A DNA stretch of 63,371 nucleotides, the filler included, from Ministeria vibrans ATCC 50519 (Eukaryota; Protista; Filasterea), in NCBI GenBank assembly GCA_943704425.1. It is 4 parts of 4 records of this genome, joined end to end, with 100 filler letters (N's around TTAATTAATTAA, not from the genome) between each part and the next. Parts side by side here need not be neighbours in the genome. Positions count along the whole stretch, not along the records: positions 26,888 to 54,517 come from CALSCP010001367.1; 3 more parts are not named here. The stretch is one strand, 5' to 3'. The position numbers and the translations under genes are program-made. Positions 1 through 63,371 of this stretch are shown here, one piece after another (position 1 is the first letter of the stretch; each line of letters starts with the position of its first letter). A model generated the notes under the pieces. It did not search any database, was not told the origin of the DNA, and saw only the letters and a program-made list of their open reading frames with translations.

Positions 1-42
<42 letters not shown>

Positions 43-94
43 TATCTCGTCCCTTTTGCACTAGCGAAGACGAACGCGCACACGCACGCCAACA

Positions 95-2950
95 ATGAGT
101 TTAAAGACCACGGAAGGCGATATACTGACTCTCAAGAGCATGACGGCCACCGTCTTTCTGAATGAGACGTTGGCGCAAGTCACCCTTCAGCAAACATACA
201 ACAACAGTCTGGACAAGACGGTCAACTGCGTCTACAGGCTGCCTCTCGACAACAAGGCGGCTGTACAATGCATGTTGTGCAGTGCGGGTGGTCAGGAATT
301 TAAGGCAGTCCTCAAGGGGAACGAAGAGGCGCAGCAGATCTACCTGACGGCTGTCAGCCAAGGCGACACCGCTGTGTACGCACGCAAACAAGAAGACGAC
401 ATTTTCGTCGTCATGGTTGGCGGTATCGTGAAGGACCAGGAGGTATCGGTCAAGGTTGTTTACTCGACACCGGTTCAGCTCACCGGCCGCTCCGTGCGAT
501 TTTTCCTGCCCACCACCATTGGGCCACGCTACACACTTGCCGCCAAGCAGAACATGCACGTGCCCGAGGCGTACTCCAGCGGCAGCCACTACAAGCTTAA
601 CTTTGTCATGCAGTGCTACATGTCCTCGCCCATTGTTAAAGTCATGTCGCGCTCCCACGGTGCGCACATGGAAGCCACCATGTCCGGCACGCGCGCGCTG
701 GTGGTAGCCTCCGAGCTCGATATGGACCGTGACCTGTACATCTTGGTGGAGACGGCCAAGCCCGATATGATGAACGTGCAAAAGGGCTATCTTTCGAGCA
801 TTGACAGCTACGCTATCCAGCTTGCCGTCACACCTCAGTTTAATGTATCCGAGCGTGCGTGCGAAGTCATCTTCATCGTCGATCGCTCCGGCTCGATGAT
901 GGGCGCCCAAATGATCCAGGCACAAAAGGCGTTGCATCTGTTTTTGCGCTCTTTGCCGGTGGGCAGCTACTTTAACATCATCGGCTTTGGCTCGCACCAT
1001 CGGCAGCTCTTTCCCAATGGCTCGGTCGCCTACACTGACGAGACTCTGCGCATTGCCACCGAGCACGTCGACACGATGCGTGCCGACCTGGGCGGCACCG
1101 AGATCCTCGAGCCGCTCAAGAAGGCCTTTTCAGCGCCGCGCGTTGGCGAGCTCCACCGCGTCGTATTCCTCCTTACCGACGGCCAAGTGGCCAACACGCG
1201 CGAGGTGCTGCGCTACGTGGGCATCACCTGCGGCGATGGCTCGATCAACACAGCCTTTGCCATGGGCGTGGGCATGTCACCATCACATCAACTCGTCGAG
1301 GGTATCGCACGCGAGGGCAGTGGCACAGCCGCATTTGTGACAAGCACCGACCAGGCCGAGTTGAGCGTGGCGGTTATTGAACAGCTGCGCCACGCAACAC
1401 AATATGCGCTAACTAATCTCGTGATTACGTGGCACTACGAAGACGACTTTAGTGACAAGGGTGCTAATAGCAATAGCAACGATGGCAGCGTGAAGCCGGT
1501 CAGCTACTACAGCGACGGTGCGAGTGCCATGGACACGGCCAGCGACGCATTGAGTAGCACTTCGATTGTCTCGACAACACAGGCTATTGCGAGAACCTGG
1601 GGTGCCCCCTTTAATCCGCCGGCGCGCCTCTACAGCGGCGAGCGCGAACACTTCTACTGTGTCTTGGGTAGTGGACAGAAGCCCCCGCGATGGGTCGAGC
1701 TACGTGCCCAGATGCCCACGGGCGAGATCCGCCACAAAGTTGAGGTGCCTAGCGACATCACCGTCAAAAATGATCTGGTGCATGCCATGGCGGCGCGCCG
1801 ACTCATCAGCGAGCTGGAGGACCCCGAGGCGTGCAGGAAGACCATGGGCAAGAACTGGACGATGCCAAGTGTTGCTCCCACCCCAAGCGACATCAAGAGG
1901 GCCATTATTGCAACCAGTACCACATTGCAAGTGCCCAGCAAGCACACTAGTCTCGTTGCAGTGCTGGAGCGCACGAATGCCGAGCGCCAAGACGCGCTTG
2001 CGGCCGACAGAGCCTCTATTGTCATTCCATCCATGGTCTCCCCGCAGCAGCCTGTCCATGCGTCTGTGCACTTGCCCGTATCCGCTGTGTCGCATTCTAA
2101 CCTTGCGAGCGGGCCTTCGGGCGCTCAAGCAACGTCGATGGGCTCCAGACCAGTGGGAATGGGCGCACGCCCAACTGCCATGGGCGCACGCCCAACTGCC
2201 ATGGGTGCTCGACCAACTGCAATGGGTGCTCGACCAACTGCAATGGGTGCTCGACCAACTGCAATGGGTGCTCGACCAACTGCAATGGGTGCTCGACCAA
2301 TGGGTATAGCGATGGGAGCAAAAAAACCCCGACTGGCCGGCGCAAGTGCGCGACCTCAAGCTATGGGCGCCAGTCCACGTGCCTTTCAGGCCATGGGAGC
2401 AACTCGAATGGCTGCGGCGCGTAGCATGGGCTCTGACGACGAGGACGAAGACGACGACGACGAAGAAGAAGACGACGACGTCGAGGAGGAAGACGATGAC
2501 GATGACGATGACGACGATGCCATGGACACCTCTGCTGACCTTACACCCTCACCCGCACCGGCGCCAGCTTCCGCCCCGTTCCCCGCACCAATCCTGCCAC
2601 CCTCGCGACCAGCACAGGCGGGACAGCAGGAGCTGTCGGCCCTTATTCGCGAGCAGAACATGGACGGCAGTTTTCGACCCTCATTGCAAATGTTCCGACT
2701 GTGTGGCGCATCGCCTGAGAAGCAAGAGCTTATTGCACGAGAAATATCGCAGTCGTCGGTCGTGCCGCCCACTGTGGACCCACGCACTCTCTCCGCTACG
2801 CTTGTTGCACTTGTGTTTATGGAAGAGTGCATGGAGGCATTGGAGGCGCAATGGCGACTTGTCGCCGCCAAGGCGCACAAGTGGTGTGGAAGCGTTGCGC
2901 CCAGCGGCACTGGTGAGCTGCTCGAGGCAGTGCGAGCAGTACTCTTTTGA
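95..2950 (+). CDS. VIT + von Willebrand factor A domain protein (VWA5A/BCSC1-like), intronless, 951 aa
   Basis: N-terminal VIT-like region (AQVTLQQTYNN..CVYRLPLD..AAV), vWA MIDAS motif DRSGSM, GGTEIL, LLTDGQV; C-terminal QNMDGSF..W.LVAAKA motif typical of the VWA5/PARP4 C-terminus. Confidence 0.85.
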   Translation: MSLKTTEGDILTLKSMTATVFLNETLAQVTLQQTYNNSLDKTVNCVYRLPLDNKAAVQCMLCSAGGQEFKAVLKGNEEAQQIYLTAVSQGDTAVYARKQEDDIFVVMVGGIVKDQEVSVKVVYSTPVQLTGRSVRFFLPTTIGPRYTLAAKQNMHVPEAYSSGSHYKLNFVMQCYMSSPIVKVMSRSHGAHMEATMSGTRALVVASELDMDRDLYILVETAKPDMMNVQKGYLSSIDSYAIQLAVTPQFNVSERACEVIFIVDRSGSMMGAQMIQAQKALHLFLRSLPVGSYFNIIGFGSHHRQLFPNGSVAYTDETLRIATEHVDTMRADLGGTEILEPLKKAFSAPRVGELHRVVFLLTDGQVANTREVLRYVGITCGDGSINTAFAMGVGMSPSHQLVEGIAREGSGTAAFVTSTDQAELSVAVIEQLRHATQYALTNLVITWHYEDDFSDKGANSNSNDGSVKPVSYYSDGASAMDTASDALSSTSIVSTTQAIARTWGAPFNPPARLYSGEREHFYCVLGSGQKPPRWVELRAQMPTGEIRHKVEVPSDITVKNDLVHAMAARRLISELEDPEACRKTMGKNWTMPSVAPTPSDIKRAIIATSTTLQVPSKHTSLVAVLERTNAERQDALAADRASIVIPSMVSPQQPVHASVHLPVSAVSHSNLASGPSGAQATSMGSRPVGMGARPTAMGARPTAMGARPTAMGARPTAMGARPTAMGARPTAMGARPMGIAMGAKKPRLAGASARPQAMGASPRAFQAMGATRMAAARSMGSDDEDEDDDDEEEDDDVEEEDDDDDDDDDAMDTSADLTPSPAPAPASAPFPAPILPPSRPAQAGQQELSALIREQNMDGSFRPSLQMFRLCGASPEKQELIAREISQSSVVPPTVDPRTLSATLVALVFMEECMEALEAQWRLVAAKAHKWCGSVAPSGTGELLEAVRAVLF
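2138..2300 (+). repeat. Coding 21-bp tandem repeat (MGARPTA x6 plus degenerate flanking copies)
   Basis: atgggcgcacgcccaactgcc x2, then atgggtgctcgaccaactgca x4, flanked by MGSRPVG and MGARPMG. Confidence 0.95.
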
Positions 2951-3049
2951 GTGCGTGCCACGGGCCGGGTTGCATTCGAGCGGATGAGGCAGTACGCGCA
3001 CTACTTTCTTTTGAGTGCGTACAACGCGTCGGGTTGCATTCGAGCGGAT
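2924..3049 (+). repeat. Imperfect ~62-64 bp tandem duplication spanning the VWA5-like stop codon
   Basis: gaggcagtgcgagcagtactcttttgagtgcgtgccacgggccgggttgcattcgagcggat followed by gaggcagtacgcgcactactttcttttgagtgcgtacaacgcgtcgggttgcattcgagcggat. Confidence 0.85.
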
Positions 3050-3298
3050 GGGGGTTTGTACTGCGTCAAGAGGAGAGCGAGCGAGGAGAGTGTCAAGAGG
3101 ATAGGGGGCGAGGAGAAGAGCGAGCGAGTGCGAGAGAGATACAGACAGAGACAGAGAGATTATTGCAGAGTATTATAAGACGTATTTATTCATGGAATCA
3201 CTTTTCAAGTTGTATTTTCAGTGAGAAATCGACATGAGGAACACCCTACAAGACGCAGGAGAGAGGCGGACGGATGAATATATATATATATATATATA

Positions 3299-3321
3299 TG
3301 TCTCTTATACACAAGATGTGT
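3299..3321. other. Nextera/Tn5 mosaic-end (mate-pair junction adapter) remnant; assembly artefact
   Basis: tgtctcttatacaca-agatgtgt matches pieces of CTGTCTCTTATACACATCT/AGATGTGTATAAGAGACAG and abuts an N gap. Confidence 0.85.
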
Positions 3322-3460
3322 NNNNNNNNNNGAGGGGTCTCATTGGCGTAACCGACAGCTAGCACGTCAGTGACCTGAGTAGAGATGAGGGTGAGTGCGT
3401 GTGTGTGTGAGTGTGTAAGTTTGCTTTTTTTTTTGGATTGTATGTGCATGTGTTGCTGAC

Positions 3461-4699
<1,239 letters not shown>

Positions 4700-4906
4700 A
4701 CTAGGGATGACTAGGATGACTAAAGATAGCCAGATATTAAAGTAATGATCAACAAAATAATCAGTTTCCGTTTTCAAATTTTATTAACAAAAAGAATTCC
4801 GCCATTTCTAAGTAGCCGATTATTAATTTACTATAACACATAGAGAGACTAATACGCAACCGATACAATTATCATACAAATTAGACGATAGGGCGTGCGA
4901 TTGAAT

Positions 4907-7369
4907 ATGGAGACGTTTGTTCTTGTCCTTCTCTCTGCGGGACTGTGCCTGGCAGCCAACGACATTGTGTGGACGACGCCCGTTGAGAACGAGCTGGGGG
5001 CCGTCCCGCTGGGCAATGGGGTTGTTGCGACGAGCGTGTGGGCTGCAAAAGCGAATTCATCGTCGTCGGATGTGTCCCAACTTGTCATGTATCTCTCGAG
5101 GAACGACGCGTACGACGAGACGGGCTCGTTTCTCAAGCTGGGACGGCTCCGGCTCACTTTTCCACGCTCGTCGGCGCCCTTTCGTCAGGTCCACTCGATA
5201 GAGGAGGTACGCCGGAGAAAATGCACAATGTAAACAACACACGCAATAACACCCGTTCTGGTGTGCGCAGGCGTCGGTGCGGGTGACCACGGGCGCATGG
5301 AGTGCTCTGGTGTGGGTGGACGCCAATGCAGATGTGGTCCGCATCAACTACAACACATCGGTGACGGAGCAGCCCGTCACGGCTACATTGGAGTTGTGGC
5401 GAGAAGACCAGGACCAGACACTTCACTCGCTCGGACTGCTCATTGGCGGCCAGAACTGCCGCGACCGTCCCATTTCGTTGGACCGACGGTTTTCCCATGA
5501 AGATGGTGCAATTGGGTTCTCACGTCGCAACTACGAGGCGAGCGACACGCACTGCGTTGACGGCTACCAGGCACACTATGCAGCCATTGGATGCAACCCG
5601 GACGGGCCCGACTGCCACCAGCTGTCCGAAATGACGGTACGGGACACGCAGTCTCCTACTTTCCTTCAAGAAATATATATAATATTATATATATATATAT
5701 ATTATATAATATAATTATATAATTATATAAAAGGCATTGATATTTCATTGATGTGTCTTTTTTCTTGCAGTGCAAGAGCGCCTTAACGTGTGTGTCGGAG
5801 GCGGCCCAAGCGTGTTCGAGCAATGCGTCGTGTGCTGCCTTTGCGGTGAGTACCGACGCCGTGTCGGGCGGTACACGCGTTGAGATGTACAGCAGTGCGG
5901 TGCGCATTGCCCACAATCACGCATGGGACACGTATGTGAAGCAGAGTGGCGCGCGTGCGTGTCGTCCATCATTTTTTGAGGATACGCTTGCACGACAGAA
6001 CATTACGTTGAGCGCACAAGAGCGGCACGATTGGGATCCCTTCCGAAATGTCAGCATGGGTGTGGTGGTGACAGGTGCGGGGGGCACGCCAGCATGGACG
6101 GTGCGTGACAAGACAACGCTGGAGTTGGCGGGGGCGGCGCAGGGAGCTCTTTCTGTGCACGTGAGCACTCGCGTCGCTGCGTCCACGGATCAGTTTGTCA
6201 GTGAGCTGAAGCATACTGTGGCGTCGGATGCGCGTGTACCCCTTGAGGAGCGCTGGCATGCTCATCTACAGCACTGGAGTGACTTTTGGCGGCGATCGCA
6301 CATTGCGGTGACCTCGTCGTCGGACTCGGCTGCGGCCGCACAGGTGTCGCAGGCGTACGCGCACATTCGCTTTTTACATGCAATCCAGGGCAAGGGGGGC
6401 CTTAACGCCTACCCTATCAAGTTTAACGGCATGCAGTTTACGGCCAACACGACGGGCCGCGGTGTGCTACCTGGCGTCAACCCAGACGCGGCCCGACAGT
6501 GGGGCGGGCTCTTCTGGCACCAGAACACCCGCTGGCCCTATCATTCGATGAGTGTCGCGGGCGACTCAGACCTACTCGACACCTGGTTTCGCTTCTACGC
6601 GCGCATCCGCCCTTTGAACGAACGTCAGGCACAGCTGCAGTATGGCATTGCGAACGGCGCATACTACAAGGTACAACACGTCAGTCGTGGTCTAATCTCA
6701 CTGAGTTTGATGCAGGAGACTATGACGCATTTTGGGACATACGGACCGGCCGAGTACGGCTGGGGATGTCCGACCTCACAGTCGCCGTGGCACACTGACT
6801 ATGCGACCAATCCTTATGTGCGATTCCACTGGCAGGGTACTGTTTATTATTTGTATTGTGTTTAATGTGTTGTCACTCTGGGGGGGTTTTTTCACACAAA
6901 CTTAAATAGGTGGCATTGAAATGATTCTGTTGATGCTGGACGACTATGAGACGACTGGCAGTCCGAAGACGCTTGAGCAGCATCTTTTGCCCTTTGCGAC
7001 GTCGGCGCTGCACTTTTACGCCATGCGCTTCCCTCATATGCTCTTGTCGCCGACACAAGCTTTGGAGACGTGGCAATGCCCGAACCCCAGCGAGCACAGT
7101 CAGTGTGTGGTCAACGACACACCCACCCTTGCCGGGCTCGCCCATGTCTTGCCGCGTATGCTGGTACTGCCGCTCAATGCGACCTGGGAGCACGCGCGCA
7201 CAGAGTGGCAGCAGATGCTGGTCGACCTGCCTGCGCTGCCTATTACCGACAGCCCCACAGGCGCGACCATGGCTCCAGCGCAGGCCACGGACGGCAAGAC
7301 CAGCAATGTTGAAAATGCCGAGGTACGGCCAAAAAAAAAACAAAATTTATATTAATATTATTATTATTA

Positions 7370-7446
<77 letters not shown>

Positions 7447-8046
7447 TTGTAGCTGTACTTTGTTCATCCGTATCGGCTTGTGACATCATCTCATGGCAAC
7501 GCAAGCGCACTGGCTATGGCCCAGCGCACCTACGCACAACGTCGCTTCAAGTGCAGCCAGGGCTGGTGCCAAGATGGTCCTGAGTCGGCACTGCTAGGCG
7601 ATGCAGTGGGTGCGCGTGCCGACATGCTCAAGCGACTCGCCGTCAAGCCTCCCGGTGGCTTCTGGCGCTACCCTGTGTTCCTTGGTCCCGCGCAGAACAC
7701 CATGCCGGATGGGTAAGACGACGATCAATCTCATTGATGATGGATCTCCGATGGATCATGAGCAGAATTAACTCCCCCTGTCTTTCTGGGTAGCGACACG
7801 ATTTCGGTGCTGAAAGCGACACTACAGCTGATGCTGGTACAGCCGCTAGACGATGCAGACGGGTCGGTGGTCCTGTTTGCTGCGTGGCCACGCGACTGGG
7901 ACGTTGACTTTGACGTGCGGGCGCCCCGGGGCACGCGCATCCGTGGAACGTGTCGCAACAACACGCTGGGTGCGCTGACGGTCGAGCCCAGTGAGCGCAC
8001 GCGCTTTGTGCATTTCACGGAGGGAGTGTGTGACAGGACGAAGTGA
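4907..8046 (+). CDS. Secreted GH95-like / DUF5703-family glycoside hydrolase, multi-exon
   Basis: Signal peptide METFVLVLLSAGLCLAA; motifs DIVWTTP..AVPLGNG, LKLGRLRL, HWSDFWRRSHI, YPIKFNG, RQWGGLFWHQNTRWPY, ETMTHFG, SPTQALETWQ, NVENAELYFVHPYRL, GWCQD, LQLMLVQ, LFAAWPRDWDVDF. Confidence 0.8.
7350..7447. repeat. (ATT)n microsatellite in an intron
   Basis: About 30 ATT units between a GT donor near 7323 and an AG acceptor near 7452. Confidence 0.9.
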
Positions 8047-8126
8047 CCGAAACTGCAAATAGTAATAATGGAATAATTCTAATAGAATGAAAGCTGTTAC
8101 AATAAAAGGTACAGATGACTCGCCCT

Positions 8127-9838
8127 TCACGGCAGGTACTCGATGTGATGCTCCTCTGAAAAGACGGGAACAGGGTTGGGTTGAGCTGCGCCGGCAGCTG
8201 CACGGCGACGACGGCTGGCGTTGAGCTGCCTGGCACTGCGATGCTTCTGCTTGGCGTACTTGCCCAGGTAGTAGAAAGGGGCGCCAAGAACAATGGCGGT
8301 GGCGAAAGTGGCGGCGGCAGGGACGACGACGGCTGCGGCCACGACGTTGAAGGAGACACGCACGGTCACGCGTGTGACGGGCGCGTTAGGCATAAAGTTG
8401 TGTTTGCAACCGGCGAGGGACAGCTTGGATGTGTGTTTGCCGAGGACGCCGAGGTTGAGACGACGGTCGCCGCATGCGTAGCACCAGTTGCAGCCACAGC
8501 GACACGTCATGTGGTTGCAGCCCGAAGTGCGCTGGACGGGAGTGCGGCACTTGGGGCAGAAGTGGGCGCCGTTGGACTTCATCCAGTCGCGCAATGCACG
8601 CGAGCCTTTGCCAAAGGCACGGCACGAGATGCCTTGATGCGAGGGAGCGGAGCAGGTAAAGCAGAAGCGAAAGGCACATTCGGTGCAATTGGTGCAAAGG
8701 CCGCCGGACGAGGAGGTGTTGCGTCCCGTTGTCTTTCGCATCACGTCAAGTTGTTCGTCGGTGCGGTGTTGAGGTGCCTTGCACGAGGGACACGTGGTGA
8801 CGGAGGGATCGACGGACGCCTCGGCTATGTGCTGTTCGAGCAGTCGCCGGAGCTCACCGTCGGAGTCCTCACCCGACGCGGCTAGCAGTCGAAAGACGTC
8901 GCCGTGCGCAAAGAATCCATTGTTGCAGTCGGTGCCCATGCAGGGAAAGGTGATGAGGTTGTCGCGAATGCGAGTGGAGAAATAGGCGACGCAGCAAGCG
9001 GGGCAGGCGAGGTGGGAGCAGGCGGTGCCGCGTGAACAGTGAACGCCCACTTTCGAGTCGGTGTCGTCGAGGCAGACGGTGCACAGCACGGGGACGGTTG
9101 GGTCTTCGTCGAGGGTGACCGAGAAGAGGCGCGCGCGACGACGTGCCGCTCGTCCGCGGTCGCGGCTCATCGAGATGGAGAAGCGCCGCGCCAGCAATTG
9201 GCGCGGTTCTTCAAGTCCATCCATTGTAATAGAGCCGTCAGTGAGGAGCGGGAACGGTGGCGGCGAAGGCGGAGGCGGAGGCGGAGGCGGAACGAACGAA
9301 ACAGGTTGGCGCTCGTCCTCCTTGCTGTCCTGCGCTGTATCGAGGTCCATCTGGCGCGCCACGGACGCCATGTACTCATAGATGGCCCAGGGTGCTGCTT
9401 CGCATTTGACAACGTCGCGGTCCTACGCACAGTCACGAGGGTCACTTCAAGTTCACCACTCAACCACAACCAACAATTAGAATCGACCAAAAATAAAAAA
9501 GAAATTACCAGCGTTGATGTGCTGGAGTTCAGGGAGTCGACGGAGAGGGAATCTTCGGTGGAGACAATGCTGCTGCAGCGTCGGACGGTGCTGCACGGGG
9601 AGACGAGGGGCACGGAGCAGCGGCGGAGGGCGTGCGGCGTGGCGGTCGACGAGCGCCGCTTGGGTGCGCCAAGACAGTCCTTCTCGAGGGCCGCGACGAA
9701 GGCCGCGCTGCTCAGCAGGTTGCCGCACGAGTGGGATCGTGCAGGCGGGCTCGTCGGGGAGTTGCCCGCGTAGCCGCTATCGTCGCCTGCTTGGCTGAGA
9801 TCGACGACGGACGAGGGGCGGCGCGACAGGGCGAGCAT
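8127..9838 (-). CDS. RBR (RING-IBR-RING) E3 ubiquitin ligase with C-terminal hydrophobic anchor, RNF217/RNF144-like; 2 exons (9838-9509, 9422-8127)
   Basis: RING1 CTVC..CSHLACPACC..CMGTDC; IBR CPSC..CTECAFRFCFTC..H; RING2 CPKCRTPVQRTSGCNHMTCRCGCNWCYAC; TM-like VVAAAVVVPAAATFATAIVLGAPFYY. A phase-0 GT-AG intron (9508-9423) joins the upstream ORF in frame. Confidence 0.88.
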
Positions 9839-10476
9839 GGCGGGGGTTGGGGCAGACGGACGCGCTGGGAGACAGACGGAGGCGCGGGGCTCGCGGGCAG
9901 ACTCGGAAGATGTCAGACGCGATGGAAAATCAGTCCAAAAGACGAGGCAGGAGAGGGACAGAGAGAGACAGAGAGAGCGCAGAATAAAAATGAATAATAA
10001 TAAATGAAAAATAATTATTGGTGCTTTCTTTGGTCGATTGTGAATGGTCGACCGAAACGGAAAATCAGCGTCGTCGGCCAGCGCTGGCGGTGAAAGTGGT
10101 TGAGGCCGTAGTGCAAGAGATGTGCAACAGGGGCCATGCAAGATCTGCGCTGAACCGGGTGCTGGTAGAGGAGAGCCAGACCCTTTTCCAATACGATCCA
10201 AGATCGCCTTTTTGTTTTGTGAACTTGCAAATGTATTCCACATGGATAGTGCATGATAGCGTGCGCATATAAATACCTGAATACAGTATACACGGTGACC
10301 GCCCGTCTGTCGCCTGACAGGTCAGCGGTGACTTCTTTTCGACCTTCAAACGACTTTGGACTTTTACTATAATACTTCTCTTCCTCTCTTATTTTCAAAT
10401 TTTCAACTACTTCAGTATCAATATTCATTAATCAAATTTTATTCACTATACTCCCACGTTCTACAGTCTGTACCAA

Positions 10477-13400
10477 ATGCCGCCTCGTACAGATAAAAAA
10501 CGCAGCGCGATTGTGGCTGTGTTCTCGCGACACCAAGAGGACGAGCTGATCACCCTCTGTCAGCGTCACGTACGATGTTTTGCACTCTCGCCTGTCGCTC
10601 TCCACCTGTGCCTCCTATGCGACACATTCTTACGCCCGCGCAGCACCGTTTGGTGTCTTTGTTTCCCCTCATCTGAACCTCCGTTTTGAACATGGGACTC
10701 TTTTGCATTTTTTCAAAATTTTGAATTTTTTTTTTGAAAAACCACATTCTGTGTAGACGACGCGCACGAACGATTTTCACTTTGGCGAGTTCATTGAGAC
10801 ACTCCCACGGGCAACACAAGCGACGGTGTGGAAAGGATTGAGCGTCATTGTCGACGAGACGGCGCAGTCGCTGGCGTCGATCACGGACGCCGAACAAGCA
10901 GACCAACAGCACGACGAGAACGGCGAGCCCAGCTGCAACGACACCGACAACATGTGCGAGGTGCTGCGCTCCGCCTCTGTCTTGTTGCTTGCAGTGCTTC
11001 AGGTAGCCCATGGTGTAGATTGGATTGCATTTTCGCATTCATTGTTGTTGCTGTTGTATTTTTTGAAAACCGTCGTCGTATTGATACGATACTGTATTGT
11101 GTTGTAGCGCAACATTGCGGGCATTGCAACGCCGGAGCTGTTTATGACCATGTCGGCGCTGCACGACGCCGTGACAACATTGCCGGATGACGCTCTTGCG
11201 GTGCAAGATCAGATGTCGCGCGTGTTTGAGACGTGGTGGGCGCAAGAGCTGCCGGATCGTGAAGAGCTCATGGGCAGTGCAGTGGGACACCTGCTGTTGT
11301 GGGTGACGCGTGAGCAGGCCACTGTGGCCGACATCAAGCGACTGCTGGCCGTGCGTTCGTTCTTCGAGGGTGTCGATTGGGACGACAAGGACACCGAGGC
11401 GTTCCGCACCCTCGCGTTGCGTACGGCCATTTCGCCGCTGTTTGCTCAGTGCGACGAGGGCCGACGCTTTGTGGCCATGCTCATGGGATTGGCGCCGTCC
11501 ATGACGGACGCAGTGCACGCAGTGATCAAAAACCAGATTCCAGCGGCGTCCCGTTCGCTTCTTGAGGCCTTTGGTGACATGTATTTCCGCGCGTGGCGCA
11601 CCGCCAACGCCGAGGGTGCGACTCACGCGGCGACTGTGTTGCGCATCGAGTGCGGTTGTCTGCAGGATCTTATGTACCACGCGCTACATGCACGTCGCTC
11701 CGGTTCCAAGCGGCCCATGGCCACACAATTGTTCACCATTCTCGAGACGTTTCACCAGCAAAAGCGCGTCAAGGGTGTCGACGAAATGCTCTTCCGTCTG
11801 TACGACCCGATCCTGTGGCGCGCATTGGGAGCGGCCAATGCCGACGTGCGCACCAACGCGGCCACCGTCTTCTTTGCAGCTTTTCCACTGCAGGACCCCG
11901 ACAACCACGATGCGGCGTCGACCGACACGCTCATGCAGCGCCAGTTCAATGTGCTCGGGCGTCTGCTCAAAGACGTGTGTCCAGCGGTGCGCGCCATTGC
12001 TGTTCAGGGCACCTGTCGCCTTCTCTCTGCCTACTGGGAGCTCATTCCGGCACACGTTTCGGCGACGCTCATTGAGACCCTGGCGCGTGACATCAGCCAG
12101 GATGCCACAAGTGCAACTGTGCGTGCGCAGGTCATTGTGGGTCTGCGCTTCCTGCTCGACAACCACCTGGCACAAGTGGTCCTTGCGCGCTTCTTGCCTC
12201 TCTTGCGCCCTGCTATGCACGACAGTAGCGAACGCGTACGCTCGGCCCTTGTCGACCTCCTCGACGCCGTCAAGAAGATTCGTGCCCTGCGCTTCTGGGA
12301 CATTGTGCCTGTGCCGCATCTACTCGCGCGCCTCGAGTGTGACTCGCCTGCCGTTGCCCTGCGCATCACGACACTTCTACAAAACTCGTACTTTCCTCTC
12401 GACAAGTCGGTCGACGTGCAGCTTACGCGCTGTGTGACCCTGGCGCACGACAATGCCGCAGCTGCGCGTCGCTTCTACTGTCTCCTGCCCCGTGTGGTCC
12501 CCACAGCAACCCTCGTGCCCTTTGTCACAACCGCGCTTAGTGCCGCCAGTGACACCATTGACGTGGTTCTGAGCGACGACGATGACGCAGAGGAGGAGGA
12601 TGGAGAGGAGGAGAGCAGCAGCGGCGTCAACAGCAAAGAGGCCATGATTGAGCGCGTGTGTGCTCACCTGGAGGCATCTGCAGTGGTGGTTGCAGCCACC
12701 CGCAGTGCTCTGGAGATGGTGCGTCACAAGGATCTGAAGAAGGAACTTTGTGATGTGTTGAATACGGCTGTGAGTACGCTCCTTCCACGCGTGCAAGCGG
12801 CCAATGCAAGCGCAACACGCAGCACGACTACCGACTGGTCGTCATGGAGCACTGTGTGGAGCGCGCTGCTGTCGCTTGCGCGCGCCATTGAGTCGCCTTC
12901 GCGCCGTCTTGTCTCACTTGTGGTCGACTCCCTTGATACCATTGACGAGAGCCACACAACAATGACTGCCATGGGTGGTGCCTGTGCGCCTCTCGTCGCG
13001 TGCCTGTGCGCCTGGGGCAAGGCAGCCGAGCTGACAGAGCGCATGGCCGATTGGCTGACGGGCGTCGCCGATGAGGCTTTTCCCAGCAGCGAAGAGGACA
13101 GCAACAGCAGTCGTGAAGAGGAGGATGTCGACAACGACAGTATCGATGAGAGTGATGAGAATGGCAATGAAAAGCGTGTGCGTGTGGACAAGGAGAACGG
13201 ACGGCGCGCGAACAAGAAGGGCACACAGGGTGTGCGACGCAAGCGCAATGCTAACAGTACATCATCGACGGGCGTGGTACAGCAGCGACCTCAGCTGGCA
13301 CTGGCGGTGCTGGAGCAGGCGATGCGTGACGAGGACACGCGGGGTGTGGTGCTGGCGTCGATTGAGCCGGTGCTGGTGGTGCTGCGCCAGGCGGTGGACA

Positions 13401-14614
13401 AGCTTGGCGAGGTGATGGCGGAGGACAGTGGCCAACTGGTGCTTGCCATGGGTACCTTGGCGCCCGCTGTCGTGCAGCAACGCACTACGCTTCTTGAAAC
13501 GCTTATGATGACGTATGCACGTGCTCAGACCCACCGACATGCAGCCGCCATTCACAGTCGCGACGACAACAATGAAACTGACGCGCCGCCCGTGACGGCA
13601 CCCGCTGCGCTCTCGGATTTGCTTTTGTTTGCCGACGAGCATGTGGTGCGAGCGCTAACGCGTGGCGTGACCACCGCTGCGACAGTGAGCGCCGCAAGTG
13701 CGGGTCGCAAGCGCAAGAATGCGGCCGCCGAGGGTCTTTTGGCGAGCAGCAAGGCCAAGCAAGCACTTGCGGTGAGTTGCGCACGCCTCATTTTGGACTT
13801 TGCGGCAGACACGTTGCTGTGTGGTGTGTGCGATCGAGGGACAGAGATGCACCTGGCCACGACCGTGGGCCACATTGCAGCGGCGGCCATGGGCAGCCTG
13901 GATGTACTGATGCCTTCAGTGGGACGCTGTGTGACCCAGCTCGGTGCCAATGTAGCTGCCTTTGACGCCGTCACGAGCGCTCTCTTGCGCGTCATTGACC
14001 AGCTGCACCAGTCGGACGAGGTGGCGCAGCGGGCGCTTCTTGCCTCACTGCGTCCCGCTGTACTCCACTGTTGTAAGATTGCCATGCAGCGTAGCCTTGT
14101 GGAGACCGATGGAGAGGAGCAGACGGTCGGAGAGGCGCATCTCTCGGCGTGTGCAGACACCCTTGCGACTGCGGCGATTGGCGCAGGCGAGCGGGACTGC
14201 CGCAAGTCTGTGCCTGCGTCACCCGCCACAACCGAGTCTGACTTGGTGCCTGTCGCTGCCTTTGCCGTCTCCCTAGCGTCGCTATATGCTCCTTTTGCCG
14301 CTGCCGTGTGTCGTGCGGCTGTGCGCGAGCCTGTCACGGTCCCTGCGCACTGCGCTGCCGTCCAGATGTTGTCTGTGCTTGCACATGCTCGCTCCGACAT
14401 GCGCGTGCCCGTTGCCCGTGCAGTTGCCGACATTGCAGCGCACTGCACCGACAGCGATGCCGACCCGTACGCACACGCATTTCCTCGCTCTTTTCTTCTG
14501 CTTCTGACCCTTTCCATTTTCTTTTCTTGTCTGTATAGATCGATTATTTCAAGTGGATTTGTGCAGTCATTTGCCGAGCGTGTCGTCGGTCAGTTCGACG
14601 AGACTGCCGAATGA
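10477..14614 (+). CDS. NCAPG2: Condensin-2 complex subunit G2 (HEAT-repeat), multi-exon
   Basis: QQKRVKGVDEMLFRLYDPILWRALGAANADVRTNAATVFFAAFPLQDP, YWELIP, HDSSERVR, RFWDIVPVPHLLARLE match the CAP-G2 signature. Confidence 0.88.
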
Positions 14615-14977
14615 GAAACCACGATGCCAACTAAGCAAACAAACAAAATGAACGCAATTATACTTATACAGAAGTATACAGGGGAGATGATTAGTGAAGT
14701 AGCTTTGTGTTAGAAGTTTTGTACGATCTAAATTTTAAATGGCGGGAAACATTGGAAACGGAATAATTCTTGTAAATTAATAATAATACTAATTATTATA
14801 AAAGAAGAAGAATACAACCCATTTATTAATGTCTAATGATACAGTCACCATGCGAAGTGATAATAATAATAATAATAATGGATGATTATGGAATCAAGCA
14901 AGGTATTGCAACTTTCAGATCTGCCTGATCATCTTATAAATCTTATTTTCCCTTTTACTGTTCATCTCTAGTTTCGT

Positions 14978-16571
14978 ATGATGGGAGTTCAGGGGCTCGC
15001 TGTCGTCGGTGCCGTCCTTGCGATGGTTTTGTCGTCGGGAGTGCATGCGTTGGAAACGTTGCCGCACCACGCCCGGGGCGGGCTGGCGTGGCGTCTGCAT
15101 GCGGTAGAGCCCGTGGGCAGTGTTGCCTATGAGTTTGATCAGATGTTGGACCATAGCGGACGAACGACGACGGAGGTGGGATGGCGAGAGACACCCTCGG
15201 ACTGGTCTTTGGCCTTCTGACCCCGCTGACACCCTTCCGTAGACCTTCAAGCAGCGGTACTTTGTCAACGACACCTTCTTCGACGCGTCGAGCGGGCCTG
15301 TGTTCTTGCACATTGGCGGAGAGGGGCCATGCAACGGCCCGTACTCGGGCTACTTGATGGATTTGGCGCAGGCGCATCGCGGACTTGTCATCGCCGTCGA
15401 GCACCGCTTCTACGGCCAGAGTGTGCCTGCAAACGGCCTCGCCGAGCGCCTCGAGTACCTGACGGTCGACCAAGCACTTGCCGACCTGAAGCACCTGAGC
15501 GAGTCGTATGCCACGGAGCACAAGATCCGCTCCGACGCCAAGTGGATTGCGTGCGGTGGCTCCTACTCGGGCGCTCTCTCCGCCTGGTACCGCATTCGCT
15601 ACCCCGACCGCTGCCATGCTTCCATTGCCAGCTCGGCCGTAGTCAATGCCATTGAGGAGTTTGTCCAGTTTGACGAGCACGTACGGTTTGAAATGGTTCT
15701 ATTTTTCATTTTTCTTTTGACTCTTTGACGACGCTTGCAGGTTGCCAAGGCGATTGGCAGTGAATGCGACGCGGTCAACCACTTGATGGTGACCGCCTTT
15801 GACGATATGATTGCGTCTGGGAACGGTGCAGAGGCCAAGGCGATGTTCAATGCACCTGAGCTGAGCGACGATGACTTCCGCTATATGATCGCCGACTCGC
15901 TCTCGATGGCCGACCAGGTACGGACACACGTCACTTTCTGACCTTATCCCACGAGTGTGTCTTCTTTTCTTGTCGCGTAGTACGGCAACAAGGCTGCGCT
16001 GTGCTCGGCCATGGCCAAGGCCGATCCCAAGAGCCCGTCGTCACTGCGCGACACGTTTGCACACTTCACCAACACCTTTTGGGGCGCATCTTTTGGCAGT
16101 GGTTGCTTCTACTCGACCAAGTGTCTGCAGACGGAGCAACAGTCGTGGCAGCCGACGGCGCGAGCGTGGCGGTGGCAAAAGTGCCATGAGCTGGCGTACC
16201 TGCAGTCTGCCCCTCACACACATCCGCTTCGCAGCCCCCACCTGACCCACGAGGCGCTGCTGGCCCAGTGCCACGCTGTCTTTGGCGACCACGTCTCGCC
16301 CCAGACTGCTCGCATCAACATGCAGTTTGGCGGTGCACACCCCATCCGTGCCAATGCGTCGCGCATCTTCTTCAGCGACTTCAGCGATGACCCCTGGACC
16401 GAGGCCAGTGTCCTTGAGACTGAATCACCGTCGCTGCCATATTCGCTCGTGCTTGCCGATGGTGTCGGTCATTGCGGCGACATGCACGCGCCCATGCCCT
16501 CTGATCCAGTCGAGCTGACTCACGACCGCGCCGAGATGAATCGTCATCTCTCCCTCTGGCTCAATGAGTGA
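14978..16571 (+). CDS. Serine peptidase family S28 (PRSS16/PRCP-like), secreted, multi-exon
   Basis: Signal peptide; FDQMLDH, TFKQRYFVN, FLHIGGEG, EHRFYGQS, QALADL, nucleophile GGSYSGALSAWYR, DDPW, GHCGDM. Confidence 0.92.
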
Positions 16572-16608
16572 AATAAATGATGGGGTGGGGTTTTTTTTGT
16601 TACAGTTA

Positions 16609-17740
16609 TCAATAGAGCGCAGGGACCGCAGTGAGAGTACCCGCAGTCTGAGGTCGTGTGCTTGTGGGTGCGCGAGGGGCATTGAGACGCGCGAGATAGG
16701 CAGTGCGTTTGGAAGGTGATGCGAAACATTCTCCAAACGCTTCCAAAAGGATGGGGTCCCGGTCGACAGTTGCCGAGTAGTCGGAGAAGGAGATGCGTGA
16801 GTCGCCATCAGCATCAAACTGCATAGTAATAATAATAATAGTTATTATGGTTATTATTATTATTGTTATTATTACTATTGTTATTATTACTATTGTTATT
16901 ATTATTATTGTTATTATTATTATTGTTATTATTATTATTGTTATTATTATTATTTTCATTATTATTGTTATTATTACTATTGTTATTATTATTATTGTTA
17001 TTATTATTATTATTGTTATTATTATTATTGTTATTATTGTTATTATTATTATTGTTATTATTATTATTGTTATTATTACTATTGTTATTATTACTATTAT
17101 TATTATTATTATTGTTATTATTATTATTTTCAGGCACACTTACAAATGTGTTTGTTTTGTTTACCTGTTGCACGATTGCGGAGACGAACTCCCGCAAGAG
17201 CTCTTCCTCCTCATCCTCCTCGTCTTCATTGGCCGAATGAAGACAGCGTTGTAAAAGTTGTGCGACCTCCTCGCGTGAGATGTATCCATCGTTGTTAAGG
17301 TCGTAGAGAGAAAACGCAACTAAGGCAAAAAATAAATCAAGGGGATATATCGATGTGGGTGTTGACGTTGATTGTCGTACACGTCTTGCGTTCGTCGAGA
17401 GAGCCCCGCAAGTAGACGCTCAAGCCCTTGACATACTCATCAAAGTCAATGCGGTTGTTCTTGTCGCGGTCGAACATGACGAAAATGCGGTCGAGAAGGC
17501 GTGTGTCGCTTACACCGAACAGCTCGTGGACAATGTTACGAAACTCAGTGCGTTCAATGACGTACTGCCCCACGGCCGTTCTCTTTTGAAAATCAAACAG
17601 CAGCGGCTCCATTTCACTTCGTCTGACTAATGAATGTAACAAAAACGTATAATATATTTCTTATGCTAACAATTATGCTTCTTCTTACAATGTGTCGCTT
17701 TGCTCAGGTCGTCAAGTCTCTTAATGGACACATGCGACAT
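16609..17740 (-). CDS. EFCAB1: EF-hand calcium-binding protein, calaxin (EFCAB1)-like, multi-exon
   Basis: Spliced: IERTEFRNIVHELFGVSDTRLLDRIFVMFDRDKNNRIDFDEYVKGLSVYLRGSLDERK..FSLYDLNNDGYISREE..FDADGDSRISFSDY..DPILLEAFGEC. Confidence 0.75.
16826..17130. repeat. Compound (ATT/GTT)n microsatellite filling a calaxin intron
   Basis: About 300 bp of ttattattg/ttattacta units. Confidence 0.92.
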
Positions 17741-17872
17741 GTGTGAAAAAACTTTAATGAAATTTACTAAATAAAAAACTGAAGAAGAAGTTTATCAAAA
17801 ATCGCGATTTCGAGCATATTCATAATAATATTGACGAAAATAAGAAATTAGTTTGTAATAAAGTATAATAGG

Positions 17873-19601
17873 CTACGCGATGATTCCCATCTGGCGCTTT
17901 TCGGTTGAGTCAGGCGCGGGGGCCTCGACAGTCGCTGCATCGCCAAAGGCAGCCGCAGAGCCCGGACGGTACTTCTCAGAGGATGCAGATTTGGAGACTA
18001 CACAATCATGCATAATTATTATTATTATTATTACTCATACCAGAGAGAGACAATAAAAAAGTGATGGAAAGGGAGTAAACAAAAAAACGACGCAATAGGA
18101 GCCATAAACCAAACGGGAGAGAGACACGCGAACAAAGTGATGGGAAAGAAAATATCAATTATGAAGAAAGAGACAGAGAAAACTTACTTGCGGCAGGAAG
18201 GCCTTTGCCAAAGTTGCGCATGACCATACAGGTGATGATGAAGAGGACAAGCATTGTTGCGAGTGAGAAGGCCGCTGGAGAGTAAAGGAAGAGTTGAGAG
18301 GGGGACGACACACTGTGTGACTGGGGTTATACTTACAGAAGAGAATGAGAAAGACAAAGGACTGGTTTGGGTTGGCAACACAGACAGGGCACGATTTGGT
18401 CGCAAAGCGGTAGATTTTGTAGGCAAAGTAGGCAATGGAGGCAAGCACAAGCCCATCGAAGATGACCATCAGAGCCATGTTCTCCTTCTTCACCTGCACG
18501 CAAGAAGGAGTGTTAGGGTGAGCGGAGGAGGAAACCGTGTGGAAACAAGGACAGTAGGGTAACGTACGGCGGTAAAGGCAAGATATCCAAAGACGGGAAT
18601 GAGGAAGATGGCGACGATGGAGAGGGCAAACTCAACGTCGGACGGTTGCAGTAGGATCGCCACGTGTTGAATCAGAAATACAATCAAAAAGACGGGAGCC
18701 AGCTTCAGCATCATCACAAACATGTGGTACGTCCGGTACATGGCTGCATTCGAAAACAAACGATGAATCCTTCTCGACACACTTTATATGACCTTTGTTT
18801 ACCAATAATCTCGGGCCCCGACCCAATTCGTTTGTAGATTCTCCAGCCCAGGTCGAGGTAGAGACGGTAGGCAAGCTGAATGAAGAGCAAGGTGACGATG
18901 ACAATGACCACGAGCGACACAACGGCGAGCGTGTCGGCTGGTGACCAGGCTGCATTGACAAGTTTCTCACTGTCGCGGAACTGGAATATTTGCGTTGCGC
19001 TGTACACAATGTACAGCAAATTGAGAAACACAATGGCGCACACTTGAATGAAGTTGTCCTACAGAAAGGAAGACAATGAGGAGAGAGGGGGAAAAGGTGT
19101 GAGAGTGCACTGGAGCGGAGTGCGGCCGTGAAGCGCAAGGGGGGCGGCATCGGGCGCTCTCGCCACGTACCTTCCGTAATGCGTCCCACACAAACACAAC
19201 TGAGTACGCCGAGCTGCAGATGAAGAGCACAGCGTAGATTTTGCGGTCCGAGCCGAGAATGGAAAAGTCAGCAATGCCCAGAATGACCGACTGCAGCACG
19301 AGCAGAATGAGAAACTGTACGAACGCGACAACCACGACCACTTTGGAGACGGTCGAGAAGCGTGTGTACCCGAGCTTCTCCCACACTCCCTATGCGCAAA
19401 GAGCGTCATTCGTCGTCATGAAAAAGATAAAAATGGAAAAGCCAAAAAAAAGACGCTTCAAAACAGCCAAGGAAGGGTGTGGACAGGCCGCCGAAGGGCG
19501 TTAGACAGCCGCCAGTGCTCGTTGGCTTGCCATTGAAGACGCGGGGTGCGCATTGGCGGTCGGTGTGCTCGAGGAGGATTGATGTTTGTTGGGGGTACCA
19601 T
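17873..19601 (-). CDS. Multi-pass membrane protein, UPF0658 (fungal Golgi membrane protein)-like, multi-exon; start uncertain
   Basis: About 7-8 TM segments; WDALRKDNFIQV, YSATQIFQ, LYLDLGWRIYKRIG, AVKKEN, YFAYKIYR, NFGKGL. Confidence 0.65.
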
Positions 19602-19982
19602 TGTAAAGCGACAAATAGGGAAAGCGAAAGTGAAAAAGAAAGTGGTCTGACGAGGAAAGGATCCCTGGCCAAGAGAGAGAGAGACAGACACACAGAGACT
19701 GACTAACAGCCAGAAAGAGAGAGTTGCTACTGTGAGATGGGATAAATATTGAGATTTATTGTTTTCAAAGTGATTCAAATTCACTTCAAATTTTCAATGG
19801 ATCCATGAACCACTCACTGCAAGACAACTGCTGCAATGGAGTAAGAAATAGGGTTTTGAGACGTTCTTATTTTTAGGAGTTTATATCTGTTATTATGATT
19901 TGTAGCACAGTAGTAGAGCATACGTTATCATTGATTAGAGTTTAGACTTTACTCACTTTAGACAAATAGACACATTTTTTGA

Positions 19983-21771
19983 ATGAGCAAACGAAGTGCT
20001 GAGGCTGTCGCCGACTGTGCCGAAACGCCGACGCCGATAAAACGCGCAAGAGTAGGAGACGCTGCGACTGCACAGTACCGTGAGACAACGGGCGGCGGCG
20101 GTGCAGAGGGCCAAGCAAGCGGGGGAGTCTTTGGTTTGCTGTGGCGAGGCTTTCGCGCCGTCACCAGCTTTCTTTCGCCTTCGCCCAAGGCGCCTGGCTC
20201 GGCCGTCGAGACCAGACGCCGTCGGCGGTCACCTTCGCTCACGCCGATTAGTCAGCGCAGACGAGGCGAGAACCTTACTCCACGACGCGACCGATCTTCT
20301 GCACGACCAACTCTCGTCACAAACCCACCCCATTCCGCTTCCCCTCTGCTGTTTTCGCCACCGCGCGTGTCCGTTCAAGCACACGAGTCTGCGTTGAGTC
20401 GACTCGAGGGCAGCGAACAGCTTGTCGCGTACAAGATGATGGTGGATCAGGAGAGAAATCGAGCGCGACCGCGTTTCGAAACAACACACCGTGTATCGTT
20501 GCCTGTCGCGCCTGTCATTGACCTGACGGTCGACTCCGATGAGGAAGACGACAGCCTCGGTGCTGCGGCGAGTCCACCGTCGACGCCCGCGTTACTCGGC
20601 CGTATGGGACCCAGAGGGACGCCGAGCGTGCGAGAGGACGCGTGCTGGAGATGGACAGACAAGCGTCTGTGTAGCGAGCACGAAGAGACGATACAGCGCT
20701 TAGACAAGCTACAGCAGACGCCGGATCCCGTCATGGAGATTGCCTCTGTGTTGTCGCGCATGCAAACTCATCAGGATGAGACACGGCGCCGACTGGACAT
20801 GGAAATTGCGGCGACCCGAGCGCAGCTGGACACTGACGCACTGCAGGGGTTGCTGCGGAACAAGGAGAGCAAGCGTGAGTTGCTGGTGAAGGAACAGATG
20901 CAAGGGGGCACTCAACAGGAGGAAGGGGGCATGCGGGCGCTGACGACGGACGAACAGTCGCGCATTGACGAGGCAAGTGCGACCCGCCTCGCCGACAAGG
21001 TCTGCAAAGGATTCCGCATTACAATCACAGGCGAAGACTTTGCCAGACTCAATCGGGGCAAGTGGCTCAACGATGAGGTATGCGCCTCTCGTATTGTCTT
21101 TCTCTTACACACACATTCTCTCTCTCTCTCTCTTAGGTGATCAACTTCTTCTATGAGCTGATTATGGCGCGTAGTCGTCTGCCCAACCGCACTCTCCCCA
21201 AGACACACGCATTCAATACCTTCTTCTTTGCCAAACTCGCCAACCCCAATCAGGGCTACGCCTCTGTCTCAAAGTGGACCAGAAAGGTTTGTCTCTATCA
21301 CTTCGTTTTCTTCTCACTCGACGCTTTGTTTTGTTCACTTTGTTCCGTCTCGCTTATTTTCTTTTCTTTTCTCCCTTTGTTTTCTCCTTTCTCTCTCTCC
21401 CTCTATTTGTTCTCTCTCTATTTGTTCTTTCTCTCTATTTGTTTGTTCTTTCTCTCTATTTGTTTGTTCTTTCTCTCTATTTGTTCTTTCTCTCTATTTG
21501 TTCTTTCTCTCTATTTGTTCTTTCTCTCTATTAATTTGTTCTTTCTCTCTATTTGTTCTTTCTCTCTATTATTTTGTTCTTTCTCTCTATTTGTTCTTTC
21601 TCTCTATTTGTTCTTTCTCTCTATTTGTTCTTTCTCTCTATTAATTTGTTCTTTCTCTCTATTTGTTCTTTCTCTCTATTATTTTGTTCTTTCTCTCTAT
21701 TTGTTCTTTCTCTCTATTTGTTCTTTCTCTCTATTTGTTCTTTCTCTCTATTTGTTCTTTCTCTCTATTTG

Positions 21772-21803
<32 letters not shown>

Positions 21804-21823
21804 ATCACTTTGTTTCTTTCTCC

Positions 21824-21864
<41 letters not shown>

Positions 21865-22383
21865 GCAATGGAACTTCCTCTGCGTAGATCAGCGTGTTTG
21901 ACCTCGATCTATTGTTGATACCAGTGCACATCGGAATGAACCACTGGTGCCTGGCGACCATCGACTTCCGCAGTAAGCGCATCAGCTACTACGACTCACT
22001 GGGTGGATCAGGCGAGGATTCGCTGCAGATTCTGTGGGAGTATCTTGAGAGCGAGTCTCAAGACAAGCGCAACTGTGCCTTTGACTTCACTGGCTGGTCC
22101 CGCGTCACACCCCATGTAAGCAATAATAATTATAATACTGTTTTCAAGCTATGTATGTAACTCAGGGTGTGTACTGAACCTGGTGTTGTTTTTGTTGTGT
22201 GTGTGTGTGTGTTTGGTGCAGGACATCCCTTTGCAGCAGAATGGCTTTGACTGCGGCGTCTTTACCTGCATGTACGGCGAGTGCCTCTCCCGCGACGCCC
22301 CCATTCAATTCACTCAAAACCATATGTCACTCGCTCGTTCCCACATCAAACTCGCTCTTCTCAATCAAGCACTGTGGAAATGA
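19983..22383 (+). CDS. SUMO-specific protease (Ulp1/SENP1-like, peptidase C48), multi-exon
   Basis: WLNDEVINFF, AFNTFFF, KWTRK, IPVHIGMNHWCLATID, YYDSLG, QQNGFDCGVF; SIM-like VIDLTVDSDEE in the disordered N-terminus. Confidence 0.93.
21405..21780 (+). repeat. 17-bp minisatellite (TTTGTTCTTTCTCTCTA)n in a SENP intron
   Basis: About 20 near-perfect copies with occasional ttaa/ttatt/ttgt spacers. Confidence 0.92.
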
Positions 22384-22511
22384 AAAATAAAAAAGAACTC
22401 TTTTTTGTCTGTCTTTCAATAAATTTAACTAAGTTTTTTTATATAGTTTTGTTTTGACTAGTACAGCACATTTATTTTTCTGTTACTATTACACTTTTCC
22501 TCTTCAATACG

Positions 22512-24434
22512 ATGGCGACGGTGAAAGAGACACACGGCGACACGACACTTGAGGTTTGAACACAAAGACAGCCAAACTCGCACTGTTGGGAGTGTTGGGA
22601 TGATTTCTCGCACACGGCGCCTGTCGCCATTGTGTCGATGTCACTGTTCACTGTACGGCCCGCATCCCTCTGTGTGTAGTACATGCCGGGCTTTGGCAAC
22701 GAGTACGCCACCGAGGCACTCGAGGGTGCTCTTCCTGTCGGCCAAAACACTCCCCAGCGCTGTCCCTACGGCCTCATTGCCGAGCAGCTCTCTGGCTCGG
22801 CCTTCACTGCACCACGCGAGAGCAATAAGAGGACGTAAGAGACGCCTTGCTACGATGGATGTGCGAAGTGTGCGAGAAAACGTTTTGGTCGTCCCGTTCG
22901 TAGGTGGCTCTATCGCATTCGCCCGTCCGTCTGCCACGACCCGTTCGAGTCGGCCCCCGGGCGTGCGCCCCAGATGACGCACGACTGGGATGCCTGCTCG
23001 AACGCCACGCCCAATCAGATGCGCTGGCTGCCGTTTACGTTGCCGGGCGAGTCGGACGCGCTTGACTTTGTCGCAGGCATGTCGACCGTGTGCGGTGCCG
23101 GCGACCCGCGCACACGTTCAGGTGCTGCTGTCCACGTCTACTTGGCGAACACTTCGATGACGTCGGAGCGCAAGAGCTTCTGCAATGCCGACGGCGACAT
23201 GTTGATTGTGCCGCAACTCGGTAACAATAATAATATCAATATGATTGCTTATGCGTCGCGTGTTCATCACCTGTACGTGCGTAGGGACGTTGTTCATTCG
23301 CACGGAGATGGGAGACATGCGAGTGGCACCCAATGAGATTGCAGTGGTGCCAATGGGGATCCGTTTTAGTGTGGATCTGAGCGAGACGTCGCGCGGATAC
23401 ATTTGTGAGGTGTTTGGCACACACTTCACAATCCCTAGTCTGGGCCCCATTGGGGCAAATGGACTGGCGAACCCGCGGGATGTACTGACACCAACTGCAG
23501 CGTACACCAACGACACGACGAGCGAGTGGGTTGTGACACACAAGTACCAGGGGCGCATGCACACGGCCGCTCAACGGGTAGGTTTTCCTTGACATTTCCC
23601 GAATTTCTTTCTTATTTCCCTTCACTCACTCTTGTTTGCTCTCCCGTCTTTCTCACAGGGCACTCCCTACAATGTGGTTGCATGGCACGGCAACTACGCG
23701 CCCTTCAAGTACAACCTGGCCAACTTCTGTGTGCTCAACTCTGTCTCCTTCGACCACATCGACCCCTCCATCTTCACCGTCCTCACCGCCCCTTCTTCCA
23801 TCCCCGGCACTGCCATTGTTGTACGTGTTCTTTCCTTCCTCCCACCCAGTTTAGTTTACCTTTTCTATAGGATTTTGCTATTTTCCCGCCTCGCTGGAGT
23901 GTCCAAGATAACACCTTCCGTCCCCCATACTACCACCGCAACTGTGCCTCCGAGTTCATGGGTCTCATCTACGGCAACTACGAGGCCAAAGAAGGTAGAC
24001 AAAGAATGAGTGAGACAGACATAGGCAGACACGTAGAGAGGGAGAGAGCAGAAGATATTGTGTGAAGTCACGTCTTCTCACACTCCTTCTCTGTTTCATA
24101 CTCGTTCGTCTTAAAAGAGGGGTTTCTGCCCGGTGGAGCGACTCTGCACAGCATGATGACCCCACACGGCCCTGACAGCAACTGCTTCTCCAAGGCCTCG
24201 CAGGGTGATCTTGTACCTCAGCGCATTGCGGAGGGAACACAGGCATTCATGTTTGAGGTACCTACCTACCTTTCACTGCCCCTCTCGCCCTATCTCATCC
24301 TGCCTTGTCTCTTTCAGTCGAGCCTGTCACTTGGCCTGACCGAGTGGGCTGTTTCTGGCTGTGGGCGCCGTGACACCACGTACAATTCCGTCTGGTCCGA
24401 TGTGCCAGTCACCTTTGATCCGTCGAAGAAATGA
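22512..24434 (+). CDS. HGD: Homogentisate 1,2-dioxygenase, multi-exon
   Basis: [122 protein letters not shown]. Confidence 0.96.
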
Positions 24435-24578
24435 AGAAAATGAATAAAGAGATGCGTCAATTATCACGCAAAAAACCAAAAGATGAATTAATCTTGTTCT
24501 TATTGAGCACCCTCCCTGAATACTTGCGCTTTGGAAGCCCACCCTGTTGACTCGTGAAGCACCCTCGGCAAGAGTCGT

Positions 24579-25216
24579 ATGCTCCAGTCCGCGCGCTCCT
24601 TTGCAACCAAAATGGCAACTCCTGCTCGACAGCCCGTCCTCACCGTCGCCTCCATCAACCCAAATGTCGTAAAGGCCCAATACGCAGTGCGTGGCGCCAT
24701 TCCCCTGCGCAGCGAGGAACTTGCTCTGGTACGTCACTCGCAAGTTTTTTTTTTTTTTTTTTTCTTCGCGTTCTTCACCGCCTTCGTCTTGGCGAGGACC
24801 CGCATGCGCGCACGCTCGTCCGTCTTCTTCCTTTGCGTTGTTTTGTCGTGACTTGGCAGCCACGAGGCGATTTGTTTGTCTCGGCACGATTGTGTGCCAA
24901 CATGTGATTCTGGTGGGCTTTGCGATGCGTCCCATTTGGACGAGTGACGGCGACAGTGGACCTTTTTCGACATTCGCTTCGGTTCTCTCACACTTATCTG
25001 TCCCTGCAGAAACTGAAGGAGACGAACCATTCGCTTCCGTTCAAGGCCATCACACGATGCAACATTGGCAATCCACAGGAGATTGGTCAGCGTCCCCTGA
25101 CGTTTGTTCGTCAAGTTTGTTCGCTACTTGACTACGACGGTAGAGTTATCTGTTGACTGTTATTGCGTGTGGTGGCTGTATCATTTATTATGTTTTTATT
25201 ATTTTTATTATTATTA

Positions 25217-25258
<42 letters not shown>

Positions 25259-26336
25259 GTTATTATTATTATTATTGTTATTGTTATTGTTATTATTATT
25301 ATTATTGTTGTTGTTGTTGTTGTCATTATTATTTATTTTTGTATTAATGTGTTGCATTCTTCTTGTAATAATAATCATTTTATTACTGATGTTTCGCTCT
25401 GTTTTTCATAGAGCTTCTGGCCCCCGAGAACGAGGCCGTGGTGTCAAAGTTGTATCCCAAGGTAATTAAAATATTTTGGAAGAACCGTTGAAGATGGTTG
25501 TGGTCTAAGCTTTGACCCTTTTTGTCGTTAGGATGCTGTTGAGCGGGCGCGTTCGTTGAAAACGCAAGTCTCCAGCACTGGTGCATACACTCACTCGATG
25601 GGCATTCACTCTATTCGCGAGAATGTCGCGGCTTTCCTTGAGCAGCGCGACGGCTTCCCAGCCAACGTCGACAACCTGTTTCTGACGGATGGCGCATCGT
25701 CAGGCGTCAAAGCCATTCTCAACACTCTCATTGCCGACCCCTCTTGTGGCGTAAGTTTGTTATCATTATTATATTATAATATTTTTTATTTTTATTACGA
25801 GCAATGTTACTATTCTCTCAACTGGATGTGTCTTTTAATTTTTTTTTGGGGGGGGGGGCACAGGTGATGATTCCGATTCCGCAGTATCCGCTGTATAGTG
25901 CGTCGCTGGCGCTGTTTGCAGGCAAGGGAGTGCCGTACTATCTGGATGAACATACGGGCTGGGGCTTCAACGTGCAGGGGGTGCGAGACGCTCTCAAGGC
26001 AGCGCGCGACGACTCGGTTGACGTGCGTGCACTGGTGGTCATCAACCCAGGTACACTTCTTCATGGTTTCGTAATTCGTAACGGGCGACTGACCCACTGT
26101 GTGCTCTGTATAGGGAACCCGACGGGCGGGTGTCTGTCGCTGGCGGAGATGCAGGGCATTGTGGAGCTGTGCGAGAGCGAGCGGCTGGTGTTGCTGGCCG
26201 ACGAGGTTTACCAGAGCAACGTGTATGCCGAGGGCAAGCAGTTCCACTCCTTCAAGCGCGTTGTTAGCCAGATGAACTCCCCCATCGAGCTCGTCTCCTT
26301 TCACTCCGTCTCCAAGGGCTTTCTCGGCGAGTGTGG
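24579..26336 (+). CDS. GPT: Alanine aminotransferase (PLP-dependent), 3'-truncated at the contig end; possible mitochondrial presequence
   Basis: YAVRGAI, CNIGNPQ, GAYTHSMG, FLTDGASSG, IPIPQYPLYSA, VINPGNPTG, LLADEVYQ, SFHSVSKGFLGECG. Confidence 0.93.
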
Positions 26337-26339
26337 TAC

Positions 26340-26787
<448 letters not shown>

Positions 26788-26887
26788 NNNNNNNNNNNNN
26801 NNNNNNNNNNNNNNNNNNNNNNNNNNNNNNNTTAATTAATTAANNNNNNNNNNNNNNNNNNNNNNNNNNNNNNNNNNNNNNNNNNNN
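26788..26887. other. Artificial 100-bp contig-joining spacer (N44-TTAATTAATTAA-N44; stops in all six frames)
   Basis: The identical structure recurs at 54518-54617 and 61365-61464; genes on either side are truncated. Confidence 0.95.
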
Positions 26888-26925
<38 letters not shown>

Positions 26926-27120
26926 GCGACGGAAACCTGTTCCATCGTGCTGGGGCTGTTGCGTCGTTTTTGAGCCCACTTTGAGTGCCCACGAGCCTAC
27001 TATGGACAGTAACCGTGACTGATGGCGTGGAGAGGGCGAATAACTGCGTGCGAGTGGGTTCACATGGATTGTTCTTGACACGATCATCATTTCTGCGAAC
27101 TCTTCTCGTTTGATCCACAG

Positions 27121-28628
27121 AAAAACCAGTTCCCTTTGACTTCATTGTCGATGGCAAGTTTGTCCGGTCCACTCTGGAGGCTCACATTGCCGAGTGTGAG
27201 CTGTCGATGGAGACGGTGATCACCGTTGAGTACTTGCAAGCACTGCCGCCTCCGCGACCAGAGCAATCGATGGAGCACGACGACTGGGTGGCGGCCATTG
27301 ACGCCTCACGCTCAGGGTAAGGGCGATGCGGAAGAAGCAGGAGAAGACGAGGGTGATCATTCTTGTGTGTGTATGTAGCCGTCTTGTGTCGGGGTGTTAC
27401 GACGGCATTGTGCGCATCTGGGACGAGTCGGGTGCATGCCAGGAGATGCTCGAAGGTCACTTAGAACCTGTGAAGGCAGTCAAATGGGGTAAGTGTGTGC
27501 GTGAGAGTGCGAGTGACCTACTGACAATGTGTCTTTTTTTAGGAGCAACAGTGGATGTGGAGAACGGCGCGCCGGCTCACTCATGTCTGTCCGCGTCGCA
27601 GGACTGCACTGCGCGTTTGTGGAGCAACGTCAATGCCGACGATGGAACCGAGACAGACTGGCACTGTCAGAGTGTTTTTGAAGGACACACAGGAGCAATT
27701 GGTATTCATCATTATTGAGTGAGAAATGCGTAAACTGACTTGCTATCTCAAAAAAGACACCATGAGTTTGCATCCGGATGCGAATGAGCAGATGTTCTGC
27801 ACTGGCTCGTGGGACGAGTCTATCAAGCTGTGGAGCTATACAGACGACTCGACAAGCGAAGAGGTACGTATTTTTGTATCGAATGGGTTGCAGCTAAGCA
27901 TGCTCGATTGTGTGTAGGGGAGCGCAAAACGACAGAAGACGAGCAAACGGCGGGGAAAGAAGACGCGACAAGGGCCGAGCACGGTGAGTGCGCGGGCGAC
28001 GATTGTTGGACATCGGGGGGCTGTATCGGGGGTGGAATGGGCTGCAGGCGGACAGGTGATTGTCTCGGGGGGATGGGACAGCACTTTGCGCGTGTGGAGT
28101 GTCGAGAGTGGCGTCAATGTACAGCGGGCAGACACGGCGTGTGCCGTGACTGCACTCGCTGTTAACGCACAGAACAGTCTGACTGCTGCCGGCCATTGCG
28201 ACGGAGTGACACGTCTGTACGACCTGCGAATGGGCACAACACCACAGGCACTCTCAGCCGACGCCAACGTACTCGTCAAGTGTGCTCTGGCTCCTCCACA
28301 GTCGTCCCACCGTCCTGCCTTTGTCCAGTGTGTCCAGTGGGCTCCCTCACACCACAACCAGCCCTACCTCCTCGCCACCGCCCTCTTCCGTGACTCAGAT
28401 GCCGATTCCGTCGTGCACTTGTGGGACATTCGCGGCACAAACCGTCCGCTCCACTCCATCAAAGATCACACCAAAAAGGTCTCAAACTTGAGTGTCTTTT
28501 TTCTTTTCTGTATCTGACATCTTGTTCCTTTATTCCAACAGGTTTTTGCTCTCGCTTGGGCTGATGATGCTATGCTTTTCAGTGGCGGAGAAGACCACAA
28601 AATCCTCTCACACTCATTTGCAAAGTGA
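27121..28628 (+). CDS. WDR12: Ribosome biogenesis protein WDR12/Ytm1 (NLE + WD40), 5'-partial, multi-exon
   Basis: KPVPFDFIVDGKFVRSTL..LSMETVITVEY..HDDWVAAI, SGCYDGIVRIWD, SASQD, TGSWD, SGGWDSTLRVW, LWDIRG..PLHSIKDH, SGGED. Confidence 0.9.
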
Positions 28629-28712
28629 GAAAAAATGTACACAAAAGAAAAGAGAGAGAGAGAGAAAGTGACCGAGAGAAATGAAAGGTATACACAATAG
28701 CATGAAAATGTT

Positions 28713-31700
28713 TTACTTTCGCAAACGGAATGATTTATACGCATCTGATTCACGAGCGAAGGCAATTGAGAGAAAAGGGTTGAGTGCTTTGAGAGCAGTG
28801 GCACCCTCCTGAGCACATTAAGTATAGGAAGAGGCAGAGAGAACGAGAGAGGAGGAAGGAGGGAGAAAGAACAAAGTGGTTGAGAGAAAGAGAAATGAAC
28901 AAAGTGGTTGAGAGAAAGAGAAAGTGGTAGAGAGAGGGAGAAAGGAACAAAGTGACAGAGAGAGAAAGAAACAAAAAGTGATAGAGGGTTAGCGTGAGAG
29001 AGAGACATTTCAGTTTTTCTTATACCCGAACAGAATTGAGACGGGTGAGAAGTTGAACAGCGGCAAAACGAACATGTTCAGAGGGATGAACGAGAAGCAT
29101 TGCAATGGGATAGAGCACAAGATCCGCGGATTCGCATTGAGAGTGGGGGAGATACATCATAAGCTACGTAAATAGTGCAACAGGTGAGTGAGTGAATAGA
29201 TGAGTTGACTAAGTGTAGTAAAGTTTTACCTCTTGAAGTTGTTCTTTGGTGCGTACACTTTGCAGCATATCCTTCAATGCAGAATACGCTTCCTACACAC
29301 AACAAAAATAATAATAATAATAATAACTCTCAATAATTAACAATAAGTCAGTCAGTCACTCTCAATCTGACACGCCCACTCCCTCATTCACTCTTCTCAA
29401 AAGTACCTGCGCAGTCATATTACGTCTGACTCTCAACCTCTCAATAATACGCTCAACATTGACACTTTTGATGGCGGCCATCGCAATGCGCTGCTGGTGC
29501 TGGCGCAGAAACTCGGAGTGTGCGGGTGTCTGTCGGAACCGTGTGATCCGGAACGCGTTCCATTCCACTTCGCGTTTGCGCGTTTTCTCATCGGGACTTG
29601 AGAGCAAAAAGAAAAGAGAGACAGAAAAGATTGTAATTAATTAGTGTGTTACGTGGTTTTTGACATAAGGTTACTATTCTGCTTTGTCAAACGCAATGTC
29701 AATCAAATGCTGAGTGTACTCAGCAAACCGTAATCGCAATCGCTCTTCTCCTTTCGGTTGCCCCTACGCATAAACAGAGAGAGAGAGAGAGAATTCAGTT
29801 CTGTCGCTCTGACTGTCGTTTCTCTCACAAGAACAGTCTCGGTAAGTGACGCGTAAAACGCACTGTCCATTGATTGGTGCGTCAGACTCTCACTGTCCTC
29901 TCCTATTTTCTGAAGGACCGTCACACGTCCCGTGTCCACATCACACAGCAGGTCTACGCAAAGCTCGAGTGAGCGTGACACATTATCACGGACGAAGCGT
30001 TGTGTGACGTACCACAGGTGACGAGATCACGGATGGTGGGGGAGGCAGTGCCAACAATGAAGCCAGGCCAGGTGGCCCAGCTAAGATCGTTGGGGTCCAT
30101 GGCCATGGGCAGACAGCGTCGCTGGATGATGCCATGGAGAGGTGGGGAGACAAGGTGTGCGGCAGCCAGGACGAGCGGGATGATATCCTTGATGGGAGCA
30201 GTGAGGGCTGTGCCGACAAAGAGAATGCGCGACTCTAGCAGCACTGCGTTGTAGATGAGCATGGTGTGTGTGGTAAAGCGGTGCAGGAGACGCGTGAGCG
30301 ACGCCATCGGAAGCTCGTCAGAGGGCAGTAAAATCGGAATGTGCAGTGGCTTGTTGTATGTGAGATAGTGCACTGGCGCAGTGCTCACATACGATCGTTC
30401 CTACACATATACAGCCATGAATCAACGTCAACCACGCTCAAAATTGACTTTTATACGTTGAGGACTCTAGACCAGAGCACGTGTGCATCGATGACCTTTG
30501 GCTGTGCTTCACCCACAACCGAATAGTCGACGTTGTCCAAGCATACATACAAATCGCGCACCACACGCGACAAAAGTGCCTCGCGCGTCGTATCCTCCTC
30601 CTCTGCCCCACTCCCACCAACACCATTCTCATTGGAATTGCTCGCCTCCATCAGCTGTTGTTTGCAGTGCTCTAGTGCCAGCAGAATCAAGGGTTTGAAC
30701 ACATGCACATAACGCACTGTCGCGCACACTGCAATCGCAATGCTTGGCCCTAACCATACAAAAAGTAAATTCGTTCGTTAGCCAAAAGTGAGGGAGAGAA
30801 GTGTTGAAACGTCGTGGCAGAAAAAAAAGTGAAAACAAAGTGAAAGAAAGCGTGAGCCAAGTGAGAGAGTGGGAGTGCAACGCAAGAACAAAAAGAGTTA
30901 ATGCAAGTTGAACAAGTCAAAACAAAAAATGTAAACTTGACGAGTATAGAACTATCAAAAAACACATCATAGTATATACCTCTCGAGATAGTATGATTGA
31001 CCACTGCCACAGCACCAGACGCACTCGTGGGAGCAGCAGCAGTAGAAGTAGCAGTGGTAGTTGATGGAGCGGCGGAAGTCACAGGAGCATTCACGCCCAC
31101 CACGGTACTAGCTGATGCTGCACCAGCTGCTATTGGTTGTCCTATCCCTCCAACACCACCATTACTATTGTTACTCCCACTCGCACCTCCACCTCCAACG
31201 CCCATTGCACTGTCCTCATCCGCTCCACTGCTTTCATTTTCGCCCCCTTTAAGTTGGTGCACCAATGACAAACAGTACAACATCTCTCGTGATGCGTTAT
31301 CCCTATACAAAAACAGAAAAAAGTAAAAAAAAAGCCCACAACGCGTTCTTGTGTGGCGTTTTACGTTTCCTCAACGGGATCCGTTTCGTCAGTGGGACGT
31401 CTCTTGCGGATATTCAATCGCGCTACGACGTCCTGTTCGCCCCCAACACCAGCCCCGCCACTCGACAGACTCTCACAGTGCTCCACAAACAGCTGGTGCT
31501 CCGTACTGTCGTGGAAGCGAAAGCCATACGCCACGTCGTCGTGAATTACGCCTAGAGTTCAATAAAGCACTCAAACTAAGCACACAACACACACACGCAC
31601 ATGTACAAGCGCATACACACACATCCATACAACCATAAAAACACACACCTACACATAAATACAAACACACACACACATACATACAACCATACATCACACC

Positions 31701-31733
31701 ATACAACCATACAGCACACACAGGTGCATACAC

Positions 31734-31774
<41 letters not shown>

Positions 31775-32264
31775 TCTCTTCTTCTCTACCGTGAAACATG
31801 TCCTCAAGTTGCTCATGCTCAATGTCGGCACCCTGGAAATGCCGGAAGATCACACCGTTGTTTTCGACTTGAATCGAAAACGGAATGAGGTTGACATTCA
31901 TCTCACAGGTTCCATACATCTACAGCACAATACGAGTTGATCACTTCCGGCGCGCCCACAGAGCAGCAGCAGCAGCAGCAGTACCTCCCACTCGCCATTC
32001 TCAGCAAGACAGCGGTACACGAAGGCGGAGACAGCGATACCGCCAGCAGCAGCAGCAATCGTCGAATCGCCTGCGATCCACTCGCCAGCCAGACTCGTCC
32101 GCTGTCGATTGCGCAGCGAAGTCGCTGAGTGCGCCGCCCGCTGCCGGTCCAGGATGAACATGGTCCAGTCGTTGGCCGCCCGTGCATTCCCTGCGCCCAG
32201 CGGAACCATCCACTGCGCCAGTTGGCTGCACAGAGAGCACAAGACAAAACACACACACACACAC

Positions 32265-32300
<36 letters not shown>

Positions 32301-32533
32301 CAAAAAGAACAAAAAAAAGAAAAAATGCACAGCTGCTGGCTGGACACACACGCTAGCGCACATGTCAGATGGCACCCGGGCGGGTGCCGTGTAGCGCTTC
32401 CTCCCTCCTCGCGCGGTCTCCTTTCTTACTGTTCATCGTCTCGCTGTGCTTTGGGCCACTGGTGCACCGTCGGAAGGGCACCCGGCGATCCCCACGTCGC
32501 GACAACGTGCTTTACAACACGGCCGCTGTCCAT
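28713..32533 (-). CDS. Afi1/MesA-family (DENN-related, SPA domain) polarity protein, multi-exon
   Basis: LAQWMVPLGAGNARAANDWTMFIL, RYVHVFKPLILLALE, LIYNAVLLESRILFVG, VLAAAHLVSP, PGFIVGTASP, DLLCDVDTGRV, C-terminal LLVHPSEHVRFAAVQLLTRL. Confidence 0.7.
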
Positions 32534-32816
32534 CTCAAGCTCAAATAAAAAAAAGTTTGTGATGACTAAAATTTTACTTACTCATTTAGCTGAAAGACTA
32601 TGGTCCTCTGAGGCTCCTCTCCGTCGGACGTGCAAGTGCGCCGTGTCGCTAGCAACAGTCTACTGTTCAATGTATTCATCTCTGACCTGAGAAAATACGT
32701 CTTTAATGGGACATTGGCTCTTTGAGTGTGGAGATCATTGTACGATCTTTGACTTCATTCAATGTTATTTCTGTTTCGCGCCAAAACAAAAAATACGCCA
32801 AGTCATCTGCTGTGAA

Positions 32817-39438
<6,622 letters not shown>

Positions 39439-39654
39439 AATAAAAATAATTTTTGATTATCTCTAAAAACGTCAAACGAAAGACTTTCACTTTTTTTTCA
39501 CTCCACACATACACACACACTCTCTCTCTCCATTCCACACACACACACACACTCTCTCTCTCTCTCTGTCTGTCTCTGTCTCTGTCTCTGTCTGTCTCTG
39601 TCTGTCTCTCTCTCTCTCTTCTCTCCCTCTACTACGTAGCTACAAGAATAGCTA

Positions 39655-39822
39655 TCAAAACATTGGGGCGGTTTCCCATATTTCTGATTGTTCGGATTTA
39701 GCGTCTGAATCGGCATTGCCCTCGCCATCAGGCGCGTTCGCATCATCATCATCGGCAGGAGCAGCGGCAGCAACAGCAGCAACATCATTATTGCCATTCG
39801 AATACTGTTCTCCATCATCACC

Positions 39823-39859
<37 letters not shown>

Positions 39860-42800
39860 GCAACAGCGGCATTGCCAATCGAACCATTCCGATACTGCCT
39901 TCCATCACCAGTCCCATTGCGTTCACGGTCCTCCTGTTCCAAACCAGCCGCCTCTTCCACTCCCCCCACATCATCACCAGATCCTTGAGCTTCCGTGGTG
40001 GCAGTCGCAGGGAGTTTGAAATAGTCAGTCAGTGTGGTCGCAGCACCCTTTCGTTTGCGCACTTCCATCAGGCGATGGCAGTCTTTGACTTTCTCAACCA
40101 CATCTGGGTCATTCGTCCAGAACGCTTTGTGCTTCGATAGCGTCTTTTTCAACGCGTTCATCTGTGAGGACAGCTTCCTCTCCTTGTCGAGACTTTTCGC
40201 TATGACCTTGTCGCCCAAGGGTGCCTTGGGAATCCTTTGGCGGGGCACCAAGACATTTTTTCGTTTGAGATCGCGATAAAACGTGTCCAGACCCTTGAGG
40301 ACCAGCTCTCGTTGGTACGGCGTGGTAGGCGCGCGCGCAGTTGGGGTCGCAGGCGCGCNNNNNNNNNNNNNNNNNNNNNNGCTTTGCGTTGCAGGCGCGC
40401 TGAGAGGAACACGCTCCGAAGCGGACGTCGTTGGAGACGGCTTGGGCACCATACTGCTCGTGCTGCTTGGATAAATTGGCCCACCTGCAGCAGCAATGTC
40501 AGTGTGCGCACGTGATCTTGAGCTTTCGCTAAACGCCGCCTGCGCGGGACTCCCTCCCAACCCGCGCTCAGCTCCAACGCTATCGTCCACATCTGATCCA
40601 CGTCGACTGTCAATCGTCGCACCGCCAGTGCTGAACCTTACTCGCTTCTTCTCACTCTCACAATCAGCGTCTGATTCCCGTCGACTTCCAGTCGCCGCAC
40701 TACCAGCGCTCCGCCTTGCTAGCTTTTCCTCGAGACTTTCGCGGCGACCGTCCAATTCACGTGGACCAGCGTCACTCATCACGCCACTAGCACTCAACCT
40801 TGCTCGCTTCGTCTTGGAACTCGCAGCACTGTCAGCGTCCGATCCACGTCGACTGTCGTTCACTCCACTACCACTGCTCGACTTTACCTGCACACCACTC
40901 GACGCACTTGTACCGGTCTCCAAAGCATCGGCAGATCGTTTGCTCGTCGGAGTACGCACACGCGTCTCTGCAATGCTCGCGCTTGCTTCAGCCGCCACCG
41001 GATCTTCTTCAATCTTCAACACCACAAAGTTTTTCTTTACGCCACCAAAGTGCCATCGGAGCACAGGATTTTTCAGCCGCAACACTTCTCGCGCATAGCG
41101 AGTCAGAGCGGCAGGAGGCGGCTGGTCCATGAGAAGTGCGTGTGAGTTGATGACAATCATACGCACCTGGTGGGTGTAGCAGGCAGAAGTGCAGCTGAGG
41201 AGACGGATCACTTCAGAGAGGTCATAGCGTTGGCTATCGGCTGGGCAAAGAATCAGTGCCCAAGTTGGTTGACCATCCGGCATGTCGGGCACGGAGTTCT
41301 TAGTCGAAAACTCGGATAGGTTGACAAAGGGACCGTAATGCTCGACAATCGCCATCAACTCTGCCAAGTCCACGTTGGCAGGAACGTCATTCACCTCTTC
41401 GGGCCGCGGAGGCCATGCTGCCAGCGAGGCGCAGTGTCCCATGACTCCACCACGTTGCTGGAGCTTAAGCTGCACAAAGCCCTGGTACTTGAGGACGGCA
41501 AGCCCGGCCATCTCACAGTCTGCCGCGAACTTGAGATCTTCGCGGAACGGCCAAGGCTGGAACCACACGTTCTTCTTTGCGCACGCGGCGACGTTCACAA
41601 GCACAAGGCTGTACACGTACGTGCGCTTGAAAGGCGACGTTGCAACGTGGCGGCCATTCTGACGGAACATTCCCAGCATACCATAGGCATCAGGACTGCC
41701 TGAGCGCCGCTGGAGCTCGCCGGTGTCGTCAGGAAAGCGGTACGTAAACGACGGACGAGCATGGTTGTGAGCACCGAGCAGTTGGCGCTCAAGGTGAGCG
41801 AGCACATCGAAAAAGCTGATCGGCTCAACGGCAAGAATTGGCGAGTCGGTCTCAATGCGCTCCCCGTTGATGACGGCCAAGTGGTCAATGTTGTCGTCAC
41901 ACATGAACATCGTGGCAAGGCCAAGTCTGGTTGCGACACGCTGGCAAAAGAGACGAGCAAAACCAATGCCTTGCTCCACGCTACACGTAGGGCTGTTAGG
42001 GTCAGGAAACATCACCATGTGGGAAGGAAGCTCCATGACCATGCACACATTTCCAACACACTGAACAAATTGTTCGAACTGCGCCTGTCGACACACAATC
42101 ACTCGCACAACCATATCAGTCTCGTCGTGGTCACCCTCCAGAAGTGCTGCACTCCAATCGTGCCGGCCGCTCAGACGCACCGATGGCACAAACACCCACG
42201 AGCGAAGAGGGCGTGTTGCCATGAAGTGATCGTTAAGAGCCAGAATTTCCTCGTAATAAGTCAGGAATGCGCCCTGCAATGCATTTGGAACACTCACGCG
42301 GGTGTCCTTGATGTCCGGCCAAGAGAACCGAAGCATCACGTGTGTAGGGTTGAGAGCCAGGGATGTATAGGCACAAGTACGGAACGGATAGAGATTGCCA
42401 CACTCCTGGTTTGAGAGTGATCTTGACGGGCCACCGAGGAAGGGGATGTCTTGGTTGCAAGCACTCGACGCATCATCCTTCTTCGCAAAGGCAGCAAGCT
42501 CTTCGGAAGGGAACACATAATCGCATGTGAATGGCTCTTGGAGGAGGTGGTCGTACTTGCTTGAAGAGATGTTCCATTCAAACGACTGTCGAACAAGAAC
42601 GTCTTCCTTACGAGGAAAGAGCCAATCGTTGAGGTCGAAGTGGTGATCAACAACGTCGGGGGCCATTGAGAGTTGAGGCCCATAGACATGCCAGCACACA
42701 TCGTCTTGCGGCTCATAAGGAGGACTAAGCCTGTTGATCTCCTTGCGCAGTTGGAGCAGAAGCGACGTAAACGTGCCCGTCTTGCCAATCTGCGGAGCGG

Positions 42801-45800
42801 CCTGCAACAGAAACCGTCGTGGATCGTACCCATCGGCGTTGGAACGACCGTAATCGTAGTTTTTGTATTTGAGCGCGTTGTCGCTGTTGCGCTGGACCTG
42901 TCCCTTGCCTCGCGCGGGAGCAAAGTGACTCCAGTGGAGCGAGTTGAGGTCTTGCTGCTGGCTAATGCGAGCCATGGCCGTGTCGGGTGCGGTGATGATG
43001 GCTTCAAACGATGCCGCTTGAGGGAGTTTCTTGAGACACTTGCGGAAGAGGCCGTTTCCAACGAGGAGCGTTGCTTTGGGAGCGCTCAAAGGTGCATAGC
43101 GACAGACTCGGCCAAGGTCTTGCACGACAGAGGAGAGCGAGCTGGGCTCTGAGGAGTAGCGAGCACGCAGGTCCATGGTGCGGAGCGAGGTGGGAAAAGT
43201 GTCACCGAGGCGACCCTTTTCAGCGACGAGAAGAAGCGTCGGCAGATTGGCAAGGTCCGTATACACCTCAATGGAACGGTGGACGTGTTTGCAGCCGCCA
43301 CAAGTGGAATGAAAACGCGACTTGAGTTGCGCATTGCTACAGCCGCACTTGCAAGTCTTGCCGAGTTGCAGGCAGTGCTTCCAGTAGTTGCGAGCGGTGC
43401 ACTTGCCGTCGATGCCTTTAAACATGGTCGCGACTGACATGCCACCAAAGTCACAGAGAAGCAGGAAGCGGTTTTGCCACTGAGCCAGGTCACGGGCTGC
43501 ACGCACCACCCGCCACATCTTGGTGCCTGCTGCAATGTCGTCAACTCTCACAAGGGCCATGAGGCCGCCTGCCTGAGGATCGGATGACGAGGTCGCGTTC
43601 GAGCTGTGCATGTGGTAAGACCGGTCGCTGGATGCTCCTTTGCCGCTCAAGCCGTACACTATCATTTCCGTCTCAAGACATGCAGAGAACGGCCAAAACT
43701 GGCAAGACAGCGGTCTACTGCTTTCACCAGCAAGATTGCGCATCGCGTCTTCGACAAGCGTACGGCAGTGGGGAGTGGCGAGGTCGCTTTTGCCGGATTG
43801 GGGCTGGCCGAAGCCAAATTTGAGAAGTTTGAGGTCTCGGGCAAACGCGTCATGTGTGGGCGACATCTCCGACAGTTTCTGGAAGTGCAGAGCAGGGTAT
43901 CGCTTGAGCATCGGAATCATGTCAAGACCGCAGGTATTTTCAAGCTTTTCCCAAAGGTCGCGCATCTCTTGGTGGCACTGCTCCCACACTCGCACGGAAT
44001 CCTCGATGTCGTTCTTGACAAACATTGCCGTCAAATCTGGGTAGTCGGGACAATGTTTCTGAAGGACGGAAACGACAATGATGGAGAGCGCGTAGTCGCA
44101 CACGAGTGCCTGCATGAAATGGTTCTCTCCACTTGCGCGCTTGGCGAGGGCAGTGAGCAGGGGGTCGGTACGGAAATGTTGACGATGGTGCTCCTGGTAG
44201 CGCATTGAGTTGAGGTAGAAGGTGAGGGAGTGGTAGACGGGAGTGTCGGCGGATGGTGCGTCGTCAATGCAAAACTGCGTGGCCAAAGCCTTTCTTGCAT
44301 TGTGCGCTGAGAGGGTGACGCAACGTTCGTCGTCGACCACTTCGGTAGCAAGAAAGACCTCGGTCGGAGACTCATCGGCGGGACTGAGCATAACCATGCC
44401 GTAGCCTTGGGTGTTGTGGAGCGAGAAGTAGTTGCGAGGGTCGGCGACGCGAGTGCTTTGCGAGAGCCCCGTCACATGGACAGTGTTGTCACGTGACCAC
44501 TGCAACACATGTGTGGGCGCACCAGTCTTGTCACAAGAGAAGAGCATCACCTCATCAGAGTTGACGGAAGCGGCGTGAGCGGGTGCGGAAAGAAGAAGCC
44601 AGGTGTGTTCAAGGGAGAAATGGCCGTCGTCAGTGGGGCAAATCGTGACAGAATTGCCACTGTGATGGACACGGAGGACATTGTCACTGCAAAAGTGCGT
44701 CAACATGATTCGACGGCCTTCTTTTTTGATGGCGTCCTTGAAACGGAGCAGGTTGGCACCGAGCTCGGACACCTGCGCTACTGGGTTGAGGCTGCGGCGC
44801 GGTATCTCCGATGAGCGGTAGAAGGAAGCGAGAGAATTGGACCAGTCGATGATGTTGCGAGGGCCGACGCGCGACTTGCTCGTAAGAAGTGCGTATGGGG
44901 TTGCGGAGACAAGGACGACAATGACGTTGGGAAATGCGCCGAGAGAGTTCACCAACATGTCATTGGCACTGGTACTCGATATGCCCCAGTGACACTCGTC
45001 AGCAATTATCACAAAGAGCGTGCTGCGGTTGGTCTTGACGGCGATCTCAAGGTCGCTCATCTTCTTGATGTTGCTGGCTTCGTAGCGATGCATCTCATTG
45101 TTGGTGCTGTAGTCGCTGGAGGCAAAGAGCCCGGCTTTGCCGAGACGGATTGCAGTCTGAAACTCGAGCGTGCGATAGTTGGCGGTGCCCACGCGGAACT
45201 TCATGTCCTTGAATTGACCGAACTTGTCGTCGCCAAAGTGCTCCTTGATGCGATGGAGAAGCAAAGCTGCGAGGTGTTGCTGGGTTGGAAAGATGCCTGA
45301 TCCGTCCGACAACGTAGGCTCGGTCTCACAAACAGTCGCAGGAGCGATGTTGTTAACATCCGTACTAATGACGTCCTCCTCGAGAAGTTCGACGGTTTGA
45401 GCAACACGTACGGCTGGGGTGTCGTCCGTGTTGGGATCGCTGCTCTCCGTGTCGGGCTCTTCGTCGCTCATGCGCGAGACGCAGTCCTCGTACAGTTCGT
45501 TGCCGATGGAGAGACGGTAGCCGATATACGTCGGCTCGGACATGGAGTAGATCAAGGAGATGTCGCGTGTTGGGTCTGATGGAGACGGCAGCCGTTTGAC
45601 CACTTCCCTCAACCTTGGCGTGAAGGACGTTCGCATGGACGGCGTCTCGAAGAATTTTATGAGATCTTCAAGTTGATTCCAGAGGTCCTTGAGCGTCTTT
45701 GGCCTATTCGGCCCGTCCAGGTGATCTATACCTTGACGCATGAGCAGGCAAAGGAGCGAGGGGAAAAGGAGCTGGCGATCATTGTCTCCGTCGACGAGCT

Positions 45801-46168
45801 GTGCAAGGTCCACGTCGCCCTCAAGCGGCTCGGGCTTGTCGTTGTCATCGATCAACTCGTCGGAATCGTTCACTTCGCGGTAGACAACCAAATAGCCGAC
45901 GGGTCTGCTCAAAAGAAACAATCATTAATTAAATTGAATGAATGCCCAAGGATAAACAAATAGAGATCAAAGGCAGTCACAGATCAAATCAACAAATCAA
46001 TATCGGGCTAATGAGCCTTCCATAGGTTCAGTGAACAATGATTCATTATTCAGTAGAGATAATAGAAGAATAATAGAATGCAGACATTCGTTCGACATTC
46101 GTAAATAATTATGCTCATTCAGCTTACTGATCAGCGCACTGGTCCGTTGGATCCCCCTGAGCAGCCAT
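39655..46168 (-). CDS. GREB1-like protein: circularly permuted SF2 helicase/ATPase + TAGT-type (GT-A) glycosyltransferase; main exon ~6.25 kb plus at least one upstream exon
   Basis: Walker B LFVIIADECHWG (~44989-45000), motif III VSATPY, KGRLGDTFP..MDLRARY..VVQDLGRVCRY, then Walker A LLQAAPQIGKTGT (~42772-42810) C-terminal to them; GT region FVPSVR..GIGFARLFCQ..MFMCDDNI..VLVNV..REDLKF. Upstream exon MAAQGDPTDQCADQ splices in phase (gtaagc donor ~46128, AG acceptor ~45905) and may extend further 5'. Confidence 0.8.
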
Positions 46169-47108
46169 GGCCACCTGCTCGGTTTGGGGGACGTTGTTGT
46201 TGTGAGGATGGAGAGCGGAGGCACCCGTCAAGCTGCTGCTGCCCACGTGCACTACGACAGCAGAAAATAAAATATTTTATTATTATAAGAGAGAATGATA
46301 AGAGTCCGATAAAAGTCCGATAAGAGGAGATAAGAGTGAAGAAAAGAAGAAGAAAATATTATTGAGAGGACAAGGGAAAACACCCTCAGTTAGTTGGAGA
46401 GCAGAAGAAGGCTATGCAACGATGCTTCTCCGACCGAGATAGCGCCCTCTTGCTTGGGTTAGTGGGTTGGTTGGTGTTTCCAGAAGAAATAAAAGAAAAA
46501 GACATAGAAACTCTCAACTTCCTCTCAACTTATATAACGCACGATCGCCACTGCTGCGCCGCCAGACAGCGTCAACCGCAAGGCATGAACCATTCAAGAC
46601 AGTGGAGGTTGTGAGAGATGGTGAATAGGGGCGCAATTGAAAGAGATTACAGCAAAGCAAAAGAAATTATGATTAGACCTAATATAAACGAGAACGCCTC
46701 TCACACGAAGCGGAGGGCCTCTGCCATCACGCACTCTTCACCAGCAGACACAAAATGCTTATGTCTACTTATATGTACTAATGAAACGCCCGATCGGCGG
46801 ATTTTTGAGGAGTTTCTGAGAAATCTCAGAGCGACTTGCGACATTTTTTTTTTTTTTTTTTTTGACTTTTTTAGACATTAAAAATGTGTTACTGTTTGGG
46901 CTCGGGAACATCTGGCCGACGATAGATTAGAGAACACTTGTCTAGTATGAGTACTGAGTGGAACTGTCAACTATCAAGTCAGAAAGAGTCAAATTAAGTG
47001 AAGAAAAGAAGTTTCTGAAGTTGGAAAAATCTGACAAACTCAAGACAATAATTGATTGTTAAATAGTTCTCTTCGTTCGGGAATTATTCGGAAGGTGGGG
47101 TGTACAAA

Positions 47109-49151
47109 TTATTCATCTTCTGGGTGCACATTGGTGATGCTCGATGTCGACGAGTTGCGGTGTTGGGCGGCGGCAACGACACGGAAGGGAATGGAGAGTT
47201 CACCGGCGGCGGTGGAGAAACGGCGAATGGGACGGGGGGCCACTTTGTGCGGTGAGGGTTGTGCGAGAGGCGGAAGGAGAGTTGTGGAGGAGGCGTTTGA
47301 CGTGATTGATGCGGCGGATCCACGGCGTTTGCCTGAGACGATGTCTGCGACTGTGGGCATTGTGTCGACGTACGTCGAGTCGTCTTGGCTGTTGTCGTTG
47401 TCATTGTCGTTGTCGTTGTTGTCGGTGGTGCTGTCGTGGTCTTGTACATCGGTGGCGGGTGCGGGCGAGGTGACAGGCTGTGCAGGAGGATTCGGACGCA
47501 TGCTGAGCCAGCGAGCACGGTTTGCGTTTAGCTGGTCTAGGCACTGCTGCGTTTTGGGAAGTAGTTGCGCGAGAGTGGTGTATACTGGTGTGAGAATAAA
47601 GTCACAAAAGTTGATGCTCAGCGAGATTTGGTCGCCCGTCAGTCGGTCCATGTTGGGCGAGATTGGCAGTCCAAGAGCGCGTTCGCGATCACCCTGTGCA
47701 TAGAACTCTTCAAGAACCATGTCGGACCAGCGCTTGCAGACATCCCAGCGCTTCCAGGCGTTGCTGATGTCGGCGCAGTGCACAAGGACATTGCCGAGGA
47801 GCAGGCGTGCGTCGGCGCTCGCCCACACGCCCGCCACGGCATTATCTGCGCGACGTTGTTCGACGAGTGTGTCGAACGAGGACACTAAGGCAAAGTGCTG
47901 CGCCATGGTGGTCGCAAGAATGTTCTGGATCAGCTGACTGCGCACGCGCCGACGAGTCTCGTCCGTGTCGAGGCCCGCGAGAATCTCATGTTGCTTAAGC
48001 AGTGTGAGTGCCACCGAGCAGCTGTGGCTCTCGAGCACCGAGTCGTTGTGGTAGATCATGCCAACGTCGCTCGTAGCCGCCAGCTGGAAGCTGTTGCTGG
48101 TGCCCGGATGGTCGAGGTCGTGACAGAGTGCCGCCAGAAGCAGCGTCACTTGTTCGAGGCGCGTTAGGTGTTGACCCGCCTCGCATTGCATCAGAAACAA
48201 ACCGACGGTCTGTACAACTACGTAATTTAAGTAGAGCAAAAAGCGTATTAAAGGCACAATAATATAAATAATAATATATAATAGGAATGATAGTAATAAT
48301 AATATATAATAGGAATGATAGTAATAATAATAGTAAGTATAATAACAATAAGAATGATAATAATAATAGTAATAAGAAAGTATATTACCGTCACAAGCAT
48401 GCCGAAAATTGTGGTATGGATTATCGGAATGGTACAGTAGGCGACAGCTGCCCACGAAATCAAGTAATCGGTCGTAGGATAGAGAGAGGATGTTGAGGGC
48501 GTCAAAGCGGAGGAGCATCTGGATGGGCACGGCGGAAAGTTGAGCATCGGAAAGGGAGAAAATGTTGAAGGTGAAGGTGTCAAGACCCTCAAGTGAGTGG
48601 TTTGGAATAAAGTCCGATCGTGGCTGCAAGCGTCGCGTGGCAGAGGCAAGGCAAGGTAGTGGCGGTGATTGACGATGTTGTGGCGGTGGCTGCACCTGCA
48701 GATGTCGAATGTAGGAGAGAGGTGCGACGGCAGAGTGACCGAGAAGGCGCTGTCGCTCAGTGGCTGGAATGCGCGACTGCGACCGCGATTGTGCCGGCAT
48801 TGAGTGTGACCCAGTGACCGGACGGCCCTGTAGTGCGTCATGGCTGCGCGCTGTTGTCGCCCTGGCCGCCGAGCGAGGTGTATCTTCCCGATTCAGCGAA
48901 GAAAAAAAAGTTCCGCGTGACGGATTGGCCGATTTGGCGCTCAGAGGTCTTCTTGGAGGCCATGCATTGGTGTAGGGCAGGGGAACGGAGAGAGGCACGA
49001 GCTGACTAGTGCTCAGGGGCAAGGGTATTCGCTTGCTGCCATCAGCAGTGGTCGTCAATGGCAACGCACGTCGATCGCCCGCAGCAAATTCAGTTGGCTC
49101 GAAGCGGTATCCGAATCGTGGACGGGGGTGTTTCGCAGAGGAGGACGTCAT
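47109..49151 (-). CDS. Class I 3',5'-cyclic nucleotide phosphodiesterase (one 171-bp intron, 48218-48388)
   Basis: NPYHNFRHACDV, LAALCHDLDHPGTSN, SVLESH, ILATTMAQH, VHCADISN, EEFYAQGDRERALGLPISP. Confidence 0.93.
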   Translation of the reverse strand: MTSSSAKHPRPRFGYRFEPTEFAAGDRRALPLTTTADGSKRIPLPLSTSQLVPLSVPLPYTNAWPPRRPLSAKSANPSRGTFFSSLNREDTPRSAARATTARSHDALQGRPVTGSHSMPAQSRSQSRIPATERQRLLGHSAVAPLSYIRHLQVQPPPQHRQSPPLPCLASATRRLQPRSDFIPNHSLEGLDTFTFNIFSLSDAQLSAVPIQMLLRFDALNILSLSYDRLLDFVGSCRLLYHSDNPYHNFRHACDGNILSYYYYYYHSYCYYTYYYYYYHSYYILLLLSFLLYIIIYIIVPLIRFLLYLNYVVVQTVGLFLMQCEAGQHLTRLEQVTLLLAALCHDLDHPGTSNSFQLAATSDVGMIYHNDSVLESHSCSVALTLLKQHEILAGLDTDETRRRVRSQLIQNILATTMAQHFALVSSFDTLVEQRRADNAVAGVWASADARLLLGNVLVHCADISNAWKRWDVCKRWSDMVLEEFYAQGDRERALGLPISPNMDRLTGDQISLSINFCDFILTPVYTTLAQLLPKTQQCLDQLNANRARWLSMRPNPPAQPVTSPAPATDVQDHDSTTDNNDNDNDNDNSQDDSTYVDTMPTVADIVSGKRRGSAASITSNASSTTLLPPLAQPSPHKVAPRPIRRFSTAAGELSIPFRVVAAAQHRNSSTSSITNVHPEDE

Positions 49152-49349
49152 CACAAAGTGAAGAGCAACAATTAAAATGAATATTGAATCATATTAACAT
49201 GGATAAAATAATCATTTTGGTTCATTTCGACCCCTCTCCTCAGTCGGGTGACTCAGTTCTGAGTCCAGTCCCCTGAATCTATTGAGACTATTCCTTGAAC
49301 CTTATGCTAGCGTAGTTGCTACTTGTCTTCAACAACAATGACATTTATC

Positions 49350-49876
49350 TTATTTGTTGAGGCATTGCTCAAGACCCTCCATGGCGGCACGCCCTAGCGC
49401 ATTGAGCTGGCCGCCCAGAAAGGCAATAAAGGGCCTGCGCCACCCTTTGAGGCGCATTTCCGCCTCGTACGTGACGACACATCCGTTTGTTCCGTCCTCC
49501 TCCACCACAATCGTGTCCGTCGTGGTGATCACATCGCTGTCACCAAACAGCACCACTCGCCCCTTCTGTTTGTCCAACTCTTTAATCGTGAATCTGGGCA
49601 AGTATTCGGATGGAGAGTCAAATATGCGATATGCGATCGGATCGTACGCGGTTTTTTTGCTTACACAAATGGAATCTCGTCCCCTTGCGACAAGCAGAGC
49701 ACGTCAAAGGCAGTGCCCACACCAACATCGCCGCCTGTACCAATGCGCTGGGCGCTCTTGACGCCTGGGTCCCAAGAAGCGACGTTTTCAAAGTTGGCGA
49801 GAAATTGGAGGACGGACGCCTGACTCCCCTGAACTCGCGCAACGTCGCGAACGACTCCCATTCTGACCATCGGCAT
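49350..49876 (-). CDS. SRPBCC/polyketide cyclase-like (START/Bet v1 fold) protein, 2 exons
   Basis: FLANFENVASWDPGVKSA..GVGTAFDV..|FTIKEL..TTTDTIVVE..VVTYEAEMRLKG..LGRAAMEGLEQCL; a GT-AG intron (~49595-49664) restores the frame. Confidence 0.72.
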
Positions 49877-50354
49877 GGTGTTAAAATCAATGTATGGGGT
49901 GAATGAGTCGCAAAAAAAAAGTGTGTAGATGAATGAATGAGTTTGCGGTTGGAATGAACCGAATCGCCGATGACAATCGCAATTACTTCCGTCGGCGATT
50001 TTCCCCTTTTTTTCTGACGTAGGTGTGCCGTCAGAAGTCTCTTGACTAGTTCGCTACGATGTGTCGATGTCGAACAGTACGAAGTTGCTCTCCGAGACAT
50101 CCTTGGGGCTGATCATCATCAGTATTACACTCTCGAGCGATTAATCACTCATTAACCCTTTGCGAATTGCAACCAGTTTTCTTTTCGTCGAGGATTTTTG
50201 CCGCCAATAGCTCTCACCTCTTCGACAGTTCGACTTGGCTCAATGCTCTTCTGTGGTGAATCGTGATGATGCCCTCTATTTTGCTGTGCTTGTGCGNNNN
50301 TACTTATTCGGACAGTCATTTCACACACAATTTTTTTACATTCAACTAACAAAT

Positions 50355-52263
50355 ATGCAGCCCGCACCCTTCCGGGCGGGTTCTGCGCCTCCACAGAGGC
50401 GTTCTGTGCCAAGGTAGAGTGATTTCATTTCATTCTACTGTCTCTCACCGTCATTTCAGTCCACAACTCTTTGACAACACAGCAACTGGCCGAATACTGC
50501 TGGACCAACAACGTGAGCTCCACGTTCGCCGAATTCGCGTATGGGGTTTACCCAGAAAAAGATCATTAATTTTCAAAAAAAGAGTATCTTTTCAAAAACT
50601 GTGTTTGTCTTGTAGGACGCCAAACCAGCAACAGACACGTCTGCGCCAAAGAGCATGCTGTTGTTTGTAAAGAACCGTCCTGCGCCAACGTCGACTCAAT
50701 CAATTCGACCGCTGACGGTTCGGCCAACGCGAGCTCAGTTGCTACGCGACTCAACGGTCGCCAAGCAACGCTCAGCGTCGCGTCCTTCGTCGAGCGCGTC
50801 GACTTCGCTGCCTCATGCCCAAGCTAAAACATCGACTCTGCTGCTACAACGAACCAGTGTGGGCAACATGTGGCACGGTCGCAGCACTTCCAAGCCGAGG
50901 GTGCCTCGTTCGACGTGTCCTCCTCGACAGCCGCCGTGGGACGACACACCACCTCCCAGAGACCTTTTCGAAGGTGTTCCTCCGTCGCCCGCCGCGCTCG
51001 TGTCATCATTGACGTGTTCGACGTCCCGACTTGGAACGCAGCGTCGACTCGAGCAGCGTGCTTTTGCTGCATCTCTTTCTCAGGCGCGCGGTCGCTCCCC
51101 CGTCACTTCCGCACGCCCTCTTCCTTCATCTGGGACTGCTCACAATCGACGGTCCTCACCTGGGGTGGATATAGAACGAGTGCGCATAGCGCTGGCTGAC
51201 AGCTCCATTGACAGGCTAGACAGCGTCGACGACGACGACGAGAGTGACACCCTTAGCGAAACGAATGTTGTGTATCGCCCTCGCGACGACTTGGAGGAGA
51301 CACAGGAGAAGGAGCAAATGACGGAGGCTTTGCGGAGGGCACTGATCATAAGTCCCAGCATCACAGAAACCTCACCGCACTCGACAGAACAGGCGCTTGC
51401 CGATGCGTACCATGACGCACAGGACGACTCTCTTCACGACGCACTATTCGGTGGTCCTGCGCAGAGCAGTGGTGCCATTGGTACAAGCGATGAGGGACGA
51501 GCAAGTGTGTATGAAGACACATACTTTGAAGAGGAAGCTGTTGCTACCGTGGACCACGATGATGCTGATGCTGTTGCAGAAGCGGAGTATGATTTGTTTG
51601 TCGCTGAAGCAGTGCGGAGTGTGCGAGAGAGTGGGCTGATGCGCGAGGGTGGCAACGGTCTGGCGCGATTGTTTCGGCGTCATGGAGCAGTGGAAAGGGC
51701 GCTTGGATGAAGGGGAGATGTGGCGGCGACTGGAAAGAGTGCAGGAGGAGCTGGAAGGGACTAGTGGGCTGGATGGATCGTACTATCCAGTGAATGTGGC
51801 GAGGGCGGAAGAACAAGAGGAAGAAGTGGAAGAAAGGGAGACGTACCGTGACCGTAGCATGAGTGGTGATGATGATCTGAGTGTGCTGGATGAGGAGGAG
51901 GAGAAGGACGAAGATGGACGCGTAAGGGAAGAAGAGAGCACGAGTGAGGGAAAGGAACCGAGTGAATTGGGTGAGAGAAGTGTACTAGTGAGGGAGGAGG
52001 GGAAGGAAGAGGATGGAGGGGTGAGAGAAGAAGAGAAGGAGGACAAGGATGGAGGAGAGAGAGAGGAAGAGAGCACGAGTGATCATGAGGGAAAGGGGGC
52101 GAGTGAATCGGGTGAGAGCAGTGTACTAGTGAGAGAGGAGGAGGAAGAGTCCAGTGCGGGTGAACTGACGTTGAGTGATGACGAGGAGTATGAAGCTCTG
52201 TCTGGGACTGTGTCTCCCGTGAGCTCTACAGGTCCTTTTGATGAAGATGGTGATCACTTCTGA
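50355..52263 (+). CDS. Hypothetical low-complexity protein with a SPATA7/CFAP97D-like N-terminal motif and acidic tail; apparent 1-bp frameshift near 51645-51650
   Basis: Spliced N-terminus ..LLDQQRELHVRRIRDAKPATDTSAPKSM..; two overlapping ORFs (50655-51710, 51649-52263). Confidence 0.5.
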
Positions 52264-52356
52264 GCACATACATACAATGTAATAATACGTCTTAAAAAGT
52301 CTCAACGCACAAAGTTTACTCGTTCACTCTTCGCTTTTTGTCACTCACTCTTGAAC

Positions 52357-53935
52357 TCAATCAGACCACTCGTCCTCGTCGACTCCATCAAAGGTGTCTT
52401 GCTCAAGAGGCTCGTCCTCGCGTCCACCCATTTTCTTCGCCATTGCCTCCACCAGCTCTGCCTTCTTTTGCTCGTCCGACTTGTACTCTTCAATCTTGAC
52501 GTGCGCATACTTGCTCTCCTTGACGGCCACTTGGGGCGCCTCCGACAGCCGCATCATGCCGTCCGGGCACATGTCCACCCACTCAAGCGGCTGCAACTCG
52601 CCAGCCAGAAAGTCGTCTGCCTGCATCGACGGGTCCCAGCGACACCGCGTTGGTGGCAGCACGTCGTCCTGGAACACTTCCTTGCGTGTGCGCGGCACAA
52701 AGAACTGCACCTTGACCACGGATGTCTTGCACAGCTGCACCATCCGCAACAATTCCACCTCACGCACATCACACACACTCTTGGGCAGTGGCGCCAGTCC
52801 AATCACCGAGTTGGCAAGCTTGCACTGCGTCAGCGAGTGCAGATAGGGCGCCTCATCATCCACTTCAAACAGCGCGACGGACCCTCCGCCCCGACTAAAT
52901 GCAAACACCACCGAGGTGTCCTCGTCAAAGTGCGGAATCAACACAGCAGGCGCCACGTCAAGCGTCGCCTCGCCCAGCACCGTTCCACTGGTTGCATCAA
53001 TCAGCTAAAATACAGAACGACAGAAAGAAAGAAAGAAAGAGAGAGAGAAAGAGAGAAAGGAGGGAGAAACCGAGTGATAGAGAGAGAGAGAAAGGAGGGA
53101 GAAAGAAACAAAGTGATAGAGAGAGAGAGAAGCAACGTGATAGAGAGAGAGAGAGAAGCAAAGCGACGCAGAAAAAAAAGAAAAGAAAAAAAGAGAGTGA
53201 GTAAGAAGTGCGTCGTCACTTTGACGTGTGTCTGTGTGTGTTGTACCTTGAGCTGACGCGCCGAGCTTCTGTCAAAGCAACTGATAATGACACGCGATGA
53301 GTTACCAGCCCATGTTACTCGAGCACCGCGTTTGCCCTCAAACACAACGCTCTCCTGAAAACGATAAAAAACAGAGAGAGAGCAAGGTTACAGACACTAC
53401 ACTCTCCTTTTGTGCTTATCGTACGGTGAGAAGAGACCCGTCAAGTGCATCAAACACGCGCAGTGAGCGATCCTTGCACACTGTCGCAAGCATCGATCCG
53501 TCGTAGTTGAAACACATTCCCAAAACTTGATCCTATCCATTAAAGCATAATAACATTACTCTGGTGTGCGGACTGAGGACGGAACGTTTGTGTTGTTACG
53601 TTGTGACCAAAAAACTCGCGAACAGGCTGGTCAGGATTGAGCAGGTTCCACATGCGGACGGTATGGTCACTGGCGGACGAGACGAGAATGTCCTTTGCAA
53701 GGGGATGGAAAAGCAAAAGGTTCACACGGCCGTCGTGTGCATTAAAGTCCACGTAACACTGCTCGAGCGGGTCGGTGTCGTCAAGGCCGTCGCCGGGAAT
53801 CTGGAAAATGCGCACGACGCCGTCTTCGCAGGCACATGCAAGTATGCCGTTGTCAAAGGGGTCCCATTTGATGTCCAGCACAGGCACTCCTGCGATACAA
53901 AAAGAAGAAAATTTGTGCGTCTTAGCTCAGACCAT

Positions 53936-54025
<90 letters not shown>

Positions 54026-54375
54026 AGGGGAAAAGAAGCAGAGTGATAGAGAACAAAAAAGGAGTGATAGAGAGAGAAAGGGAGGAGGAAAAAATCAACA
54101 ACATATAGAGAGATGTGACATACCACATTGGACACACGGCAGATTTCCAACGTCGAGACGACGAGGCGCACCAGTCTCAAGGACGCAAACGAGACCACCG
54201 GGTCCCTGTGCGCCAAACGCAAGGAAGTGCGGATTGGCCTCAATGGCATTGGTCTCGCCCGAGAGTGCCTGAGACACGCGTGACAGTGACTCGTATGACT
54301 GAGAGCGGTGCATTTCCTTGGCAAACACATGACGGAAGAAACTCGCACGCACTACACTCGCATTGGGTTTGGGAC
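52357..54375 (-). CDS. CORO7: Coronin-7 (tandem coronin), C-terminal half; 5'-truncated at the contig end
   Basis: VVRASFFRHVF, VLDIKWDPFD, LLFHPLAKDILVSSASD, CKDRSLRVFD, LDVAPAVLIPHFDED, FFVPRTRKEVFQDD; ends in the acidic-Trp tail EQDTFDGVDEDEWSD typical of CORO7. Confidence 0.88.
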
Positions 54376-54407
54376 TATAAAAAAAGAGAAAAAAAACACA
54401 CACATAC

Positions 54408-54517
<110 letters not shown>

Positions 54518-54617
54518 NNNNNNNNNNNNNNNNNNNNNNNNNNNNNNNNNNNNNNNNNNNNTTAATTAATTAANNNNNNNNNNNNNNNNNNNNNNNNNNN
54601 NNNNNNNNNNNNNNNNN
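54518..54617. other. Artificial contig-joining spacer
   Basis: N-TTAATTAATTAA-N, 100 bp. Confidence 0.95.
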
Positions 54618-58411
<3,794 letters not shown>

Positions 58412-58669
58412 GCGTACAATGAGAATAAAATTCATCATAATTTATATGTTACCCGTATGTTCACCGTCCTTTTCACCAACTTTGTCGCCGCCGCCGTCAC
58501 CCAACCGACTCTGTCTGTTTGTTTCCCGGCGTTTCGGGTTTGATGTCACTGAGGGGGATGTCTATTGTGAATCAAAAAGTTGTCTATACGGTTCGTTATT
58601 GATGATCAATGTCATTGTATACAATATTCACAAAAAAGGGGAAACGAGTTCGAAATATAAAGTAGGCTA

Positions 58670-59548
58670 TTAGCAGTGGCAGTCGTCTAGCGCAGACCAT
58701 AGATTTGTTTTGATCCATTGCGTGAGAGACATAGTAAGGTTGAGGACAAGCGAAGCGGCGACAGGCAAGGACAACGTCACGCTCTGTTGGTCCAGGCAAA
58801 TGCGTGCACTTCTACCGGCGGGTGTTGTGGTGCAAAAGTCAAGGATGCCGTCGTGAAAGGAGGCAGAGAAGCAAACGACGCCAGTGGAGGAAAGTGCTTC
58901 AGAGAAGGAATGTTGTGCGCGGTGCGACTCTTGGCTCAAGTGGATCGCTTCCAGATACCACTCCCGGAGTAAGGATGGTACATCCACTTGGAGAGCTCGA
59001 AGAACGGCGTTGGATTCGTTCACGGCGTGCTCATGGACTTCCTACCGACACTGATGAGTCAAGCAGCGCCATCACACGAAGAAGCAAGCCAGCAAGGGAT
59101 AACTGAGTACCTCACGTTCTGCAGCCCACACGCGCTTTTGCTTGCGAGCAACCTCGTCAAGAAGGCCGAGAAGCGTACGGAACCTCACGTCGCTGTCGCT
59201 GTCGTCGCTGTCGTCGTGGCCAGTGGCTCTATGTGCAAGAAGGTCAAGCGTGAAGACAGTCCCAACTGGCGTACGCCAATTCCCCAAATTCCCGAATCAC
59301 TTGCGCTCGCTGGTGGGCTCGCTCAAGAGCAGTCATAGTTTCAGCCAATCGTTCCTTCTCCTACAGACACTTAGGCGCGCAAGAGAGCTGCGGCGTGTAC
59401 ATACAAACCTTTTGGAGTTGCACGACCAACTCATCCTACACACAGAGAATACAGACGTTGAGAGGCAGCGGGCGGGTGGAGCACTGGCATTGTGCAATAC
59501 TCGTACAATAGAAGCACTTTCCAAGCCAGATGGCAGGCTGTTCAACAT
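58670..59548 (-). CDS. Coiled-coil + small globular C-terminus protein (~215 aa, 5 exons), possibly Spc24-like
   Basis: Four GT-AG introns splice to an open frame MLNSLPSG..DELVVQLQKEKERLAE..; ends TQWIKTNLWSALDDCHC. Confidence 0.5.
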
Positions 59549-59628
59549 GATTGGAATGATCAATGAAAATTTCAAATCCAAATCGAAATTGATTAAACTT
59601 TTTGACCTTTCTCACCTTCGTTCATTCC

Positions 59629-60783
59629 ATGGCGGACGCTCTCACGAGCGCCGGTGGGCGATTGGTTGTTCGCGCACTAACACCCAGCACACCAGAGACT
59701 ATAGACTTTGGGACGGATCTCGTGCACCTGTCGCACAACATGACGGCGGCGCTTCTGCTGGCGCTGGCGACGCTCCTCCTGCTTGCCGGCTTCCGCGCCA
59801 TCAAGCCCATCGTGACGCTCTGCGGCGCCTTCATCGGCACGACCCTGGCTCGCGCGCTCTTTCGATCCCTCGCCAGCGTGTCGATCGAGAGCGATGCCGC
59901 TGGAGGGGCTTCGTCCCACGACTTGCTGTACGTCGCCGGATTCGTCGGGGCTGTCGTCGGCGCCCTTCTTACGTACTACCTCTTCCATGTGGGCCTGTTT
60001 CTCGTCGGTGCTGGCGCAGGCCTGCTCTTTGGTAGTCTTCTTGTACAGTATGCGGCGGCCTTTGTGGTCACCCTGAGCGCACACGAGCTTATTCGATACG
60101 TGATCATTGTGGGCACTGCTCTGCTGATGGGCACCCTGGCACTCATGTTCAACAAACTTTTTCTCGTACCTTCCACCGCCTTCCTTGGCTCCTTCCTGGC
60201 CGTCAGTAGCCTTGATCATTTTCGAGGAGGGCCTCTTGCCTTTGAGCACTTTGGCTGGTCGGTACGAGCGCCCGGAGTGTCGAATGTAACACTGTCGAGT
60301 GACACTCTGCTGAGCGCATCGTCGTCCCTGAACCAAGTGTCGCATGTGATTGCCGACTTTCGATGTCGCGACGATCTTGTCTGTTTTGCCATGCTACTTC
60401 TCTGGTGTGTGCTCTTTGCCGTCGGGGTTCTTTTTCAATTTGCCGCCGACCGAATGATTTGTTGCTGCCGACGCGGAGGCGCAGCGGCTGTCGTCTCGCG
60501 CACACGAACACCCTTCAAACGGCGTCTGTCCGACGAAGAATCTGCGTCACAACCCAGTGCAGCTCGACGAGCGGCAGCGCTGGAAGGAGCGCACCATCGG
60601 AGCGGCACCGCATTTAGCGGGGAGGTGAAGGCAACCACAGCAAGCGTCGAATCGGAGACGGCATCCACAGATCCGACACGCATGGATTTAATGTTGAGAA
60701 GGAAGAAGGCTGAGTTGGCTCTTCTCGAAGCACAAGTTGTCTACGCTGAGACTCTTGCAGCGACTGCGGGGAAGAATGATTGA
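59629..60783 (+). CDS. TMEM198/TM7S3 (DUF4203)-like multi-pass membrane protein
   Basis: LLLAGFRAIKPIVTLCGAFIG, Gly-rich TMs (GLFLVGAGAGLLFG), STAFLGSFLAVSSLDHF, LFAVGVLFQF. Confidence 0.78.
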   Translation: MADALTSAGGRLVVRALTPSTPETIDFGTDLVHLSHNMTAALLLALATLLLLAGFRAIKPIVTLCGAFIGTTLARALFRSLASVSIESDAAGGASSHDLLYVAGFVGAVVGALLTYYLFHVGLFLVGAGAGLLFGSLLVQYAAAFVVTLSAHELIRYVIIVGTALLMGTLALMFNKLFLVPSTAFLGSFLAVSSLDHFRGGPLAFEHFGWSVRAPGVSNVTLSSDTLLSASSSLNQVSHVIADFRCRDDLVCFAMLLLWCVLFAVGVLFQFAADRMICCCRRGGAAAVVSRTRTPFKRRLSDEESASQPSAARRAAALEGAHHRSGTAFSGEVKATTASVESETASTDPTRMDLMLRRKKAELALLEAQVVYAETLAATAGKND

Positions 60784-61148
60784 ATTCTGTGTATTAAGAA
60801 AATAATTAATGAGGAATCTGAGCTGTGTATGAAAAAGTAATCTAATAAAATTAATTAAAAATAATAATAATAATACATTAATCGTATGAAGGACGGTTGA
60901 ACAACTTTTATTTATTTATTACTATTCTTCCGATTGTTGTACTCTTTCTTTCCGTTGAGTAAACAAACTTTAGCTCACTTCATTTAAAAGTAATCTACCA
61001 ACAAATTCTGGTATTAAACCAAATTTAATTTGATCTTCTTAACTCAACTTTATTCTCTCTCTCTCCCTTGAGTCAACCTTTAGTTCACTTCATTTATTCT
61101 TTCCCTCTCTCATTACTTTGTTCCTTTCTCCCTCCTTTCTCTCTCTGC

Positions 61149-61364
61149 TCAGACAATGCTCTCAATGACGCTCTTGCAAATGTCCGTCAGCGATAGGCCG
61201 TCGCAAATGAACAGTCCTAGTTTGAGCAGGAGGTTCGCAATGGTCTGCAAAATGTTGCTCAGGTCGACGCTTAGATCAAACTTGACTGCGTTGCCAAAGA
61301 TAACGGCGTCCATCTTGACACCAATGGTGCCGCGCAACTGGCCGGGGTACAGCTCAAAGTTGAC
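61149..61364 (-). CDS. 3' end of an unidentified protein, truncated by the contig break
   Basis: GC-rich open frame ..GTIGVKMDAVIFGNAVKFDLSVDLSNILQTIA..SIV-stop, followed by AT-rich UTR-like DNA. Confidence 0.5.
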   Translation of the reverse strand, partial: VNFELYPGQLRGTIGVKMDAVIFGNAVKFDLSVDLSNILQTIANLLLKLGLFICDGLSLTDICKSVIESIV

Positions 61365-61464
61365 NNNNNNNNNNNNNNNNNNNNNNNNNNNNNNNNNNNN
61401 NNNNNNNNTTAATTAATTAANNNNNNNNNNNNNNNNNNNNNNNNNNNNNNNNNNNNNNNNNNNN
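61365..61464. other. Artificial contig-joining spacer
   Basis: N-TTAATTAATTAA-N, 100 bp. Confidence 0.95.
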
Positions 61465-63241
61465 AGTCGTCGGTGGGCTCAGGGTACTTCTCAAAGTGGC
61501 GGGTGTCGCCTGCGTGCGCCACTTCAGGAACAATGGGTGCACTGATGGTCCGTTGCAGCAGCCCGGAAAAGTCTGTTCCTAAGTGTCCATTTGTGAAATG
61601 ATAGAGAAAGAGAGAGACAGAGGGAGAAAGGAGGGAGAGAGAGAAACAAAGTGATAAAAAGAGAAGGAAGAAAAACCAAAGTGATAAAGAGAGAGAGAAG
61701 AGTTCAAGTATTGAGTATTTCACACTCTAAATTTGTGTGTTGTACCTTTGAACCATTTGTGTCGTTTTACATCTTCCGCTCCGCTACAAAGAAACATGGC
61801 ACAAATTGAGTCGTCTAACTTTCTTTTTTTCCTTCTCTCTCATAATCGTTTGATGTACCCTCTGAGGTTTCCTAATCGCTTCGACCGGTCTGCCGCGAGC
61901 AATCTTCGCGTAAGATCCTTTGCATTCGCCTCAAAGTGATACGGAAACTGAATTTGTCCCGCCAAAATACGCTCATAAATCGCTGCACAATCAATAAGAA
62001 ACAGACATCGAATGAGATAAAACTGGACAAAAATGTTTCTTTATGTTGTTACCAAATGGAGTTTCCGCGTAAAATGGAGGATAACCAGCCAGCTAAATTT
62101 GAAAAAGAAACAACAATAAATTAATATCAAAAGTTGCACAACACATGACGACACAGCAACATACTCACATGCACTGTAATTCAACACACAGTCACACACA
62201 TGCACACAATAACGCACAATGACATCTAACACACTCCATTCCCACACGCACACACGCACCAAATGTATCGACAAACAACGACACACAAAAAAAAACAAAC
62301 AATACCATTTCAAAGGTGAGAATGCCCAGCGCCCACCAGTCAACAGCCTTGCCGTGTCCCTTGCTCTGGATGATCTCGGGTGCAAGGTACTCGGGCGTAC
62401 CGCACAGTGTCCACGTGCGGTCTGTCACATGCTTAGCAAACCCAAAGTCGGTAATTTTGATGTGGCCGGAGGGAAGCAGGAGAATGTTTTCCTAAACACA
62501 ACAATATAGTAAGGTGAGAATTGCAATATGTGTCTATAAGTGTGTGTGTTTCGTGTGTGTGCTTAATATGTGTGTTTACCGGCTTCAAATCGCGATAGAC
62601 AAAGTCGAGTGAGTGCATATACTCGAGAGCCAAAACAATCTCGGCAGCGTAGAAGCGCGTCATGTCGTTGGAGAAGCGACCCGCACGACGCAAGTGCGAG
62701 AACAGCTCACCACCACAGACATACTCAAGAAGCATGTATAGGTTGCGATCGTCTTGAAAGGTGCACAGCCTAAAGGTAAAAACAGTGAGAACCACAATGA
62801 ATTGCAATGACGACTCGTTCGCTTACATGCTGACAATGAAGGGGTGATTCATTGCCTCAAGAATGTTCTTTTCGTTCGTAATGTGCTCCACTTGCTTCAG
62901 TCGCACCACTTCAACCTTTTTCAGTACTTTCATCGCATAGAATCCTGGTCAAACACACACATACACACACAAATTTAGTGTGCTGTCACAGGGTAACCGT
63001 CACATCTCTCGCCTGCTCAACCACCCACTCTCCCCCTTATAGTCTCGTCTCCACGCCAAGACACACACACACACACCACACCCACTCTCATTGACAATTC
63101 ATCCCTTTCATACTTCCGCCCAAAACCACTTTTGTCTCTCTCTCTCTTACTCTCTTACTCTCTCTCACTCTCTCCTGTTTTTTTTTAACCTGTTGTGTCT
63201 TTGTGTTGCGAGAGAAAGACTCGCCCAAACGTGCCCGTTCC
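61465..63241 (-). CDS. cAMP-dependent protein kinase catalytic subunit (PKA-C/PRKX-like), partial at both ends, multi-exon
   Basis: [86 protein letters not shown]. Confidence 0.93.
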
Positions 63242-63371
63242 TACACGAAGCACACAGATAAACACTCAGCTACACCACCAGCAGACTCGCGCAGTCATCG
63301 TCAACTCTTTCGTTTGCAGTTTGTCCAATTCAAAAACGCACACAAAAAAAAAAAAAAAAAACGTTTGCAAA

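Follow-up and report, generated by a model that had tools for sequence, protein, structure and literature searches.

The locus at positions 39655 to 46168 of the window (the whole stretch of 63,371 nucleotides of Ministeria vibrans DNA that was analyzed) very probably carries an intact nuclear gene encoding a divergent GREB1 (cpSF2-TAGT) family protein with an intact two-enzyme architecture, in which a circularly permuted SF2 ATPase is followed by a glycosyltransferase domain. As judged from sequence, the combined evidence of the cpSF2-GREB1 match, the TAGT match and the motifs is far beyond chance. The family is known and widespread, with homologues that are equally intact in many eukaryotes, and the locus adds no new principle. 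A beta-trefoil, a zinc knuckle, motifs in the C-terminal tail and a probable first exon of 41 bases are features that were absent from the earlier note on this DNA.

RESULTS

Gene structure and continuity

All eight motifs listed in the earlier note were found in one minus-strand open frame of 2,088 codons (39655-45921) (Table 1). By frame arithmetic, the putative exon 1 joins in frame to 45904; this short first exon, with its putative splice, is probable, and its ATG accounts for the upper coordinate of 46168 in the earlier note. The other candidate start is Met61 of the open frame, at 45741. Contig 10 of run X4 extended 61 bases into the putative intron (to 45965), and splicing out of this intron was seen in none of the contigs aligned to the locus. 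In a comparison of contigs across the assembly gap, a single contig of run X1 was collinear over positions 40000-45999 with zero indels, and the true length of the gap in run X1 is therefore 22 letters. In run X4 (another label or strain), 24 letters were missing at 40357, in frame, and contigs of run X3 ended exactly at the gap. The collinearity of X1 and the in-frame deletion of X4 thus indicate that the frame is continuous through the gap. Compared with three other assemblies, the gene differed solely by missense or silent changes and by in-frame indels. The (GCA)16 repeat contains the start of contig 7 of run X4.

In run X4, a minority contig lacked a 63-base in-frame stretch, which includes the family-conserved ETxxIV strand; read depth in this bubble was 15.2 for the path with the stretch and 8.6 for the path without it, and the flanks had a depth of about 24. 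An intron of the GREB1-like gene was ruled out here, the GT..AG of the stretch reading on the plus strand, i.e., the opposite strand. The absence of the stretch may represent an allele or antisense splicing. Of a possible RNA run, just three contigs, short and of low depth, fell in the gene, and the kind of the aligned contigs is uncertain. The neighbors of the gene in the 27.6-kb piece that carries it are Rif1 and phosphodiesterase genes; since its G+C content agrees with theirs, the gene looks like a resident host gene. The best matches of the phosphodiesterase had an identity of just 31 to 42% and were spread over diverse eukaryotes.

Table 1. Features of the GREB1-like gene, in positions of the window (residues are numbered along the open frame)
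Feature	Position	Strand	Remarks
Putative exon 1	46128..46168	-	ATG at 46168; 41 bases, i.e., 13 codons and 2 bases; GTAAGC donor at 46127
Putative intron	45905..46127	-	223 bases; GTAAGC...pyrimidine tract...CAG; A+T-rich; in-frame stop codons
Main exon	39655..45904	-	Part of the 2,088-codon open frame; stop codon included
First RecA-like half	44827..45294	-	Residues 210-365; best stretch of Pfam cpSF2-GREB1, model positions 3-174
Walker B, IIADECHWG	44983-45009	-	DECH at 44989-45000, residue 308
Motif III, SATP	44896-44907	-	Residue 339
Beta-trefoil domain	44251..44730	-	Residues 398-557 (AF2 model residues 199-358); inserted in ATPase
63-base in-frame stretch	43614..43676	-	Residues 749-770; lacking in one minority X4 contig
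Cys/His zinc knuckle, CxCxC...CxxCxHxH	43279..43353	-	Residues 857-881; directly before motif V
Motif V-like, KGRLGDTFP	43192-43218	-	Residue 902 (GDTFP at 906); second RecA-like half
Motif VI, QDLGRVCRY	43096-43122	-	Residue 934; second RecA-like half
Walker A (P-loop), APQIGKTGT	42772-42798	-	GKT at 42778-42786, residue 1046; placed after motif VI
TAGT-type GT-A domain	41440..42216	-	Residues ~1236-1494; Pfam TAGT, AF2 and fold matches
GIGFAR	41953-41970	-	R1323
MCDDN	41890-41904	-	D1342-D1343-N1344 at 41890-41898
REDLKF	41527-41544	-	E1461-D1462 at 41536-41541
Low-complexity C-terminal tail	39658..40974	-	Residues 1650-2088; motif reading; outside every Pfam family
Assembly gap	40359..40380		22 N inside a Pro/Ala/Thr low-complexity linker of the C-terminal tail
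(GCA)16 repeat	39824..39871	- (repeat read on plus strand)	Encodes a poly-alanine run

ATPase with permuted motif order

Pfam cpSF2-GREB1 matched the protein in three stretches (E 3.1e-69; 234.8 bits against a cut-off of 26.2) and scored 238.8 bits on a 901-residue piece alone. In the same open frame it is followed by TAGT, which upholds the GREB1-family architecture proposed in the earlier note. The circular permutation claimed there was likewise borne out: Walker B and motif III precede motifs V and VI, with the P-loop next and the glycosyltransferase domain last (DECH at 308, SATP at 339, GDTFP at 906, QxxGRxxR at 934 and GKT at 1046). Relatives kept the identical motif order in the family alignment. 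The segment holding motifs V and VI (43096..43218) corresponded to positions 373-428 of the cpSF2-GREB1 model. The SF2 set is complete (Walker A GKT, Walker B DExH, motif III SAT and motif VI QxxGRxxR) and near-invariant in the family: of the rows that align there, 108 of 110 have DE[CA]H and all 124 have QxGKT, and GDTFP and Q[ED]LGRxCRY are near-invariant in the aligned relatives. Over about 150 relatives, all listed motifs were near-invariant, and the view that both catalytic motif sets are intact holds in that each motif is such a family column.

In an AF2 model of the ATPase (901 residues; pTM 0.77), strand and helix elements alternate, Walker B and motif III each lie where a predicted strand ends, in blocks modeled with confidence, and the P-loop is bordered by a strand (837-841) and a helix (848-863) in a block with pLDDT 88-94. 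Both fold searches with this model listed only matches to the beta-trefoil insert, any helicase staying below Z 8.9. The Pfam and AlphaFold check suggested in the earlier note thus recovered cpSF2-GREB1, TAGT and the GT-A fold, whereas the search for an SF2 fold gave beta-trefoil matches only. Pfam ResIII was matched by 5 of 25 relatives and DEAD by one, and in relative P0065 the ResIII and DEAD matches (residues 354-474) lay inside its own cpSF2-GREB1 stretch (319-1013); these matches link the family to SF2. Searches of the PDB by sequence, with the single protein and with the family profile, found no solved relative, the chance matches lying at E above 0.04.

Glycosyltransferase domain and its phage relatives

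The Pfam TAGT match (E 1.3e-11; 45.3 bits against a cut-off of 27.5; residues 1243-1360) was limited to model positions 3-104 of 205, i.e., the first half; the second half of the domain, with the ED motif, aligned to relatives. Conservation in the family was 82 of 83 for the R of GxG[FY]AR, 82 of 83 for DD and 66 of 68 for ED. The AF2 model of the domain adopted a GT-A fold (pLDDT 81.8; pTM 0.85) that matched solved GT-A enzymes in the PDB (Foldseek E 7e-6; VIA Z 13). The best structure matches in BFVD were phage TAGT-domain proteins (E 1e-10 to 1e-8; TM 0.5 to 0.59), which were thus stronger, at E 1e-10, than any solved GT-A enzyme. Together with the match to PHROG 842, beta-glucosyl-HMC-alpha-glucosyltransferase (E 1.7e-4), they agree with the homology to phage DNA-base glycosyltransferases stated in the earlier note. 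The active-site pattern R...DD(D/N)...ED is complete and is common to phage DNA glycosyltransferases and the base-J glucosyltransferase (JGT). The structure matches also included TAGT-like proteins from giant viruses that infect protists (Bodo saltans virus and ChoanoV1).

With JGT, the phage TET/JBP-associated glycosyltransferases and the T2/T6-type enzyme, the domain shares the GT-A fold and this pattern, the ED being followed by an aromatic or aliphatic residue (ED[aromatic/aliphatic]). Sequence identity to JGT and phage TAGTs is just 10 to 16%, however, and the phage TET/JBP-associated enzymes stand alone (about 230 to 310 residues), whereas here the glycosyltransferase makes up the C-terminal portion of a giant fusion with an ATPase. 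JGT and the phage TAGTs also have an operon or pathway link to a 5-methylpyrimidine dioxygenase, and none was seen in the 27.6-kb piece: no TET/JBP gene was found among its 18 ORFs, in line with the earlier note, or within 10 kb of homologues P0001, P0004 and P0005. Linkage of TET/JBP to a glycosyltransferase is not expected in eukaryotes.

Inserted domains and tail

The beta-trefoil matched Symfoil/FGF, ricin-B-type lectins and MIR-like domains in Foldseek (E 1e-3; TM to target 0.6 to 0.7) and reached Z 9 to 11.4 over 120 to 145 residues in VIA-align, the Pmt1/Pmt2 MIR domain being among the matches (6p2r; Z 9.0). In the zinc knuckle, C859, C861, C874, C877, H879 and H881 are each the commonest residue of their column (22 to 24 of 36 aligned relatives). 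The tail, which is predicted to be disordered, basic and phosphorylatable, contains four RRxS motifs, two NLS-like K[KR]x[KR] basic clusters (KRAR and KRVR), a lysine-rich segment of about 100 residues, poly-Ala and an acidic end. No credible neighbor of the C-terminal segment was found in the ESM Atlas (best score 0.89, below the trusted level). Lenient-threshold Pfam searches with four pieces (the N-terminal 193 residues, the trefoil, 1501-1650 and 816-942) gave nothing new that was credible, and cpSF2-GREB1 was the sole match of the last of these (127 residues with the zinc knuckle and motifs V and VI).

Distribution and comparison with described proteins

An exhaustive HMMER search found 473 relatives, with the best match (39% identity; E 3e-83) to a stramenopile homologue that already carries the name GREB1-like protein (Hondaea fermentalgiana; GBG30820.1). 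A word-indexed protein search with residues 200-1450 found no match; because the exhaustive search did find relatives, this reflects a sensitivity limit and not novelty. Homologues were present in a labyrinthulid (stramenopile), an amoebozoan, a glaucophyte, corals, shrimp and annelids. Those of Hondaea, Planoprotostelium, Cyanophora, corals, shrimp and annelids were the best matches (E 3e-83 and below) and had the identical motif set; roughly two in three aligned relatives retain the zinc-knuckle Cys/His columns, and conserved consensus positions extend through the beta-trefoil region. They differ in that the Hondaea and Planoprotostelium proteins have two tandem modules each, whereas the Ministeria vibrans protein has one, that some coral paralogues have added ankyrin, OTU or reverse-transcriptase domains, and that the homologue of the annelid Owenia has an added ZZ finger and one other relative an added kinase domain. 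A search from a coral homologue led to a large coral expansion. In a FastTree tree, which was weakly supported and distorted by long branches, the GREB1-like protein stood apart from Hondaea in a weak pairing with the marine-metagenome protein P0004; it forms a long branch, and its identity to any relative is at most 32 to 39%.

Vertebrate GREB1 and GREB1L share with it PF20692 (cpSF2-GREB1) and PF20691 (TAGT) in the same order within about 2,000 residues, a permuted ATPase with the P-loop after motif VI, and a GT-A domain with a DxD-type metal site (PMC7968844). Vertebrate GREB1 differs in having an N-terminal zinc-binding domain (PMC7968844), for which the Ministeria vibrans protein showed no Pfam match and no Cys/His cluster in residues 1-200; GREB1-specific N-terminal domains were also absent in five relatives of GREB1-like length. 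Since the zinc-binding domain was not found, we regard the protein as a member of the wider family, its orthology to vertebrate GREB1 not being established. The ATPase of vertebrate GREB1 is described as catalytically inactive (PMC7968844), whereas here all motifs are intact; in view of the inactive vertebrate domain, glycosyl transfer may be possible without the GREB1-like ATPase. The tail of the Ministeria vibrans protein is lineage-specific.

The JBP2 protein of kinetoplastids is an SNF2 ATPase fused to a thymine hydroxylase. By analogy, its design would resemble that of the GREB1-like protein, in that a motor ATPase acting on chromatin or nucleic acid is joined to an enzyme with ties to the base-J pathway. 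Its SNF2 ATPase is unpermuted, however, the fused enzyme is a dioxygenase and not a glycosyltransferase, and the homology is limited to the SF2 superfamily.

DISCUSSION

We propose that the GT-A domain would hold a UDP-sugar via the DDN-metal site and move the sugar to a hydroxyl of a polymeric acceptor, and that the ATPase would use ATP to bind, travel along or remodel the polymer, most plausibly chromatin-bound nucleic acid, exposing the acceptor. Such a role of the ATPase parallels that of JBP2. The sequence, as far as we can read it, does not separate a DNA-base acceptor from a protein acceptor. By analogy with human GREB1, the acceptor may be protein Ser/Thr on a nucleic-acid-associated substrate, to which we give a little under an even chance; a hydroxymethyl-pyrimidine of DNA, the type of acceptor that JGT and phage TAGTs use, is rather unlikely, and something else (RNA or a glycan) somewhat more so.

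A protein O-glycosyltransferase like vertebrate GREB1, which would glycosylate Ser/Thr in proteins bound to chromatin or RNA and recruit its substrate by means of the ATPase and the beta-trefoil, is plausible, if held at clearly less than even confidence. It agrees with the Pfam families shared with GREB1 and with the only bench-tested GREB1 protein, that of humans, which is reported to be a protein O-GlcNAc transferase modifying ER-alpha (PMC7968844). It also agrees with the trefoil near the GT-A domain, which is reminiscent of the GalNAc-transferase lectin domain and of the Pmt1/Pmt2 MIR domain and is of a type typical of lectin/MIR modules of protein O-glycosyltransferases. Moreover, the family is widespread in animals, where DNA glycosylation is not known. 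That biochemical report is a single one, however, on a distant vertebrate counterpart whose ATPase is called inactive, whereas the one found here is fully conserved; Ministeria vibrans has no ER-alpha, so that the substrate would be a different one anyway, and the closest structural relatives of the glycosyltransferase domain are DNA-modifying phage enzymes. These relatives speak instead for an enzyme that glycosylates hmU/hmC in host genomic DNA, a base-J-like mark, with the SF2 motor tracking DNA, which we nevertheless consider unlikely. The nearest characterized glycosyltransferases (phage TAGT, beta-glucosyl-HMC-alpha-glucosyltransferase, and JGT with its common active-site pattern) act on DNA, the phage TAGT matches exceed those to solved GT-A enzymes, the fused ATPase retains all helicase motifs, the tail has NLS-like clusters, and the design parallels JBP2. 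SF2 motors nearly always act on nucleic acid. A hydroxymethyl base, on the other hand, requires a TET/JBP-type dioxygenase, and such a gene was found neither in the 27.6-kb piece nor beside the three homologues. The same architecture with intact motifs also occurs in corals, shrimp and annelids, for which, to our knowledge, no glycosylated DNA base has been reported, and both the trefoil and the one assayed GREB1 point to protein. The base-J-like DNA mark put forward in the earlier note is thus unsupported, with the acceptor indistinguishable by sequence, no TET/JBP gene nearby and protein as the reported substrate of the assayed enzyme. The word unrecognized was overstated as well, the family, its Pfam models and the hypothesis of DNA glycosylation for it having been published (Iyer et al. 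2013, as cited in PMC4111573 and PMC7968844).

The large lineage-specific coral expansions with tandem paralogues, the ankyrin, OTU and reverse-transcriptase fusions of coral proteins and the kinase fusion of one relative would fit a genome-conflict (anti-virus or anti-transposon) system directed at invading nucleic acid, or at its proteins, which it would mark or disable instead of setting a host epigenetic mark. The two adjacent genes of Hondaea, one having the doubled module, the TAGT-like proteins of giant viruses of protists and the fast evolution of the family, with its long branches, would fit as well. We find such a system improbable for Ministeria vibrans: one copy lies in the 27.6-kb piece, between housekeeping-type genes (Rif1 and phosphodiesterase) and with no defense-type neighbors, and expansion patterns in animals say little on a single-copy gene. 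A decaying or silent gene, i.e., an open frame without function, is hardly credible. The sparse contigs of the possible RNA run and the minority X4 contig without 21 codons, including the conserved strand, would suit it, but a 6.3-kb open frame with all family-invariant catalytic residues could not survive without selection, and the assemblies differ by substitutions and in-frame indels alone.

Although the GREB1 family has clinical prominence in hormone-dependent cancers, its biochemistry is poorly understood. The GREB1 glycosyltransferase domain derives from DNA-modifying phage enzymes, and protein is said to be the substrate of the one member that has been assayed. With its fully conserved ATPase, this intact gene, which has almost no introns and is apparently present in a single copy, lends itself to two questions, that of the ancestral acceptor and that of the purpose of the ATPase. 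A base-J-like glycosylated hydroxymethyl-pyrimidine in nuclear DNA outside Euglenozoa, written by an ATP-driven cpSF2-TAGT enzyme, is distinctly unlikely; if it were true, the active-ATPase GREB1 branch in protists and invertebrates would be DNA-base glycosyltransferases.

Conserved motifs and family assignment

All eight motifs proposed in the earlier note were found in one minus-strand frame (see the table), and their residue positions showed that the permuted order described there (Walker B, motif III, motifs V/VI, Walker A and then the glycosyltransferase) is real. When the GREB1-family architecture was checked against Pfam, the protein matched both domains above their cut-offs, namely, the circularly permuted SF2 ATPase (cpSF2-GREB1; E = 3.1e-69, 234.8 bits versus a cut-off of 26.2) and the TET-associated GT-A glycosyltransferase (TAGT; E = 1.3e-11, 45.3 bits versus a cut-off of 27.5). 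Conservation was assessed by phmmer alignment of each motif segment to 155 retrieved proteins. DE[CA]H was kept in 108 of 110 aligned rows, S/T-A-T-P in about 110, G-D-T-F-P and Q-[ED]-L-G-R-x-C-R-Y in approximately 140 to 150, and Q-x-G-K-T in all 124. In the glycosyltransferase, the arginine of GxG[FY]AR and the D-D pair (mostly followed by N) were each kept in 82 of 83 rows and E-D was kept in 66 of 68. Judged by these alignments, the catalytic centers appear intact, as the earlier note had supposed, with every near-invariant family motif column retained. Since the motifs are near-invariant in the relatives, intact ATPase motifs are the norm of the family among them and not a peculiarity of the window protein. 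The helicase domain of vertebrate GREB1 is described as catalytically inactive in PMC7968844.

Features of the GREB1-like gene and its surroundings
Feature	Position	Strand	Residues	Remark
IIADECHWG	44983-45009	minus	305
SATP	44896-44907	minus	339
KGRLGDTFP	43192-43218	minus	902
QDLGRVCRY	43096-43122	minus	934
APQIGKTGT	42772-42798	minus	1042
GIGFAR	41953-41970	minus	1318
MCDDN	41890-41904	minus	1340
REDLKF	41527-41544	minus	1460
Beta-trefoil domain	44251-44730		398-557	Within permuted SF2 ATPase; VIA, Foldseek
CxCxC...CxxCxHxH cluster	43279-43353		857-881	Directly before motif V
WD40 ORF fragment	27984-28517	plus		WD40, E = 8e-15
Rif1 homologue	33341-37438	plus		1,365-codon ORF; Rif1_N, E = 8e-26; convergent with GREB1-like gene
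Class I 3',5'-cyclic-nucleotide phosphodiesterase	47109-49154	minus		PDEase_I, E = 6e-70; directly upstream of GREB1-like gene
Coronin-type WD40_4 ORF fragment	52357-52980	minus		E = 6e-10

A word-indexed protein search with the window protein gave no match, and an exhaustive HMMER search returned 473 relatives (32 with E < 1e-30), the best being a "GREB1-like protein" of the labyrinthulid Hondaea fermentalgiana (39% identity). Other named relatives were from Planoprotostelium fungivorum, Cyanophora paradoxa, the shrimp Palaemon, the annelid Owenia and the coral Oculina. The coral expansion of cpSF2-TAGT proteins was large, some copies carrying added ankyrin, OTU or reverse-transcriptase domains, and one further relative had gained a kinase domain. 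Hondaea harbors two adjacent GREB1-like genes (positions 843 to 28475 of its locus, L004), a tandem duplication in which one gene has a doubled module. Duplication, module doubling and expansion in corals (relatives P0278-P0394) form a pattern often met in conflict-related genes. In a FastTree phylogeny of 54 modules, the window protein was a long branch that paired weakly with a marine-metagenome protein, and no row of the tree was more than 32% identical to it. On its sequence, it is a complete cpSF2-TAGT protein carrying both sets of active-site motifs and a new, rather divergent member of an already published family. The two Pfam models have likewise been published, as has the hypothesis of DNA glycosylation (Iyer et al. 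2013, cited in PMC4111573, PMC6163654 and PMC7968844), and protist members are already annotated.

Gene structure and integrity

The gene consists of a single very long minus-strand ORF (39655-45921; 2,088 codons), which plausibly follows a putative first exon of 41 bases and an intron of 223 bases: an ATG at 46168, the upper coordinate chosen in the earlier note, starts a 41-base stretch closed by a GTAAGC donor, and a CAG acceptor at 45905, after a pyrimidine tract, would by frame arithmetic give an in-frame join to 45904. The alternative start is Met61 of the ORF, at 45741. Residues 1 to 200 are acidic and had no family match. The low-complexity C-terminal tail (residues 1650-2088), for which neither a Pfam family nor a credible Atlas neighbor was found, holds four RRxS motifs, two K[KR]x[KR] clusters, a lysine-rich segment, an acidic end and a poly-alanine run encoded by a (GCA)16 repeat (plus strand). 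RRGSDAD, RRESLEE, RRESDAD and RRGSDVD are interspersed with KRAR and KRVR (40500-40850; residues 1691-1776) and look like repeated basophilic-kinase sites beside NLS-like clusters; the basic clusters would be compatible with nuclear import.

An assembly gap of 22 N (40359-40380) lies inside the Pro/Ala/Thr-rich linker of this tail, and public assemblies were aligned to positions 40000 to 45999. One contig of sequencing run X1, from which the window sequence may have come, was collinear over the whole interval with no indel. Run X4, which carries another organism label, lacked 24 bases at 40357, in frame, and contigs of run X3 ended on either side of the gap. Collinearity in X1 and the in-frame indel in X4 indicate that the ORF is continuous through the gap, which most likely reflects a polymorphic indel lying between short repeats of high G+C content. 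At the gap (40357-40381), strains differ by an in-frame indel of 24 bases with GCAGGCGCGC-like repeats on its flanks, which is probably why assemblies break there. Substitutions among assemblies were few (4 silent and 8 missense, one of the latter altering two bases of one codon), all indels between them were in frame, and no difference was disruptive.

The four runs compared with the gene all consisted of contigs. X4, labeled "RNA?", had an even depth of about 24 over the whole stretch and one contig extending into the putative intron, and may well be DNA; X18, also labeled "RNA?", gave three short contigs in the gene at depths of 3 to 5. A minority X4 contig (depth 8.6, versus 15.2 for the contig with these bases) lacked positions 43614 to 43676, i.e., 63 bases or 21 codons, including the conserved ETxxIV strand. 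An intron of the GREB1-like gene was rejected here because the GT..AG sits on the plus strand; the skip would be an in-frame deletion in the heterozygous state or, alternatively, the result of antisense-transcript splicing.

Predicted structures of the two enzymatic segments

The structure of residues 1200 to 1500 was predicted with 32 relatives (pLDDT, 81.8; pTM, 0.85), and this model matched the GT-A fold, in line with the earlier reading, both by Foldseek (COLGALT1, TarP, TarS, RmlT and B3GNT2 in the PDB; E = 7e-6 to 5e-4) and by VIA-align (LH3 glycosyltransferase domain, Z = 13.2 over 189 residues, with many others at Z = 12 to 13). The best matches anywhere for the predicted fold were phage proteins annotated as TET-associated glycosyltransferases, together with one beta-glucosyl-HMC-alpha-glucosyltransferase (E = 1e-10 to 2e-8; TM, 0.5 to 0.59), and the PHROG family of the T-even beta-glucosyl-HMC-alpha-glucosyltransferase also matched by sequence (E = 1.7e-4). 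The R...DD(D/N)...ED pattern corresponds to R1323, D1342-D1343-N1344 and E1461-D1462 in the window protein.

For the ATPase segment (residues 200-1100; pLDDT, 68; pTM, 0.77), confident blocks of the model contained the strands of Walker B and motif III as well as the displaced strand/P-loop/helix. Both fold searches were filled by the beta-trefoil (Foldseek E = 1e-3; VIA Z = 9 to 11.4) and therefore did not confirm the putative SF2 fold; Pfam ResIII and DEAD, also matched in 5 and 1 of 25 relatives, respectively, lend it indirect support. VIA matches of the trefoil comprised IL-1/FGF, ricin-B lectins and CBM and MIR domains, and the predicted domain might bind sugar or protein. Conserved columns across relatives in this region indicate that the trefoil is probably a family feature. 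The cysteine/histidine cluster, kept in approximately 24 of 36 relatives (about two-thirds), is a probable zinc knuckle inside the second RecA-like half. Both inserts probably belong to the whole family and should show in any public GREB1 model; no description of either was found in the literature searched, and PDB sequence searches with the single protein and with a family profile found no solved structure of any member.

Neighboring genes

The convergent neighbor encodes a homologue of Rif1, a telomere and replication-timing factor. No close relative of the upstream phosphodiesterase was found in the protein collection. In Planoprotostelium, a phosphodiesterase (PROFUN_10681) and a GREB1-like gene (PROFUN_10671) lie on one 86.5-kb contig, which is probably a coincidence. 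The two WD40 ORF fragments, further out, are probably exons of multi-exon genes. G+C content was similar across the GREB1-like, Rif1 and phosphodiesterase genes and fell between genes, as would be expected if the gene is resident and the eukaryotic genome compact. No TET/JBP dioxygenase was present among the 18 ORFs scanned around the GREB1-like gene, in agreement with the earlier note, or within 10 kb of three homologues (P0001, P0004 and P0005).

Candidate activity and acceptor

The protein would move a sugar from a UDP-sugar onto a hydroxyl acceptor in a metal-dependent reaction, and this step would be coupled to a motor that is driven by ATP and works on a polymer. That the acceptor is a protein we place slightly below an even chance. 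The family is abundant in animals, in which, to our knowledge, no glycosylated DNA base occurs, and the predicted beta-trefoil insert is reminiscent of the lectin and MIR modules that protein O-glycosyltransferases carry. The sole assay of any GREB1 protein, as given in PMC7968844, points the same way. Transfer to a DNA base seems rather improbable, with the following arguing for it: all characterized non-GREB1 relatives of the glycosyltransferase domain act on DNA, phage TAGT proteins are the best structural neighbors of its model, the motor is of the nucleic acid type, and the design would parallel that of JBP2, the kinetoplastid base-J thymine hydroxylase with an SNF2 ATPase. An acceptor of some other kind we consider unlikely. 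The gene of M. vibrans is a reasonable experimental entry point to the family.
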